Origin: Bacteriovoracaceae bacterium
GTDB lineage: Bacteria; Bdellovibrionota; Bacteriovoracia; Bacteriovoracales; Bacteriovoracaceae
Reading direction: 5' to 3'
Assembly (NCBI GenBank): GCA_045805035.1
Contig: JBJMLZ010000248.1
Location: 1,333-65,332, forward strand
DNA: 64,000 nt
Shown here: piece after piece, positions 1 to 64,000 of the stretch
Layout: each line of letters starts with the position of its first letter
How positions within the stretch are numbered: the stretch's first letter is position 1
Position numbers and translations under genes: made by a program
Notes under the pieces: model-generated
What the model was told of the DNA's origin: nothing
The model's database searches: none
The model's input: the letters and a program-made list of their open reading frames with translations, nothing else

Positions 1-741
1 CTTCGTGAAGCTTTGAAATACGATCAGGTTGTTTATTTTTCTATCTTTGTGAACCCCAAGCAATTCGGGCCAAGTGAAGACTTCAACCGCTATCCACGCA
101 CTCTCGAAGATGATCTTCGTTTGATCGAGAAAGTAGCAAAAGAATTTCCATCAGCTAAAGTTGTTGTCTATGCTCCCGTCGATCCTGCCGAAGTTTATCC
201 GGCCGGATATGATCAGAAGATTGATGTGCCCGATCTCTCGGGAGTACTCGAGGGCGCGCTTCGTCCTGGTCACTTTGAAGGTGTCGCAACTGTCGTCTAC
301 CGTCTTTTTGAGATCGTCAGGCCTCGTGAGGCGTATTTCGGCCTCAAGGACTATCAGCAATTTCTTGTGATCAAAAAAATGGTGAAAGACCTCCAGCTTT
401 CGATCAAGATTACCGGCATGCCGATTATTCGCGACCATGACGGGCTGGCGCTTTCCAGCCGCAATCAATATCTGAACACCGAGGAAAGGCAGGAAGCTCT
501 CATCCTTTCGCGCACTCTGAATAAAATCAAAGAAATCGTCGGTGAAAAAAGTAGCAATCTTTCTGAGGCAAAAAAATTTATTGCAGATGTCCTTAAGGAT
601 AAGCGCTGGAACTATCTCGAGCTCCGTGACGGAGAGACTCTTTCCACTGACATTTCACATTCAAAAATACTGACCTTACTTGCCGTGTTCCAGCTCAGGA
701 CCACGAGACTTCTGGACAATCTCCAGATGGAGCTTAAATGA
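1..741 (+). CDS. panC: Pantoate-beta-alanine ligase (5' truncated by window edge)
   Basis: VSIFVNPKQF, RPGHFEGVATVV, FGLKDYQQ, GLALSSRN and TRLLDN motifs; frame is open back to base 1. Confidence 0.95.
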   Translation, partial: LREALKYDQVVYFSIFVNPKQFGPSEDFNRYPRTLEDDLRLIEKVAKEFPSAKVVVYAPVDPAEVYPAGYDQKIDVPDLSGVLEGALRPGHFEGVATVVYRLFEIVRPREAYFGLKDYQQFLVIKKMVKDLQLSIKITGMPIIRDHDGLALSSRNQYLNTEERQEALILSRTLNKIKEIVGEKSSNLSEAKKFIADVLKDKRWNYLELRDGETLSTDISHSKILTLLAVFQLRTTRLLDNLQMELK

Positions 742-2075
742 ATTACGAAGAATACAAACTTCCGCTTGGTCAGAAGGCCTCACTCGTCTCCATAATCTGT
801 GACAAGTTCGAGCATCATGCGACTGCGATTGAAACGAATAATTCTCTTCTTGAATTGAGAGAACTTCTGCGAACCCTCGGTATCGTGGCAGGTGAAGAAT
901 ACGTTCAAAATCGTAAGCAGATTGATCCTGCGACGATGCTTGGAGAAGGAAAACTCGCCGAAATCGCGGATGCCGCACGTGAAGAAGGCTCAAAGCTTCT
1001 CGTTTTTGATTTCGAGCTCTCGGCTTCACAGGCAAGAAACATCAAAGAGATCACAAAACTTGAAATCGTCGACCGAAACACAGTGATCCTCGAAATCTTC
1101 GCGCAACACGCGCGAACCAAAGAAGCAAAGATTCAGATCGAAATCGCGCGACTCCAATATCTTCTTCCTCGCCTGACCGCCATGTGGGGTCACTTTTCGA
1201 AGCAGCGTGCAGCAGGTGCTGCGATCGGTGGTGAGGGTGAGCAGCAGCTCGAGCTTGACCGGCGTATGGTGAGAGAGCGCATCGAGTTCTATAAACGTCA
1301 ACTCGACGAAGTTCAGAGATCACGTGAACAGCAAAGAAAAAAACGCCAGAATCAGGCGGTAACTGCGGCCCTCGTTGGATACACGAATGCGGGTAAGTCT
1401 TCGCTCATGAATCGTCTTTGTAAAGTGAATGTGCTTGAGGAGAATAAGCTCTTCGCGACTCTCGACTCCACCTTCCGCACACTGAACCCTGATTCAAAAC
1501 CGCCGATGATCATGATCGATACGGTAGGATTCATCTCGAACCTTCCGAACACTCTGGTTCATGGTTTCCGCACAACACTTGAATCAGCTCTTGAAGCAGA
1601 TCTTCTGCTCATTGTTTGTGACATTTCGGATCCTAATTACCAGAAGCAACTGAGAGTTACTCAGGATGTTCTGAAAGAACTGGGAGTCCAGGAAAAAGAA
1701 CAATTCATTGTCTTTAACAAAAAAGATCTTCTTAATGATCCCGTTCGCGCACGGATCATCATGAGGAATTTCCCGAACTCATTTCTTGTCTCTTCGTATG
1801 ACGAAGACGATATGAAGAATCTCAGAAGTCACGTCATTGATTTCTTTCTCTCAAAGCAAGATCATTACGATCTCTTCATCCCCTATGAAGCGGGCGATGC
1901 TCATGCTCGCGTTCGCGCCAACGCGAACATCATGAATCTTGCTTCGCATGAGCAAGGAATTTTTTATCGTATTCGCATTCCTGATTTTATTTTTCAGCAG
2001 CTCGGGCTGAGTCAGTATGTTCTCGCTCCACAGGAAGCAAAACAGTGGGAACAAAATCTTTCGAACAACTCGTGA
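738..2075 (+). CDS. hflX: Ribosome-splitting GTPase HflX
   Basis: ILEIFAQHARTKEAKIQIE, GEQQLELDRR, G1 GYTNAGKSS, LFATLD, DTVGF, NKKD; ATGA overlap with panC. Confidence 0.95.
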   Translation: MNYEEYKLPLGQKASLVSIICDKFEHHATAIETNNSLLELRELLRTLGIVAGEEYVQNRKQIDPATMLGEGKLAEIADAAREEGSKLLVFDFELSASQARNIKEITKLEIVDRNTVILEIFAQHARTKEAKIQIEIARLQYLLPRLTAMWGHFSKQRAAGAAIGGEGEQQLELDRRMVRERIEFYKRQLDEVQRSREQQRKKRQNQAVTAALVGYTNAGKSSLMNRLCKVNVLEENKLFATLDSTFRTLNPDSKPPMIMIDTVGFISNLPNTLVHGFRTTLESALEADLLLIVCDISDPNYQKQLRVTQDVLKELGVQEKEQFIVFNKKDLLNDPVRARIIMRNFPNSFLVSSYDEDDMKNLRSHVIDFFLSKQDHYDLFIPYEAGDAHARVRANANIMNLASHEQGIFYRIRIPDFIFQQLGLSQYVLAPQEAKQWEQNLSNNS

Positions 2076-2081
2076 ATTGAG

Positions 2082-2546
2082 TTGTCGATCAGGGACAATT
2101 TCAATACCCTGATGGGCCTCATGCCTAAAAAAAGCAGATTAAAAGCGCGCTGGACGGAAAGAAAAGCAGCGCTCAGAGAAAAAAATACGAACCTCGCCCA
2201 TCCAGTCGTGCGCGCTTCTTACATCTGGTCCATCGTTTCCGAACAGCTAGGTGACATTCTGGGACCGGAAGTTCACCACCAGTGGTTTAAAAATGTGAAG
2301 CCGATGGTGATTTCAAATAATGTCCTGATTCTTGAAGTTACCAATCACTTTCAGGCGCAATGGATTCACACTCACTATCACGAGCTCACTGACGTTCTTC
2401 TTTCAGTCCTCGACAAAAAACTTTCAAGCTTCTTTGTCTCGCAATCAGAAAGAGATCCATTGCACTTGATGGGGCCGAAATTGTTACCGGAATGCTCCGC
2501 TTCGGAAATAAAGCGTCACAGCGAATATGATGAGGGAAACGATTAG
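2082..2546 (+). CDS. Small protein with a DnaA N-terminal (domain I)-like region only
   Basis: WSIVSEQL...HHQWFKNVKP...VLILEVTNHFQAQWI resembles DnaA domain I; no AAA+ or HTH; start uncertain (TTG 2082 or later ATG). Confidence 0.65.
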   Translation: MSIRDNFNTLMGLMPKKSRLKARWTERKAALREKNTNLAHPVVRASYIWSIVSEQLGDILGPEVHHQWFKNVKPMVISNNVLILEVTNHFQAQWIHTHYHELTDVLLSVLDKKLSSFFVSQSERDPLHLMGPKLLPECSASEIKRHSEYDEGND

Positions 2547-2589
2547 CCCTGCGATCAGAATGGCCTTGTCTTTGCTGTTCATTGGAAAA

Positions 2590-2931
2590 TTATAAAGCTT
2601 TGAGGGCTTCCGGTACAGTGAAGGGATCAAAAGTTCGTGGCATTTCGCCTTTTTTCTCCTGAATAAACTCTAATCCAGTCCACCCGCCTATCACAACCAC
2701 AGGTGTTTTCCGGAAATGTTCTGAGGAATCATATTGTTTCCGGAAAAGTTCCAGGTCCTCTTTCACCGTCGAAGCATCCAGAACAATGACAGACGGTTTG
2801 AGGTCTTCCACGAGGTACAGAAAGTCTCTCGCATGAGGAACGGTATAAAATTCAAGCCCTTTCTTCCGGAAAACCTTTTCCAGAAGGCCTGACGCAAAAG
2901 TATTTGAATCGATCCATAGAACGAGGCCCAT
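2590..2931 (-). CDS. Single-domain receiver (CheY-like) protein, atypical
   Basis: VLWID...KPSVIVLD...TPVVVIG pattern of a REC fold; ATG 2931 with AAGGAAG upstream. Confidence 0.65.
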   Translation of the reverse strand: MGLVLWIDSNTFASGLLEKVFRKKGLEFYTVPHARDFLYLVEDLKPSVIVLDASTVKEDLELFRKQYDSSEHFRKTPVVVIGGWTGLEFIQEKKGEMPRTFDPFTVPEALKAL

Positions 2932-2974
2932 GACTTCCTTTGACACCCTTTCCGCTGATAATTACCATCTCCCT

Positions 2975-3259
2975 ATGGAAAAAGAAATCTCCAAAATCCG
3001 CGTCGTTGAGACTGACACTCGTCAGGTGCTTTTTGAATGCGGGATCGACGAATCAGATAAGGCCTATCAGTTCGCTGCGGAGATGGAAGAGCTTGGACTC
3101 TCAGTCGATGTCCTGAATCCTACGTTGAGTGAAACTCTCACAGATTCGCTTGGGCTCTCCAATGAAGACCGTCGCAAATATGAGGCAAGTCTTGAAGAAG
3201 AAATTGAGCATCATGAAGGCTCATGCTGCTTTGAAGACGGCGACAAGAAAGTTCACTAG
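2975..3259 (+). CDS. Hypothetical acidic protein with HH..CC C-terminal tail
   Basis: Clean ORF filling the gap; start placed at ATG 2975 to avoid overlap with the divergent gene. Confidence 0.65.
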   Translation: MEKEISKIRVVETDTRQVLFECGIDESDKAYQFAAEMEELGLSVDVLNPTLSETLTDSLGLSNEDRRKYEASLEEEIEHHEGSCCFEDGDKKVH

Positions 3260-5004
3260 AAAGTCACCGAATAATTCCCGAACACTGATCGCGGCATCAC
3301 ACTGAAGCCGAAAATCTCTTCATATTCGCGATTCGTGATGTTCACGATCTGGGCCGAAAAAGTATGGCGTCCCATCCGGTAGACCGCACCGACATCCATC
3401 GTTTCAAACGAATTGAGCTTCACTGTTTTGCCGTTAAAATCGACATCCTTTCGCGAATCATACCAACGGAGACGCGCAAACAATTCCGAGATGTCACTCG
3501 GAAACCAAGAAGCAGAAAATTGTCCGCTGTTATAAGGGCGACGGAGGACCGGCACTTCCACTTCCCGGAAAGCAAGATGTGTATAACTTCCTCTCAGCTG
3601 AAATTTCTCACCGGTCCACTTGAGCGAGGGTTCCACACCTTCGGAAATAAATCTTCCCTGGTTCCGGTAACCGCTTCCGGTGAAAACAATGAGATTCGAG
3701 AGCTTGCTTTGAAAAGCCACGAATTCAGCGTCGAAGGATTTAAACTTTTTCTTCCAGCTTGCTTCGGACGACTGGTTGATCTCGGGTTTCAGATCGTCAT
3801 TCCCAAAGTTCGGATCAAAAAGCTGAAAGAGCGATGGCGCCTTATAGCCGCGTGAATACTGCACACCGAACGTACCGATATTTTTTTTCATTTCAACACC
3901 CGCCGAACCCGTGCCGAAATTCCCATAGCGGGAATGATGATCACCGCGAAGGCCTCCTTGAAGAGTGAAATCTCCCAAACGCTTGAGGCCCTGAAGAAAA
4001 ATGCCTCCGAGGTCGAAAGATTTTTTCTTATCAACCTGCAGAGTTTCTCTCTCCCCTACAACTCCCGCAAGAATTCTGCGGTCGTCATTCCCGTTTTCGT
4101 ATAGCAACTCATTCTGAAAAAGATTTCCCGCAAAGTCCGTAGTTCCTGTGGTGAGACTCTTGATGGATCGCTCATTGCGGTTAAGACCTGTCCGAAGCGA
4201 AAATGCATTTTCTTTGGAGGCCTGATAACTCGTTTTCTGCTGAACAAGATACTGACGACTCAGTCCATGCTCTGAACCGTTATCCGAAGTGATGTCGAGT
4301 TCATTTCTTCCCTCGACAAATGAGCCAAGAAGATCCGTATGAGTCTTATTGAAAAATTCGTGACGGGAGGAACTCATCAATTGCGTCGTTTCACTCCCAT
4401 CACGTTCAGTCGCCCCAAATCTTTTCTCATTGAATCGCGAGATCCCATCGGTTCTTTGCTTCACAAAACTCAGAGTCCCCTTGGACCAGTCATGCTGATA
4501 GGTCGCTCCTAAAGTCCCGAAGCTTCCTGCGTTCAGCGTGAGTTTTTTCTCCGGTTTATCTGAGCCTTTTCTCGTGAGCATCTCAACGTGGCCACCCATC
4601 GCATCGGACCCAAAGAGCACTGCCTGCGGACCTTTGTGCACACGAATTTCTTCAATGCCTGTGAGAGAAAGAAAAGCAGCATCAAACTGCCGGTCAGTGC
4701 TCGAAGGGTCGTTGAGCTTCAATCCATCAAGCGTAAAAGAAATGTGACGTGATTCGGTTCCGCGAATAAAGAAAGTTGTTCTGCCGCCAGGACCGCCGTT
4801 CTGCGAACTCGTAAGCCCGGGCACGCGTTCAAGGGCCTGCGAGAGAAATGGAGCAGGAAGAGTTTCGAAGTCTTCTGCATTCACTGTTTCCGTTTGCGTG
4901 AAATTGTAATTGGTCGATTGTTTCGAAGCGGTGACTTCGATCTGTTCAAGAGATTCAGTTGCGTGAACTGAAAAACAAATGAGAAGCAAAATGATGAGCG
5001 ACAA
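3256..5004 (-). CDS. btuB: TonB-dependent cobalamin receptor (BtuB-like)
   Basis: Signal peptide, TonB box (EQIEVTAS), plug motifs (FIRG, LDGLKLND, GPQAVLFGSDAMGG), C-terminal F; cobalamin riboswitch upstream. Confidence 0.85.
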   Translation of the reverse strand: MSLIILLLICFSVHATESLEQIEVTASKQSTNYNFTQTETVNAEDFETLPAPFLSQALERVPGLTSSQNGGPGGRTTFFIRGTESRHISFTLDGLKLNDPSSTDRQFDAAFLSLTGIEEIRVHKGPQAVLFGSDAMGGHVEMLTRKGSDKPEKKLTLNAGSFGTLGATYQHDWSKGTLSFVKQRTDGISRFNEKRFGATERDGSETTQLMSSSRHEFFNKTHTDLLGSFVEGRNELDITSDNGSEHGLSRQYLVQQKTSYQASKENAFSLRTGLNRNERSIKSLTTGTTDFAGNLFQNELLYENGNDDRRILAGVVGERETLQVDKKKSFDLGGIFLQGLKRLGDFTLQGGLRGDHHSRYGNFGTGSAGVEMKKNIGTFGVQYSRGYKAPSLFQLFDPNFGNDDLKPEINQSSEASWKKKFKSFDAEFVAFQSKLSNLIVFTGSGYRNQGRFISEGVEPSLKWTGEKFQLRGSYTHLAFREVEVPVLRRPYNSGQFSASWFPSDISELFARLRWYDSRKDVDFNGKTVKLNSFETMDVGAVYRMGRHTFSAQIVNITNREYEEIFGFSVMPRSVFGNYSVTF

Positions 5005-5030
5005 AGATCTCCTCCTCGGGATTGTCGTTT

Positions 5031-5110
5031 CATGATGCCGTATCTGACTTCCTTTCGGTTACAGTTGCGGGACAGTGCTGGATTCACACCAGCTTCCGGT
5101 TAAATCATGT
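5031..5110 (-). ncRNA. Cobalamin (B12) riboswitch, compact type
   Basis: Minus strand reads ACATGATTTAACCGGAAGCTGGTGTGAATCCAGCACTGTCCCGCAACTGTAACCGAAAGGAAGTCAGATACGGCATCATG, with the GGAAG-ctgGTGtgAATCCag-CACTGTCCCGCAACTGTA core, AGTCAG and CATGAT/ATCATG end pairing; about 26 nt upstream of btuB. Confidence 0.9.
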
Positions 5111-5242
5111 GTGCTGAATTTAATGGAAATGAATCACTTCTGCCAACAGAAAGACTCTAGGTCGATAGTGATCAAATCTCGCAACCACCTGATTTCAGGG
5201 CACTTTCGAGATTGCAATGTGAGACTCATTTATAATGTTCCC

Positions 5243-5545
5243 ATGATCAACAACCGAGCACATCCGAGATTTGAAGCGAAACCCGGTAAATGGGTAAAGC
5301 TCAGGAAGAAAGAAACAGGACAAGAAATCTTCCAGCTCATTGATGTTTCCCAGGGCGGAATGAGTTTTGTGAGTCTTTCTGCGGATGAGTTCAAGCGCGG
5401 AGATCATTTCGTCGTTGAAGATTTCAAAGACCGAAAACTCAAACACAAAATCATCGCGATCGTTCGCTACGTGCAAACCAATCTCGAGCTCGACATGTAC
5501 ACTGATTACAAAGTGGGCGTGGAGTTCCTGAAAGTCGCTGCTTAG
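5243..5545 (+). CDS. PilZ-domain (c-di-GMP receptor) protein
   Basis: RAHPR (RxxxR) and DVSQGG (DxSxGG) motifs; start moved to ATG 5243. Confidence 0.85.
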   Translation: MINNRAHPRFEAKPGKWVKLRKKETGQEIFQLIDVSQGGMSFVSLSADEFKRGDHFVVEDFKDRKLKHKIIAIVRYVQTNLELDMYTDYKVGVEFLKVAA

Positions 5546-5569
5546 TAAAAAAGGGCCCTTTCGGGCCCT
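5546..5569. terminator. Bidirectional intrinsic terminator-like hairpin
   Basis: AAAAAAGGGCCC-TTTC-GGGCCCT between convergent genes. Confidence 0.75.
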
Positions 5570-5583
5570 CTCTATTTTTCCGG

Positions 5584-5973
5584 CTATGCCGTTTTATTTT
5601 CCCATTCTTCGAAGAACACTTGTTCTTCCTCGTATATCTTGTCGCGAATCGCCTTATGCTTAGGCGATCCGTACGGCTCTTTGTGGAGCTTGTTGCGTTT
5701 CATGTCTTTTTGTTTTTCAAACTGGCGCTCTACTTTATCCACGACAAGATCGAGTGACTTGTACATGTTGTCAGCAGATGCCTTGGCAAAGAAATCGAAC
5801 TTGGGGCCGTGAATCTTCACTTCCGCCCAGTGTTCGTCACCATGAACCCAACAGGTCCAGTGTGCAGAAATATTGCCGTGGAAATACTTTTCAAAATGTT
5901 CTGATTTTTCCGTGATACGTTGATCGAGGGCCGGTGTGTGTTCCAGATGCTTAAAAGAAATTTTTAATTTCAT
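5584..5973 (-). CDS. hpf: Ribosome hibernation promoting factor (HPF/RaiA)
   Basis: MKLKISFKHLEHTPALD...A...MYKSLDLVVDKVERQFEKQK; directly downstream of rpoN. Confidence 0.9.
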   Translation of the reverse strand: MKLKISFKHLEHTPALDQRITEKSEHFEKYFHGNISAHWTCWVHGDEHWAEVKIHGPKFDFFAKASADNMYKSLDLVVDKVERQFEKQKDMKRNKLHKEPYGSPKHKAIRDKIYEEEQVFFEEWENKTA

Positions 5974-6059
5974 GCGTTTACGTGCCTCTAATAATAAAAA
6001 AAGTTTCGGACACATTCTTTTCGGAATCATTCGACAAAAAATTCTGCTTTTATTACCTC

Positions 6060-7517
6060 CTATTTTTTTCTTTTAGATGACGGGGCTATTCCCATCATTT
6101 CACGATACTTCGCCACGGTTCTGCGGGCGACGACAATGTCCTTCGTACTGAGAAGCTCGGAGATTTTCTGATCTGAGAGCGGCCTTTTGGGATCTTCATT
6201 CCCGATCATCTCTTTGATCTTCAGCTTGAGGGACTCACCGGCGATATCGATACCGCCATTCTTGCCGCCAATACCGGCGTTAAAGAAGTATTTCAATTCA
6301 AACGTACCGATCGGCGTGTGCATGTATTTGTTGGTCGTAACACGCGATACAGTTGATTCGTGCATACCGATCTCACCCGCGATGTCTTTCAGGATCATCG
6401 GCTTCAGGAACGCAGGACCTTTCTTGAAGAACTCCTGCTGAGTGCGTACGATAGAGTTAGCAACTTTGTAGATCGTCTTCTGACGATTCTCGATAGATTT
6501 AATGAGCCACATCGCCGCGCGGAGCTTGTCCTGCACGAATTCTTTTGCCTCAGCATTGTCCTGGCCAGACTTGATCAGTGACTTATAGAGGTTAGAGATA
6601 CGAAGACGTGGAACACCTTCGTCGTTCACCTGGACCACGAACTCTCCGCCTACTTCAGCGACGAAGATATCAGGAACGACGTATTGAGTTTCCTCAGCAG
6701 AAATAAGACGACCTGGTTTCGGATTCAGACCCATGATCACGAGTTCTGCATCTTTCACTTTATCTTTTGAGACAGAGAAGTCTTTCGCAATTTTTGCGTA
6801 GTCTTTTTTCTCGAGGTCTTTCAGGTTCCTTTCAATAATAAGTTCCACGAGCGGCGAACGCTCAGGAAGCATGCGTGCCTGAATGCCGAGACACTCTTCA
6901 ATGTTCTGAGCGCCACATCCGATCGGATCAAGGTGCTGAACAAGTCCGAGCATTCCCAGAGCTTCATCACGATCAGAAACTTCGTTGCGTGCAACGATCT
7001 CATCGAAAGGCACTTCCAGATAACCGTCATCATCGATGTTACCGATGAGATCAAGGACAAGATTCAGTTGTTCAGTGGAAAGATTCTCCATGCGGATCTG
7101 CCACTCGAGGTGTTCCTGGAGTGACTGGCCCTTTGAGACCATGTTCTCATAGCTCGGAAGATCATCCGGAGAAACGTTCTCCTTCATGTTCGGTGACGAA
7201 GACGAAGAAGAGTTGAACGACTCGGAGTATGACTCCCAGTCAAAATTGTCTTTTGAGTTTTCGATCAGCTCAGGGCCTGAAAAGTCCTCGGCCTTTGCTT
7301 CATGAGCATCCATTTCCTCGCGGCTCTGGTCTTCCTGCGCAGCTGTCTCCACTTCACCGTCGATCTCCTCGAGCATCGGATTCTCTACCATCTCCTGCGA
7401 AATGAGAGTCGTCATCTCGAGGTGAGTGAGAGTCAGTAGCTTGATCGCCTGCTGCAGCTGGGGCGTGATCATCAGACTTTGCGTCTGCTTCAGCCCTTGA
7501 CTCATTTTAATAGACAT
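6060..7517 (-). CDS. rpoN: RNA polymerase sigma-54 factor
   Basis: Q-rich region I (TPQLQQAIKLL), HESTVSRVTTNKY, RpoN box ARRTVAKYRE. Confidence 0.97.
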   Translation of the reverse strand: MSIKMSQGLKQTQSLMITPQLQQAIKLLTLTHLEMTTLISQEMVENPMLEEIDGEVETAAQEDQSREEMDAHEAKAEDFSGPELIENSKDNFDWESYSESFNSSSSSSPNMKENVSPDDLPSYENMVSKGQSLQEHLEWQIRMENLSTEQLNLVLDLIGNIDDDGYLEVPFDEIVARNEVSDRDEALGMLGLVQHLDPIGCGAQNIEECLGIQARMLPERSPLVELIIERNLKDLEKKDYAKIAKDFSVSKDKVKDAELVIMGLNPKPGRLISAEETQYVVPDIFVAEVGGEFVVQVNDEGVPRLRISNLYKSLIKSGQDNAEAKEFVQDKLRAAMWLIKSIENRQKTIYKVANSIVRTQQEFFKKGPAFLKPMILKDIAGEIGMHESTVSRVTTNKYMHTPIGTFELKYFFNAGIGGKNGGIDIAGESLKLKIKEMIGNEDPKRPLSDQKISELLSTKDIVVARRTVAKYREMMGIAPSSKRKK

Positions 7518-7528
7518 GGAGAAACTCC

Positions 7529-8269
7529 CTACATCTTAAATTCTTCGCCCAAGTAAAACTTGCGTGCGACTTCGTTATTAATAATCTCAGTCGGCGTACC
7601 ACTCACGAGAAGTTCACCCTTACTCATGATGTACGCGCGATCGACGATCCCAAGGGTTTCTCTCACGTTGTGATCCGTGATGAGGACACCGATGTTCTTC
7701 GCCTTCAAACGCTTGATGATGTCCTGGATGTCATGAACCGCTAATGGGTCCACACCTGCGAAGGGCTCATCAAGTAAAACAAACTTCGGATCCAGCGCCA
7801 GAGATCTCGCGATCTCCACGCGTCTCCGCTCACCACCTGATAACTCTCTTCCTTTTGATTTCCGGATATGATCCAGACCAAAATCGCGAATCAAATTATC
7901 GAGGTTGTTCTGCTTTTCCTTATCGGACAGGTCCCGGATTTCCAGGACCGAAAAAATGTTTTCTTCTACGGTAAGTTCTCTGAAAACAGACGCTTCCTGG
8001 GGGAGATAACCGATGCCTTTTTTGGCGCGAACGTGGAGAGGATCTCTCGTCACGTCTTCGTTCATCAGGTTGATCTTTCCCTCGTCAGCTTTCACGAGTC
8101 CCACCATCATATAAAACGAAGTAGTTTTGCCGGCTCCATTGGGACCTAGAAGGCCAACAACTTCACCGCGTTCGACATCAATACTTACGTTCTTCACGAC
8201 CTGCCGGCCATTATATGTTTTCTTAAGATCTCTCGCGTGAAAGCTCGCGGCGCTATCAGCAGTCTGCAT
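7529..8269 (-). CDS. lptB: LPS export ABC ATPase LptB
   Basis: GPNGAGKTT, GYLPQEASVF, LSGGERRR, LLDEPFAGVDP, ITDHNVRETL. Confidence 0.97.
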   Translation of the reverse strand: MQTADSAASFHARDLKKTYNGRQVVKNVSIDVERGEVVGLLGPNGAGKTTSFYMMVGLVKADEGKINLMNEDVTRDPLHVRAKKGIGYLPQEASVFRELTVEENIFSVLEIRDLSDKEKQNNLDNLIRDFGLDHIRKSKGRELSGGERRRVEIARSLALDPKFVLLDEPFAGVDPLAVHDIQDIIKRLKAKNIGVLITDHNVRETLGIVDRAYIMSKGELLVSGTPTEIINNEVARKFYLGEEFKM

Positions 8270-8272
8270 GGA

Positions 8273-9286
8273 TTATTCCTTCGCCTTTTTTTCTTTCTTC
8301 TTCATTTCCATGTCCGACATAGCATCATCTACTTCCACTAAATCGGTTCCCTCACGTACAGTGATGCGGTAACCTTTAATAACATCTTTACCCATTTCGA
8401 CCCGCGGAGCGCCGGTGAGAATCATCTTCTCCTCGCGGCCAAATCCTTCGAGACGTTCGGCAAAGGCCTTCCGTTCTTCCATAACCCCCGTTTGAGGATT
8501 CCTAAGACTTTCCGTCAGTTTCACATCGTCATTCATGACGAAATACTTGAGAGATTTATTATAGTTCTCCAGATAGATATCGGCTTTTCCACCAGTTGCG
8601 CGCATGGCATCCTTATTCATATACACGTCGCCTTCGAGATGCGCGTAAGATTGAACCCCGTCGAAAGTGAGGAGTTGTGATCTGAACTTCATCGGACTTT
8701 CGTACTTTCTCTTCTTCTGGAGCACTCCATTTACTGCGCCGGTGAACTCGCTCTGCTTCAAGTTGGGACGGGCCTTCATTTTTTCGGAGTTAATTTTGAA
8801 TTCGTCGCCGGTCTTCGGATCTTTTCCGTTGAAGCGCACATTGCCACTTCCATACACGAGATCTTTTTTCAGAAGGTAGCGGAGCTTGTCTGCTTCATAG
8901 GTCGCTTCTTCGTTATTCACTTTCACATCACCCAAGAGAACCAGACTGTCTTTCACTTTCCGGTAAACACCTTCGAGGGCATGATACTTGATGGTGGAAT
9001 TTCTCGAGTGCTGATTATAAATCCCAACTGGTCTTTCAAACTCTGCAATCTCCTCCCCCTGGGATTTCATGTTGAGTGCCGACAGAGACATGAGAGGAAG
9101 TCCGTCTTTCACATGAAAGTAATCGAGATTTTCAATCAATGTGTACTCGGGTGCCTTGCCCCCTGCTTGTCCCGGAAGTGCTTCCATGGTGTTTTTGGTG
9201 GTATAAGCGGTGATAACGATCATCATGTTGAAGATGATGTAACCGAAAATAATTATTGTTGATCGAGGATTCCGTTTGATCATCAT
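8273..9286 (-). CDS. LPS transport periplasmic beta-jellyroll protein, apparent LptC-LptA fusion
   Basis: N-terminal TM segment, LptC-like first part, OstA/LptA-like C-terminal part (ILTGAPRVEMGKDVIKGYRIT); occupies the lptC-lptA slot upstream of lptB. Confidence 0.75.
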   Translation of the reverse strand: MMIKRNPRSTIIIFGYIIFNMMIVITAYTTKNTMEALPGQAGGKAPEYTLIENLDYFHVKDGLPLMSLSALNMKSQGEEIAEFERPVGIYNQHSRNSTIKYHALEGVYRKVKDSLVLLGDVKVNNEEATYEADKLRYLLKKDLVYGSGNVRFNGKDPKTGDEFKINSEKMKARPNLKQSEFTGAVNGVLQKKRKYESPMKFRSQLLTFDGVQSYAHLEGDVYMNKDAMRATGGKADIYLENYNKSLKYFVMNDDVKLTESLRNPQTGVMEERKAFAERLEGFGREEKMILTGAPRVEMGKDVIKGYRITVREGTDLVEVDDAMSDMEMKKKEKKAKE

Positions 9287-9393
9287 TTCATTCTACTCCT
9301 CCCTCACAAATCCGGTAGTTATCAAAAGATTCCCTCTCTTCTGACAGCTAAAAAGAGGTGACGTTTTTGGTCGGACTTTGATACCTTTTTTAC

Positions 9394-12054
9394 ATGCAAA
9401 ATCAAACACTTCCTGAATCGGTGACACTCACCGATCTCGTCTCTCAAGGCGTGAAACTGACTCCCATGATGGAGCAGTATTACGAGGTCAAAAAAAATTA
9501 TCCTGAGACTCTCCTCATGTTCCGTATGGGAGATTTTTACGAAATGTTTTTTGAAGACGCCCGCGAAGCCGCGCGCTTGTTAAACATCTCCCTCACCGTT
9601 CGCGGAAAACTCGGTGATCATCCGATTCCGATGGCAGGCATTCCTCATCATGCCGCCGCGGTGTATGTTGATCGCATTTCTAATCTCGGAAAAAAAGTTG
9701 TGATCTGCGAGCAGCTGGAAGATCCGAAAGAAGCAAAAGGAATTGTAAAACGCGGAGTCACTCAGATTGTTTCTCCAGGAATTCCTTACGATCTTGATAA
9801 GGGCACGACTGCCGAAAATAAATTCATCGCTTCGGGTCTCGTGAAAGATGGCATTTTCACTCTCGTTCTTCTTGATTTCACCACTGGTGATTTCTTTGGA
9901 GTGACATTCAAGTCAGTGGAAGAATTCTGCGAAAAACTTCTGATGATCCGTCCGAAAGAATTCATCGCTCACCTCGGACAGTGGGAAAAATATCCGCTGA
10001 TTGATGAGTATCTTCACAACATGGATGTGCTGAAGACCCATTTGTCTCAGGAGTACTTTGAAGAAAAGCATTCCGGTTTCTATATTCAGAAACTCATTCC
10101 GACCTATCAGCGTGACGGAATCATTCTCGGGCATCCGGATGTTCTCTCACCTCTCGGCGCGCTTTCTTACTACGTTTCCTCAACCCAGACTCTCGAGCGC
10201 ATCAGCCACCTTCGTCCGTTCCGCCTCATCAATAATGAAGAGACGATGAAAGTAACTTATGCGACTCTGGCGGGCCTTGAGATTTTCCCGCGCACGCGGG
10301 AAACTGCGATGAATTCCGTTCTCGGATTCATGGATAAAACTAAAACGTCGATGGGCTCGCGCTATTTGCGCCAGTTCTTCCAGACTCCATCGTGTGACCT
10401 CGCGACCATCGAGAAACGTCTCGATCTCGTGGAGAAACTGACGAAGACTCAGGATGCGATGAAGACTCTTCGCCGCGAACTCGAAGACGTTCGTGACATC
10501 GACCGTATAATGGCCAAGATTTCGACGAGAAAAGCAGTTGCGGGAGATATTCTGAATCTTGCCGGAGCTCTTGAAATTTTTGATCGTGTAGAAGACCTGA
10601 TGAAGGCCAATGACCTCTCGTTCTTCTCGAAGCTTCCGAAAAAAGACACCGATTACCTTCAGTCTCTTTCAGCTGAAATCAGAAAAACCATCAATGATGA
10701 GATGGGTGCGCACTTTGAGAAGGGCAATCTCATTAAGCCGGGCGCTTCAAAAGAACGCGATCGCCTCGCCAAACTCTCTAACTCTGCTGCCGATGAAATC
10801 CTGAAGCTTGAGACAAAGTACAGAACTCAAACTGGCATCGGAAATCTGAAGATCAAGCACAACAACATTTCCGGATACTTCATTGAAGTCTCTAATTCTC
10901 ATCTCTCAAAAGTTCCCAAGTCTTTTCAGCGTCGACAGACTCTCGTGAATAACGAGCGCTACATCACCGACGAGCTCGAAGCGTTCGAGAAAGAGGTGAC
11001 GACCGCAATGGACAAGCTCATGAAGCTTGAAAAAGAAATCTTCGAGGGGATTTGCCGGAGCATCGCCGATCACGCTTATCTTCTTCTTGATGTGGCCAAG
11101 CGCTTTGCCCAGATCGATGTCTTTCAGGCCCTTGCGTGGACTGCACTCCAGGAAAATTTTGTTCGTCCTTCATTTGATGGCAACAAAACAAAAGTGGCAG
11201 TAAAAGGTGCGTGGCACCCACTGATCAAAGCAAACATCCGTGACAGCTTTGTCACGCACTCGGTGACTCTCGACGAGAATTCTCACTTCGGTCTCATCAC
11301 CGGCCCGAACATGGCGGGGAAAACCACGGTCATGAGAGAAGTGGCGATCATCCAGTATCTTGCTCAACTTGGTTCCTTTGTTCCTGCGCAAACCGCAGAC
11401 CTTGGTATCTGCGATTATCTCTTCTCTCGTCTGGGTGCCTCTGATGACATCATCAAGGGCCAGTCGACATTCATGGTGGAGATGGCAGAGACCGCGGAAA
11501 TTCTCCGTCACGCTTCTGATCGCTCACTCATCATTCTCGATGAGATCGGTCGCGGCACATCCACGTACGATGGTCTCTCGATCGCGTGGGCGCTCGTTGA
11601 ACATTTCGTAGAAAAAAAATCTCTCACCCTCTTTGCCACTCACTATCACGAGTTGATTGAACTGGTAGAGAGCCTTTCCGGAGCGAAGAACTTTACTGTG
11701 CGTACGGAACAGAAAAATGGCAAAGTTCAGTTCATGTACGAGCTCATTGAACAAGGCGCCACCCAGAGTTTTGGTATTCACGTGGCAGAACTTGCGGGCC
11801 TTCCGAAAGACGTTCTCAGACGCTCGCGCGAGATTCTGAAGGGCCTTGAGAAATCACAGGGCAATGTAGGTAAGGATCTGGTCCAGAATGGACAGATACC
11901 GGACCAATTGACTTTCTTCGAGTCAGCACAAGCTGTACCGTCACATTTGGCGGACTTAGAGCAGGACCTGATTGGTCTCGATGTTCTCAATCTGACTCCG
12001 CTTCAGGCACTCCAGAAGCTTCATGAATTGAAAACCCGACTGCTTCCCGTTTAA
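9394..12054 (+). CDS. mutS: DNA mismatch repair protein MutS
   Basis: TPMMEQY, FRMGDFYEMF, TGPNMAGKTT, STFMVEM, DEIGRGTSTYDG, FATHYHEL. Confidence 0.98.
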   Translation: MQNQTLPESVTLTDLVSQGVKLTPMMEQYYEVKKNYPETLLMFRMGDFYEMFFEDAREAARLLNISLTVRGKLGDHPIPMAGIPHHAAAVYVDRISNLGKKVVICEQLEDPKEAKGIVKRGVTQIVSPGIPYDLDKGTTAENKFIASGLVKDGIFTLVLLDFTTGDFFGVTFKSVEEFCEKLLMIRPKEFIAHLGQWEKYPLIDEYLHNMDVLKTHLSQEYFEEKHSGFYIQKLIPTYQRDGIILGHPDVLSPLGALSYYVSSTQTLERISHLRPFRLINNEETMKVTYATLAGLEIFPRTRETAMNSVLGFMDKTKTSMGSRYLRQFFQTPSCDLATIEKRLDLVEKLTKTQDAMKTLRRELEDVRDIDRIMAKISTRKAVAGDILNLAGALEIFDRVEDLMKANDLSFFSKLPKKDTDYLQSLSAEIRKTINDEMGAHFEKGNLIKPGASKERDRLAKLSNSAADEILKLETKYRTQTGIGNLKIKHNNISGYFIEVSNSHLSKVPKSFQRRQTLVNNERYITDELEAFEKEVTTAMDKLMKLEKEIFEGICRSIADHAYLLLDVAKRFAQIDVFQALAWTALQENFVRPSFDGNKTKVAVKGAWHPLIKANIRDSFVTHSVTLDENSHFGLITGPNMAGKTTVMREVAIIQYLAQLGSFVPAQTADLGICDYLFSRLGASDDIIKGQSTFMVEMAETAEILRHASDRSLIILDEIGRGTSTYDGLSIAWALVEHFVEKKSLTLFATHYHELIELVESLSGAKNFTVRTEQKNGKVQFMYELIEQGATQSFGIHVAELAGLPKDVLRRSREILKGLEKSQGNVGKDLVQNGQIPDQLTFFESAQAVPSHLADLEQDLIGLDVLNLTPLQALQKLHELKTRLLPV

Positions 12055-12100
12055 GCTCATTTTCAGGGGCCATTTTACCGACAAGATTGTCGAGGTAAAC

Positions 12101-12682
12101 ATGGCCCCTTTTCATCTCTTAGATCTAGCCGACAAAGAAATCAAAATCCCTAAGCGCGATCTTTCGCCGGTCACGAAAAAAAATTACACTGGTAAATTTC
12201 TCGCCGCTCATTTCATCGACTTCTGGGCACTCTTTTGGGTGAGTCTCATGTCGACGAATATTTTCGAAGTCTCCGCTAAATCATTCATGAAAGGCAGTCT
12301 TCTCACGAAGACCTGGGGCCACACGAGCTTCACTCAGTTTCACATGGTTTCATGGACCATGCTGGCGTTTGGTTATTTCTTCACCAGTTACTTCATGAAT
12401 AATGGCCAGACCTTCGGCATGAAGATCACGAAAGTCCGCGTGAGCATGGAAAATCACAGCTTCCGGAGTGCTTTTCGCTGGGCGGTTATGTCGCTTTCTC
12501 TTTATTTTACTTTCGGGCTCTCACTCAAACCAGCACAGCAGATGCTTCGTCAGCATGGCGAAATCTGCGCTCATGATCATCTCTGGCAGGAGTTAATGAG
12601 ACAGAAGGAAATGGCAGCACCGGATGTACGTACAATCACTCCGGAACCGGTGGAAGAAGAAATTCTTGTCGAAGCGGCCTAA
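12101..12682 (+). CDS. RDD family membrane protein
   Basis: KFLAAHFID, then TM helices and GQTFGMKITKVRV. Confidence 0.75.
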   Translation: MAPFHLLDLADKEIKIPKRDLSPVTKKNYTGKFLAAHFIDFWALFWVSLMSTNIFEVSAKSFMKGSLLTKTWGHTSFTQFHMVSWTMLAFGYFFTSYFMNNGQTFGMKITKVRVSMENHSFRSAFRWAVMSLSLYFTFGLSLKPAQQMLRQHGEICAHDHLWQELMRQKEMAAPDVRTITPEPVEEEILVEAA

Positions 12683-13986
12683 TCTATTTTGGGTTTGATA
12701 CCGTCGAAGATCTTTTTGAAATTTCCGCTTTTATAGCGCTCTTCGCCCCAGGTAAGAAAGTCTTTCAGGCTTGTTTCGAGCGATTCACCATCATCGAGGA
12801 ACTGCACGAGGTCCTCACCGATAATAAAAATAGCTGCGAGGAAATGAATGCGATTGGCACTCAAGCCGCGCGGAAATCCGCTTCCGTCCGGTTGTTCGTG
12901 GTGCTGAAGAATGATCTGATCGACATCCGGAGGAAGGACATCAATGGTCTGTGCAGTCTGCGAAGAATGTAGCGGGTGCAGACGATAGCGGACAACTTCC
13001 GGCGACCGTTCGTCAAAATTTCTGGCCTGCTTGTTCCATTCTTCGATCGCAGGGTAAAGATGTTCATCAATGGAAAGGTCATGCATGAGTGCGGCCATGA
13101 CAAGTTTTTCCTGGGCCTCATCCATCTTCATCTCAGCACACATGATACAAGTAAGATAACAAAGAAGACCCACGTGATTGGAATAAGCACTTCCCTTTGC
13201 CATGAACTTTTTCTTGAGAAGGGTTGAGATGCGATCGTCTCTGTTAAGAGAAGTGATGGCATCCTTCACGATTTTCTGGGAAGCCTTCACCGCTTCTGGT
13301 GACCAGTCAAACGCGCGAGAAATTCTTTCGACCTGCTCAAAGCATTCCATCGGAAGAAGCGGATCAAGGACCGCATTCTTTCTCGATAATCTGAGAAAGA
13401 GACCTTCTTCCCAGATCCGCAGGAGTTCGCGGCTTTCCGAGGCCTTGATATAGACTTCAGAAATTCCCTTGGAGTTTAGTTTTTCCGCTTCTGACTCTGA
13501 AAACTGAACACCCTTATGGGTGATCTTCACGTAATTCGTTCCGGAGAGCTTGAGATAGATATCAAATTTTCCCGAGGCCACTTCGCACGCTACTTTCAAT
13601 TTGATCGGAACATGCGTAGGACTTTCGGGAGGTGCTTGCGTGAAAGATTTCACGAGGTGTGAAAGTTCTTCCGGACAAACAGGTTTGGTGAGAATCGAAG
13701 TCACAAGCGACAGGTCATTAGATCTCAGGTTGCGATCACTGGATTCTGTCGTCGCAATCAACGGAAGATAGGGGCCATTGTCTCTCAGATGCTGATGAAG
13801 TCCGTCCTTTAAGACATGAATGTCCGAGATGATGAGCTCGGGTTTTCCGAGCATGCCGAGGGCCTTGATCGCTTCTTCACGTGAATGAGCAGCAACGATC
13901 TCTCCGCCGTAGAAATATTTCAGCGCGGCCTCTTGGATTTCAAGTATGTCTTCTTCCCGGTCTACCAGGAGGAGGTACTTTTGCAT
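12679..13986 (-). CDS. REC + HD-GYP-type metal-dependent phosphodiesterase-like protein
   Basis: N-terminal receiver (LLLVD, LIISD, TKP), LMHDL, HHEQPDGSGFPRGL; start moved to ATG 13986. Confidence 0.8.
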   Translation of the reverse strand: MQKYLLLVDREEDILEIQEAALKYFYGGEIVAAHSREEAIKALGMLGKPELIISDIHVLKDGLHQHLRDNGPYLPLIATTESSDRNLRSNDLSLVTSILTKPVCPEELSHLVKSFTQAPPESPTHVPIKLKVACEVASGKFDIYLKLSGTNYVKITHKGVQFSESEAEKLNSKGISEVYIKASESRELLRIWEEGLFLRLSRKNAVLDPLLPMECFEQVERISRAFDWSPEAVKASQKIVKDAITSLNRDDRISTLLKKKFMAKGSAYSNHVGLLCYLTCIMCAEMKMDEAQEKLVMAALMHDLSIDEHLYPAIEEWNKQARNFDERSPEVVRYRLHPLHSSQTAQTIDVLPPDVDQIILQHHEQPDGSGFPRGLSANRIHFLAAIFIIGEDLVQFLDDGESLETSLKDFLTWGEERYKSGNFKKIFDGIKPKID

Positions 13987-14132
13987 CTTGCTCTCTTTGG
14001 ATGTCCCTATTTTATCATCCAAAAAACACGCGATTATAGGAACACCGTCCAACTCGCCGGAAGGGTGATCCTATTACACAAAAATTAATTATTATTGAGG
14101 AATTTAACCTAACCGAAGTGTTGAAAACACGT

Positions 14133-14162
14133 GAGTAGTGGCGCGTTTTCTTGCCACTACTC
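14133..14162. terminator. 10-bp perfect hairpin at the aspS 3' end
   Basis: GAGTAGTGGC-N10-GCCACTACTC overlapping the aspS stop; no clean U-tract. Confidence 0.45.
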
Positions 14163-15959
14163 TTCTTTCAACCATTGAAACCCCAGCTCTTTGGTCTGTG
14201 CCGGATTTGGTCTCGACGGAGAGCTCGCCATGAGATCAGTTGCCGAAGCAGTTTTCGGAAATGCGATCACATCACGAATTGAATCCGTTTTCGCAAGCTG
14301 CATGATGATTCTATCCATCCCGAATGCCATGCCTGCGTGAGGAGGAGTTCCAAATTTCAAGGCCTCGATGAAGAATCCAAACTGATGTTGGGCATCCTCA
14401 GGAGTGAATCCGAGAAGCTCGAACATTCTTGATTGTTGCTTGTTATCGAAAATTCTCATCGAACCGCCGCCGATTTCGTAACCATTACAAACGATGTCGT
14501 AAGCGTATGCCTTCACGTCTTTGATCTTCGATTTATCGTTTGAAAAATAGAGCTCGACGTCTTCGTCCTTCGGACGTGTGAACGGATGGTGTTTGGCGTG
14601 AAGTGTATTGGCCTCGGCATCATAATCAAACAGCGGGAAATCGTAGACCCAAAGGAAGGCGTACTGATCGTGATTAATCAAATTGAAGGTCTTTCCGAAA
14701 TGGCGCCGAAGAGCATCTGCGCAGTCATGAGCAATGTTTTCGTTTTTATCCGCAGTGAAGAAGAACCAACCATCCCCTTTCGGGTTACCCTGTTGAACAG
14801 CTCTTTCAGTAAGTGCGTTCAGAAGATTTGCATCAACGAATTTTGAAATACCACCAGTCACTGCACCATTCTCAACCTTGAACCAGGCGACACCTTTTCC
14901 ACCGTAAGGCTTCACGATATCAACCAGACCATCAATGTCTTTTCTCGCGAGTGTTCCCATCGTAGCTGGAACGAACATCCCTTTCACGAGACCATACTTA
15001 GCAGCGGCCACATCAGCAAATGTTGTAAAGGTAGAACTCTTGAAGAGATCAGTGACATTGAATTGCTTCAGACCAAAACGTACGTCTGGTTTATCAGATC
15101 CATAATCTCTCATGACTTCATCATAAGAAATGGACTTCATCTCAAAGTCCGCCGGCATATCAAACACACCCTTCACTACGTGAGTCGCCAGATTCTTCAT
15201 GTACTCAAGAGTCGGAAACGAAACTTCGATATCGATTTGAGTAAATTCAGGCTGACGATCAGCGCGAAGATCTTCATCGCGGAAACAGCGACAGATCTGG
15301 AAATACTTATCGGTGTTGGCGATCATGAGGAGCTGTTTCAGAGTCTGTGGAGATTGCGGAAGTGCATACACTTTTCCCGGATGAACGCGCGATGGAACGA
15401 TGTAATCGCGGGCACCTTCAGGAGTTGTCTTGTAAAGAATCGGAGTTTCCACTTCGATGAAGTCGAGTGAGTAGAGAGCTTCACGAACTTTTCTCACCGA
15501 CTTCGAACGAAGCGTGAGAATGTCCTGAAGTTTTTTTGAACGAAGATCGAGGTAGCGGTAACGAAGACGAAGGTCTTCTGTGGCCGGTACCATACCGTGC
15601 GGGAGAAAAGGAACTTCTTCTGCCATCGAAAGCAAGCGGATGTTTTCCACCTGGATCTCAACCATCCCCGTAGTCATGTTCGGATTCTTTGCGGAGTCAG
15701 GTCGCGCAGCCACTTTTCCTGTCGCCATGAGAACGGACTCGAGAGAATATTTTTTGAGTTCGTTCACGTCACCTTTGTAAGATTCAAAGCCCAATTGGGT
15801 GACGCCATACTTATCGCGAAGATCAATGAAATGAAGAGAACCGAGATTCCGATATTTATTAAGCCAGCCGCAGATGGTGACAGTTTTACCAATGTCAGAT
15901 TCGCGAAGCTCCCCGCAATGGTGAGTTCTCAAAGATCCTGCGAGTTCTTTTCTAGACAT
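14157..15959 (-). CDS. aspS: Aspartyl-tRNA synthetase
   Basis: LRTHHCGEL, FIDLRD, LPQSPQ, FRDEDLRADRQPEFTQIDIE, PPHAGMAFGMDR; start at ATG 15959 with AAGGGG SD. Confidence 0.98.
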   Translation of the reverse strand: MSRKELAGSLRTHHCGELRESDIGKTVTICGWLNKYRNLGSLHFIDLRDKYGVTQLGFESYKGDVNELKKYSLESVLMATGKVAARPDSAKNPNMTTGMVEIQVENIRLLSMAEEVPFLPHGMVPATEDLRLRYRYLDLRSKKLQDILTLRSKSVRKVREALYSLDFIEVETPILYKTTPEGARDYIVPSRVHPGKVYALPQSPQTLKQLLMIANTDKYFQICRCFRDEDLRADRQPEFTQIDIEVSFPTLEYMKNLATHVVKGVFDMPADFEMKSISYDEVMRDYGSDKPDVRFGLKQFNVTDLFKSSTFTTFADVAAAKYGLVKGMFVPATMGTLARKDIDGLVDIVKPYGGKGVAWFKVENGAVTGGISKFVDANLLNALTERAVQQGNPKGDGWFFFTADKNENIAHDCADALRRHFGKTFNLINHDQYAFLWVYDFPLFDYDAEANTLHAKHHPFTRPKDEDVELYFSNDKSKIKDVKAYAYDIVCNGYEIGGGSMRIFDNKQQSRMFELLGFTPEDAQHQFGFFIEALKFGTPPHAGMAFGMDRIIMQLAKTDSIRDVIAFPKTASATDLMASSPSRPNPAQTKELGFQWLKEE

Positions 15960-16023
15960 AACGAGAGGCCCCTTAATATGGTAGGAAGTGCCCCAAATCA
16001 TACCCGAAACAGGCATAAACTTC

Positions 16024-16530
16024 ATGACAAAATTTCTTACCCTCTGCCTTCTCTTTATCCTCTTCTCTTGCCAGAGTGAGTCACGAAAAAACTCAAAGGA
16101 AGTTGACCTTATTACACCGAAAGGAAAAGCAGTCCGCACGCGTCTCTCGGTGACAATGAAAGAACAAGAGCAAGGTCTTTCTGGAATTCAGGCGGGTGAC
16201 TTTGATGATGATCAGGGGATGCTTTTTTATTATCTCGAAGACGGCGACAAATATTTCTGGATGCCGGATACGTATTTTGATCTTGATCTTTTTTATCTCG
16301 ATAAAGATTTGCGCGTGAAGGACATCGTGAGAAAGCTCCCGCATCACATCGGCCGCCACAATGAAGACCTGATTCCCCGAGCACGTGGAGTCTGGTGTCG
16401 TCATGTCCTTGAGATGAAAACTTCATCGCCGATTGCCGCAGAAATTCAGATCGGTGACCAGCTCACCTGGAAAGGGGTCGTTCCGCTTTCCGAAATGGAC
16501 GTGAAAGCGAGAGAATTGCTGAAGCAATAA
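16024..16530 (+). CDS. DUF192 family lipoprotein
   Basis: Lipobox LFSC, EQEQGL, GMLF, FWMPDTYFDLD, VLEM. Confidence 0.85.
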   Translation: MTKFLTLCLLFILFSCQSESRKNSKEVDLITPKGKAVRTRLSVTMKEQEQGLSGIQAGDFDDDQGMLFYYLEDGDKYFWMPDTYFDLDLFYLDKDLRVKDIVRKLPHHIGRHNEDLIPRARGVWCRHVLEMKTSSPIAAEIQIGDQLTWKGVVPLSEMDVKARELLKQ

Positions 16531-16533
16531 AAT

Positions 16534-17190
16534 TTAAAGACTGGTATTCGGTTTCGTCGTGGTGACGTCCGGTGTTTCACCGGCAAAGAGAATCAGAAAT
16601 TCATCAGCGGCAATCACACCCAGATGTTCTTTCGCAAGTTGCCTCTGGTAATTTCGGTCTGACTGGATTTTTACTATTTCTGTGCGAAGACTCTTGTTCT
16701 CATCCTGGATCGACTTCAGCTCTCTGTGCTTTTCCCGAATAGAACCTTCAGTCGTAAAGTAATCCCATACTCCGCGATCCATACAAATCAGACGAAGAAT
16801 GAGAAGCGCGATAGCTGACCAGCCGATCTTAGCGAGAATATTTTTCCGGACTTTTGTTTTTTTCTGAGCGCGCGGTGAAACACGCGCGGGGCGAGTTTCT
16901 GTTTCTTCTTCCTCTTCTTCTCCCTCAAGATAGCCAATGTCTGCATCTGCGAGTTCAGAAGAGCGATGTTGAATCAGGTCTGTTTCATCGGGATGAGCGT
17001 GCGCACGTCTTCTTGACGTGGTTTCAAAGACAGCGGGCGGAGTCGACGTTTCCGCCGCGAAAGGGCGGTTGAAAACGTTTTTCTTCGTCCGAAGCTTACT
17101 GCCTGAAGCAGTTTTATGTGAAGAAGGAGCGAAGGGTGATTCAACCTCTTCGTACTCCTCATGAGCATCGCGATTCATTCTTAGTTCCAC
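16534..17190 (-). CDS. ftsB: FtsB/DivIC-like septum initiator with long acidic N-terminal extension
   Basis: TM helix followed by G..DY and a coiled coil, ending AKEHLGVIAADEFLI (FtsB ARxxLG..E motif). Confidence 0.7.
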   Translation of the reverse strand: MELRMNRDAHEEYEEVESPFAPSSHKTASGSKLRTKKNVFNRPFAAETSTPPAVFETTSRRRAHAHPDETDLIQHRSSELADADIGYLEGEEEEEETETRPARVSPRAQKKTKVRKNILAKIGWSAIALLILRLICMDRGVWDYFTTEGSIREKHRELKSIQDENKSLRTEIVKIQSDRNYQRQLAKEHLGVIAADEFLILFAGETPDVTTTKPNTSL

Positions 17191-17286
17191 GTAAACACAT
17201 CCTGTGTTTTTAACTTTGCGTGATACTTACCAAGTTAACATGGTCGGCTAATATCCCGCAACGTGGAACTAGGAAGAAGTTATTGC

Positions 17287-18993
17287 CTAGTAACGTGAAC
17301 GTCCACCGTAAGAAGGTTTGCCCCGATGGCCGCCCCCACGACTTCCGCCAAAATTTCCACCGCCACGACTAGCACCATTGGCGTAACCAGCTTGTGATGG
17401 ACTTGCGAGTTCGATCGCCACACGACGACTGCCCCACATTTCTCCTTTCATCGCAAGAACTGCATCAGTAAATTCCGATGAAACTTCGATGAAGGCGAAT
17501 TTTTCTTTTGTATCAATGCGACCGATATTTCTCCCGGTGACTCCGGTAGCGCTCGCAACAAACTTCAGAAGCTCACCTGGATTTGCACCATCCATTGTTC
17601 CGAGGTTGATGAAGAATTTCTGCATTCCCTGAGAAACACGAACGCCTCTTGGGTCATTCTGGTTTCTTGGAGTGACATCAATTTCCTGCGCTTTCTGGTA
17701 ACGCTTGAGAGTGTTCTCAAACATAAATCCGTAGATGCCTTTCAGGAGATCGTCTTTTGAGAGAGATTCAAATTTCTCTTTGAATGAATCAAAGTGAAGC
17801 GCCTGCTGATCAGAGAATGAAGCTACGTTTTCGTTGAAACGGACAACCGACTTCTCAATGATCTTCTCGCGAATCTCTTCCACCTTCGGGAGATAAACTC
17901 TTTCGATTTTTGCTTTCGTCAGGCGCTCAATCTGTCCAACACGACCCTGCTCAGAAGGCTCGATGATGGAAAGTGAAATACCTTTTGAACCGCCACGACC
18001 AGTACGGCCGATACGGTGAACGTAAGCTTCATTGTCTTGCGGAAGACCGAAGTTAATCACGTGAGTGAGGTTGTTAACATCAATTCCGCGAGCGGCAACG
18101 TCAGTACAAACGAGAAGGTTAATCTTCTTCTCTTTGAACTTCTTCATCGTCATATCACGTGATGCCTGGTCCATGTCTCCATGAAGGGCGTCAGTAGGAT
18201 ATCCGCGGGCATTAAGCTCATCAGTGAGCTCTTTGGCGCCGATTTTTGTACGGGTAAAGATGATCGCGTACATACTGTCATTGAAATCCATATAGCGGCA
18301 AAGTGCTTCGATTCCGTTTTCACGGCGAACAACAACTGCCATCTGCTCAACTGAATCAGCAGTGAGGACTTTCTTAGTTACACGAACTGTAACAGGGTTT
18401 GAGAATTCCTTGTTAACGAGAGCTGTAATCGGACCCGGCATAGTGGCCGAGAACATCCAGATTCTCTTTTCAGGAACTTTCGCAATGATGGCAGTAACGT
18501 CATCAAAGAAGCCCATATCGAGCATTTCATCGGCCTCATCGAGGATGACAAATTTACAGTTATCAAATTTAAGAACTCCGCGCTCGATAAGATCCATCAC
18601 GCGACCAGGAGTACCAGCAACGATCTGTGGTTTTTTCGATTTGAAGTCTTTGATCTGAAGTCCGACAGATGTACCGCCGTAAACAGACATAGAACGGATT
18701 GGTTCAAATGCTGAGAGCTTCTGAATTTCTTCATTGATCTGATTAGCAAGCTCGCGAGTTGGAGCAAGTACAATTGCCTGAAGAGTTGGAGATTTAAAAT
18801 CCAGCTTTTCAAGAAGTGGAAGAACAAACGCGGCAGTTTTTCCTGAACCGGTTTGTGCCTGGCCGATGAAATCAACATCGCCGCCCAGAAGAACAGGGAT
18901 CGCCTGAACCTGGATTTCAGAAGGAGTATCAAACCCCATCTTTTCAATTGCTTTAAGAGAGGACTCCTTGAGTCCAAGGGTAGTAAAAGACAT
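17287..18993 (-). CDS. deaD: DEAD-box RNA helicase DeaD/CsdA with DbpA-type RBD
   Basis: AQTGSGKT, PTRELA, TPGR, DEAD, SAT, ARGID, HRIGRTGR; RG-rich tail. Confidence 0.93.
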   Translation of the reverse strand: MSFTTLGLKESSLKAIEKMGFDTPSEIQVQAIPVLLGGDVDFIGQAQTGSGKTAAFVLPLLEKLDFKSPTLQAIVLAPTRELANQINEEIQKLSAFEPIRSMSVYGGTSVGLQIKDFKSKKPQIVAGTPGRVMDLIERGVLKFDNCKFVILDEADEMLDMGFFDDVTAIIAKVPEKRIWMFSATMPGPITALVNKEFSNPVTVRVTKKVLTADSVEQMAVVVRRENGIEALCRYMDFNDSMYAIIFTRTKIGAKELTDELNARGYPTDALHGDMDQASRDMTMKKFKEKKINLLVCTDVAARGIDVNNLTHVINFGLPQDNEAYVHRIGRTGRGGSKGISLSIIEPSEQGRVGQIERLTKAKIERVYLPKVEEIREKIIEKSVVRFNENVASFSDQQALHFDSFKEKFESLSKDDLLKGIYGFMFENTLKRYQKAQEIDVTPRNQNDPRGVRVSQGMQKFFINLGTMDGANPGELLKFVASATGVTGRNIGRIDTKEKFAFIEVSSEFTDAVLAMKGEMWGSRRVAIELASPSQAGYANGASRGGGNFGGSRGGGHRGKPSYGGRSRY

Positions 18994-18996
18994 GCG

Positions 18997-19150
18997 TTCT
19001 CCTTTGGAGAATAATAAATGTTATGCGCTTTTTGAATGTGATGAGGCCGGTCTATGGTCTCGAAAACAACCTACAGAACCACTTAGACCTATAGACAAAA
19101 CAGACTAGATCCGGGTGGGAGTGGGCTACAAAATAAACGTCTGGGGTGTG
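18997..19150 (-). promoter_or_regulatory. Structured ~150-nt leader of deaD
   Basis: GTCTATAGGTCT...AGACCATAGAC stem (19050-19096) and SD held in a TTCTCC-AAA-GGAGAA hairpin (18997-19011). Confidence 0.5.
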
Positions 19151-19275
19151 AGTATCATAAATCTTAAGGAATAGTCAAACTGCGTCAACAGTGTGAGCTT
19201 TTTGGTCGGATAAATGTAAAGGTTTCAACACATTAAATCCCTTGAACGGTACTCGGTCTCCCATACAATGAAAGT

Positions 19276-19578
19276 ATGAAGTCCATTGTTCTCAATATCG
19301 TCATTCTATTGATCGCTTTCATGGCGCTCGATTTCGATGTTCCAGCTTCTCAAAGTGACTTCTCGAGTGATCATCAGATCGCCAAAATTCCTCAACTTGA
19401 TATCGATCCTCTGAGAAATCCGACGTCGCGTGAGAATTCTTCAAAGCTCAATTACATTGCTGAACCTTTTTTTCCGATCGTGATCCTTGCTCACTCTCTC
19501 TACGATGATCGCGACATTTCGTTTTATCTTCCCGTCTACGAACTTCATCACCAGAATCATTTCTTTCTTCTCATCTAG
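19276..19578 (+). CDS. Hypothetical protein with N-terminal hydrophobic segment
   Basis: 100-aa ORF preceded by a TACAAT -10; first gene before the SSS operon. Confidence 0.55.
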   Translation: MKSIVLNIVILLIAFMALDFDVPASQSDFSSDHQIAKIPQLDIDPLRNPTSRENSSKLNYIAEPFFPIVILAHSLYDDRDISFYLPVYELHHQNHFFLLI

Positions 19579-19625
19579 AATTTCACCGACATTGTTTTCC
19601 ACGGACTGACTCAAGGAAGAGTTGT

Positions 19626-21134
19626 ATGCACTTAAGTCCCCTGGATATAGCTGTTGTTATTGTCTATATCCTGATCATTTTTGGAATTGCGTTGAAGGCA
19701 AATGTCTTCATGAAACGTCATTCGGCAGAACACACGGAAGGCCGCAAGGGCGAAACCCGGAACGCGATCGAAAATCAGTACCTCGCCGGAAAATCTCTCA
19801 CTTTCTGGGAGACCATGCTGTCAATTATCGCGACTGAGTTTTCCGCGATGGCCTTTCTCACCATTCCCACTTATGTGTATTTTGAAAATCTGAGTTATCT
19901 TCGATTTGTCATTGGTGCGTGCATCTCCAGACTTCTGATTTCTGCTTATTTTCTGCCGAAGGTTTACGGAAAAGGTCTTACGATTTTCGAGGCACTGGGA
20001 CGCGGAATTCACGGATACACCAATATCAATCGTGAGGGTCTCGCCGGGAAAAAAACTTTCGCTTTTTTTTACGTCGTCACTAAAACTATCGGCACGAGCG
20101 TGAAGCTCCTCGGAGGTTCCCTCCTCGTGGCGGAATTCTTCGACGTGTCTGTTTTCTTTGCCATCACACTCATCGCCATCCTGACTTACCTCTACATTAT
20201 TCTTGGCGGCCTCAAAGCGGTGGTCCGAACGGACAGGATTCAGGCCTGCATATTCGTCATTGGAGGCCTTGGGGCCCACTTTGTCGTGGGAAAACTCAGC
20301 ACATATTCCTGGGGTGAACTTTTCGCATTGGGATGGCAGGCAGGAAAGTTTTCGTGGTTCGAAGGCGGTAGCGGATTTCTTTCTTTTCTCTACGGGATTA
20401 TCGCAGGAATCGTATACGATGCCGCCACACATGGAGTTGATCAGGATGTCGTGCAGAAACTTTTCGGCACGGAAGATATCAAAACTGCGCAACAGGTCCT
20501 GAGATGGTCAGCCTTTGGCTCGTTCTTTGTGAATCTCCTGTTCCTCACTCTCGGCGTGATTCTCTGGGCGTATTACACCACTCACGGCCAGGCACTGCCG
20601 GCACCAGAAAAACTTTTCTCTGATCTGATTGAGTATCACTTCCCTTCACCCCTCAAGGGACTCATGGTGGCGAGTATTCTTGCCGCCAGCATGTCGTCAC
20701 TGGACTCTGCAATCAACGCACTTTCAGCTGTGCTGTGGAATGATCTCATGAGTGTGAAGGAATCGAAGACCTACAGAATATTCATCAACATCGACAACTT
20801 TATCATCACTCTTTCCATCATCGTCGTTGCTTACTTCTTCTCTCTCGTTCCGGGCGCGATCAAGGCAGGACTTCATTTTGCTTATCTCTCTACGGGCCCG
20901 CTCCTGGCATTCTTCATGTGCCGGATGCTTCTCGCGAAGTGGATCAAAGTGAGTTATTCGCCGGTATTGGTTTTTGTGACGGTCATGTCCTGTTTCCTTG
21001 GGTTCGGAATTAATCACTTTACTTTGGGATTCAATCCTCAACTGACGATTCCGTGGGGATTGATAACGACGATAGCGTTCATCTGGATTTACTCCAAGAT
21101 CGCGGACTTCACTGCCTCAAAAAGAGAACACTGA
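19626..21134 (+). CDS. Sodium:solute symporter (SSS) family
   Basis: YLAGKSL, SIIATEFSA, GGLKAVVRTD, DQDVVQK, AASMSSLDSAINALS; about 13 hydrophobic segments. Confidence 0.9.
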   Translation: MHLSPLDIAVVIVYILIIFGIALKANVFMKRHSAEHTEGRKGETRNAIENQYLAGKSLTFWETMLSIIATEFSAMAFLTIPTYVYFENLSYLRFVIGACISRLLISAYFLPKVYGKGLTIFEALGRGIHGYTNINREGLAGKKTFAFFYVVTKTIGTSVKLLGGSLLVAEFFDVSVFFAITLIAILTYLYIILGGLKAVVRTDRIQACIFVIGGLGAHFVVGKLSTYSWGELFALGWQAGKFSWFEGGSGFLSFLYGIIAGIVYDAATHGVDQDVVQKLFGTEDIKTAQQVLRWSAFGSFFVNLLFLTLGVILWAYYTTHGQALPAPEKLFSDLIEYHFPSPLKGLMVASILAASMSSLDSAINALSAVLWNDLMSVKESKTYRIFINIDNFIITLSIIVVAYFFSLVPGAIKAGLHFAYLSTGPLLAFFMCRMLLAKWIKVSYSPVLVFVTVMSCFLGFGINHFTLGFNPQLTIPWGLITTIAFIWIYSKIADFTASKREH

Positions 21135-21135
21135 T

Positions 21136-22848
21136 ATGAAAAAACTTGTATTTCACTCTAAGTTTGATGAAATGATCCGCTCCGGAATGCGCTTCCGCGA
21201 CCAGCTGAAACTGATGTCACGTCCGGAACTGGGATTCATCAAAGCTATTGTTATCATCACACTCGGTACGAGCCTTCTGAATCTCGGTGTGCCCGTGGCA
21301 GTTCAGACGATTATCAATTCCATTGGCGTCCGGACGATGGCACAGCCACTGGTCGTATTGTGCGGAATTCTTCTTTTCATTCTTTCCTGCAGCGGTCTTC
21401 TTCAGACAATACAAACCTACACAGTAGAAATTCTCCAACGCCGTCTCTTTGTGAGATACGGCTTTGTCATTGCGGAGAAAATTACAAAGTATCAGGACCA
21501 GAAATTCCGCTCGGCAAACTCACCGGATCTCATCAATCGCTACTTTGACATCATCATCATGCAGTCTCAGATGGTGGTCTTCTTTGTAAATGGATTCGGA
21601 TTTATCATCCAGTTCATCATCGGTTTTGCCCTTCTCGCTTTCTATCATCCGTACTTTCTCGGTTTCGCGGGCTTCATGGCCCAGTTCCTCATCGCCAACT
21701 GGCTTTTCTTCGGGCCCGCCGGTGTCCGTGCAGGATCGCCGGAGGCAGATGGAAAATATGCAGTCGTCAGCTGGATTGAGGAAATGAGCCGTGTACGAAA
21801 TGTGTTCACCTCCGATCGCGGAAGAGATTTTTCGTACACCAAGATGAATTCTCTCTTCAATACCTGGCTAGAAGTGAGAAACAATTTATTTAATTTCCAG
21901 TTCAGGCAGCACATTGGGCTTCAGGTCTTCGGCGTCGTGATGAACGTGCTTCTCCTCGCACTCGGTGGAGTTCTTGTTCTTCAGGGCCAGCTTTCGGCGG
22001 GCCAGCTGGTCGCCGCTGCTCTCGTAGTGAACAGCATCATCGCAAGCCTTCCGAATCTTCAGAATTTTTATTTCAGCGTTTACAATTACAGTACGGCGCT
22101 GGATATGATCGCGCGATTCTACGATTACCCTCTGGAACCGGTTAAAGAAAAAGCAGTGATGCCGAAACATCTTCACTTCTCACTTGAAGATGTAAGGTTT
22201 GAGCCAAACTACAATTTTAATTTCTCCTTCAAGGAGGGAACGAAGGCCCTCATTCTCGTGAAAAGTTTTTCTTCTATGACTCATGTCTATGAAGCACTGA
22301 TGGGAAACAGCGATCACATTTCCGGCTCCATCAAGTTTGACGGAACTCTTTTGCAAGATCTCGATGTGAGCCAGATCAGGAATCATATCCAGATAGTGGC
22401 CCATGATCAGTTTTTCGCCGGAACCGTCAGGGAAAATCTCACGGGACTTGCCGGACGCGAGTTCACTGAGACAGAAATTCAAGACGTGCTTTACCGCACA
22501 GGACTTTTTGAAAACATTGATGCCCTTCCGGAGAAACTCGAAACGCATATTCGTCCGAATGGTTATCCGTTTACCAAGTCCCAGCTTCTCGCAATTCAGA
22601 TGGCGCGAGCTCTCCTGGTAAAACCGAAGATTTTGTTCATCACGCCGGATTATGAACAGATTTCATCCTACAAGCGCAAACTCATCTACAAAGAACTTCT
22701 GGATCAGGAGAACAAATGGACACTTTTGTTTTTCACCCAGCGTTTCTACAAGGGAAACTTTGACCGACTGGTCATGCTTGAGCGCTCAAATTTAAAAGAG
22801 CTTGTCACTGAAGCCGACCTCCTGAAGGAGATTGAAAACTATGCTTGA
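21136..22848 (+). CDS. Type I secretion-like ABC exporter (TMD + degenerate NBD)
   Basis: ABC TMD with LSAGQLVAA; NBD fold present but Walker A, signature and Walker B are non-canonical. Confidence 0.8.
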   Translation: MKKLVFHSKFDEMIRSGMRFRDQLKLMSRPELGFIKAIVIITLGTSLLNLGVPVAVQTIINSIGVRTMAQPLVVLCGILLFILSCSGLLQTIQTYTVEILQRRLFVRYGFVIAEKITKYQDQKFRSANSPDLINRYFDIIIMQSQMVVFFVNGFGFIIQFIIGFALLAFYHPYFLGFAGFMAQFLIANWLFFGPAGVRAGSPEADGKYAVVSWIEEMSRVRNVFTSDRGRDFSYTKMNSLFNTWLEVRNNLFNFQFRQHIGLQVFGVVMNVLLLALGGVLVLQGQLSAGQLVAAALVVNSIIASLPNLQNFYFSVYNYSTALDMIARFYDYPLEPVKEKAVMPKHLHFSLEDVRFEPNYNFNFSFKEGTKALILVKSFSSMTHVYEALMGNSDHISGSIKFDGTLLQDLDVSQIRNHIQIVAHDQFFAGTVRENLTGLAGREFTETEIQDVLYRTGLFENIDALPEKLETHIRPNGYPFTKSQLLAIQMARALLVKPKILFITPDYEQISSYKRKLIYKELLDQENKWTLLFFTQRFYKGNFDRLVMLERSNLKELVTEADLLKEIENYA

Positions 22849-23926
22849 TAAAACCAACGAGTATAACGCACCTCCAGAGTCCTATAAAGAAATCTACGCG
22901 GAATCGCCTCAAAAGATGCTCGAGATCCATGATCTTCCCGACGTCTCAAAAATGCTCACCCGCTTTGTGGTTATTTTCATTCTTTTCATGCTGATTTTTC
23001 TCATCGCAATTCCGTGGCAGCAAACTGCGGATGGCAGCGGAAAAGTCATGGCCTATTTGCCACAGGATCGCGTGCAGAATATTCATGCAACGGTTTCCGG
23101 CAGGATCAAGAAATGGTTTGTGCGTGAAGGATCATTTGTAAAAAAAGGTGAACCGATTCTTGAAATCATCGATATCGATCCCAACTACATGGCCCGCCTG
23201 AAAACAGAATACAATGCAGTTAAAAGTCAGTACGACGCTGCTGTCGCCGTTGTGAGTACCGCCAAGTATGATTACGATCGTCAGCAGGATCTCTTTAAGC
23301 GGGGCCTCTCTTCAAGAAAAGAAATGGAATCAGCCATCATCACTTACAAAAATGCCCAGTCTCAGGAGGCACAGGCCCTGGCAACCTGGACACAGATGCA
23401 GTCGAAATTTACAAGACAAGAATCACAACTTGTCACTGCTCCGGTCGACGGAACCATCGTGCGCCTTCAGGTCGGAACAAGCTCAGTAGTTGTGAGCCAG
23501 GGACAAGTCCTCGCCATTTTTGTTCCTAAAAGTGATCATCTCTCCGCGCAGATTTTCATTCGCGGCCGAGACCTTCCTCTGGTTTATGAAGGAAGAAAAG
23601 TGCGACTTCAATTTGAAGGATGGCCCGCGATTCAATTCTCCGGATGGCCTTCGGTGGCAGTGGGAACTTTTGGAGGTGTTGTCACTTTCGTGGATCAGAC
23701 CGCAACTCCAGACGGACTTTTCCGTGTCATCATCATTCCTGAGAAGGGCCAGAAGTGGCCTGCCTCCCGGTTCATTCGCCAGGGCACGCGTGTGAACGGA
23801 TGGATTCTTCTTAATAATGTTTCCCTTGGTTATGAGTTATGGAGACAGTTCAACGGATTTCCTCCTTCTCTTGATACTCCTCCAGACGTGAAACTCGAGC
23901 CTTCGACCCAGGACATCCCGGAGTAA
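22841..23926 (+). CDS. HlyD-family membrane fusion protein
   Basis: TM helix, lipoyl/barrel halves (VSGRIKKWFVREG; APVDGTI), coiled coil, VRLQFEGWPAIQFSGWP motif. Confidence 0.9.
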   Translation: MLDKTNEYNAPPESYKEIYAESPQKMLEIHDLPDVSKMLTRFVVIFILFMLIFLIAIPWQQTADGSGKVMAYLPQDRVQNIHATVSGRIKKWFVREGSFVKKGEPILEIIDIDPNYMARLKTEYNAVKSQYDAAVAVVSTAKYDYDRQQDLFKRGLSSRKEMESAIITYKNAQSQEAQALATWTQMQSKFTRQESQLVTAPVDGTIVRLQVGTSSVVVSQGQVLAIFVPKSDHLSAQIFIRGRDLPLVYEGRKVRLQFEGWPAIQFSGWPSVAVGTFGGVVTFVDQTATPDGLFRVIIIPEKGQKWPASRFIRQGTRVNGWILLNNVSLGYELWRQFNGFPPSLDTPPDVKLEPSTQDIPE

Positions 23927-23929
23927 ATA

Positions 23930-25321
23930 ATGAAGTATTGTTTTTTATTTTTGCTTTCTCTTCCGCTCCACGCTGCACTTTCTCCTGACATGGTTAAAGA
24001 AAGCGCACTGAAATATCATCCTACTGTCATCTCCGCACTCGAAAGAATGCGTGCTGGTGAAGAAGCGGTGAAAGGGGCGACGGGCGCATTTGATATGAAA
24101 GCGGTCTCTGATTATCGGAGACAAACCAAACATGATTACAACATTACTATTTCCCGCTCATTTCTTGTGAAACCGTTACGAATCGCCAACTCCAAAATCT
24201 ATGCGGGTGCCGAGCAGATCAGTAATCCTCTTGGTCGACTTTCACCTGTCTACAACACGGGTAACCCTGCCACGACAAACCAGGCAGGCAACTATTCTGT
24301 TCTCGGCTTTCAATTGTCTCTCTGGAAAAACCTCACGCTCGATCCGAACCGCGCTGCTTTGAAAAACGCGAAGTACGACGCGACAATGGCGAAGGCCGAA
24401 AAAAGACTCACAGAACTCGACATCGGAAGATTCGGTCAGCTCGCCTATTGGGAATGGGTGACAGCAAGAAAAGTAAAAGATGCTTATCAGGAACTTCTGA
24501 AAAACGGTGAAACGCGGAACGAATATCTCACTGCCCGCCAGAAGAGAGGAGACATCGCTCAGATTCTCGTGACTGAAAACGAGCAATATATTGCTGCCCG
24601 AAAAGGTTCACTTCAGTCAACTCTGGAACGTTTGATCCGCGCTGAATACGCTCTCTCTCTTTTTTATCGCGATCAAAAAGGTGAACCGATCGTACCTGCC
24701 CAGGAAGAAACCTTTGAAGATTATCCGGCAAAGCTCGGCGCTCTTCTGGAAAACCTTGATCTCACTTCCAATGTTGATGAACTCATCAACAAGCGTCCGG
24801 ATATGAAGAACCTTGCTCTCACCGTCGACAAGACGGAAGTGGATCTCGAACTTGCTAAGCAGGATCTGAGACCACAAGTAGACGTCACTACAGAGTACTA
24901 CAAACGAACCGTCGCAAATCCGAACATGCCTCTTGATTACCTCATGGTTCTTGCTCAGGTGAGTGTGCCCATCGAAAGGAATCTTGGTAATGGTAACATC
25001 GCAGCAGCACGTGCACGCAGGATGGTGGCCCAGAGTCAGATGGCCCTCGGACAACAAACATACAAATACGATATTCTTGCTTTGAGACAAGCGCTCAAGT
25101 TCCAGCTGGAACAAGTCACTCAATCAGAGATTGAATTCACCAAGGCCAAAGAGCTCGTGACATCTGAAACATACAAATTCCAGAAAGGCGGAGGGAACCT
25201 ATTCCTGGTGAACCTGAGAGAAGAGGCGCAGGTGAGGGCCGAAGCTTCTTTTCACGAAGCACGTCTCGCCTTCATGGATACACTACTGACCTATCAATCA
25301 CTCGTGAGTACTGGTGAATAA
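23930..25321 (+). CDS. TolC-family outer membrane efflux protein
   Basis: Signal peptide, helical repeats, RPQVDV, KFQKGGGNLFLVNLRE (TolC C-terminal motif). Confidence 0.88.
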   Translation: MKYCFLFLLSLPLHAALSPDMVKESALKYHPTVISALERMRAGEEAVKGATGAFDMKAVSDYRRQTKHDYNITISRSFLVKPLRIANSKIYAGAEQISNPLGRLSPVYNTGNPATTNQAGNYSVLGFQLSLWKNLTLDPNRAALKNAKYDATMAKAEKRLTELDIGRFGQLAYWEWVTARKVKDAYQELLKNGETRNEYLTARQKRGDIAQILVTENEQYIAARKGSLQSTLERLIRAEYALSLFYRDQKGEPIVPAQEETFEDYPAKLGALLENLDLTSNVDELINKRPDMKNLALTVDKTEVDLELAKQDLRPQVDVTTEYYKRTVANPNMPLDYLMVLAQVSVPIERNLGNGNIAAARARRMVAQSQMALGQQTYKYDILALRQALKFQLEQVTQSEIEFTKAKELVTSETYKFQKGGGNLFLVNLREEAQVRAEASFHEARLAFMDTLLTYQSLVSTGE

Positions 25322-25347
25322 AAAAGGGCCCTTTCGGGCCCTTTCTT
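25319..25347. terminator. Bidirectional intrinsic terminator
   Basis: TAAAAAAGGGCCC-TTTC-GGGCCCTTTCTT between convergent genes; first 24 bp identical to 5546-5569. Confidence 0.8.
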
Positions 25348-26469
25348 TTACTTAATTCTGTAAGATATCCACGCCCCGAGATACGCAGAACGCATGGACA
25401 GTGGAATGTCGTCGACAAAGACACCGATATACGGGAAGACGTTCAGGCGATCAGTGACGTCGCGGGTGATACCGAGGAATGTATCCTGATAAATGTCTTT
25501 GAAGGTAGAAGGCTTCTTGTCACCAATCGTGTGCCAGCGCTTATTGTTTTCGATCATGTTCTGGTAGTACCACTGGAACTTCGTCTTATCATTCAGAGTA
25601 ATCGAGATGTACGGAGCTGTGTAGAAACGCAAACGTGAAGGGTTGTAGCGATCTTCAAAGACCCACATCCTCTGCTGAGCGTTCAGACCAAACTGCAAAG
25701 TTGGGTTCACATCGTAAGTGATATAGGAAGACATTTCAGTGTTACTGGTAAGGTCACCAAAAGCAGGGTTTGTATTGTGACGGGAAAAGTGCGATGTCGG
25801 AAGACGAACACCCGGACGGAAGAACCAATTAAACTTCTTGTCCTCCGAGCTCACAATCACGCCTGAGAAAGCGATGAGAAAATCTTCAAGTCCGAGCATC
25901 GCGCGGTCTTCACCGTTCGCTCTCTGCATATCTCTCGGGCTACCCAAGTAAGTTACCCAACGTGGAATGATGTTGAACTTCATTTTCCAGCCGAAGTCAT
26001 AGCCAAAGTTCAGCTGTGACCAGAGGTTGGCGGCGTAGGTATCGCAGTTCTTCGCGCAACGACGCGTGTCTTGTTTATCGAGACGTTCATCACCAATCTG
26101 AGGTGAAAGGGCCGCGTTTTTTGAACTCCATTTTTTGAGATTCGGTGAAGTCGCCTGGCCCCAATAACTGATGGAGACGCGATCGTAGAATTTCTGGAAG
26201 TCGGTTTTCTTTTCAACCGAGTCGGTGGCGACTGGTTGTGTGGAAGTAGCAGTTGTAGTTGTCGTAGTAAGTGAGCCTGTAATTGGCTTCGCAGGTTTTG
26301 GAGCGGCAGTTGGCTTTGCAACTTTCGCAGGTTTTGCAGCAGGAGTAGTTTTTGTTTGCTTAGGCTTTGCAGCTTTTTTCGTACGAGTACGTGTACGAGT
26401 TCCTTGTGCCCATGCATTCGTACCGAGAAGTACCGTGAGGACAAAAGTTAAGACAAAAGAACTTTTCAT
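25348..26469 (-). CDS. Exported probable outer-membrane beta-barrel protein with basic/Thr-rich N-terminal linker
   Basis: Signal peptide (AWA-Q), low-complexity TRTRT/AKPA/TTTTTT tract, amphipathic strands ending AYLGAWISYRIK. Confidence 0.65.
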   Translation of the reverse strand: MKSSFVLTFVLTVLLGTNAWAQGTRTRTRTKKAAKPKQTKTTPAAKPAKVAKPTAAPKPAKPITGSLTTTTTTATSTQPVATDSVEKKTDFQKFYDRVSISYWGQATSPNLKKWSSKNAALSPQIGDERLDKQDTRRCAKNCDTYAANLWSQLNFGYDFGWKMKFNIIPRWVTYLGSPRDMQRANGEDRAMLGLEDFLIAFSGVIVSSEDKKFNWFFRPGVRLPTSHFSRHNTNPAFGDLTSNTEMSSYITYDVNPTLQFGLNAQQRMWVFEDRYNPSRLRFYTAPYISITLNDKTKFQWYYQNMIENNKRWHTIGDKKPSTFKDIYQDTFLGITRDVTDRLNVFPYIGVFVDDIPLSMRSAYLGAWISYRIK

Positions 26470-26628
26470 ACAGGCTTGGCCTTCCTTACAGACATTAAAA
26501 ATTGAAAATACCTACCGATTCTAAGCAAAGTTGCTTTGATCTTAAAGAATATTCGATTGTTCCCATAGACTTTGTTGAAAGACAATCATAAATTGTCGTG
26601 GTGCAATACTGACACCAAGGGATCATGC

Positions 26629-26877
26629 ATGAGCACTGAAAAGCAACAAATTCTTACTTCCTTCTTCGCTTCACTCGAGAAACTCGACTCGGATGCCATG
26701 ATGTCTTTGGTAGAAAAGCATCTCTCTGATGATGACGTTGAAATTTTTGTTCAGCACATCGAGCAGTTTTATGGAATTTCAGATGAAGAAGAACTGGGAA
26801 TGCTCGCGCAGCTCATGGTGACCGGGTATCTCGCGGCCAAGCACGAAGAGTCTTTGAATAAAGGGACGAAGCACTAA
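26629..26877 (+). CDS. Hypothetical acidic helical protein
   Basis: AAGGGA SD before ATG 26629. Confidence 0.65.
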   Translation: MSTEKQQILTSFFASLEKLDSDAMMSLVEKHLSDDDVEIFVQHIEQFYGISDEEELGMLAQLMVTGYLAAKHEESLNKGTKH

Positions 26878-27686
26878 GAGATCCGGCCGAGATCGTATTG
26901 AATCTGAATCCAGAAACGACGAATACAAGCGAGTTCCTGGAAGTAATACCACAACGATTCCATCGCGCCTTCATCGGCATTCTTTTTTGCGAGAATGCGG
27001 AAGAGATCAGTGATGCCACTGCCGATAATTCCCATCTCAAAAATGTCCTGAATATCATCGAGAAGAAGCTTCTCTTCTTCTTCAAACACTACGCGATTCG
27101 CTTCGTTCACGACAGAAATCGGAAGTCCACTTTTTGAGAGAAGTTCACCGAAAGCGAGAAAACTTCTGATCGCCAGCTCACGATCTCCCAGAGGACCGAG
27201 TTTCATTGTCTCTTCACCATGAGCGCTCGAAAGATTGAATGAAACCTGAAGGGACGCGGCTTTTTTTGTCATCCACCAGCTGAAGCCCGGATCAGAAAGA
27301 TTGCACATCATTTCCTCATCCACCGGGAAGCGACGATTGTTCAACTGATCGTGTATAATTTCTGCCTGGTAATGATTTTCGACGATGAAGAAACGAAGTC
27401 GCGTCTCAATGTCCTCGTTGTTGCCATCAACCAGTCTCAAGCTTGGATAATCTTCGGGGAGTTCAAGAATTTTCAGATAATCTTCGCGGATATTTCGTGA
27501 AACAAGCGTCCGGATCACGAACACCGAAGGACTTTTCTGGATGTGATAAAGAATTCCCGGCTCTTCCGGCAAACCTGGATGAACATTATTTGTCGTCGCA
27601 GGTAACTCAGGAGCAGCTTCACTCTGCTCAAAGTTCGCATGAAAGTGCTTGAAGGTTTCCGCTACCAGAAATTCGATGTCATCCAT
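26874..27686 (-). CDS. Hypothetical protein, possibly degenerate GIY-YIG/UvrC-N-like
   Basis: LPEEPGILY...VSRNIR echoes UvrC LPxxPGVY...KAKNLR; the YIG motif is absent. Confidence 0.55.
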   Translation of the reverse strand: MDDIEFLVAETFKHFHANFEQSEAAPELPATTNNVHPGLPEEPGILYHIQKSPSVFVIRTLVSRNIREDYLKILELPEDYPSLRLVDGNNEDIETRLRFFIVENHYQAEIIHDQLNNRRFPVDEEMMCNLSDPGFSWWMTKKAASLQVSFNLSSAHGEETMKLGPLGDRELAIRSFLAFGELLSKSGLPISVVNEANRVVFEEEEKLLLDDIQDIFEMGIIGSGITDLFRILAKKNADEGAMESLWYYFQELACIRRFWIQIQYDLGRIS

Positions 27687-27695
27687 GGTTCTTCC

Positions 27696-27917
27696 TTACA
27701 GAAAGTGTCTCACGATCTGGATAATAAAAATAACGATCATCGGGCTCGGGTCCAGAGGAAGATCTCTCGGCATTAAATCGCGGATCGGCTTCTGGGGAGC
27801 ATCGGCAATCTTGTGCAGAGTTCGCGCCCATTCGTGGCGCTGAAGGTCCGGCACGTAGCTCATGATCACGTCGAAGAAGATGATCAACGTGAATAGTTGC
27901 AGTATTGCATCGATCAT
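27696..27917 (-). CDS. yggT: YggT family membrane protein
   Basis: IMSYVP...IADAPQKPIRDLMP...LDPSPMIVIF. Confidence 0.85.
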   Translation of the reverse strand: MIDAILQLFTLIIFFDVIMSYVPDLQRHEWARTLHKIADAPQKPIRDLMPRDLPLDPSPMIVIFIIQIVRHFL

Positions 27918-27963
27918 TAATTTAATTGTGGGCCACGACTTCCCGAATGGGAAGAAAAAAAAT

Positions 27964-28314
27964 TCACTCGAACTTGTAATTGGCGATGGCGCTCGCAAGA
28001 CCGAAGAGAATGAGACTCACAAAATAAGCGGGACGACCGTATTTCGGAAGACGGCGGGCAACGATTGCTCCTCCGATTCCGATGATCACCCAGATCACCA
28101 TTTTGAGTTTCACCCAGAGAGGCCATTCCGCTCCGTGACCGATTCCCAGACGGGCCATGAGACCCATTCCGCCCACGAGCGTGAAAAACGTCGCAAGTCC
28201 GGTCAAAACCTTGATGTGTTTGGCGTTCACTCCGTAAAAAGAGATCGCGAGACCTGTAAACAGAACCACGATCGAGGTGAGATGAATTATTTTATAGACT
28301 GGGTAATCGATCAT
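27964..28314 (-). CDS. SirB2-like 4-TM membrane protein
   Basis: YKIIHLTSIV...LVGGMGL...WVKLKM pattern. Confidence 0.6.
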   Translation of the reverse strand: MIDYPVYKIIHLTSIVVLFTGLAISFYGVNAKHIKVLTGLATFFTLVGGMGLMARLGIGHGAEWPLWVKLKMVIWVIIGIGGAIVARRLPKYGRPAYFVSLILFGLASAIANYKFE

Positions 28315-29756
28315 AGTGCCTTCAATACTTCTTTCAAAAGTTTCCAGAATGTTTCAACCGTCGGAATAAGGAGTCGCTCTTGCGGAGAATGCGCTCCCAT
28401 AATGGTCGGGCCGAATGAAACGGCGTCGATCGGGCCGATCTTGTCGCGAAGAATCCCGCATTCAAGGCCCGCGTGAATCGCAGTAACTTTAGCTTCCTTG
28501 TGAAAAAGATCCTGATATTTTTTCCCGACGAGATCGAGAAGACGGTTTTCGCGGACAGGTTTCCAGCTCGGATACTCTCCGTTTTTGGTGAACTCAATGT
28601 GAAAGCCGCGGGCAAGGGAGACGACCTGATTTTCAAGCCCCACACATTCGCCGCGATCAAAAAATCGGAGCGATGCCTGGAGATAAAAATTCCCTCTCAC
28701 AAGAAGGGAAATGGCGAGGTTATTTGAGAGTGAAACGAGCTCCCGGTTACTCGCAAGATCATATCCGTGAGCTCCGTGAGGAAACGCCAGAAGAAATGAT
28801 AAAAATCTCTGCGTATCTTCACAGGAAACAACTTCTGTCGCAGTCTCCATCGTCTCAACAGTTGCGGAAAACTTTCTGTCGTTTTCCGGCATGAACGAAC
28901 GCCAGCGAGTCGTGAGATCAGCCGCGGATTTTTCAGCAGCAGCAGTGTCTTTCACGTTGATAACCGCAAACGCATCCCGTGGAATAATATTGTGGGCCTT
29001 CCCCCCTCTCCATTCGACGAGTTCAAACGAATCGGCCGGCAAAGAATTGATCCAGTCCATGAGAAACTTGATCGCGTTTCCCCTTTGCTCGTGAATATCA
29101 ACGCCGGAGTGGCCCCCGAGGAACCCACCGACTGTGAGTTTTACTGTTTTGGTGAGTTTCGCCGGAACCATTTTCGCCGTAGCTTTGAATTCGTAATCAA
29201 TCCCGCCCGCACAGCCAATATAAAGGGAGCCCCATTCTTCGGTATCGAGATTGAGCATCTTCTTCCCTTTCAGGAAACTCGCGTCCACTCCCCACGCTCC
29301 TTTGAGGCCTGTCTCTTCATCGATGGTGAAAAGAAGTTCTAGTGGAGGATGTTCGATATTTTTTTCTTCCATCAGCGCAAGTGCGGCAGCACATCCAATT
29401 CCGTTATCTGCGCCGAGTGTAGTGCGATCTGCTTTAATCCAGTCACCCTCTTTCACCGTCACGATCGGATCGCGGGTGAAATCGATCTTTCTATCGGGAG
29501 TGGCGTCAGTGACCATGTCCATGTGGTTCTGGATGATGACAGTTTCGTGATTTTCGTAACCAGAAGACGCGGGAACATAAACAATCACGTTCCCTACCTC
29601 ATCAACATGAGTCTTGTGTCCGAGGCGCTTGGCCTCGCCGAGAATGAACTCGCGCATCTTGTCCTCTTTTTTGGAAGGACGTGGGATCTGGTTGATGGCA
29701 TGGAAATATCCCCAAACAAGCTTCGGTTCCGCCGGAAAATGAGCTGGAGTTTGCAT
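28311..29756 (-). CDS. pepD: Aminoacyl-histidine dipeptidase (M20C)
   Basis: IPRPSKKE, QNHMDMV, TTLGADNGIG, DEETGL, NLDTEE, GGHSG, IHAGLECG, AHSPQE. Confidence 0.95.
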   Translation of the reverse strand: MQTPAHFPAEPKLVWGYFHAINQIPRPSKKEDKMREFILGEAKRLGHKTHVDEVGNVIVYVPASSGYENHETVIIQNHMDMVTDATPDRKIDFTRDPIVTVKEGDWIKADRTTLGADNGIGCAAALALMEEKNIEHPPLELLFTIDEETGLKGAWGVDASFLKGKKMLNLDTEEWGSLYIGCAGGIDYEFKATAKMVPAKLTKTVKLTVGGFLGGHSGVDIHEQRGNAIKFLMDWINSLPADSFELVEWRGGKAHNIIPRDAFAVINVKDTAAAEKSAADLTTRWRSFMPENDRKFSATVETMETATEVVSCEDTQRFLSFLLAFPHGAHGYDLASNRELVSLSNNLAISLLVRGNFYLQASLRFFDRGECVGLENQVVSLARGFHIEFTKNGEYPSWKPVRENRLLDLVGKKYQDLFHKEAKVTAIHAGLECGILRDKIGPIDAVSFGPTIMGAHSPQERLLIPTVETFWKLLKEVLKAL

Positions 29757-29892
29757 AGGTGTTCCTCGATTAAGTGATGAATTTCTCAGGCGTTTTATAC
29801 TGCGGACGCTGAATTGTCTTTAACCAATATTGACAACCCTAGCCAACGCTTTCTATAAGGCGGTAACTTTGTCTTATATATATGGAGGTTTC

Positions 29893-30204
29893 ATGAAACT
29901 TAAAGCGCTCGTTTTGTCCCTTACGATGACAGTTTCAGTGAACGTTTTCGCCCAGTGGTTCCCGGGTCAAGTTGCCGTTCAGGTTCTTCCTGGACAGGTC
30001 ATTGCCCAGGTTTTCAACCCACAATATGTTCCGATGGTTTGCTCGGGCCAGGTTTTCGGACAGACTTATGCGGGCCCGGTCCTCACTTCTGGTTTCATTG
30101 AGCACTATCTCCTTCCAGGAACAAATCGCTTCGCCTTTGTTTACACAAATGCATGGGCGCCGTTCGTGAATGGATGGGCAAATTTCAACTGCAGAGTTTG
30201 GTAA
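29893..30204 (+). CDS. Small secreted beta-rich protein
   Basis: GGAGG SD, signal peptide (VFA-Q), two Cys, own terminator. Confidence 0.75.
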   Translation: MKLKALVLSLTMTVSVNVFAQWFPGQVAVQVLPGQVIAQVFNPQYVPMVCSGQVFGQTYAGPVLTSGFIEHYLLPGTNRFAFVYTNAWAPFVNGWANFNCRVW

Positions 30205-30211
30205 AGTAGAT

Positions 30212-30246
30212 AAAAAAAAAGCCCCTCTTTCGAGGGGCTTTTTTTT
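30212..30246. terminator. Bidirectional intrinsic terminator
   Basis: A9-GCCCCTC-TTTC-GAGGGGC-T8. Confidence 0.9.
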
Positions 30247-30250
30247 GAAC

Positions 30251-30571
30251 TTAGTTCAATCCTTTGTCGAGAACTACGTCATCCGCCGTTCCCTTGTAGT
30301 AATAAACAAAATTGTACCCAGCTTCCGCGAGAGCATCAGCGGCTTCTGCCGGTGAATTGTCTCCCTTAGAGAGGCTGTAAAGAATCACGTTCTGATTCTT
30401 GTTGGGATATTTGGCGGAGAAATCATTTTTAAAATTCGGCCCGAAGTTCATGAAAACGGCGTTTTCATATTTCACCGGAGTTTTGTTTTCCGCCTGAAGA
30501 TCGACGATGACAAAATTCAGACGGTCTTCGAGACGTTGTTTAAATGCTTCACGACTGATTTCATATTTCAT
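30251..30571 (-). CDS. Rhodanese-like domain protein lacking the catalytic Cys
   Basis: ISREAFKQRL..IVDLQ...VILYS...AEAADALAEAGY...YYKG; S at the usual active-site C. Confidence 0.75.
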   Translation of the reverse strand: MKYEISREAFKQRLEDRLNFVIVDLQAENKTPVKYENAVFMNFGPNFKNDFSAKYPNKNQNVILYSLSKGDNSPAEAADALAEAGYNFVYYYKGTADDVVLDKGLN

Positions 30572-30654
30572 GAGACTCACCTTGATTGACAGTTTTTTGC
30601 CTCTCAAAGATACTGCGATTAACCCTAAATGTTCCAGTGGAAAATAAACGCGTC

Positions 30655-31179
30655 ATGAATACTCAGGTGAATTATATGCCGGTGCAGTCCCATCTGAATT
30701 GGGATGAGTACTTCATGCTTCAGGCCATGATGGCGTCCTTTAAAAGTAAGGACCCCAACACCAAAGTTGGCTGCGTTTTCGTGGATCACAACAATCACCA
30801 ACTCTCCATGGGCTACAACGGACAGATCGCCGGGATCGATGAAACGAAGATCCCGTGGGGGAACATCAAATCCGTTCCACTTGATCAGCAAAAATATGCC
30901 TACGTCGTCCACTCCGAGGCCAATGCCATTCTTCACGCGAAGGCCGATCTCAACGGCAGCCGCTGCTACGTAACTCTGTTTCCTTGTCATGAATGTGCGA
31001 AGATGATGGCGACGGTGAAGATCAATGAAGTGGTTTATCTTTCTGATAAATACAACGGGTCTGTTTAAAATCAGATCGCCAAAAAGATTTTTGATATGTC
31101 GGGGATCAAGTATCGCGAATTGAAACTCGATCGATCAATCGTCACGAACCTCTGCCAATCTTTCGAGACGATTCTTTAA
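30655..31179 (+). pseudogene. dCMP deaminase (ComEB/Dcd family) interrupted by in-frame TAA at 31066-31068
   Basis: WDEYFM, SKDPNTKVG, GYNG, HSEANAI, PCHEC; the same frame continues after TAA as NQIAKKIFDMSGIKYREL... to TAA 31177-31179. Confidence 0.75.
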
Positions 31180-31210
31180 GCGGAAATAATTTCCCACATT
31201 ATCGTGCGGC

Positions 31211-31798
31211 CTACTGATTTTCGGACTTGGCCTTGATCCAGGAAGTGACAGACAATTTAAGGGCCACATCAACCGGGATGTCGACGTGTTCGACTTTGGA
31301 TGGTTCGATGAGGACTGTGATCCCACCGAGCATATAGGAAAGCGGGATATACACTGCCACGAGATTTTTTCCGGGAAGTTCGGTGAGGTCTTCACGGGTC
31401 ACAAGTCCCAGGGCCTTCACCCCCATCGGTTCCAGCGGCACTAAAACCACACGATTCAGATTTCCATCCCCACTTTTTCCTGGAATGAGGCCCATGAGAT
31501 CGCGCAGGGGCAGGTACACGGTCTTGATCAGTGGAACTTTTTCCAGAAGGCCGGTGATGAAAACGAAGGCCCGGCCGGTGATGTAGTTACTGACAAGCAC
31601 CCCGACCAGCATGATGAAAATCAAAGACAGAAGAATGCCCAGTCCGGGAATGTAGAGCCAGTCACCGAGGATTCTCCCGAGTGCCGGAGCAAAGATTGAT
31701 TCAACGTTTATGCTGGCCCAATAGAGAAGATAAAACGTGAGAGTAATCGGGAGGACTACGATCAGTCCTTTGAAGAAAATCTGGTTCAGCTTTTTCAT
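31211..31798 (-). CDS. DUF502 family membrane protein
   Basis: FFKGLIVVLPITLT, EKVPLIKTVY, VAVYIP, LKLSVTSW. Confidence 0.88.
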   Translation of the reverse strand: MKKLNQIFFKGLIVVLPITLTFYLLYWASINVESIFAPALGRILGDWLYIPGLGILLSLIFIMLVGVLVSNYITGRAFVFITGLLEKVPLIKTVYLPLRDLMGLIPGKSGDGNLNRVVLVPLEPMGVKALGLVTREDLTELPGKNLVAVYIPLSYMLGGITVLIEPSKVEHVDIPVDVALKLSVTSWIKAKSENQ

Positions 31799-31831
31799 TG
31801 ATTTAAGAGTATCACAGAGGGAAAAGAGGAC

Positions 31832-31860
31832 AAAAAAAAAGGGCCCGTGAGGGCCCTTTT
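31832..31860. terminator. Intrinsic terminator of the microprotein gene
   Basis: A9-GGGCCC-GTGA-GGGCCC-TTTT; gives a U9 tail on the minus strand just after the TAG at 31869. Confidence 0.85.
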
Positions 31861-31868
31861 CGAAAGAA

Positions 31869-31961
31869 CTACTTCTTCTTAGAAGCTTTCTTTTTAGTAG
31901 CTTTTTTAGCTGCTTTCTTAGTTGCTTTCTTAGTAGCTTTCTTTGCTGCTTTCTTAGCCAT
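31869..31961 (-). CDS. 30-aa Lys/Ala-rich histone H1-like microprotein MAKKAAKKATKKATKKAAKKATKKKASKKK
   Basis: Not in the ORF track; GGAGG SD 5 nt before ATG, promoter upstream, terminator downstream, synonymous codon variation between repeats. Confidence 0.85.
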   Translation of the reverse strand: MAKKAAKKATKKATKKAAKKATKKKASKKK

Positions 31962-32012
31962 AATTTCCTCCCAGGAAATGTGTGGTTAATATAATTGACC
32001 TTTCTTATTTAA

Positions 32013-32041
32013 AGCTTAAACACAATTTTCATCTAACGCAA
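32013..32041 (-). promoter_or_regulatory. Sigma70-type promoter for the microprotein
   Basis: TTGCGT-17 nt-TAAGCT with an AT-rich UP-like tract upstream (32042-32060). Confidence 0.65.
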
Positions 32042-32191
32042 ATAAAAAATACAAATTTTATTCAAACCTGTTTTTTTTTCTGATCAAGGGGGGTCTGGAG
32101 GATTTTTTGTGGGCCTCACATCCCTCATGCACATCTCGTGATCAATGATCAGTTGTTATGCATGAGAGATCGGAAGGTGTTTCAGAAAGAT

Positions 32192-34531
32192 TTAGGGAAA
32201 AATGAAATCAAGATCGTCGTTTTTCACATCAACTGTCACTTTTCCGCCACCCTCAAGCTTACCAAAGAGGATCTCGTGGGCCAGTGGCTTCTTGATTTTA
32301 TCATTAATAAGACGAGCGATCGGACGGGCACCAAGTTTCGAATCGTATCCTTTCTCGGCCAACCATAACTTCGCTTTCTCACTCACCTCGAGCTCAACTT
32401 TCTTCTCAATAAGCTGGTTCTCAAGCTCCATCAGGAACTTGTTCACCACCATCTCGATGTTCTTGTTCTCGAGCTTATTGAAGGTGATCACAGCATCCAG
32501 ACGGTTTCTGAACTCAGGAGTGAAGAATCCTTTGATCGCCTGCTCGCGCTTGGTGGTATTTATTTCCCCTCCCCGCGCACCCGCAAGACCAATGGAACCT
32601 GCTTCCATTTCTTTGGCCCCGGCATTTGAAGTCATGATCAGGATCACGTTCCTGAAGTCTGAACTGCGGCCGTTAGAATCGGTAAGGGCCCCGTGGTCCA
32701 TCACCTGTAAAAGGATGTTGAACACATCTGGATGCGCTTTCTCGATCTCATCAAGCAGAAGAACTGAGTACGGATTTTTATGGATGGCATCGGTCAGTGT
32801 CCCGCCTTGCTCAAACCCAACATAACCCGGAGGGGCCCCGATAAGTTTGGAGACGGTGTGCTTTTCCATGAACTCCGACATGTCGACCCTGACAAAGTTA
32901 ATGCCCATTAAATGTGCAAGCTGTTTGGCCAGTTCGGTTTTACCAACACCGGTCGGACCGGCAAAAAGGAAGCTTGCGATCGGCTTGTCCTGATGGCCGA
33001 GACCAGATCGGGACAGGATCAGAGCATTCGAAACTTTTTCCACGGCCTCATTCTGGCCATAGATCATCATCTTCAGATCGCGTTCAAGGAACCGAAGCTT
33101 TTCTTTCTCATTAATAGAGATCGATTTCTGCGGAATCCGCGCAATCTTGGCAACGATGTGTTCGATATCGTTCATCGTAACGGTAGAGCCTTCACCTCTT
33201 TGCGGGTTCAGGCGGATATAAGCGCCGACTTCATCAATCACGTCGATTGCCTTATCCGGGAGTTTTCTTTCCGCCACGTGCTTGTGAGACAGTTCCACTG
33301 CCGCACGAAGGACGTCTTCCGGATACGAGACGTGGTGGTGCTCTTCAAATTTAGATTTAAGACCTTTTAAGATCGAAACCGAATCCTCAACCGATGGTTC
33401 GAGCACATCTACTTTCTGGAATCGGCGGTTCAGCGCCTGATCTTTCTCAAAGTATTTGCGGTATTCATCAAAAGTGGTCGATCCCATACAACGGATCTGA
33501 CCTTTAGAAAGAGCGGGCTTCAAAAGATTGGAGGCATCCAGGCTTCCACCGGAGGTCGCACCTGCTCCAATAATTGTGTGGATCTCATCAATGAATAGTA
33601 TTGAGCCGTTTTCGGAGTTTTGCTTTTCCAGGGCCTGAAGAACGAGCTTGAGGCGCTCTTCAAAGTCACCGCGGAACTTGGTTCCGGCAAGAAGCGAGGC
33701 CATATCAAGTGCGTAGACCGTGGTCTTCGCAAGTAATGATGGGACACGATTTTCCACGATCGCTTTGGCAAGGCCTTCGGCGATGGCGGTCTTACCAACA
33801 CCGGAGTCTCCGACCAGAATCGGATTGTTTTTCCGGCGACGACAAAGAATCTGGATGATTCGCTGAATTTCTTCTTCGCGACCAATGATCGGATCGATCT
33901 TCCCTTCTTTTGCCATCTGATTCAGATTCGTAGTGAACTCTCCCAATGCTTTTTCGTATTTTTCTTCGCGACGGAAAGTCTCGCCACCGTTTTCAATGTT
34001 TACTTCTTCAGTGCCATTGTTGACCGGACGGTCTGCGGTGTGAGCAATTTTTTCGACGATGTCGATGCGATTGACACCCTGGCGTTCGAGGAAATAAGTC
34101 GCGTGAGATTCTTTCTCACTGAACATCGCCACGAGAAGATTGATGGCCTGGATAGATTTTTTTCCCGAGCTTTGAATGTGGATCGCCGCCCGTTGAATCA
34201 CTCTTTGCAAGGAAAGAGAGATTTCAGGCTGGTAGAGAATCCCATTTTCCCGCGCCACTTCGCGGAGTTGATCATTACCAAACTGTTTACGGTTCAGATC
34301 CTGGATCTCATCCGGTGAAAGAAGAGAGAAATTGGCATCGTCATTCAAAAAGGATTGCAGATCTTTTTTCAGATCGCCCATGTTGGCGCCACAATCGTTC
34401 AGCACTTCCGATACTGTTTCATCTTCCAGCATGGAAAAAAGAACATTTTCGAGAGTCAGAAATTCGTGCCGCTTTTCGTTCGCGCGTTTTATAGCTTTAT
34501 TGAGAATTTGTTCGAGTTTTTGACTGATCAT
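32192..34531 (-). CDS. clpA: ATP-dependent Clp protease ATP-binding subunit ClpA
   Basis: RHEFLTLE N-domain, two AAA+ modules (GDSGVGKT; GPTGVGKT), DEIEKAHPD; follows clpS. Confidence 0.97.
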
Positions 34532-34604
34532 ACGTGGTCCCTCACATGACTAATTATACCGTAAGATGGGATCACTTGGGAAAATGGCAAGGCTCGTAAA
34601 TGCT

Positions 34605-34925
34605 TTATTCTTCGGGCTCAGTACTGCATTTTAATGGGTGACCATTTTCACGCGCATACTTGATGACTTTGGCCACCTTCGACTCAGCGACTTCATAGGT
34701 GTAGGTACCGCAGATTCCGAAGCCCCGCGTATGGACTTCGAGCATGATGGCGTGTGCTTCTGGTGAAGTTTTCTGGAAGTATTTTTCGAGAACGTGAATC
34801 ACGAAATCCATAGTGGTGTAGTCATCATTATGCATGACGACTTTATACATGCGTGGACGCTGAAGTTTATCCTTCTTCGCCGTTGCGACACCTGATTCTT
34901 CTTCCCGATCCGTTTCTGCAGACAT
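34605..34925 (-). CDS. clpS: Clp protease adaptor ClpS
   Basis: YKVVMHNDDYTTMDFV, IMLEVH, AESKV, HPLKCSTE. Confidence 0.97.
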   Translation of the reverse strand: MSAETDREEESGVATAKKDKLQRPRMYKVVMHNDDYTTMDFVIHVLEKYFQKTSPEAHAIMLEVHTRGFGICGTYTYEVAESKVAKVIKYARENGHPLKCSTEPEE

Positions 34926-34972
34926 ATGAGTGAGCTGAAGTTTATAATTATGCTCATATCAAAGGCAAGAGC

Positions 34973-35923
34973 GTGTCCCAAGATTACACCGTCATCAGAA
35001 ACCGTCTTCAAAAGAATCTCAAAAAGCTGAAGTCATACCTCAGCAAGGGAGGTATTGAAGCCTTTCGTCTTTATAATAAAGACATCCCTGAATATCCCTA
35101 CCTCATCGACATCTATGGAAAAGAGGCAGTGATCTACGAACAGGGCAAAAAACTGACGTCGGAAGAGGATCAGTTGCGTGAAAAACATCAAGAGCACATT
35201 GAGCTTGCTCTGACAGAACTCCTTGCGATTCCCGCTGATAAACAACACTTCAAGATCCGCGAGCGTCAGAAAGGGAATGAGCAATATAAGCAGCTGGATG
35301 ATTCTCAGGATTATTTCCTGGTGAATGAACCTCCGATGAAATTTCTGGTGAACTTGAAACGCTATCTCGATACGGGACTGTTTCTTGATATGCGGCCTCT
35401 TCGTCAGTGGTTGCTTGCCAACAGCAAAGACAAAAAAGTTCTGAATCTTTTTTGTTACACCGGCTCACTGAGTGTTGCTTCTGCAATGGGCGGAGCGACT
35501 GTGACATCGGTGGATATGTCGAGGACCTATCTCGATTGGGCCTATGAGAATTTCAAGCGCAACAATCTCAATCCCAAGCTACATGAATTTCAGCAAGCCG
35601 ATGTGATGAAAGATATCCAAAACAGGAAAGAGGCCGGTGTGAAATATGATTTGATTCTTCTCGATCCACCGAGCTTCTCAAACTCAAAGCGCATGGAAGA
35701 AGATCTCGACATTGAAAGAGATCATCCGATTCTGGTGAGAGATTGCATGCAGCTTCTTTCACCCGGAGGAACACTGGTTTTTTCCACCAATAAAAGAAAG
35801 TTCGAGCTCCACTCAATTGTGACTTCTCAATATGTGGTCAAAGAGATCAGCCAGTGGACAATCCCTCAGGATTTCCACCACACTGACATCCATGTGGCCT
35901 TTATGATCCAGGCTAAATCTTAG
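34973..35923 (+). CDS. Stand-alone 23S rRNA methyltransferase, RlmK/RlmI-like
   Basis: NRLQKN, FRLY, DTGLFLD, LNLFCYTG, DPPSFSNSKRM (RlmKL C-terminal half motif). Confidence 0.8.
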   Translation: MSQDYTVIRNRLQKNLKKLKSYLSKGGIEAFRLYNKDIPEYPYLIDIYGKEAVIYEQGKKLTSEEDQLREKHQEHIELALTELLAIPADKQHFKIRERQKGNEQYKQLDDSQDYFLVNEPPMKFLVNLKRYLDTGLFLDMRPLRQWLLANSKDKKVLNLFCYTGSLSVASAMGGATVTSVDMSRTYLDWAYENFKRNNLNPKLHEFQQADVMKDIQNRKEAGVKYDLILLDPPSFSNSKRMEEDLDIERDHPILVRDCMQLLSPGGTLVFSTNKRKFELHSIVTSQYVVKEISQWTIPQDFHHTDIHVAFMIQAKS

Positions 35924-36095
35924 CCAAACTTATACTTACTATTAGGTAAGCTTAAGCCAGAAGGCACTTAAGTATCTGGAATAGCTATTTTAACGCGTAG
36001 CCGGTATAAGAATGTAACACTCAATGACAATTCTTGACCTTCCATCCCTCACATTGGTAGAAGTCCGTGAAACAGGATTTTTCATAGGGGGAAAA

Positions 36096-36845
36096 ATGAA
36101 AAAAACCATCGCTTTGACCGCACTCGTACTCGCAACGTCGCTTCAGGCGAAGACGACACACTTAAAAGGAGAACTCGGAACTCTGGAGATTTCAGATTCC
36201 TTCTCTGGTGTGCTCAAGCAGCAGGCCCCAACTCCTACTCCAACTCCAACTCCGGCACCAACTACTCCGGCGCCGACATTCAATGATCGCGTAACACAAG
36301 TTAGCGGCGTAATCTCGGCGGCTAAAGATGTCGTGGCCCTCGGTGAAGCAGTTTATGCTCTCGTCGAACACGGACGTCCGAAAGTCACTACGGACTACGC
36401 TCCGATTTCAATTCTTCCACGTGATCCTTCAAATCCAGCGACTGACCCTGCGACAAGAAACGCAGTTGATCCATTCGACATGGAAGGCTTCTCTCTTCCA
36501 GTAGAAAAAATGATCACGGCGAAAGTTGTTTCACCAACAGGTGCTGCACCGGTGGTGTTCAAGTACAAAGTCACTTACTCGTACGGCGGCTCTTATAATG
36601 GTGCAGGGAAATACCTCACCGGTATCAACATCATTCCTTCTTCTATCCAGGTAGCTCACGGCTGGACATTCAACTCGTCTATGAAACTCACAGGGATGAT
36701 CAACCACGGAACGAAGGCGAACCCAATCGTTGGTGCGATGATCACTATCAAGTATTCAATGAGCTCGCTCTACCAGGCGTTTGAAAGAAACGACACCATC
36801 TACATCAATGGTGACGGTTCAATGAAAGCAATGATCGCTCACTAA
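36096..36845 (+). CDS. Secreted hypothetical protein with Pro/Thr linker
   Basis: GGGGG SD, signal peptide (LQA-K), APTPTPTPTPAPTTPAPT, beta-rich C-domain. Confidence 0.75.
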   Translation: MKKTIALTALVLATSLQAKTTHLKGELGTLEISDSFSGVLKQQAPTPTPTPTPAPTTPAPTFNDRVTQVSGVISAAKDVVALGEAVYALVEHGRPKVTTDYAPISILPRDPSNPATDPATRNAVDPFDMEGFSLPVEKMITAKVVSPTGAAPVVFKYKVTYSYGGSYNGAGKYLTGINIIPSSIQVAHGWTFNSSMKLTGMINHGTKANPIVGAMITIKYSMSSLYQAFERNDTIYINGDGSMKAMIAH

Positions 36846-36862
36846 ACAAGAATTCTTCCCCC

Positions 36863-36893
36863 AAAAGGGCCGCGCTTGCGGCCCTTTTTTTTT
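36863..36893 (+). terminator. Intrinsic terminator
   Basis: AAAAGGGCCGC-GCTT-GCGGCCC followed by T9. Confidence 0.88.
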
Positions 36894-36972
36894 GTTTAAT
36901 GCAAAGCAGATGAGACATAATTAAGACATCCTTATTTCAAGGGTCCGACATCACAATTTCCAAGGAGGAAAG

Positions 36973-37419
36973 ATGTTTAAGTTTGTTCTCGTTGCTGCTC
37001 TCGTACTCGGCTCATTCGCCGCTCTCGCTGATGACACTTCTGACGGATGTGGTCTCGGCTGGCAGGTCACTAAGAAGAAAACCTTCTCTGCCACTACTAC
37101 TCGCTTCACTACGAATGCGTTTGTACCTCCAACCTTCGGCATGACTTCCGGGACAATCGGGTGCGAGCAGCACGCGCTTGTGAAAGCGGACATGAAGCCA
37201 CTTCACTATGCTGATGCTAACTATGAAAACCTCATGACTGAAATTGCTCAAGGCCAGGGCGAGTACCTGACTGGTTTCGCTGCAGCTATGGGCTGTTCTT
37301 CAGAAGCTTTCTCTTCTGCTCTTCAGTCTAATTTCTCTGAGATCGTGGAAGGAAAAACTCCTGCTGATCTCGTAAGAAAAGCGCGCACAATCGCGAACTC
37401 ACTTAACTGCCAGGCATAA
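36973..37419 (+). CDS. DUF3015 family exported protein
   Basis: AGGAGG SD, signal peptide, GCGLGW, FGMTSGTIGC, EIAQGQGEYL. Confidence 0.88.
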   Translation: MFKFVLVAALVLGSFAALADDTSDGCGLGWQVTKKKTFSATTTRFTTNAFVPPTFGMTSGTIGCEQHALVKADMKPLHYADANYENLMTEIAQGQGEYLTGFAAAMGCSSEAFSSALQSNFSEIVEGKTPADLVRKARTIANSLNCQA

Positions 37420-37424
37420 TTCAT

Positions 37425-37455
37425 AAGGGCCGCATATCCTGCGGCCCTTCTTTTT
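37425..37455 (+). terminator. Internal terminator/attenuator hairpin
   Basis: AAGGGCCGCA-TATCC-TGCGGCCCTT-CTTTTT immediately before the next ATG. Confidence 0.65.
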
Positions 37456-37456
37456 C

Positions 37457-39313
37457 ATGAAAATTTTCTTCCTGCTCGTCCTCTTTATACCTTCAGCATT
37501 TTCCGCCACCGTTGAAGAGATTGCTGATAAGGCTTCTCAGTCTCGTGAGTGGTACACGCTCATGCACTACCGGAGGAATGCTTTTTTCCGGATCGAATCT
37601 GAAGCCGACGGCGAAGGATTCTTTTTTTCGGAAGATGGAAAGCATGATCCCCAGGCGGAAATGATCGCTTCCGTGAAAGCTTTTCAGGACGAATCACGAC
37701 CAGCGGATATACGTCACCCTCAGTGTGCATTTCCCGCGCGGTTTCAGTATCTCAAAAAAGTTTTTTCGATTGATCCGAAACCGGTTGAATGTAAGGACTA
37801 TCAGTGGTGGAGAGAAAATCTTCCCGCCCAATCCGTGACGGTGATCTTTGCCAGTTACTATGCCAATAATCCTGCCTCAATCTTTGGACATACCTTTCTC
37901 AGGATCAATTCTTCAGACAAGAAAAGTATTTCGGATTACGGCGTTGATTTTTCTGCTCTCACCACTACCGAGAGCGGTGTGATTTTCGCCATACGGGGCG
38001 TGTTCGGCGGATACACCGGACAGTTCAATATGAAGCCATATTACATGAAGCTCAATGAATACATTGAGAACGAAAACCGTGATTTGTGGGAATATGATCT
38101 CAATCTCACTCCAGAACAAGTAGATCGACTTCTTGCCCATATCTGGGAACTTCAGAAGAATACCTACTTTGATTATTATTTTTTTCGTGAAAACTGCTCT
38201 TACCAGCTTCTCACGCTGCTTGAAGCTGCCAATCCTGATTGGGTGCTTTCAAAAGAATTCGATTTCGAGACGATTCCGGTCGATACAGTGAAAGTCCTGA
38301 GTAAAAAAAAGAATGCCATTAAAGATGTTCACTATCGTCCTGCTTTCAAAAAAACCGTTACCCAAAGACTGTCGGGCCTGAGTCAGAGTGAACATCTTCA
38401 GATGAAATCACTCGCGAAAGGAAAGATCGCTCCGGAAGAAGTAACGGATGCAAAAATTCTGGAAGCCGCAATTGCGGACCTCCGCTATGAACGCTTCGAA
38501 GAAAAAAAATTCTCCGAAGATCAGGAAGCGAGATTGAAGAGTATTCTCATCCAGCGGGCGAAAGTCGGCGGGAAAGTTGAATACCCGGATGTGAGAGAAA
38601 CTTTGCCCGTCAGAAAAATGCGGCCGGATCTTTCGCACAATTCACAGAAATATGGTCTCGGCTACGGAAACAATGCTTCGATGGGCAGATACACCGAACT
38701 TTCCATGCGCGCGGCCCTTCACGATCTTCTGGATCAGGATCCGGGTTACCCGCGAAACTCCCTCCTGGAAATGGCCAAACTCAAACTCAGAAGCCAGAAG
38801 ACCAACAACATCTACGTGGAAGAAATAAAATACGGAGAAGCATTTTCACTTTTTCCGGTGACTCGTGATGAATTCAAATGGTCATGGCGTGCCGCCGGTC
38901 GCTCGTATCGGGTGTACGATGGAACCTGCAATCGTTGTCTCTCTCATCAATTCCGCACAGGTTTTGGCATGGCCTATACGTCACCTTTCGCTGATCTGGA
39001 TCTTTATTCGATGATCTATCTTACTGGCGAGGCCTCGAAAGGTTTTTATCGCGGATACCGGATTGCTCCTGGAGCGGGACTCGGGGCGATCTGGACGATG
39101 TCGGAGCAGTTCAAGTTTCACTATGACTTTGAGCTCGCGCATGATCTCAATCGTGCTGATTATATTCGCGCCAATCGCCTGATCCACGACGTGGGCCTCA
39201 GCTTTAATATGAATCTCGTCCACGAACTTCGTCTCACCGGCCGCTCGTGGCTTGCGGTGAAAGACAAAAATGCCGTGGACGAGATCCAGCTTACCTATAG
39301 CTTCTACTACTAA
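37457..39313 (+). CDS. DUF4105 (Lnb N-terminal-like) domain protein with C-terminal beta-barrel-like region
   Basis: QCAFPARF, SIFGHTFLRI, Y..NENRDLWEY, YYFFRENCSYQLL; ends in QLTYSFYY. Confidence 0.85.
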   Translation: MKIFFLLVLFIPSAFSATVEEIADKASQSREWYTLMHYRRNAFFRIESEADGEGFFFSEDGKHDPQAEMIASVKAFQDESRPADIRHPQCAFPARFQYLKKVFSIDPKPVECKDYQWWRENLPAQSVTVIFASYYANNPASIFGHTFLRINSSDKKSISDYGVDFSALTTTESGVIFAIRGVFGGYTGQFNMKPYYMKLNEYIENENRDLWEYDLNLTPEQVDRLLAHIWELQKNTYFDYYFFRENCSYQLLTLLEAANPDWVLSKEFDFETIPVDTVKVLSKKKNAIKDVHYRPAFKKTVTQRLSGLSQSEHLQMKSLAKGKIAPEEVTDAKILEAAIADLRYERFEEKKFSEDQEARLKSILIQRAKVGGKVEYPDVRETLPVRKMRPDLSHNSQKYGLGYGNNASMGRYTELSMRAALHDLLDQDPGYPRNSLLEMAKLKLRSQKTNNIYVEEIKYGEAFSLFPVTRDEFKWSWRAAGRSYRVYDGTCNRCLSHQFRTGFGMAYTSPFADLDLYSMIYLTGEASKGFYRGYRIAPGAGLGAIWTMSEQFKFHYDFELAHDLNRADYIRANRLIHDVGLSFNMNLVHELRLTGRSWLAVKDKNAVDEIQLTYSFYY

Positions 39314-39361
39314 TATTTCCGGTACATTCTTCGGAGCCGCTGATGATCAGAGAAACGATGA

Positions 39362-39628
39362 TCACGTGGTTTCGTTGAACGATACTTCGGATGAAGAAAT
39401 TCCTTCCTTCTTCTTTCGATCTTTCTTTCGGGTCTTCTCTTTCGTCTCCGGATTTTCTTTCGGTTGAGTTCCCTTGAAATCAAATCCGGAAACTGAAAGA
39501 CGTCTTTTCTTATCTGGGGCAGCTGGACCGTAAAGAGCACCAGCAAAATTCTTATCAATCGCAACATGCAAGTCCTTGAATGAGTGGAACGGGAAAACAA
39601 CATCAAGGAATTTGATATTCATGGACAT
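39362..39628 (-). CDS. Small basic hypothetical protein
   Basis: GGAG SD before ATG 39628; K/R-rich C-terminus. Confidence 0.5.
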   Translation of the reverse strand: MSMNIKFLDVVFPFHSFKDLHVAIDKNFAGALYGPAAPDKKRRLSVSGFDFKGTQPKENPETKEKTRKKDRKKKEGISSSEVSFNETT

Positions 39629-39796
39629 GACTCCGGTTAGTGAATGTAAGGGAATAAAATAAGAGTGTGCTGGAGAAGAATTACATAACTGCATGTTAGC
39701 ACATTTTTGTTCTTCTTATACGGCAAATTCTTCCAAGGCGGTGGTGCATTTTGCCTGCGATAGAGTGGCTAAAGAGTTCATTTTCAAGGAGTGAGG

Positions 39797-41542
39797 ATGA
39801 ACAAGACAACTACCCTGCTCTTCTTTCTCTTCTTCTTTTATTCCTGTAATTCAAAGGATACCGGTAGTCCGGAAACGGTGAATGTCCGGGTGAATCCCGA
39901 TGACAATCAACCGGTCCCGGTGGAAGTTTCCACGGAAGGTGCGGATCCGCTTGTACCGTATGCGTGGCACTTGCAGAACACGGGACAAACATCTTTTTCG
40001 AGCGGCGCGGGCACTGCGGGAAATGATCTGAGAGTTCTGCGTGCTCACGATCTCGGATACATCGGTCGCGGCATCCGCATCGCTGTTTCTGACTCGGGCA
40101 TGGAAACAAATCATCCCGATCTTTCCGCTAATCAACTCGCGGGAGAACACAGAAGTTATTCGGGTGCTCCTTCGACGTGGCATAACTCTCAACCAATTCC
40201 TGAAGATGGAAACCCGCACGGAACTTCAGTGACCGGACTGATCAGTGCGGTCGCGGGAAATGGGATTGGTTCCATGGGGGTTGCTCCGGGAGCGAAGTGG
40301 GCCGGATTTTATTTCATCGGGCAATTCAAGGACACAAGTTCTTCCTATGAATCAAGAGTCCTTGATCAGATCATCGGTGACTTTGACATTTTCAACTACA
40401 GTTACGGTTACGCAAACTGCTTCTTTGTTCCAACCACACCTGAAGTTGTCGCCGCTTATAAAAAAGGTGTCACCACTCTCCGGAATGGAAAAGGCGCGAT
40501 CTACCTCAAGGCGGCGGGGAACGATTATCAGGGAAAAAACTCTCAGTGCCACCAGAACGACAGCAGTACTTTCTGGGGGAACGCGAACACCAATGAAGAT
40601 CAGAACCATCCCTATCTCGTTGTCACCGCCGCCTCGAACGCTGCGGGCAAGGTTTCTTCTTATTCGAGTCCGGGCAGTAACGTCTGGATAACGTCAGCGG
40701 GTGGTGAATTCGGCGACTCTGCTCCGGCGATGATCACGACAGATTTTCAGGGTTGCTCGAAGGGGTTCTCTACTTCTTCTTCCTGGAGCAGTAACTTCAA
40801 TCGTGGTCAAAGTGAATTCAACTCTCTCTGTAACTACACCAACATCATGAACGGAACATCTTCTGCGGCACCGACTCTCGCAGGTGTCGTGGCACTGATC
40901 CTTGAGGCCAATCCGGAACTTAGCTGGAGAGATGTGAAACATATTCTCGCGACGACCGCCAATCCCATTCAGTATTCCACCGCCGCTTACGGACATCCGG
41001 CGAACGCAAATCTCGCCGGCCACGTCTATGACTACAATTATATTGTGAACGCTGCGGGGATGAAGTTCTCCAATACCTTCGGCTTCGGTCGCGTGGACGC
41101 TGAAAAAGCAGTGACGCTGGCAAAGAACTACACCTTTCCTCTGGGTGCTTATGTGGAAACGGAAACCAATGGCGACTGGGATTATCGTTCGAATTACATC
41201 AACCTGGTCATTCCGGATAATTCCGCCAACGGAACGAAACATTCTCTCAATGTCACTCATCATCTGAAGGTAGAAGCAGTTCAGATCAATGTTCAGATCG
41301 ATCATCCTTTCATCAGCGACATCGGAGTCGAGCTCACTTCTCCTTCGGGAACTGTGAGTAAGATCCTGCGTATTAACAGCAATATTAAAGACCAGGGTCT
41401 TTATGGATTCACGCTTTTATCCAATGCCTTTTACGGGGAAAGCTCAGGAGGAAACTGGACGATCAAAGTCATCGACGGAAAAAGCGGAAACTCCGGACGA
41501 CTTGTTTCATGGGAACTTAAAATCAATGGAGGCCAGCAATGA
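39797..41542 (+). CDS. Lipoprotein S8 (kexin/ASP-like) serine protease with P-domain, no propeptide
   Basis: Lipobox FYSC; DSG, HGTSV, AAGN, GTSSAAP catalytic set; LSWRDVKHIL; C-terminal P-domain. Confidence 0.93.
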   Translation: MNKTTTLLFFLFFFYSCNSKDTGSPETVNVRVNPDDNQPVPVEVSTEGADPLVPYAWHLQNTGQTSFSSGAGTAGNDLRVLRAHDLGYIGRGIRIAVSDSGMETNHPDLSANQLAGEHRSYSGAPSTWHNSQPIPEDGNPHGTSVTGLISAVAGNGIGSMGVAPGAKWAGFYFIGQFKDTSSSYESRVLDQIIGDFDIFNYSYGYANCFFVPTTPEVVAAYKKGVTTLRNGKGAIYLKAAGNDYQGKNSQCHQNDSSTFWGNANTNEDQNHPYLVVTAASNAAGKVSSYSSPGSNVWITSAGGEFGDSAPAMITTDFQGCSKGFSTSSSWSSNFNRGQSEFNSLCNYTNIMNGTSSAAPTLAGVVALILEANPELSWRDVKHILATTANPIQYSTAAYGHPANANLAGHVYDYNYIVNAAGMKFSNTFGFGRVDAEKAVTLAKNYTFPLGAYVETETNGDWDYRSNYINLVIPDNSANGTKHSLNVTHHLKVEAVQINVQIDHPFISDIGVELTSPSGTVSKILRINSNIKDQGLYGFTLLSNAFYGESSGGNWTIKVIDGKSGNSGRLVSWELKINGGQQ

Positions 41543-42156
41543 GAAAGCATGGCATCGCTCTCTTGGGATTTTTTTCCGGAGTTCTTCTCTATTACATCAA
41601 GGCCCCGGCACCGGTCACCAATCACGATGAATTTCATCAGCAGGAATTTGTTTCGACTACGATGGCCGCTCCAAAATTTCAGTCTCCTTCACAAGAGGAC
41701 AGAAAACCTGCAGTAGTTCCGGTTGCGGAATCCACGGCGGATATTCATCAGGAAGAGCTCCGAAATTTGCCTGGTCTTCCACGTGGTATGAAGTTTGCTC
41801 CCTTTGTTCACGCCGTCGCGGCTGAAAACTATCACAACGAAATGGGAGTAAAACTCATGGAGAAAAATGGCTTTGTGTTCTTTCATTCAGAAAATTCAGG
41901 AGAGGCCAATGTCGTGTATGACAAGCGCCTCGATACTTTCCACCCACTCACCTCGACGATCAAGCTTACGGGTGTTGACGGGAATGATCGCCAGGAAATT
42001 CTGAAAAAGTGGAACGAATACTATTACAACGAACAACTGGAAGTGCAGTTTGTTCAGTCCACTCATGAAGATCTGTTCAAGGATTATCAGGAACTCAAAA
42101 AAGCAGGAGCTAAACCGCAGTTTGAAATCGTCCAGGCGGTTTATCAGACTCGTTAG
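41539..42156 (+). CDS. Candidate external chaperone/inhibitor of the upstream protease (ASP ORF2-like)
   Basis: ATGA overlap with the S8 gene; N-terminal anchor; NVVYDKRLDTFHPLTSTIKL and C-terminal FEIVQAVYQTR. Confidence 0.55.
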   Translation: MRKHGIALLGFFSGVLLYYIKAPAPVTNHDEFHQQEFVSTTMAAPKFQSPSQEDRKPAVVPVAESTADIHQEELRNLPGLPRGMKFAPFVHAVAAENYHNEMGVKLMEKNGFVFFHSENSGEANVVYDKRLDTFHPLTSTIKLTGVDGNDRQEILKKWNEYYYNEQLEVQFVQSTHEDLFKDYQELKKAGAKPQFEIVQAVYQTR

Positions 42157-43514
42157 AGTTTAAAGTCGCGGCAAGGGTTAGGCCCTGTCGCTTGTGAGCG
42201 ACGATACATTTCGAGATATAACTCACGCTGAGACTTGGCAACGTTTGATTGAAGCATGGAAGATTTTCGCTGAAGATCCGGAAGACTCTGCCAAAATCTG
42301 GCCGCGTCCTTCACTGAAGAATTCTGAGCAAGAAGCTGACCTTTCAAACTTGTTGCCTGGCCCAGGATATCGAGCATTTTTTTATTGTGTTGGTCTTCGT
42401 AGTAAGGTCTGAGTGCCGCAAAATCCTTAGACGCAATTTCCTTCGCGGTATAGGTAACACAAAGGTCACCGCTACAGAGTTGATAGGGTTTTGAAATTTC
42501 CCCTACACCAAATGCGTCCATCTTCTGTTTCAGATCACGGATGTAATCGTGATACTCCGTGAGCGCTGAGCGGAAGTTTTCAAGTTTGTTCGTGAGCTCC
42601 GCATTTGCTCCCGCCTTCAAAAGTTTATCTATCTCTGAGTTGAGACCAAAGAGATTGGAATCGATGCTGCATTCACCAACGCCGGTTGCGAGGCTTTCCA
42701 TATAGGGCGTGAACTTATCATTGAGTGGACTGTAGTAATAAAGAAAGGGAGTTTCTTTATCATAGAGTTTTTCCTGAACCTCTTTCCCCGCAGGCGAAGA
42801 AATCATCGGGAATGAAGGATCATTGAACTGCGCACGGGCATTGAGATAAACTTCTTCCAGACTTTTTCCTGAAGCGAGACTTCCGGAAAAAATCGTACCG
42901 AATGACATGGTTCCTGCGCCTGAGTAGTGGTTCGGTCCGGTCGCGGAGATCACGCACGTATTGTCACCTGCGAGAGCGAGCGAATTTCCGGAGTGACAGC
43001 TGAGATCTACGATAGCGAGTTTCACACCTTTGGACTTCGCCAAATCCGAAAGAGATTTCAGTTCATCGAGTGAGACGGTAGTGACACCCGAGACGCTGTC
43101 TGCGTTGGTCATAGTGCCGGCACCTGCTGCAATCTTGTGAGATTTTTCCGCAAGATCGCGGGTGGCCCCGTGAGAATAGATATCGAGAAGAATTTTGTCG
43201 CCGCTTTTAATCTCGCCGTTCGCGAGCTTCGTCTTATAATCCTGAATAATCTGGTAGTAGCCCTTGGCGCTGAAAGGAGTGCTCGAACCAAAACCAACTC
43301 GCGCGATTTCTTCCGTCTTTGCGTGGCCACCATTGAACATCACCTGAGATTTAATACCAGGATGAGAGCGGTTGAACTCTCCCATTTTCTCCAGACCGCT
43401 ATCAAAGATCGTCGTATCTTTGTTTTGCGGCTCACCACTTCCACCGAGCACTGCCAGGTGAAGAGTTTGAGAGAACACAGTGAATGAAGTGAGAAGGAGA
43501 AGAATGGTGATCAT
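42153..43514 (-). CDS. Secreted clan CD (caspase/legumain-fold) peptidase-like protein
   Basis: Signal peptide, LLDIYSHG and IVDLSCHSG (His/Cys dyad context). Confidence 0.65.
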   Translation of the reverse strand: MITILLLLTSFTVFSQTLHLAVLGGSGEPQNKDTTIFDSGLEKMGEFNRSHPGIKSQVMFNGGHAKTEEIARVGFGSSTPFSAKGYYQIIQDYKTKLANGEIKSGDKILLDIYSHGATRDLAEKSHKIAAGAGTMTNADSVSGVTTVSLDELKSLSDLAKSKGVKLAIVDLSCHSGNSLALAGDNTCVISATGPNHYSGAGTMSFGTIFSGSLASGKSLEEVYLNARAQFNDPSFPMISSPAGKEVQEKLYDKETPFLYYYSPLNDKFTPYMESLATGVGECSIDSNLFGLNSEIDKLLKAGANAELTNKLENFRSALTEYHDYIRDLKQKMDAFGVGEISKPYQLCSGDLCVTYTAKEIASKDFAALRPYYEDQHNKKMLDILGQATSLKGQLLAQNSSVKDAARFWQSLPDLQRKSSMLQSNVAKSQRELYLEMYRRSQATGPNPCRDFKL

Positions 43515-43810
43515 TTGCAATTCTCCTTCTTTCTCAGGAACTGTTCTCCATCCGGAATAGCGAAATCCAGATTTGTGAAAGTGCCACTTTCAAATTTCCC
43601 GCTCGCGAGCTCTTCGTGGTACGGAAGAAATTTCAGCTCCTCAGATTTTGGGATCGGGATCTGCATTTCAGAAAGAGTTCCTTCATGAATGTGAATGAAA
43701 AAAGCTTTGTCGTGAAGTCTCACCATTCCCTGAAATTCGTAATCTTCGCACTCAGCAGAGGCGAACGCGGGAAGGGCCAGAATGAGCAGGAAAACTACCC
43801 ATATCTTCAC
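43511..43810 (-). CDS. Small secreted hypothetical protein
   Basis: Signal peptide (AFA-SA), two Cys, overlaps the next gene by 4 nt. Confidence 0.65.
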   Translation of the reverse strand: MKIWVVFLLILALPAFASAECEDYEFQGMVRLHDKAFFIHIHEGTLSEMQIPIPKSEELKFLPYHEELASGKFESGTFTNLDFAIPDGEQFLRKKENCK

Positions 43811-43869
43811 AAGGATTCGTATCGGCAGAAAGGCATAATTTCTTGAATTTACAGGTCAAACCCAAATAA

Positions 43870-43893
43870 AAGGGCCCGCATTCGCGGGCCCTT
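43870..43893 (-). terminator. rpsA terminator
   Basis: AAGGGCCCGC-GAAT-GCGGGCCCTT followed by TTATTT on the minus strand. Confidence 0.85.
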
Positions 43894-43918
43894 CGATCTA
43901 TCTAATTGTGGATAACAA

Positions 43919-45658
43919 TTAAACTTTGAAACCTTTGAGTTTGTCTGCAAGCGTAGAAGGTTGTGCAACCTCCGGCTTGTAGTTCGACTTGTACTCGCCA
44001 GAAGCAACCGCTTTCATAGAGAGAGCGATTTTCTTAGCTTGCTTGTCGATAGAGATAACGATCGCCTTAACTCTGTCGCCTTTAGCAACTTTGTCAGACG
44101 GTTTCTCTACGCGCTCTTCAGACATCTCAGAGATGTGAACGAGGCCTTCAATACCAGTTTCGAGTTCAACGAATACGCCAAACTCAGTGATACGAACAGC
44201 TTCACCTTCAACAGGTGAGCCAACTGGCATACGCTCTTCAATGCGCTTCCAAGGATCTTCCTCGAGCTGCTTGAGACCAAGGCAGAACTTCTGGTTGTCA
44301 GGATCTACAGTAACAACTGCGCCTTTAACTTTCTGTCCGACTTTGAATTCTTCAGCAGGGTTGATGTTCTTACGTGTCCAAGAAAGGTCAGAAACGTGAA
44401 TGAGGGCATCCACTTCTTCCCCGAGGTCAACGAAGAGACCGAAGTCGACAACAGCTTTCACTGTGCCTTCAACTGTCTTACCAACTGGGTATTTGTTAAC
44501 AAGAGCGTCCCATGGATTTGGCATGAGTTGCTTAAGGCCGAGAGAGATACGCTTGTTCTCAACGTCAACTTCGAGAACAACCGCTTCTACTTTCTCACCT
44601 ACGTTGTAGGTCTTGTTAGCAGATTTCTTGTTTGTCCAGCTCATCTCAGAAACGTGGATGAGGCCTTCGATGCCGTCAGAAAGCTCAACGAAGATACCGT
44701 AGTCTTTAACAGATACGATTTCGCCGGTGACCTTCGAGCCTGGCATATATTTGTCTTTAGCAGATTCCCAAGGATTCGGTTGAACTTGCTTGAGACCGAG
44801 CGATACGCGCTCTTTAGCAGCATCGTATTTCAGAATCTTAACATCAACTTCATCACCAACATTGAGAAGGTTCGAAGGATGCTTCACGCGACCCCAAGAC
44901 ATATCTGTAATGTGGAGGAGACCATCAACACCACCGAGATCGATGAATGCGCCGTAATCAGTAATGTTTTTCACAATACCTTTCACGATCATACCCTCTT
45001 GGATCTGAGTGAGTGTGTCGTCTCTCATGCGGCCGCGCTCTTCAGCGAGGATGGCACGACGAGAGAGAACAATGTTCCCACGTTTCTTGTTGAACTTAAT
45101 AACTTTGAATTCCATTGTTTTACCAATGTACTTATCAAGGTTCTTAACTGGACGGATATCGATCTGCGAACCTGGAAGGAACGCTTTAACACCGATATCA
45201 ACTGAGAGACCGCCCTTAACTTTTGCGATAACGGTACCTTCAACAGGCTCACCTTTTTCGCAGGCCTCAGAGATTTTATCCCAGGCCTTAAGGATTTCAG
45301 CTTTGTCCTTAGAGAGAACGAGGTTCCCCATTTGTGACTCAAGCTTCTCGAGGTAAACCTGGATTTCATCTCCAACTTTAACCTTCATTGTTCCGTCGTA
45401 GTTACGGAATTCGCGAGCGAGTACGAGACCCTCTTGCTTGTAACCGATGTCGACAGTAACGAATTCATCATTCATTGCTACGACTTTCCCCATGAACACT
45501 TCGCCTTCAGCGAAGTTCTTCGCGTTAGCTCCGTTAATCATGTCTCCGAATTCGGTCTTCGGAACAGTTTCTTTGATTTCTCCCATTTCGAAATCAAAAC
45601 CTTTTACCCATGCCGGGATCTCAAAGGATTTAGAGGCAGTTGCTTTTGTGGTGGCCAT
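43919..45658 (-). CDS. rpsA: 30S ribosomal protein S1
   Basis: Six S1 repeats (VKGGLSVDIG, DYGAFIDLGGVDGLLHITD, GIEGLIHVSE...). Confidence 0.98.
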   Translation of the reverse strand: MATTKATASKSFEIPAWVKGFDFEMGEIKETVPKTEFGDMINGANAKNFAEGEVFMGKVVAMNDEFVTVDIGYKQEGLVLAREFRNYDGTMKVKVGDEIQVYLEKLESQMGNLVLSKDKAEILKAWDKISEACEKGEPVEGTVIAKVKGGLSVDIGVKAFLPGSQIDIRPVKNLDKYIGKTMEFKVIKFNKKRGNIVLSRRAILAEERGRMRDDTLTQIQEGMIVKGIVKNITDYGAFIDLGGVDGLLHITDMSWGRVKHPSNLLNVGDEVDVKILKYDAAKERVSLGLKQVQPNPWESAKDKYMPGSKVTGEIVSVKDYGIFVELSDGIEGLIHVSEMSWTNKKSANKTYNVGEKVEAVVLEVDVENKRISLGLKQLMPNPWDALVNKYPVGKTVEGTVKAVVDFGLFVDLGEEVDALIHVSDLSWTRKNINPAEEFKVGQKVKGAVVTVDPDNQKFCLGLKQLEEDPWKRIEERMPVGSPVEGEAVRITEFGVFVELETGIEGLVHISEMSEERVEKPSDKVAKGDRVKAIVISIDKQAKKIALSMKAVASGEYKSNYKPEVAQPSTLADKLKGFKV

Positions 45659-45802
45659 TATATAGCCCCCCTTTTACTAAACATTAATTCTCCTACTGGA
45701 GAGCGGAAAATATAAATCATGCGGGCATAAAAAGCAAAGAATTACCGGGAGTTATCGCGCGTTAAAAAGGGATTCCCGAGGGAGAGGTGTAAGCTGGTGG
45801 AA

Positions 45803-46981
45803 TTATGAGGCGAGACGCCTCTTCTGAGTGTAGCGAAGGCGTTGGGTATAGAGCTTTTCATAGTGAGCGTAGAGAGTTTCCGCGTATCGCTCGAAGTGGT
45901 GTTGCTCTTGAAGTTCGAGTTCCACACCGTTGAGTTCTTCCACGTAGGTCTCGTAGTTGGTGAGGATCTTGATGATTTTATCCTTCAATTCACGTCCATC
46001 TTCGGGATGATAAGTCTCGCCGAATTTTCCCTGCTTCACGATTTGCTGTCTCGTCGAAGTTCGCGGAAGAAGCACGGGAGTTTGCGTGACGAGCGCATAG
46101 AGATCAAGATCGCTGAAGAGTTCTTTCATCGGTAGGCCAACGAAGATATCACAGTCTTCAAAACTTTTACTTTCAAGCGGACGCGTCTCAAAGCTGATGT
46201 GCATTTCAAGATGACGTTCGAGAATCATTCTTTTCAGGCTGTCGTACATCGGATGGGTGTACCAGGAAATATCAGTGAGAAATGTGAACACCAGATTCTG
46301 ATGAAACTCCATCGCTGCCAGTGAGTTCATGAGGGGCGGGATTGAATCAGCAAAAAGGCGGATCGTGCCGATATCGTCTTCGTTTCTTGGAACGAAGGTC
46401 ATGATCTTCTTTTTTGTCTCCGGGTGTTTCGCGCGCGAAATCTTCACCGGAAAATCAATCCCTGCGCCGGTGACGATAATTTTTCGCGGACTGACCGGAA
46501 AAGCTTCGATGGCGAGATCCCGGATGTTCGGAGTGAAAGTGAGAATAGAATCCGTGCGCGACACAAACCAACGATCCCAGATACTTCTTTTTTTCCATGG
46601 AACATTCTCGTTGAAGGTAAAGATCATTGGAATGTGGGCCATGCCTTTCAGGATCATTCCAAGCGGAAGAAGCGATTCCTGATTATAGGAATGAATAATA
46701 TCGACTTGCTGCTTTTGAAGAATGTGCTGGATCTGGAAATAGAAATTGAGCTTACTTCGCCAGGTGGTGAGGTCAGTGGGAAAATGCAGGCGCGGAATAT
46801 CTTCTTTCTGTGCCATCTGATCCACGAGGGATTTTTCATGGCAGAGAATGAAGGAAGCGCCACCGATGTTTCTGAAGTAACCCGCATCCGCAAGACACCG
46901 ACGTTCAATCGTGCCCCATTCATGAGAAAGGCAAACATAGAGAACCGAGAGATCGGAAAGCCGGATTTTCTCTCTCATCAT
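45803..46981 (-). CDS. GT-B (GT4-like) glycosyltransferase
   Basis: VDIIHS..., DSILTFT, TGAGID, CDIFV...TPVL. Confidence 0.7.
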   Translation of the reverse strand: MMREKIRLSDLSVLYVCLSHEWGTIERRCLADAGYFRNIGGASFILCHEKSLVDQMAQKEDIPRLHFPTDLTTWRSKLNFYFQIQHILQKQQVDIIHSYNQESLLPLGMILKGMAHIPMIFTFNENVPWKKRSIWDRWFVSRTDSILTFTPNIRDLAIEAFPVSPRKIIVTGAGIDFPVKISRAKHPETKKKIMTFVPRNEDDIGTIRLFADSIPPLMNSLAAMEFHQNLVFTFLTDISWYTHPMYDSLKRMILERHLEMHISFETRPLESKSFEDCDIFVGLPMKELFSDLDLYALVTQTPVLLPRTSTRQQIVKQGKFGETYHPEDGRELKDKIIKILTNYETYVEELNGVELELQEQHHFERYAETLYAHYEKLYTQRLRYTQKRRLAS

Positions 46982-48033
46982 TCCTTTACAATGTCCGCAG
47001 TGACGGAACCAAGACTGATCTTGGCCTGTGCTTTCAGGAGAGAGCGTCTTTCATCATCGCTGAACCAGAAAGTCATGTCGCCGCTTTTGAGCTTGTCACC
47101 GGAGTAAGCAGTGGTGGCCTGCAGACGAATGGCCTTGCGAACACCGGTTTCAGTTTCGATCGTCTCGCGCGCTTCGACTTTGGCGCGCATGATGAGAACT
47201 TTTCCTTTGTTCACGACGGGGATTTCGTAAACGTCGCCGTTTTTCAGAGGAAGACCCTGATAGAGGAACAGAGAGGAGAAGGGATCAATGCTGTAATAAG
47301 GAATGAATTTTTCTTCTTTCTTGTTTTTCTTTTTCCCCGAGCGCTCCTGGCGATAGAGCCAGTAAACCTTAAAGGCTTCGTGATCAAAGAGTTGAATGTC
47401 GTCCACTTCGACCTTACTTTCCCTCTGGATAACGGTGTATTTCAGAGACTGGAACTTATCGGTAGTGACATACGTATCAACTGTGTCGTCGAGCTCATAG
47501 ATGCTTGAGTAGAATGGCGCCGACTTGAAGCGTGCGTGAAAGTGCCACACTTCCTTGTTGTCGATCATCTTTTTGCCCTGATTGGTGACCATGATTTTTC
47601 CGACGGTCATTCCAAGGTAGTGAATATCGAGGAAGATTTTTTCGCCGATATGATGATGATGGTTGGGCTCGTATTGTTCCCAGACCTTCTTCCCTTTTTC
47701 ATTCAGGGCATTCATCTCTTCCGGATAATGAGCGGGTGGACCTTTCACTACTGGTGCTTCAGGTTTTTTCTCAGCGACTTTTTTTTCAGGGGCTTTTTTA
47801 GTTTCTGTTTTCTTTTTTACGCTCGTGACTTTTTTAACTTCCACGGGTGCGACCGGCCTGGGTTCTTCTTTCACATCTTTAACTTCAAATTTTTCCAGGA
47901 TAGGCGCAGCTTCTTTCGTCACTTCAGGAGTGGGATCCGGAGATTTCTCCAGAGACTTTTCAAAATCTTTCTGTTTCCAGGATGCACAGGAGCCTAAAAG
48001 CAGCAACGTCAGCCACAGCGTTTTCAATGTCAT
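46978..48033 (-). CDS. DUF3108 family lipoprotein
   Basis: Lipobox LGSC, K/E/P-rich linker, GEKIFLDIHY, DPFSSL, WFSDDERR. Confidence 0.75.
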   Translation of the reverse strand: MTLKTLWLTLLLLGSCASWKQKDFEKSLEKSPDPTPEVTKEAAPILEKFEVKDVKEEPRPVAPVEVKKVTSVKKKTETKKAPEKKVAEKKPEAPVVKGPPAHYPEEMNALNEKGKKVWEQYEPNHHHHIGEKIFLDIHYLGMTVGKIMVTNQGKKMIDNKEVWHFHARFKSAPFYSSIYELDDTVDTYVTTDKFQSLKYTVIQRESKVEVDDIQLFDHEAFKVYWLYRQERSGKKKNKKEEKFIPYYSIDPFSSLFLYQGLPLKNGDVYEIPVVNKGKVLIMRAKVEARETIETETGVRKAIRLQATTAYSGDKLKSGDMTFWFSDDERRSLLKAQAKISLGSVTADIVKE

Positions 48034-48065
48034 TCCCTTGTATAGTCTTCTTAAATCTTAGGGGA

Positions 48066-49163
48066 TTAGACAGGCGAATCAAGATGGAGAACTTTGCTTA
48101 AAGCGGAAAGAAGCTCTTTTTCCCCACTAACAAACTCAACTTTTACTTTGATGAAGAGGATCCGGCTATCGAGCGACACTCTTTTCATCTTCACCATGTC
48201 CTTCTCGGAACACATGATGACTGCCGATTGCTGCGAGGCCTTGATGAGAAGATCATTCACATCTTCCGGAGTGAAGAAATAGTGGTCTGAAAAGCTCACT
48301 TTCTCACAGATCTCAACCCCTGCGCCTTCCAGATAGTGATAGAACGAATCCGGAGAAGCAATTGCGGTGACCGCGATCGCCTTGAGTCCCTTCAGCTGGT
48401 GCATAGAGAAGATGTACTTATCGTGCACATCAAACACCCCTACTGAGTGATAGCGTGTGAGGGCCATGACCGGTTTGTGATGAATATGACCTTCAATGGT
48501 GGCGGTAAGCTTCTGAAGTTTTTCCGGGGTCACGAGATCAGAACGCGAAATCACAATTGCATCCGCGTCTTTCAGTGCACTGAAGCCCTCGCGAAGATAA
48601 CCAATCGGCGCCACTTTATAGAGATCAAGTGGCATTGTTGCATCAAAGAGGACAATGTTGAATGAGCGATAGATCTGCAAATGCTGGAAGCCATCATCGA
48701 GAAGGACAACATCGGGACGCACATCCCAGAAATATTTCAGGAGATTTTCTGCTCTCTTCTTTCCGACGATGACTGCACCCTTACTCATCTTGTTGGAGAT
48801 CATGAGCGGTTCATCGCCGTAGTCGAAAGGATTGAGACGAAATTTCTGTCCGGATTTTAGCAGACCCGATGAATGTTCAAGCTGCCCTTTGTAGCCGCGA
48901 GTGAGAACGACAGGAGTGAGCCCACGAGTGATGAGCCAGTCCGCCAGCCACACAATCGTCGGAGTCTTACCGGTTCCACCGAAAGAAAGATTTCCAACTG
49001 AAATCACCGGCACCTTAAAGACAGTTTTGTTAAAGAGACCGTATTCATAAAAAGAACGACGAATGCGGTAGACCCATTCCCAAGCAAAGGAAAACGGCAT
49101 GAGCGACGTCGTTTTTACGACGGACTTAAACCGCAGCTTGCTCTTACGAAGAGGTTCAATCAT
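48066..49163 (-). CDS. lpxK: Tetraacyldisaccharide 4'-kinase
   Basis: PVISVGNLSFGGTGKTP, TRGY, GDEP, LDDGFQH, G.LRE, SEKDMVK. Confidence 0.95.
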   Translation of the reverse strand: MIEPLRKSKLRFKSVVKTTSLMPFSFAWEWVYRIRRSFYEYGLFNKTVFKVPVISVGNLSFGGTGKTPTIVWLADWLITRGLTPVVLTRGYKGQLEHSSGLLKSGQKFRLNPFDYGDEPLMISNKMSKGAVIVGKKRAENLLKYFWDVRPDVVLLDDGFQHLQIYRSFNIVLFDATMPLDLYKVAPIGYLREGFSALKDADAIVISRSDLVTPEKLQKLTATIEGHIHHKPVMALTRYHSVGVFDVHDKYIFSMHQLKGLKAIAVTAIASPDSFYHYLEGAGVEICEKVSFSDHYFFTPEDVNDLLIKASQQSAVIMCSEKDMVKMKRVSLDSRILFIKVKVEFVSGEKELLSALSKVLHLDSPV

Positions 49164-50277
49164 GGATCACCTGTGCCATGTATTCCGGCACTGAAAACTT
49201 GTCACCTGAGAGAAGATTTTTCGTTTCTTTCAGATCCTTCTTCATTTCATTATAAATCTTTTCGTTCTCCATCCAAGTTTTAATTACCCGAAGGAATCGC
49301 TTGGCATTGGCCTCACCTTGGGTGAATTCAGGAAAAATCATTTTTCCGTGAATGATATTAGTGAGCGAAATAGCACCTTTGTACTTAATGAAGTTATAAA
49401 AAATAAATTCATTCAGAAGCGAGGCCTTATAGGCAACAATGGTCGGAAGCTCAAAAAGTCCCGTCGCAAGCGTGACAGTTCCACTGGCAGCAAGTGCGAA
49501 GTGGCACTCCTTCATCGCCCTCACGAGATCAGTCGACTCGTGAATAACGTCCACTTTGCCGGCGTACAGAGAATAATACTTATCAGGGAGATGTGGCACC
49601 TTCACCAGATGTGCCTCAACCTTATGAGTTTTCCGAAGCTCATCGACCGTAGCGATAAATTCCGGAAGAAGACTTTCCACTTCAAAACGACGGCTTCCCG
49701 GAAGAAGAAGAATTTTTACTTTTTCATTCCATGAACCAAAGGGCTTTGCGGGAATTTCTTTTACGCCTTCTTTGTAAGTGAGGGCAAGTGGATGAGGAAT
49801 CGCCCTCACCTGCTTCACTCCACGAGAACCAAACCATTCTTTCTCAAATGGAAGGATTGTAAATAATGTATGAGCTGCTGATTTGAGTGTTTCCGCGCGA
49901 TGAGCTTTCCATGCCCAGGCCTGAGGAGCGACGTAATAAAGAACACGCACTCCTCTCTTTGATAAACGTTTTGCAAGTCGGAGATTGAAGTCCTGGAAGT
50001 CGATCACGATCGCGGTCTTGGTTCCGCGAGAGACAACTTCATTCTCGAGACGCTTGAGTGCTCCGAAGTAAAAGGGAATCTTCCCCACGACTTCCGAGAA
50101 ACCCATGCTGGAGAAATCTTTTAAATGATAAAGAAGTTCAACGCCTAGTTTTTCAAGATCGTCACCGCCGACACCAAAGAATTTCGTGTCCGGACAAAGC
50201 TTCACGAGCTCAGGAAAAAAAGAAAGCGCATGCTCTTCGCCGGATTTTTCACCGGCGATGATGAGACAACTAGGCAA
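49156..50277 (-). CDS. lpxB: Lipid A disaccharide synthase
   Basis: AGEKSGE, YYVAPQAWAW, LPFE, LLPGSRRFE, ASGTVTL. Confidence 0.95.
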   Translation of the reverse strand: MPSCLIIAGEKSGEEHALSFFPELVKLCPDTKFFGVGGDDLEKLGVELLYHLKDFSSMGFSEVVGKIPFYFGALKRLENEVVSRGTKTAIVIDFQDFNLRLAKRLSKRGVRVLYYVAPQAWAWKAHRAETLKSAAHTLFTILPFEKEWFGSRGVKQVRAIPHPLALTYKEGVKEIPAKPFGSWNEKVKILLLPGSRRFEVESLLPEFIATVDELRKTHKVEAHLVKVPHLPDKYYSLYAGKVDVIHESTDLVRAMKECHFALAASGTVTLATGLFELPTIVAYKASLLNEFIFYNFIKYKGAISLTNIIHGKMIFPEFTQGEANAKRFLRVIKTWMENEKIYNEMKKDLKETKNLLSGDKFSVPEYMAQVIHD

Positions 50278-51232
50278 GTTTCACCGGAGAGGGTTTGCCC
50301 GATGCCATTGCCTTGAGAGCACTGTCCACAAGGTGAACCGCATTCATACCGTCCTGCAAATGCACAATAGCAGGTTTTCCGGAGAGCACAGAATCATAGA
50401 AATGAGTGTGCTCGAGGAACAAATGATCGCGTTTTGTGTAAGGTTCTTCTTTCACAAATGTTCCGTCTTCGTATTTACCGGAGACTGCCACTGAATATTT
50501 GTTCGCAAAAAGATCGACGTGAATGGTTCCGTCTTTTGAAACCACTTCCACATCACGTACTTCTTTCGTGGCATTTCTTCCCACGACAACAAAAGCGTCA
50601 CATCCATGATCCATCTGAACATAGATCGAAGCATGATCCCACTTGTCGGTGCGGATCTTGTGGCCAGTCGCCGAGATAGCGAGTGGTTTTGCCTTAAAGA
50701 GATACATCAGAAGATCGAGATCATGGATCGCGAGATCCTGAACGACATCAACGTCCGTTGCGCGTCCCTTGAAAGGAGCGTAGCGATTGATCCGGATGGT
50801 ATAAGGTGCAGGAAGCGACTGGAAAGTACTACGAAGTTTTTCCCAGGCCTCATGGAAGCGCTCAGAGTGCCCCACCTGGAGGACCACTTTTTTTCCGGTC
50901 GCGATTTCCTTGAGCTTCATCGCTTCTGCATCGTTAGAACAAACCGGTTTCTCGCAGAATACATGTTTGTTATTTTCGAGGAGATATTTCACGAGCTCAA
51001 AGTGAGTGGAAGTTGGAGTGACTACAAACGCAGCGTCGATATCGTTGATAACTTCCTTGATATCGGAAACGACTTTCACACCCGGATGTGCGGCCTTCGC
51101 GGCATCTTGACCTGCAGGAAATTTCTCAACGATGGCGACGAACTCAGCTACGTCTTTGTGGGCCTCGACTTTCTGACAGTGCCATTTTCCGAGGTGACCA
51201 TATCCTAATACTGCTACACGAACTTTTTTCAT
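50270..51232 (-). CDS. gnnA: Gfo/Idh/MocA oxidoreductase, probable UDP-GlcNAc 3-dehydrogenase GnnA
   Basis: GYGHLGKWH, TPTSTH, CEKP, VGHSERF, RATDVDVVQDLAIHDLD; located between lpxA and lpxB. Confidence 0.75.
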   Translation of the reverse strand: MKKVRVAVLGYGHLGKWHCQKVEAHKDVAEFVAIVEKFPAGQDAAKAAHPGVKVVSDIKEVINDIDAAFVVTPTSTHFELVKYLLENNKHVFCEKPVCSNDAEAMKLKEIATGKKVVLQVGHSERFHEAWEKLRSTFQSLPAPYTIRINRYAPFKGRATDVDVVQDLAIHDLDLLMYLFKAKPLAISATGHKIRTDKWDHASIYVQMDHGCDAFVVVGRNATKEVRDVEVVSKDGTIHVDLFANKYSVAVSGKYEDGTFVKEEPYTKRDHLFLEHTHFYDSVLSGKPAIVHLQDGMNAVHLVDSALKAMASGKPSPVKLA

Positions 51233-51233
51233 A

Positions 51234-52037
51234 TTAATCGGCCATAAATGGTGCAATACCGATTTCAGACTTTTTGATAAAAGTTGCAATCTCTTGCACA
51301 ATTGCGTTGTTTTTAAATTCTTCCATCAGTTCAGGATGAGAAACAAAAGCGCGAGGAGAAAGCGCCGAAGATTCCATTGTCCTGTAGAAGTCCACGACCT
51401 CTGAAACGATTTCTTTTGAATTGCCCTGACGTTTAAGTCCGATGATGTTGATGCCTTTGAGCTTCACACGGTTCCCCATTGCGGTACAAAAAGTGGGAAC
51501 GTCTCGATCAATACCAGCACCACCGCCGATGTAAGCACCACGACCAAGAGTCACGAATTGAGAAATACCTGTGTTACCGCCGATGATGACCCGGTCTCCG
51601 ATATTCACGTGACCGGCAAGGTTCACGGAGTTCGCGAAGGTGAGATTGTTTCCGAGCGTGCAATCGTGAGCAATATGACAGTAGGCCATGAACAGAGAGT
51701 TTGATCCGATGACGGTCTTTTTATCCTGCTTCAATGTCCCGCGGTGAATGGAAACATATTCGCGGAAAGTATTGTTGTCACCGATGATAGTTTCCGTTGG
51801 CTCACCCTTGTAAGAAGTATCCTGTGGAGGAGCGCCGATGGAACCGAACTGGAAGAACTTATTGTTCTTGCCAATTTTCGTGTGTCCATCAACAACGACG
51901 TTGGAGTGAAAAACGCAATCATCGCCTACTTCAACATTCGCACCGATCACACAGAATGGACCAATCTTTACATTATTTCCGATCTTCGCTTCGGGATGAA
52001 CAAACGACATCGGGTGAGCTTCGTAATTCTTAGACAT
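51234..52037 (-). CDS. lpxA: UDP-N-acetylglucosamine acyltransferase
   Basis: Hexapeptide repeats, PQD.SYKGE, HRGT, HIAHDC, LAGHV. Confidence 0.96.
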   Translation of the reverse strand: MSKNYEAHPMSFVHPEAKIGNNVKIGPFCVIGANVEVGDDCVFHSNVVVDGHTKIGKNNKFFQFGSIGAPPQDTSYKGEPTETIIGDNNTFREYVSIHRGTLKQDKKTVIGSNSLFMAYCHIAHDCTLGNNLTFANSVNLAGHVNIGDRVIIGGNTGISQFVTLGRGAYIGGGAGIDRDVPTFCTAMGNRVKLKGINIIGLKRQGNSKEIVSEVVDFYRTMESSALSPRAFVSHPELMEEFKNNAIVQEIATFIKKSEIGIAPFMAD

Positions 52038-52045
52038 AAAATTCC

Positions 52046-52540
52046 TTAATCGATTTTGATAGTGGCCATGACCGAACACTGGGACATGAGCTCACCGTTT
52101 GAATAAATTTCGCAGTTATAACTCTGGAATGGACCGCGGGTTTTCTCGAGAGTCGCATGAATCTCCAGGTCCATCGTAGGAATTATTGGTTTTTTGAATT
52201 TCGCGGAGTCGACCGTAATAAGAGCGACTTCAAGCTTGGTCTGCTCAATCGGTTTCTCGAGCAAATGAATGCAAAGAAAGGACGCCGCTTGCGCCATCAT
52301 CTCAACCTGAACGACACCCGGAAGAATTGGCCTTCCTGGAAAATGTCCTTCAAGAACTTTAACGGTATTATCAACACGGAAATTGCAGATACTTTTCCCG
52401 CCAATCATCTCCGTTGGCTTGAATGGACCTTTCTTTCCCTTGAGTGATTCCGGAAGTACAACTTCCTTCACGCTATCAATGAAAAGAAACGGATCTCTGT
52501 GCGGAAGAAATTGCATGACCTGCTTTTTATCCATCAACAT
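52046..52540 (-). CDS. fabZ: 3-hydroxyacyl-ACP dehydratase
   Basis: LPHRDPFLFID, GHFPGRPILPGVVQVE, FKKPI.P. Confidence 0.93.
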   Translation of the reverse strand: MLMDKKQVMQFLPHRDPFLFIDSVKEVVLPESLKGKKGPFKPTEMIGGKSICNFRVDNTVKVLEGHFPGRPILPGVVQVEMMAQAASFLCIHLLEKPIEQTKLEVALITVDSAKFKKPIIPTMDLEIHATLEKTRGPFQSYNCEIYSNGELMSQCSVMATIKID

Positions 52541-52549
52541 GAAAACTCC

Positions 52550-53584
52550 TTATTTTCCTTCTGCCATTTTTTTTGTGAGGGCGAGACCTCTCAGCCACTC
52601 ACGGACATCGCGCGCAGGAAATCCTGCGATCTTCGAACCAGCAGGCCAGATCGCGCCTTCCATCACTCCTGCCATGCCACCGATCTGTGATCCCATGCCG
52701 ATATGACAATCAGGACCGAGAGCGGCCTTTCCACCGATTACGACAAAATCTTCGAGAGTCACTGAACCAGCGAGACCCACTTGTCCGCAAAGAACACAGC
52801 CTTTGCCGATTTTACAGTTGTGCGCGACCTGAACAAGATTATCAATTCGAGTTCCCGAACCAATCATCGTCGGAGAAAAAGTTCCCTGATCCACGGAGGA
52901 GTTGGAACCGATTTCCACATCATCTCCAATGACGACTCCACCCATGTGCCAAATTTTCTGGTGCTGGCCCTGGTGGAAAGTATAGCCGAAGCCATCGGAG
53001 CCAATGACGGTTCCGGAATGTATGCGGCAATTCTTTCCAATTTTCGTGAACGGATAGATGGTAACGTTGCCGTAGATTTTTGTGTTATCCCCGATCTCAA
53101 CATTCGGAAGGATGACTGACCCCGGAAGAATTTCGACGTTGGCGCCGATTCTCACGTTCTCACCGATAAAAACATTCTGCGAGATGAAGGAAGTCGGATC
53201 AATGTCCGTCGTTCCCATCTGCCTGCCATCGGCCTGAGTGTTCATTCCTTTGAACTTTCTTTCATAGAATGGTTTTGAAAGCGAAGTCAGTGCGAGTGCC
53301 ACATTCGTTGCTGTCCCAAACCAAGCAAGCTTTAAGAGGAGCTCTTTGTCTTCGGGAGAAATCGAGGAGAAAAATTTCTCATCAATGATCGCTCCGACTT
53401 TTAGTCTTGCGAGCTCATCAAAGCGAGCGACAAACTTCCGGAGAAATTTGGAATTCTTTACGAAGACAATGCTTTTTTCCGTTGGCGCGTCTAATGCTGA
53501 AATGGCCAGAATCTCTTCTGGCCATTCAGGGTTGTGAACAAACTTGAGACTTTGGTCGTACCTGACCAGGTCCTGGATTTTCAT
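52550..53584 (-). CDS. lpxD: UDP-3-O-acylglucosamine N-acyltransferase
   Basis: Hexapeptide repeats, IGSDGFGY, IDNLVQVAHN, GQVGLAGS. Confidence 0.96.
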   Translation of the reverse strand: MKIQDLVRYDQSLKFVHNPEWPEEILAISALDAPTEKSIVFVKNSKFLRKFVARFDELARLKVGAIIDEKFFSSISPEDKELLLKLAWFGTATNVALALTSLSKPFYERKFKGMNTQADGRQMGTTDIDPTSFISQNVFIGENVRIGANVEILPGSVILPNVEIGDNTKIYGNVTIYPFTKIGKNCRIHSGTVIGSDGFGYTFHQGQHQKIWHMGGVVIGDDVEIGSNSSVDQGTFSPTMIGSGTRIDNLVQVAHNCKIGKGCVLCGQVGLAGSVTLEDFVVIGGKAALGPDCHIGMGSQIGGMAGVMEGAIWPAGSKIAGFPARDVREWLRGLALTKKMAEGK

Positions 53585-54094
53585 TTATTTTCCAGGATAC
53601 TTTTTGTCGTACGCTTTGATCACGTCTTCAGTGATGTCTTTCTTAGATTCGGCGTAAACAATCGGAGCTGCAGAAAGTTCGAAGGTCATTGCCACTGCGT
53701 TTTCTTTTGAAACTTCATCAATGATCGGACGAAGTTTTTCAAGAAGTGGCTTCTTGAGATCAGCTTCCATTTTCTGGATCTCGCGCTGGAACTCCATCGT
53801 CTTATTCTGGAGACCCATCATCATTTCCTGAAGCTCGCGTTCTTTATTCAGGCGTGCTGCTTCGGCAAGAACCATGCTTTGCTTTTTATAATCTTCCTGT
53901 GCCTTCTTGATTTTATCTTCGTCTTTTTTCAGGAGGGCCTTCTTGTCATTGAATGACTTCTCAAGCGTCTTCTGAACAGTCTTTCCTTCTTTGATCGAAG
54001 TGATGACTTTCTGGATATCAACGAGCCCCACGAGAGTCGCGCCGAATGACGGAAGCGAGAGGGCCAGTGCAAGTAATGCGATGATCGACTTCAT
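53585..54094 (-). CDS. skp: Periplasmic chaperone Skp/OmpH
   Basis: Signal peptide, VGLVDIQKV, long coiled coils, DITEDVIK; between bamA and lpxD. Confidence 0.93.
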   Translation of the reverse strand: MKSIIALLALALSLPSFGATLVGLVDIQKVITSIKEGKTVQKTLEKSFNDKKALLKKDEDKIKKAQEDYKKQSMVLAEAARLNKERELQEMMMGLQNKTMEFQREIQKMEADLKKPLLEKLRPIIDEVSKENAVAMTFELSAAPIVYAESKKDITEDVIKAYDKKYPGK

Positions 54095-54126
54095 ATGTTC
54101 TCCTTAGAGTGAAAACTCTACAACGA

Positions 54127-56481
54127 TTAGAATAATTGTCCTATGTCAAAATTAAACTGGTTCGAGGCTTCATTGTCACCCTGCTTGCCGAGACGATTCT
54201 GGCGCGGATTGACCGGGAAACCAAACTCGAAGCGAAGAACGCCGATCGGCGAGAACCAACGGAAACCAAATCCATAGTCGGCACGCAGAGAGTAATCGCC
54301 GCCAACACCAGGATGGTTCTCCCACACGTTACCGGTATCATAAAAGACCACCCATTTGAGTCCGGCTTCCTTGATAAGGGGATGTTCAAGCTCAACCGTC
54401 GTGAGGAGGTTAAAGAGACCACCGAAGTTGAAGGCCTCAACCTGATTAGTATTCGTGTTCAATGCAAGACGACGAGGACCGATGTCTTCCAGGTTATAAC
54501 CCCGCATGTTTCTTGCACCACCCATGGAGAATCTTTCGACACGCGGAATCTCGCGAGTTGTTGTCTTGAACAGCTGAGACACGGTGGCTCTCGTACGAAG
54601 AACAAGATCTCCCCAGATAGGCTTATAGTAGCGGCCTTCAAGGTCACCCTTGAGCCAGCGATAAGTACCACCAAGACCAGTGTATTCCATCGACGAACTT
54701 GCGTAGTAACCAGAAGTCGGTTCAAAAATATTGTTTCGCTTATCGCGGATGAGGGATGCCTGAAGTGATGACCCTGATCCGTTCTCCACATTTTTATCGA
54801 TGCCGGAGTTAATAACGTTCTGAACAGTATTGTCTTCGTAACGGTATGTGAGGAAGAGTCGCGTGTAATCAAAAATTGGATGACCGACTCGGAAGTCACC
54901 ACCGCGTTTTTTATAAGCAAACGAGCGGATGAAATAAGAAACTGTTTGATAATAGTCAGAGCCAGCTGTCCACTTGGTATCGAAGAGGTATGGTTCAGTG
55001 AAACCAATGTTATAAATCTGCTGACGATTCGAGTACGAAAGGTTCAGGTTAATGTTCTGCCCGAGACCGCGGAAGTTGTTCTGAGCAACAGATGCCTGGA
55101 TGAATCCTTTGGTAGCAGTCGAGTAACCGGCACCGAGGGAGATCTGGCCAGTCGGACGTTCCTTGATGGAGATCTCCACATCGAGAATGTTATCCGTACC
55201 TTTCCGGGTAATCGTATTGAAGATTACACTTTCCTGCTGGAAGAAGCCGAGACGGTTTACGTTTTCCTTGGAAGTCCGGAGTTTCGATCCGGAATACATC
55301 TCCCCTTCTTTGATCCGGAGTTCGCGCCTGATCACTTTATCTCGCGTCTTGGTGTTTCCTTTCATGGTGATCTTACCGAAGTAAGCGATCACACCTTTTT
55401 CAAACGAGAAGACGATGTCGACCTTGTTTTCACCCGGAACAACTTCAAGGGTACGAAGGACGTTCGCGAAGGCGTAACCTTTGTCCTGGTACATCTCAGT
55501 TAAAGTCTGGATATCGAGACGAAGATTTTCTTCGTTGTAGATATCGCCCTTCTTGATCTTGAGCTTCTCCATCATCTCCTGCTCCGTAAAGAGAAGCTCA
55601 CCGTTGAAGGAAATATCATTCACGGAGAATTGCGGGCCTTCCTGAAGTCGGACAGTGATGAAGATCCACTTCTTGTCTTCAGAAGCAGTGACTTCCGGAT
55701 TTTGGATGTTGACCTGGAGATAACCGCGGGTCTTGTAGTAATACTTCAGTCGCTCGACGTCGGTCTGAAAATTGATTTCTTTGAAGTTCCCTGAACCGGA
55801 GAGAAACGAGAAATAAGTTTCTTCTCGAGTCTGCATGAAGGCTTTAAGCTCATTGTCCTGGATCGCTTTGTTGCCGAGGAACATGATCTTCTTCACGCGG
55901 ACCTTGTCCCATTCCTTGATCTTGAACTTCACTTCAACAGAGCCGTTCTTCGCTTCCTTCAACTGATAAGTAGCCTGCGCGAGGAAATAGCCCTTCTCTT
56001 CGTAGTGCTTCTGGAGAAGGAGGATGTCGTTTTTCAAAGTGGAGATGTCGAGGATGTTGAACTCGCGGGTCTTCACCTGTTCTTTTAGATCATCGTCGTT
56101 GATCTCATCGTTACCGGAGAATTCAATCTTCGAGATGATCGGCTTTTCTTTCAGACGGAAGAGAAGAATGTTCTTACCCTTCGCTTGCTTATGATAAGCA
56201 GCGACATCTTCGAAGTACTTCATCTCATAAATGCGGGAGAGATCTTTGCGGAGAAGATAGTTGTCCAGAATCATGTCTGGACGTGTTCCGATTTTTTCCT
56301 GAATGGCCTCGGATTCGACTTTCCGGTTGCCGGTAAATTCGATGGCGTCGACCTTGAACATTTCTTTGATCGGACCGATGATTTCTTGCGCGAAAACCTT
56401 CGTAGGACCACTCAAAATCAAGAAGATGAAGAAAAAGAAATACGATCTTTTCAAAGGCGAAATTTCCTTAACGCAAGACAC
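54127..56481 (-). CDS. bamA: Outer membrane protein assembly factor BamA (start may be TTG 56454)
   Basis: POTRA repeats, GNTKTRDKVIRRE, NFRGLGQ, RGY motif, FNFDIGQLF. Confidence 0.96.
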   Translation of the reverse strand: MSCVKEISPLKRSYFFFFIFLILSGPTKVFAQEIIGPIKEMFKVDAIEFTGNRKVESEAIQEKIGTRPDMILDNYLLRKDLSRIYEMKYFEDVAAYHKQAKGKNILLFRLKEKPIISKIEFSGNDEINDDDLKEQVKTREFNILDISTLKNDILLLQKHYEEKGYFLAQATYQLKEAKNGSVEVKFKIKEWDKVRVKKIMFLGNKAIQDNELKAFMQTREETYFSFLSGSGNFKEINFQTDVERLKYYYKTRGYLQVNIQNPEVTASEDKKWIFITVRLQEGPQFSVNDISFNGELLFTEQEMMEKLKIKKGDIYNEENLRLDIQTLTEMYQDKGYAFANVLRTLEVVPGENKVDIVFSFEKGVIAYFGKITMKGNTKTRDKVIRRELRIKEGEMYSGSKLRTSKENVNRLGFFQQESVIFNTITRKGTDNILDVEISIKERPTGQISLGAGYSTATKGFIQASVAQNNFRGLGQNINLNLSYSNRQQIYNIGFTEPYLFDTKWTAGSDYYQTVSYFIRSFAYKKRGGDFRVGHPIFDYTRLFLTYRYEDNTVQNVINSGIDKNVENGSGSSLQASLIRDKRNNIFEPTSGYYASSSMEYTGLGGTYRWLKGDLEGRYYKPIWGDLVLRTRATVSQLFKTTTREIPRVERFSMGGARNMRGYNLEDIGPRRLALNTNTNQVEAFNFGGLFNLLTTVELEHPLIKEAGLKWVVFYDTGNVWENHPGVGGDYSLRADYGFGFRWFSPIGVLRFEFGFPVNPRQNRLGKQGDNEASNQFNFDIGQLF

Positions 56482-56511
56482 TATCTTATAGAATTTATTT
56501 GCGTGGAAATT

Positions 56512-57171
56512 TTATCCAATTATCTGACCATCTTCAATGACTATTTTGCGCGGAAAGAAGGAGGCAACTCGATCATCGTGAGTGACGACTAACAAAGTGG
56601 CTCCATATTCTTGTGCGAGATTTTTCAAAAGAGATGCGACTTTTTCAGTGTTTTTCGAGTCCAAATTTCCGGTTGGCTCATCACACAAAAGTATCTTAGG
56701 CCTTAGTGACAAAGCGCGAATGATATTGACTCGCTGCTGCTCACCACCGGAAATCTCGAAAGGATATTTTTCGAGACAGTGAGTCACCCCGAGAATCTCC
56801 GCGAGTTTCTTCGTGGTTTTTTCTGTTTCAGCGAGATCTTTTCCACCAATGCGTGAAGGAAGAAGAATGTTGTCCCTGCAGGTCATTGAAGGAAGAAGAA
56901 AGTGAAACTGAAAAACAAATCCCACTGTCGAGTTACGGAAATGAGCAAGCTCTTCATCTGACTTTGAAGAAAGATTCTGATTGTCGATCACCACTGATCC
57001 GGATGTGGGAGTATCAAGTCCGCCGAGAAGATATAGCAGAGTAGATTTTCCGGAACCAGAGGCCCCACGAATCGCCACGAGTTCGCGATCCTGAATAGTG
57101 AAAGTGAGCCCGCGAAGGACCTTCGTCTTCCCGAAATTCTTTTCCACTTTCTCAAGACGAATGAAACTCAT
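56512..57171 (-). CDS. lolD: Lipoprotein-releasing ABC ATPase LolD
   Basis: GASGSGKST, VGFVFQFHFLLP, SGGEQQR, DEPTGNLD. Confidence 0.9.
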   Translation of the reverse strand: MSFIRLEKVEKNFGKTKVLRGLTFTIQDRELVAIRGASGSGKSTLLYLLGGLDTPTSGSVVIDNQNLSSKSDEELAHFRNSTVGFVFQFHFLLPSMTCRDNILLPSRIGGKDLAETEKTTKKLAEILGVTHCLEKYPFEISGGEQQRVNIIRALSLRPKILLCDEPTGNLDSKNTEKVASLLKNLAQEYGATLLVVTHDDRVASFFPRKIVIEDGQIIG

Positions 57172-57172
57172 G

Positions 57173-58369
57173 CTAACTGAACTCCTGGCGAAGGCCCTGA
57201 ATGATCGGCCGGTTCCTCAGACGGAAATATCCGATGCCGGCAGCGACCAGAACCCACACTAAAGATATCGCAGCGACTTGCACATAGGCCATGGTATCGA
57301 GGCGGATACTTAGCTCGGAAAGAACATAAATCTGCCCCGGAACTTTGAATATCGGAAGAGTTTTTAGTGACCAGTTAAAGAGATGGGAAAGCCCCCAGGC
57401 GCCGACACACGAAGCCGCCCACAATATAAGAATGGATCTCAGCCAGAACAGCATGAGGTCTTTCAGGGAAAGCCCTACAGCGCGAAGAAAAAAGAAGTCC
57501 TGTGCTTTTTTCTCCATCACAAAAATGACAAAGGCGATGATGTTGAAGACCGCGACAACAACGATGAGCTGCAGGATAAGAGAGATGGAAAATTTTTCGA
57601 CTTTCACCGCTTCAATGAGAAAAGCGTATTCATCCCAGAACGGACGAACGCGATAATCCGAGATGAGTCCCAGACGAAGATCAAGCGCCTTTGAAGATAT
57701 AGGTTCAAGATCAGTGATCGCCTTGTCGACGGGGAAATAGGTCACGATCATCATGTTGATCCGGTCGCCGACACCCAGAAGCTCAGCAAGATCAGAGCGG
57801 TTGAGATAAACAAAGCGCAGATCCTTCTGATAGATCCCGTGCTTGATGATGTCGCTCACAGTGAACACGCGGATGCTCGGAAGCGAACCGGCGGTTTCAT
57901 TGCCGTTGCCGAGTGCGAGTGCCACTGTGTCGCCAGTTTTTACTCCGAGAACCTTTGCGAGTTCTTCACCGATGACAATCTCATTGGAGCGCGCGTGGAT
58001 AGAGAGACCTGAAGCTGCTTCAAAGCTGGGTTGATCCACGCCTTTGACAAGCACTCCCTGCGAATGACTATTGGCGAGTGCAAAGGCCTCAGTTTGAATC
58101 ACGGAAGCCGCGGCAAGAGGATAAGTGTTATCAACGGTTGAGTTCACTTCATCGGCACGAAAAAACCCTTTCTTGTTGGTAATGATCACATCCCCGGTCG
58201 ACTGGCGGAGACCGGATTTCAAAAGATGATCAAAGCCATCCATGAGACCGAAAGTGCAGAGAATGACGGCGATGGAAAACGTAAAAGAAAAAAAGGTCGC
58301 CATCAGGATTTTCCCTGATGAGCGACCATGAAGGACGATACTTAGTAGGTGTTTGTAGCTCTTATTCAC
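57173..58369 (-). CDS. Lipoprotein-releasing ABC permease LolC/E (MacB/FtsX family)
   Basis: 4-TM topology with periplasmic domain, VAVFNII, LRAVG, YVLSEL; adjacent to lolD. Confidence 0.8.
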   Translation of the reverse strand: MNKSYKHLLSIVLHGRSSGKILMATFFSFTFSIAVILCTFGLMDGFDHLLKSGLRQSTGDVIITNKKGFFRADEVNSTVDNTYPLAAASVIQTEAFALANSHSQGVLVKGVDQPSFEAASGLSIHARSNEIVIGEELAKVLGVKTGDTVALALGNGNETAGSLPSIRVFTVSDIIKHGIYQKDLRFVYLNRSDLAELLGVGDRINMMIVTYFPVDKAITDLEPISSKALDLRLGLISDYRVRPFWDEYAFLIEAVKVEKFSISLILQLIVVVAVFNIIAFVIFVMEKKAQDFFFLRAVGLSLKDLMLFWLRSILILWAASCVGAWGLSHLFNWSLKTLPIFKVPGQIYVLSELSIRLDTMAYVQVAAISLVWVLVAAGIGYFRLRNRPIIQGLRQEFS

Positions 58370-59897
58370 TTTCTTCTTCGAAGTGATATTCTTTTTTAAG
58401 AAGCGGGAAGAGAATTACGTCCCGAATCGTATGGCTGTTCGTGAGAATCATCACCAGACGATCGATACCAATGCCCTGGCCTGCTGTTGGTGGCATGCCG
58501 TATTCAAGCGCGCGCACGAAATCGTAATCGACATCGGTCGCCTCATCATCCCCTGCTTCTTTCTGAATGGCCTGATCGGCAAAGCGATCGAGCTGGTCAG
58601 TCGGATTGTTCAACTCGGAGAAGGCGTTTCCGACTTCCCATCCATTCATGAAGAACTCAAAGCGATCAACGAACTCAGGGTTCTCATCATTTCTCCGTGA
58701 GAGCGGAGAAACTTCAGTTGGATATTCAGTGATGAACGTCGGCTGAATGAGCAGTTTTTCCACTTTTTCTTCAAACGCGACAACGAGAAGTTTTCCCCAC
58801 GAGAGTGAGTTCAACTTCTTCGGATCCATGTCGATACCTTTGAGTAACCCGAGAAGATAATCGCGGTTATTCACCTGATCGAGAGTGGAGCTTGTGTATT
58901 TGGCGACTGCCTCTCTCATCGTGAGACGAGCATAAGGACCTTTAAGATTGATGTCGTGTTCACCAAAGCGAACGATGTCAGTCTTCAGAACATCACGGGC
59001 AATTCCCTGAATGAGATCTTCCGTGAAGTCCATGAGGTCATGATATGTGGCATACGCCCAGTAAAACTCAATCGAAGTAAACTCAGGATTGTGTTTGAGC
59101 GAGAGACCTTCGTTACGGAAACAGCGATTCATCTCGAAAACTTTATTGAAACCGCCGACGATCAAACGCTTCAGGTGAAGCTCTGGCGCGATCCGCATAA
59201 AGAGTTCCATGTTGAGAGCATTGTGATGGGTGTTGAAAGGCTTCGCCGCTGCACCACCGGCAATCGAATGCATCATTGGAGTTTCCACTTCGAGGAAGTC
59301 AGCCTTGTAGAAATATTCGCGGATGTAACGAACGATTTCTGAACGACGACGAAGAGTTTCGCGCGTATCCGGATTCATGATCATGTCCACGTAGCGCATG
59401 CGATAGCGAAGTTCAGCATCAGTGAGGCCGTGGAATTTCTCCGGAAGCGGACGAATGGATTTCGTGAGGATCGAAAGCTCGCGGGTATTGAGCGCAAGCT
59501 CACCTTTCATCGTCTTGAAGACATCACCTTCGGCGTAAACGATATCGCCGTAATCGAGAAGTTTGTATTCCGCAAAGCCCTTCTCCGAAGTCACCTGCTT
59601 ATTCACGTAAAGCTGAAAGCGCTGAGTGCCGTCATCACACTGGAGGAAAGCCGCCTTACCGAAATCGCGGACCATGAGAACACGTCCAGCGACTTTATAG
59701 CGTGGAGTTTCGCCGATCTCTTCTTTCGTTTTAGCTGCGTAAGTTTCGACGAGATATGAGAAAGTTGTATTGGGCTTCAGTCCGTTCTTATACGGATTTG
59801 ATCCCTGGTCCTCGAGCTTTTTGCGTTTATCCAGACGAACAGTCATCTGTTCAGAGAAGAGGTCGGTCCAGCGCTTAACGTGTTTTTCTTTGCTCAT
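58362..59897 (-). CDS. lysS: Lysyl-tRNA synthetase (class II)
   Basis: RPLPEKFHGL, RYRMRYVD, LFMRIAPELHLKRL, FRNEG, GIGIDRL. Confidence 0.98.
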   Translation of the reverse strand: MSKEKHVKRWTDLFSEQMTVRLDKRKKLEDQGSNPYKNGLKPNTTFSYLVETYAAKTKEEIGETPRYKVAGRVLMVRDFGKAAFLQCDDGTQRFQLYVNKQVTSEKGFAEYKLLDYGDIVYAEGDVFKTMKGELALNTRELSILTKSIRPLPEKFHGLTDAELRYRMRYVDMIMNPDTRETLRRRSEIVRYIREYFYKADFLEVETPMMHSIAGGAAAKPFNTHHNALNMELFMRIAPELHLKRLIVGGFNKVFEMNRCFRNEGLSLKHNPEFTSIEFYWAYATYHDLMDFTEDLIQGIARDVLKTDIVRFGEHDINLKGPYARLTMREAVAKYTSSTLDQVNNRDYLLGLLKGIDMDPKKLNSLSWGKLLVVAFEEKVEKLLIQPTFITEYPTEVSPLSRRNDENPEFVDRFEFFMNGWEVGNAFSELNNPTDQLDRFADQAIQKEAGDDEATDVDYDFVRALEYGMPPTAGQGIGIDRLVMILTNSHTIRDVILFPLLKKEYHFEEESE

Positions 59898-59906
59898 AAC
59901 TTTCCT

Positions 59907-61059
59907 TTATAAATCGTCACTGTCGGTATCCATCGGTTTGCCGCCGAGAGATTTCCATTGCAAGAAGGCCTTTATGAAATCGTCGAGATCTCCGTCGAGC
60001 ACGGTTTCCGCCTGTGAAGACGTGAAGCCGGTGCGATGGTCTTTAACTAGTTTGTATGGGTGAAGAACATAAGAACGAATCTGAGAGCCCCAGGCAACAT
60101 CCATCTTGGTGGACTCAAGTTCCTGTTGCTCTTTAAATCTCTTGGCCATTTCAAGATCATAGAGCCGTGACTTCAGGATCTTCATGGCAGTGAGCTTGTT
60201 CTGAAGTTGTGAGCGTTCGTTCTGACAGGCGACGACGATTCCCGAAGGATAGTGCGTAAGCCTCACTGCGGAGTCTGTCGTGTTCACCGACTGACCGCCT
60301 GAACCACCGGAGCGATAAACGTCGATGCGGAGATCTTTATCCAGCACTTCAATTTCAATCGTGTCGTCCACTTCAGGTGCCACGAAGATTGAAGCAAATG
60401 ATGTATGTCTTCTGGCGTTTGAATCAAAAGGCGAAATCCGCACGAGGCGATGAACACCGATTTCAGATTTCAAAAGTCCGTAAGCATAGTTTCCGTTCAC
60501 CATCACGGTCGCAGATCTGATACCTGCAGAATCGCCATACTGGAAATCGGTGATGACTGCCTTGAAGCCTTTTTTCTCACTCCAACGGGTGATCATGCGA
60601 AGGAGCATGCCTGCCCAGTCACAGGACTCTGTTCCGCCCGCGCCGGAGTTGATGGTGACAATCGCGTTGTTCACATCAGTTTCGCCGGAAAGGAGTGCTT
60701 TCTTTTCTGCTTCAGAAAGATTTCCCTGAAGTTTCGGGAAGAGTTCAATCGCTTCCTGTGCGGAAGCTTCATCACCGGCGTACGCCATCTCAAGGAGAAC
60801 TTCGAAATCATCAGACTGCGATTTTACACCGCTGTAGAGTCCAACGACGTCTTCAAGGAGAGATTTCTCTTTCTGGATTTTGGCGGCGTTCTGGGTATCG
60901 TTCCAGAAGCCATCAAGAGCTTCGAGTTCGGAGATTTCTTTTAGGCGGATTTTCTTTCGTTCGACGTCAAAGTGACCTCCGAATGTGCTCGAGAGTCTCT
61001 TTAACAGGGCCGAACTGGGATTTGAAATCTCCCAGCTTTAAAAGAAGTGCGTCATCCAT
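59907..61059 (-). CDS. prfB: Peptide chain release factor 2 (programmed +1 frameshift after codon 30)
   Basis: ATG 61059, 30 codons to CTT-TGA-C, then the +1 frame runs to 59907; SPF motif (RISPF), GGQ, WGSQIRSY. Confidence 0.96.
60966..60980 (-). promoter_or_regulatory. RF2 autoregulatory frameshift site
   Basis: GGAGG-TCA-CTT-TGA-C: internal SD 3 nt before the slippery CTT and weak TGAC stop. Confidence 0.95.
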
Positions 61060-61083
61060 TTAAACCTACCAGAAAGCAAAACT

Positions 61084-63717
61084 TTACAAACAGATTTGCT
61101 TAAAGCCAAGGTTCAAACAGAAAAATTTATGAGGTTTGGAGAGCGGGTCTTCCGCGGTGTCCTCCTGATCGTAGTTCTCATCGATGCAGAAGCTCTCGCC
61201 GTTCTGGTTCACACATCCTTTTTTGAGTGTGAACTGGACGTTTTCGGAATCCAGATCCCCTTTCACATCAACGAGCTTCAGAAGTGTTGAATAACCAGGA
61301 GCTGCATCAGGGTTAACCGATGGTGATGGTTCATCTTCCTTGTCGTCCTCAGGTGGAATCGTGTCCGGATTCTTCAACCAGTTACACTGGAAGGTTTCCG
61401 TGCCGTTGGCGATACGAATTTTTTTATTCTGCTCGGAAATACCCCACAGAACTGCGGAGAACGTTTTCCGGGTAGCTGGAGATTTCTTATTGAACGAAAC
61501 AAGGAATTTCAGGAAGCGTCCGATCGACTTCGGATCCTTCTCATCCGGCACTTCTTCAAACTTGATCATGTACTGATAAATCTGCTTCTTGAACATTTTG
61601 ATGTACGAAGGCTTATCCACGAGGAAACCGTCGAGCGCCCACGAATAAATCCGGTAAGCATCTTCCACTTCATCGACATCGAGAAGGTTATTCTTGTTTT
61701 TGTCCCAGCGGAGGAAGGTTGCCTCCACGTGATACATTTCCACGAGCAACGACATCACATCGGCTTCGCTGTAATAAATCTCTTCCGTAGGTTTGTGATT
61801 GTCGTCTTCGTAGTAGTTACAGTTCCGTGCTGCCTTGATGGTCATATCGAGGTAAGCGAGGTTGTAATCCGAGTTCGGAACATCACACGAATTAGCAGCA
61901 AGCCCGAGGCTGTCGAAGAGAAGTGGATAATACTGGCGATAGTCCTGGCAGACAAATTTCAGGAAGTTTTTCCGGAAACATGCTGGAGAAATGCGATCGT
62001 AGTGGTCCATGTCGGCGTCGCAAGCGACCTTGAACTTCTTCATCATGTCACTTGCAAGACCAATCCCCTGCATGAGTGAAACCGCGAATTCAGTTGCTTC
62101 GTTCACATCCAGAATCGGAAGACCCTTCTTGGTGTTCGGATTGATGTTTTCATCCGACTGATACTGGAAGAGCGTGCCAAGTAGTGAAATCGTATCTGAG
62201 GTACTGATCGCAGTATGCGGCAGAATGAGATCAAGTTTAATAAGCTCATGTTTGACCCGGTTCAGGATCTTCTGAAGCTGGAACTGATCAATCGCGTGAG
62301 TGAAGACTGTGCCGGTATAAGGGAACTTTGTCCCCCACGCAGTCGGTTTTCCATCCGTAAGCTCTTCCGGATCTTCAAAACGCGCGATGAGATCGAGAAC
62401 ATATTCGATCATACCAATCTCAAATACTGCGTCGGCATTTCTGCGCCATTCGCGCGTGTAGAAAGCAGATTCAAACTCCCCTTTCAGGAAGCGATAGTTC
62501 TGCACGATGCGGATGAATTTCTTCAGCTGGTTCGGGTACTCAGGGAAGGCAGTGATCGCCTGATTGAAATTGATAGTGACCGGCTGCTTCGATTCAAGAA
62601 GCACGCGGTACTTATCATACATCTGGTGGAAGAGCTGACCCTGAAGAAGAATATTGTCAGTGTGATAAAGAAGATTTTTAAAGTCAGCACCGTAAACGTC
62701 TTTCCCGTTACCGCCCATGATGATTTTCTTGCCGTAAACAACAAGCTTCTTGAACTTGTCGATATCAAGAGTGTCTTTCGGCACGAACATACGGATGGTT
62801 TCGTAAAGATCTTCCAGCGAGAAGAAATACTCGCGGTCACGATCTCCCAGCTTAGGATTCAGGACGATACCGGAAAGGTTTTCGATGTCGAGTTTGAGAA
62901 GGGCCACGATCGATTTCTGATCCAGGAGAATGTGCTCGTAGCGAACAGCATCGAGGCCGATCTGCGCGAGGTATGGGAATGAGAACATGAAGCGATAAAG
63001 TTCTTCGTGAGTGATGATCGTCGACTGGCCACCCATGAGGACCTTCTTCACGAAGAGGACCTTCTTGAGTTTCTGAATCACTTCATCGCTGTCTTTCGTG
63101 GTGAACGCCTCGAGGAGCTTGATGATATCAAGTGTGTCGATACGGCCGCCGCGGTTGACACGGAAAGTGTTCTTCAGCGCGATCATGATCTTGTTAGCGG
63201 CATCTTTCACGCGACCCTGGTGAATCCGGTGAAGAGTATACGTGGCCTCCTGCTCAGATTCGAAAATCGGTCCGAAGTTCAGTGCCATTTGCTCGTTGAA
63301 AACGATCGCAAGCGCGATCACGTCATCAACGTTTTCTTTGGAGATATATTTTTTGTCTTCACCGCGGATAAGCCAGTTGAGTTCCCACACCTGTTTCAGT
63401 GCTTTAAGCATGTCCGGCGTGATTCCCGTCTGGTTCTTACGAAGGAACGCTTCGAAAGCGTCCACGTTCATGTAACCCGGCTTATTCGTTTCAACGATCT
63501 TGATAAAGAGGTTGAGGTTCGCACCAAGGCAACGGATCTGTGAGCTGATGTTCTGGTGAAGAATGTGCTTGAAGGCATCGAGTTCGAGTTCGCAATCAGC
63601 ACGGAAGCGAGTGGTATCGATTTCTTTTTTGATGACTTTTGTGCCGAGAAGATCCCCGCACGCGGTCACCGCGAGAAGCATGAAACAAAGAATAAGGAAG
63701 TTCAATTGCTTCTTCAT
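61084..63717 (-). CDS. Large helical lipoprotein of unknown function with an EF-hand-like loop
   Basis: Lipobox VTAC; DKNKNNLLDVDE near 61670-61705. Confidence 0.8.
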   Translation of the reverse strand: MKKQLNFLILCFMLLAVTACGDLLGTKVIKKEIDTTRFRADCELELDAFKHILHQNISSQIRCLGANLNLFIKIVETNKPGYMNVDAFEAFLRKNQTGITPDMLKALKQVWELNWLIRGEDKKYISKENVDDVIALAIVFNEQMALNFGPIFESEQEATYTLHRIHQGRVKDAANKIMIALKNTFRVNRGGRIDTLDIIKLLEAFTTKDSDEVIQKLKKVLFVKKVLMGGQSTIITHEELYRFMFSFPYLAQIGLDAVRYEHILLDQKSIVALLKLDIENLSGIVLNPKLGDRDREYFFSLEDLYETIRMFVPKDTLDIDKFKKLVVYGKKIIMGGNGKDVYGADFKNLLYHTDNILLQGQLFHQMYDKYRVLLESKQPVTINFNQAITAFPEYPNQLKKFIRIVQNYRFLKGEFESAFYTREWRRNADAVFEIGMIEYVLDLIARFEDPEELTDGKPTAWGTKFPYTGTVFTHAIDQFQLQKILNRVKHELIKLDLILPHTAISTSDTISLLGTLFQYQSDENINPNTKKGLPILDVNEATEFAVSLMQGIGLASDMMKKFKVACDADMDHYDRISPACFRKNFLKFVCQDYRQYYPLLFDSLGLAANSCDVPNSDYNLAYLDMTIKAARNCNYYEDDNHKPTEEIYYSEADVMSLLVEMYHVEATFLRWDKNKNNLLDVDEVEDAYRIYSWALDGFLVDKPSYIKMFKKQIYQYMIKFEEVPDEKDPKSIGRFLKFLVSFNKKSPATRKTFSAVLWGISEQNKKIRIANGTETFQCNWLKNPDTIPPEDDKEDEPSPSVNPDAAPGYSTLLKLVDVKGDLDSENVQFTLKKGCVNQNGESFCIDENYDQEDTAEDPLSKPHKFFCLNLGFKQICL

Positions 63718-64000
63718 TAGAAAATATACCTCAGGGCGCCGTACACCATGTCGTTATTCGTGTACGGAGACCAATAAGATTTTCCGTTCGTTGGAGTTCC
63801 GATCGAGTTCACACCCGCCATAAGCTGAACGTGTCTCGAAAAATTATAAGCACCACGGACCATGATCAAACGATCGGTCGTGAGCATATCGTATTTCAGG
63901 TCACCAAAAATGGTGAAGCTTCTGGTGAGAGCAAAATAACCAAAGGGGTTCACTGCCTGATTCCAGCGCGGATCTTCTGCCAGCTGTTCTTTCTGACGAT
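63717..64000 (-). CDS. C-terminal end of a probable outer-membrane beta-barrel protein (truncated by window)
   Basis: Frame open to the window edge; amphipathic strands ending GALRYIF; TAATG overlap with the lipoprotein start. Confidence 0.7.
   Translation of the reverse strand, partial: RQKEQLAEDPRWNQAVNPFGYFALTRSFTIFGDLKYDMLTTDRLIMVRGAYNFSRHVQLMAGVNSIGTPTNGKSYWSPYTNNDMVYGALRYIF

Follow-up and report, generated by a model that had tools for sequence, protein, structure and literature searches.

Directly downstream of clpA in a predatory bacterium of the family Bacteriovoracaceae lies an open reading frame (ORF) of only 30 codons, 16 of which specify lysine. Is this micro-ORF a gene, and if so, what could such a peptide do in the cell? 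We analysed it within a 64,000-nucleotide stretch of genomic DNA (the window). A preliminary description of this DNA had proposed that the micro-ORF encodes a histone-H1-like microprotein with a complete expression unit, missed by gene callers, and had linked it to the compaction of attack-phase nucleoids in Bdellovibrio. The organism, however, is a Peredibacter-like member of the Bacteriovoracaceae and not a Bdellovibrio.

The micro-ORF and its expression signals

The coordinates, strand and translation of the micro-ORF are exactly as first described (Table 1). After the initial Met the peptide consists only of Lys, Ala, Thr and Ser (16 K, 9 A, 3 T, 1 S and 1 M in total), which gives it a charge of about +16, and we agree that this composition resembles a histone H1 tail or the chlamydial protein Hc2. 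At the DNA level the micro-ORF is an imperfect 12-nt tandem repeat (6.6 copies, 76% match) encoding units of the form (A/T)(A/T)KK. The translation has no signal peptide and almost no hydrophobic residues, and its computed tryptic fragments are at most 3 residues long, so trypsin would destroy the peptide, as had been predicted. AlphaFold2 models it as a single continuous helix (residues 2-29, pLDDT 90), which fits with a peptide that becomes helical when it meets a polyanion. The plus strand opposite the micro-ORF contains a hydrophobic frame that lacks a start codon, and for this reason we dropped it as a candidate antisense ORF.

Table 1. Features in and around the micro-ORF, in window coordinates.
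Feature	Coordinates	Strand	Details
DUF502 membrane protein gene	31211..31798	minus	downstream neighbour; Pfam DUF502
Intrinsic terminator	31832..31861	minus	GGGCCC-TCAC-GGGCCC with A/U-extended stem, then U9; terminator scan
Micro-ORF CDS	31869..31961	minus	MAKKAAKKATKKATKKAAKKATKKKASKKK, 30 aa, stop TAG
Shine-Dalgarno hairpin	31963..31979	minus	AUUUCCU-GGG-AGGAAAU; half-buries the Shine-Dalgarno sequence; -4.9 kcal/mol
Shine-Dalgarno sequence	31967..31972	minus	GGGAGG (GGAGG at 31967-31971); 5 nt 5' of ATG
Putative -10	32013..32018	minus	TAAGCT; from sequence and conservation
Putative -35	32036..32041	minus	TTGCGT; 17 nt from -10; invariant in five genera
UP-like A/T-rich tract	32042..32066	minus	TTTGAATAAAATTTGTATTTTTTAT; 5' of -35, within the 109-column conserved promoter/leader block
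Stem-loop without U tract	32122..32168	minus	CTCATGCA...TGCATGAG; directly 3' of clpA stop
Sigma-28-like candidate	32168..32194	minus	TAAA-N17-CCGATC; overlaps clpA stop codon; conserved in genus; low confidence
clpA	32192..34531	minus	upstream neighbour, 779 aa; Pfam AAA_2, ClpB_D2-small, Clp_N

Most of the expression signals in the preliminary description held up. The GGAGG Shine-Dalgarno (SD) sequence is present 5 nt from the ATG and is conserved: the longer motif GGGAGG is identical in all orthologues from the same genus and is kept in four other genera. The hairpin proposed around it does fold, though weakly. Its sequence is invariant within the genus, and hence shows no covariation, and other genera carry ATTTCTGGGAGGAAAT at this position, which likewise pairs. 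The UP-like tract was found as described. The U9 terminator is also real, but lies just outside the interval (31869-32060) to which the expression unit had been assigned. Its core and T9 tract span 31832-31856, the scan lengthens the stem to 31861, and the distance from the end of the micro-ORF to the terminator is 8 nt. In orthologues the terminator stems covary: they differ in sequence yet still pair (GCCACC/GGTGGC, GCCCTC/GAGGGC, CCACTC/GAGTGG), and they are always followed by T8-9.

In the proposed promoter, TTGCGT and TAAGCT are present with the 17-nt spacing, but only 6 of their 12 positions agree with the sigma-70 consensus, and the scan did not call them. TTGCGT and the 17-nt spacing are retained across five genera, together with a -10 of the form TAnnnT (TAAGCT here and TATCCT or TATCTT in other genera, which keep T1, A2 and T6), and this conservation supports a real promoter. 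Further upstream, the stem-loop that follows clpA keeps its stem in orthologues, with base changes on both arms; it is possibly the 3' end or a stabiliser of the clpA mRNA, or it may instead begin a longer transcript of the micro-ORF. We also considered a sigma-28 (attack-phase) promoter at the end of clpA, and keep it at low confidence because its -10, CCGATC, deviates from the sigma-28 consensus of the same genome (CTAAAGTTT...CCGATAA, spacing 16-17). Its conservation may simply reflect its place at the base of the post-clpA hairpin.

Evidence for a protein-coding gene

We found an ORF beginning with MAKKA, 28-84 aa long, directly downstream of clpA in about 17 genomes of the same genus. A degenerate DNA pattern scan listed at least 120 rows. 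At least 14 loci in other Bacteriovoracaceae, with ClpA identity as low as 57%, and also named MAGs, have such a micro-ORF directly downstream of clpA; Peredibacter HCB2-198 carries a 37-aa orthologue. The gene order clpS-clpA-microORF is kept across genera of the family. The synteny anticipated in the preliminary description holds on the clpA side but not on the other: DUF502 is the direct downstream neighbor in this genome only; elsewhere another gene intervenes, sometimes apparently in convergent orientation. Orthologue lengths range from 30 to about 150 aa and can vary five-fold between close relatives. For example, the genome that we call G178 has a 140-aa pure repeat protein at the orthologous slot, and its congener G144 has the fusion protein described below.

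Sequence variation at the locus is that of a coding region. Among 20 distinct coding sequences from the genus, the numbers of variable sites at first, second and third codon positions are 6, 2 and 39 (39 of 47 at third positions; P = 3.4 x 10^-12), and 34 variable codons show synonymous changes only, compared to 8 with amino acid changes. Two genomes, G000 and G024, encode identical peptides from coding sequences that differ by two synonymous changes. The ATG, the SD sequence and the stop codon are kept in every orthologue compared. The promoter and leader, a block of 109 aligned columns, have 85-97% identity, as against 31-66% in the adjacent spacer; in clpA, wherever the encoded residue is the same, third codon positions agree in 45-57% of cases, from five well-aligned pairwise rows (we excluded six of the eleven rows because of indel misalignment).

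Codon usage is also distinctive. All nine Ala codons are GCT or GCA, and all three Thr codons are ACT. The combined share of GCT and GCA is 0.40 in the ORFs of the genome as a whole versus 0.71 in its ribosomal-protein cluster, and it is the latter, high-expression-like pattern that the micro-ORF resembles, although homogenization of the repeat could partly cause this bias. The expression signals around the micro-ORF similarly suggest strong expression.

Could the locus instead be a tandem DNA repeat, a small RNA, or a clpA 3' untranslated region that happens to be open in one frame? The 12-nt repeat is in keeping with this idea, because gains and losses of whole units preserve the frame automatically, and so is the fact that no gene caller reports the micro-ORF. 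But chance openness does not predict mostly synonymous substitution at third positions, or a start, SD sequence and stop that never vary, and the locus has no match to an Rfam family and no start codon on its opposite strand. We regard a non-protein origin as very unlikely. Judging by its sequence and comparative patterns, the micro-ORF is very probably a genuine protein-coding gene: as the preliminary description proposed, a self-contained microgene overlooked by gene callers, with its own signals, a conserved position and a coding pattern of substitution.

Database searches gave little. None of 21 sequences (the window's own peptide and 20 orthologue or counterpart variants) was found by exact look-up in a collection of 15 billion proteins, which is consistent with the gene being unannotated. 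By a word-seeded protein homology search with a 53-aa orthologue as query we obtained only two weak matches (P0002 and P0003), probably due to composition filtering. Pfam, NCBIfam, Rfam and PDB sequence searches with the micro-ORF returned nothing significant. The peptide has no match to the Hc2/HctB family PF07382 or the BpH1-type family NF038053, and an 84-aa orthologue scores only 6.9 bits against the former (E = 8.3; gathering score 40) and 12.9 bits against the latter (cut-off 80). There is no Pfam match to Hc1/HctA (PF07432) even at E = 10, and the N-terminal dimerisation domain of that family is missing, the repeat beginning at residue 2. Likewise there is no Pfam match to the winged-helix domain of linker histones (PF00538), for which 30 aa is too short, and no Pfam, NCBIfam or PDB match to small ribosomal proteins such as bL36 and bS22; the length of the micro-ORF is moreover not fixed. 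The SWIB/MDM2 domain (PF02201) is missing from the window's ORF. What the locus does have are the hallmarks of a provisional, unpublished class, the free-standing oligolysine microprotein genes: its own SD sequence and terminator, a content of at least 50% Lys, a MAKK start, retention in relatives, a variable number of repeats and no annotation. Literature searches with the peptide's repeat strings found no relevant paper, and a search for small-ORF or Ribo-seq studies of Bdellovibrio also found none.

Possible functions of the peptide

A gene fusion bears on function. In G144, the orthologous slot and leader encode a SWIB domain (PF02201, E = 5 x 10^-31) joined to the Lys tail, and SWIB is the sole domain that we found fused at this slot. 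The window's own genome has the same tail on two SWIB proteins and on a peroxiredoxin. The tail is also joined to coiled-coil proteins, and the SWIB fusion therefore does not single out chromatin. These SWIB proteins give circumstantial support to the nucleic-acid or nucleoid role suggested in the preliminary description, and the fusion at the orthologous slot makes a concrete link to nucleoid biology that is open to testing.

By analogy, the reading that we favor, at about an even chance, is that the peptide is a free-standing nucleoid-binding polycation like a histone H1 tail or Hc2. The microgene would be transcribed separately and would yield a peptide of about 3.1 kDa that does not fold independently; once Met is removed, as expected, it would have 29 aa and a calculated monoisotopic mass of 3097.04 Da. 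This peptide would bind the phosphate backbone of nucleic acids, preferably of the chromosome, would probably become helical when bound, and by neutralizing charge would help to condense or organize the nucleoid, as the H1 C-terminal tail and chlamydial Hc2 do. It would be the tail-only form of a Lys/Ala/Thr module that is attached elsewhere to SWIB and other proteins. Total charge would count and exact sequence would not, and on this reasoning the number of repeats can drift while the frame, start, promoter, leader and terminator stay constant. The sequence comparisons show the coding status, conservation, synteny, expression signals, high-expression-like codon use and domain fusion, and from these we infer the transcription level, translation, binding partner and nucleoid effect.

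Polycations bind RNA, ribosomes, polyphosphate and acidic lipids as readily as DNA, and two alternatives follow this line. The peptide might be associated with RNA or ribosomes, coating rRNA or mRNA, serving as an RNA chaperone or damping translation, rather than organizing DNA. Its closest analogue, Hc2, has a variable number of Lys-rich repeats and condenses DNA, but binds RNA more strongly and represses translation (PMC2848022); the codon use resembles that of ribosomal-protein genes, and the presence of similar mini-genes in many non-predatory phyla (see below) would suit a general housekeeping function. Five-fold length variation is, however, hard to square with a fixed ribosomal site, the family has no linkage to ribosomal or translation genes and no matches to ribosomal protein families or solved structures, and SWIB is the sole fusion partner at the orthologous slot. 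We see an RNA role as unlikely, though more probable than the other alternatives. Binding to polyphosphate granules, on the model of the H1-like protein AlgP of Pseudomonas or of PhaF on polyhydroxyalkanoate granules, is improbable. Polyphosphate binding is possible because PPK1 and PPK2 are both encoded in the same genome, and AlgP, a Lys/Ala/Pro repeat protein, is reported to associate with polyphosphate granules (PMC9239181). But the micro-ORF is linked neither to ppk nor to granule genes, it lacks proline repeats of the KPAA type, and the conserved fusion partner at the locus is SWIB and not a phasin.

Three further alternatives draw on the surroundings of the gene or the lifestyle of its host. 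The persistence of the order clpS-clpA-microORF down to 57% ClpA identity invites the idea that the peptide is a substrate, a competitor or a modulator of ClpAP, with its turnover set by the adjacent protease genes. We give this only a slim chance: the micro-ORF has its own conserved promoter and terminator, the counterpart in Bdellovibrio (below) is at another locus and those in other phyla have no clpA link, and loss of Met is expected to expose Ala, a residue that does not serve as a ClpS N-degron under the N-end rule. An exported polycationic weapon against prey is very improbable. Although the family is predatory and Lys-rich helical peptides can be membrane-active, this peptide has no signal peptide and hardly any hydrophobic residues, no export genes adjoin it, and the same class occurs in non-predatory phyla. 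Least credible is a cis-regulatory leader peptide or lysine-sensing attenuator for DUF502, which would account for a Lys-rich ORF ending just before a strong terminator with DUF502 next on the same strand in this genome. DUF502 lies some 1.4 kb off, or is missing, at many of the orthologous loci, where the sequence past the terminator resembles, by eye, the end of a convergent gene. The downstream gene thus varies, the coding sequence lacks a G+C-rich stretch able to act as an antiterminator by pairing with the terminator arm, the terminator stems change without matching changes in the coding sequence, and a leader peptide would neither reach 150 aa nor be fused to SWIB. On these comparative grounds we rejected the attenuator model, which is largely refuted.

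Beyond the family, we found a similar mini-gene in 41 of 44 Bdellovibrio genomes. There it occupies another conserved site, flanked by an Mla-like operon and cysK; in the single-contig genomes of about 3.8 Mb this site is near 3.6-3.8 Mb or, on the reverse strand, near 0.14 Mb. By a cross-phylum scan we also found equivalent mini-genes in non-predatory Acidobacteriota, Bacteroidota, Planctomycetota and others, and saw no link to clpA in these phyla. Karunker 2013 lists eight attack-phase-specific intergenic transcripts in Table 2 (PMC3627812). None of the eight lies at the position of the Bdellovibrio counterpart, although this comparison is indirect because the genomes were not matched to HD100, and we rejected the idea that the counterpart is one of these attack-phase 'sRNAs'. 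With mini-genes present in non-predatory phyla, an attack-phase-specific role is unsupported, and these two results weaken the link to attack-phase compaction made in the preliminary description.

A review of Bdellovibrio chromosome biology describes the proteins that compact the attack-phase chromosome as only partly known, with further compaction factors still unidentified (PMC11318664). A +16 peptide whose gene escapes both gene callers and tryptic proteomics is an obvious candidate for such a factor. Tentatively, and as a possibility more than an expectation, we suggest that the Bacteriovoracaceae gene, its Bdellovibrio counterpart and the 17-60-aa MAKKAAKK... mini-genes of other phyla may form one overlooked class of 'bacterial protamine', made at the levels of nucleoid-associated proteins and used either free or fused to SWIB or other domains as a nucleoid tether. 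Repeat number would then be a fast-evolving charge dial, and in predators the peptide would be among the missing factors by which a 3-4 Mb chromosome is fitted into a very small cell. The occurrence of mini-genes in many phyla, together with the 21 variants not found in the protein collection, indicates that annotation may systematically miss abundant polycationic peptides. The orthologues, from 30 to about 150 aa in length, are a ready-made series in which to relate charge dose to nucleoid compaction.

Comparison with known systems

With a composition of such low complexity, homology to H1, Hc2 or AlgP cannot be established, and the likenesses are ones of kind. Like the H1 C-terminal tail and protamines, the peptide family has about 40-55% Lys, the remainder being Ala, Thr and Ser, and is predicted to be helix-prone. 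H1 tails are unstructured alone and work by charge neutralization, as would be expected of the peptide. Unlike linker histone H1, the peptide has no winged-helix globular domain, and it is bacterial and free-standing; protamines are Arg-rich whereas it is Lys-rich. In size it recalls ScvA of Coxiella burnetii, a small basic DNA-binding protein of about 30 aa from the compact small-cell variant, the stage with a condensed nucleoid. ScvA is Arg/Gln-rich and unrelated in sequence, and stage-specific expression has been shown for ScvA.

Hc2 (HctB) and BpH1 of Bordetella and Burkholderia also consist of short tandem units that combine two Lys with Ala, Val or Thr, and their repeat number also varies between strains with the frame kept. 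They act electrostatically and bind both DNA and RNA (PMC2848022), properties that are predicted for the micro-ORF peptide. However, Hc2 is built from pentamers arranged in 36-aa elements and is 165-237 aa long, whereas our peptide has tetramer KKxx units and only 30 aa, with no non-repeat C-terminal part. AlgP and PhaF (KPAA/AAKP), and the tails of mycobacterial HupB/Hlp and HbhA (PAKKA/AKKA), are similar in having Lys/Ala modules that are reported to bind DNA or polyphosphate (PMC9239181, PMC5676037, PMC10665949), but theirs are Pro-rich tails on folded domains and the micro-ORF peptide has neither Pro nor a domain. Lastly, the Lys/Ala/Thr tail seen fused to SWIB in G144 resembles those of bacterial SWIB proteins with Lys-rich N-termini and of the plant plastid protein SWIB-4. 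SWIB-4 carries an H1 motif and is a DNA-binding protein that condenses nucleoids (PMC4154389); the window's gene differs from all of these in having no SWIB domain.

A conserved lysine-repeat gene downstream of clpA

The product of the micro-ORF, MAKKAAKKATKKATKKAAKKATKKKASKKK, contains 16 Lys, 9 Ala, 3 Thr and 1 Ser, and without its Met it has a calculated mass of ~3.1 kDa, a pI of ~11.2 and a net charge of ~+16. The coding DNA repeats imperfectly in 12-nt tandem units (6.6 copies, 76% match), and its Shine-Dalgarno sequence (SD) is half-buried in a hairpin, AUUUCCU-GGG-AGGAAAU, with a folding energy of -4.9 kcal/mol. The clpS, clpA, micro-ORF and DUF502 genes share a common strand in the window, which comes from a 3.19-Mb assembly of 306 contigs. 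The ORF, SD, promoter hexamers, hairpin and terminator had all been read correctly in the preliminary description, except that the terminator lies just below the range 31869-32060 that it gave.

Features of the micro-ORF region, in window coordinates
Feature	Position	Strand	Remarks
clpS	34605-34925	minus	upstream, on the clpA side of the micro-ORF
clpA	32192-34531	minus	upstream neighbour of the micro-ORF
Stem-loop and TAAA-N17-CCGATC	32122-32194	minus	both conserved; stem-loop directly 3' of the clpA stop, no U tract; TAAA-N17-CCGATC overlapping the stop codon
SD GGAGG		minus	5 nt upstream of the micro-ORF ATG
Micro-ORF	31869-31961	minus	30 codons
Terminator		minus	GGGCCC-TCAC-GGGCCC stem-loop then 9 T, 8 nt past the micro-ORF stop
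DUF502 membrane protein	31211-31798	minus	downstream neighbour of the micro-ORF

Four independent lines of sequence evidence–synteny and conservation, substitution pattern, expression signals and codon use–indicate that the micro-ORF is a gene. An ORF of 28-84 amino acids lies directly downstream of clpA in ~17 genomes of the same genus; it begins MAKKA and uses no residues but K, A, T, V and, now and then, P or S. The same arrangement occurs in at least 14 loci of other Bacteriovoracaceae, with ClpA identity as low as 57%, and in named MAGs. When 20 distinct coding sequences from the genus are compared in length groups, 6 variable sites fall at the first, 2 at the second and 39 at the third codon position (the chance of 39/47 falling at one position is 3.4e-12), and 34 variable codons are purely synonymous versus 8 that change the residue. 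For example, the peptide is identical between the window and another compared genome (G024), with two synonymous changes, and ClpA and DUF502 are 90% and 84% identical.

The expression signals are also, as far as the alignments indicate, under selection. Over 109 alignment columns, running from the A/T-rich tract up to the ATG, identity to the window is 85-97%. In the spacer immediately before this block it is 31-66%, and at clpA third codon positions, where the residue itself is unchanged, just 45-57% (five rows with the ungapped clpA alignment intact). Compared with the E. coli sigma-70 consensus, the hexamers TTGCGT-17-TAAGCT share just 6 of 12 positions, and a promoter scan of the window did not call them. 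TTGCGT and the 17-nt spacing are retained in five genera and the -10 is TAAGCT, TATCCT or TATCTT, with changes confined to the three positions that matter least, as expected of a functional promoter. Orthologue terminator stems vary yet always pair (GGGCCC, GCCACC/GGTGGC, GCCCTC/GAGGGC, CCACTC/GAGTGG), and T8-9 comes next in every case. For Ala the micro-ORF uses GCT or GCA nine times out of nine (241/248 genus-wide), and for Thr it uses ACT three times out of three; the GCT+GCA share rises from 0.40 across long ORFs of the genome to 0.71 in the ribosomal-protein cluster.

The gene had been proposed to be one that gene callers miss, and indeed the exact peptide is absent from ~15 billion predicted proteins, as are ten orthologues from the genus or phylum and ten counterparts in Bdellovibrio and further lineages. 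No alternative in-frame start could place the micro-ORF beneath a longer call, and the complementary strand lacks a start codon. Searches of Rfam with the micro-ORF, of Pfam and NCBIfam with the 30-residue peptide, and of PDB sequences gave no match, and looking for the peptide strings verbatim in the open literature turned up no relevant paper. The longer orthologues score below threshold against the Hc2 profile (6.9 bits, cut-off 40) and the Burkholderia-type H1-like family (12.9 bits, cut-off 80).

The stem-loop 3' of clpA has the form CTCATGCA...TGCATGAG, and in the same region the clpA stop codon is overlapped by a conserved TAAA-N17-CCGATC. This could be a weak sigma-28-type promoter for a long-leader micro-ORF transcript, or it may merely be the base of the hairpin at the clpA mRNA 3' end. 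Elsewhere in this genome a clear sigma-28/FliA-type motif, CTAAAGTTT-N(11-12)-CCGATAA, stands 15-45 nt upstream of ORFs (contigs C107, C116, C151, C157, C183, C220, C284, C304 and others), many of which have signal-peptide-like N-termini. It echoes the FliA-driven attack-phase regulon described in Bdellovibrio bacteriovorus, with a modal spacing one base longer.

Length variation and the tail module

Within the genus, coding sequences grouped by length encode products of 30-84 amino acids. Two neighbouring genera have lengths of 38-52, two others with the same leader have 128 and 140, and further clpA-linked loci reach ~150. Start, frame, leader and terminator stay constant throughout, so the product behaves as a protein in which total charge matters and exact sequence does not. 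This instability parallels the Lys-rich repeat number of chlamydial Hc2, which differs between strains (PMC2848022).

In one related genome (G144) the slot downstream of clpA encodes a 123-residue protein with a Lys tail and, after it, a SWIB/MDM2 domain (L189:1233-1604, minus strand; PF02201, E = 5e-31). Its promoter and leader, TATATTTTTTATTTGCGTTAAA...ATTTCTGGGAGGAAATTT-ATG, are those of the pure-repeat genes of related genomes, and its congener G178 has a 140-residue pure repeat protein in the slot. Judging by its occurrences, the Lys/Ala/Thr tail is a module that the genome of the window reuses: it is carried by two SWIB proteins (C26:8099-8555 and C164:13223-13703; PF02201, E ~1e-28 to 1e-30), an AhpC/TSA peroxiredoxin (C236:1-556), two coiled-coil proteins and a 195-residue protein on C117 with a Lys-rich N-terminal half and an extremely acidic C-terminal half. 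A second MAKKKATKKK... ORF runs off a contig end (C93:11078-11206). Among the matches listed in a cross-phylum scan, MAKKA... tails occur on SWIB proteins of Acidobacteriota, Bacteroidota and Bdellovibrionota. A review (PMC4154389), citing Melonek 2012, reports DNA binding, nucleoid condensation and complementation of an E. coli hns mutant for a plastid SWIB protein with an adjacent H1-like motif.

Counterparts in Bdellovibrio and other phyla

The preliminary description had drawn on Bdellovibrio nucleoids; the genome is not Bdellovibrio itself but belongs to a Peredibacter-like member of the Bacteriovoracaceae, a predatory 'Bdellovibrio-and-like organism'. Bdellovibrio does have a counterpart gene (36-55 amino acids, in 41/44 genomes) with its own leader (CAACAACAAC tract, CCTAGGAGG) and terminator, at a different conserved locus beside small membrane-protein genes and a cysK/metB-like pair. 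At these loci (L153-L180; for example, L153:1330-1720) the CAACAACAAC tract is conserved, the SD pairs with an upstream UCCU (CCUAGGAGG), and a small hairpin on the 3' side precedes a CCCCAGAG...CTCTGGGG-T7 terminator. SD occlusion by an anti-SD-like sequence thus recurs in both predator lineages.

The counterpart lies at ~3.6-3.8 Mb in single-contig genomes of ~3.8 Mb. Eight strongly attack-phase-specific intergenic transcripts are listed for B. bacteriovorus (PMC3627812, Table 2), and none is near this position, which comes from the single-contig genomes and is not matched to HD100; this hints, weakly and indirectly, that the counterpart is not extremely attack-phase-specific. Lys-repeat proteins are abundant in Bacteriovoracaceae (matches in 66/121 genomes, many in long ORFs). 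Among the matches listed in a degenerate-pattern scan, free-standing MAKKA[A/T]KK... ORFs of 17-61 amino acids, most with an SD-like sequence, occur in Acidobacteriota, Flavobacteriales and other Bacteroidota, Planctomycetota, Candidatus Eisenbacteria, Kiritimatiellia and others, so the class is not tied to predation. These results weaken the proposed link to the predator attack phase.

Several distinct genomes (L082, L096, L126, L141, L143, L146), mostly Acidobacteriota MAGs (Solibacteraceae, Vicinamibacterales), share an identical 17-residue ORF, MAKKAAKKAAKKGGKKR, preceded by a very strong SD (GGGGGG). At L059:775-3726 (minus), L098:3279-6323 (plus) and at least ~15 other Verrucomicrobiaceae/Prosthecobacter loci, MAKKAAKK... 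is in frame with a ~980-residue pyruvate phosphate dikinase (Pfam-confirmed for L059), separated from it by a ~60-residue linker and an SD-like GAGGA with no intervening stop; it is either a Lys-rich C-terminal tail of the dikinase or the product of an internal start.

Putative function and known systems

AlphaFold2, run on the single sequence, predicts one helix (residues 2-29, pLDDT 90). Given the +16 charge, we take it to be a tendency to become helical on contact with a polyanion, a behaviour established for H1 tails, and not a stable fold. Most likely the micro-ORF yields a free polycationic peptide, the tail-only form of a module that otherwise tethers SWIB and other proteins. It would bind nucleic-acid phosphates non-specifically, most probably on the chromosome, neutralising charge and contributing to compaction. 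A 3.2-Mb chromosome has ~6.4 million phosphates, and by a rough estimate neutralising 10% would take ~40,000 copies of a +16 peptide. Abundant nucleoid proteins reach such numbers, and the strong-looking signals and ribosomal-protein-like codon use make them plausible here.

The strongest alternative is binding to RNA or ribosomes, in keeping with the RNA preference of Hc2 and the codon use just mentioned, although the five-fold length range speaks against a fixed ribosomal site. Polyphosphate is a possible ligand, since PPK1 and PPK2 are encoded. A role tied to ClpA is suggested only by the synteny within the family, which is absent outside Bacteriovoracaceae. Conserved linkage to both clpA and DUF502 had been anticipated; that to clpA is kept across the Bacteriovoracaceae, but DUF502 is ~1.4 kb away in many orthologous loci. 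We reject a leader peptide or attenuator on that ground and because what lies past the terminator in those loci resembles, by eye, the end of a convergent gene, no antiterminator pairing is possible, and 140-residue versions and a SWIB fusion exist. On the codon-position pattern we also reject a non-coding repeat.

The preliminary interpretation, a protamine-like peptide that compacts the nucleoid or binds RNA or polyphosphate, has support in part: its backdrop of Bdellovibrio attack-phase nucleoids is weakened, and a real, conserved gene of H1-like Lys-repeat kind, linked to SWIB by fusion, stands. On sequence grounds we regard it as a new free-standing microprotein form of that known kind, with a putative function. 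By any testable criterion the peptide is a member of none of the H1, protamine, Hc2, BpH1, HupB, AlgP or PhaF families, but its working principle would resemble that of the H1 C-terminal tail, protamines, Hc2 and BpH1, and also that of the Lys tails of HupB, AlgP and PhaF.
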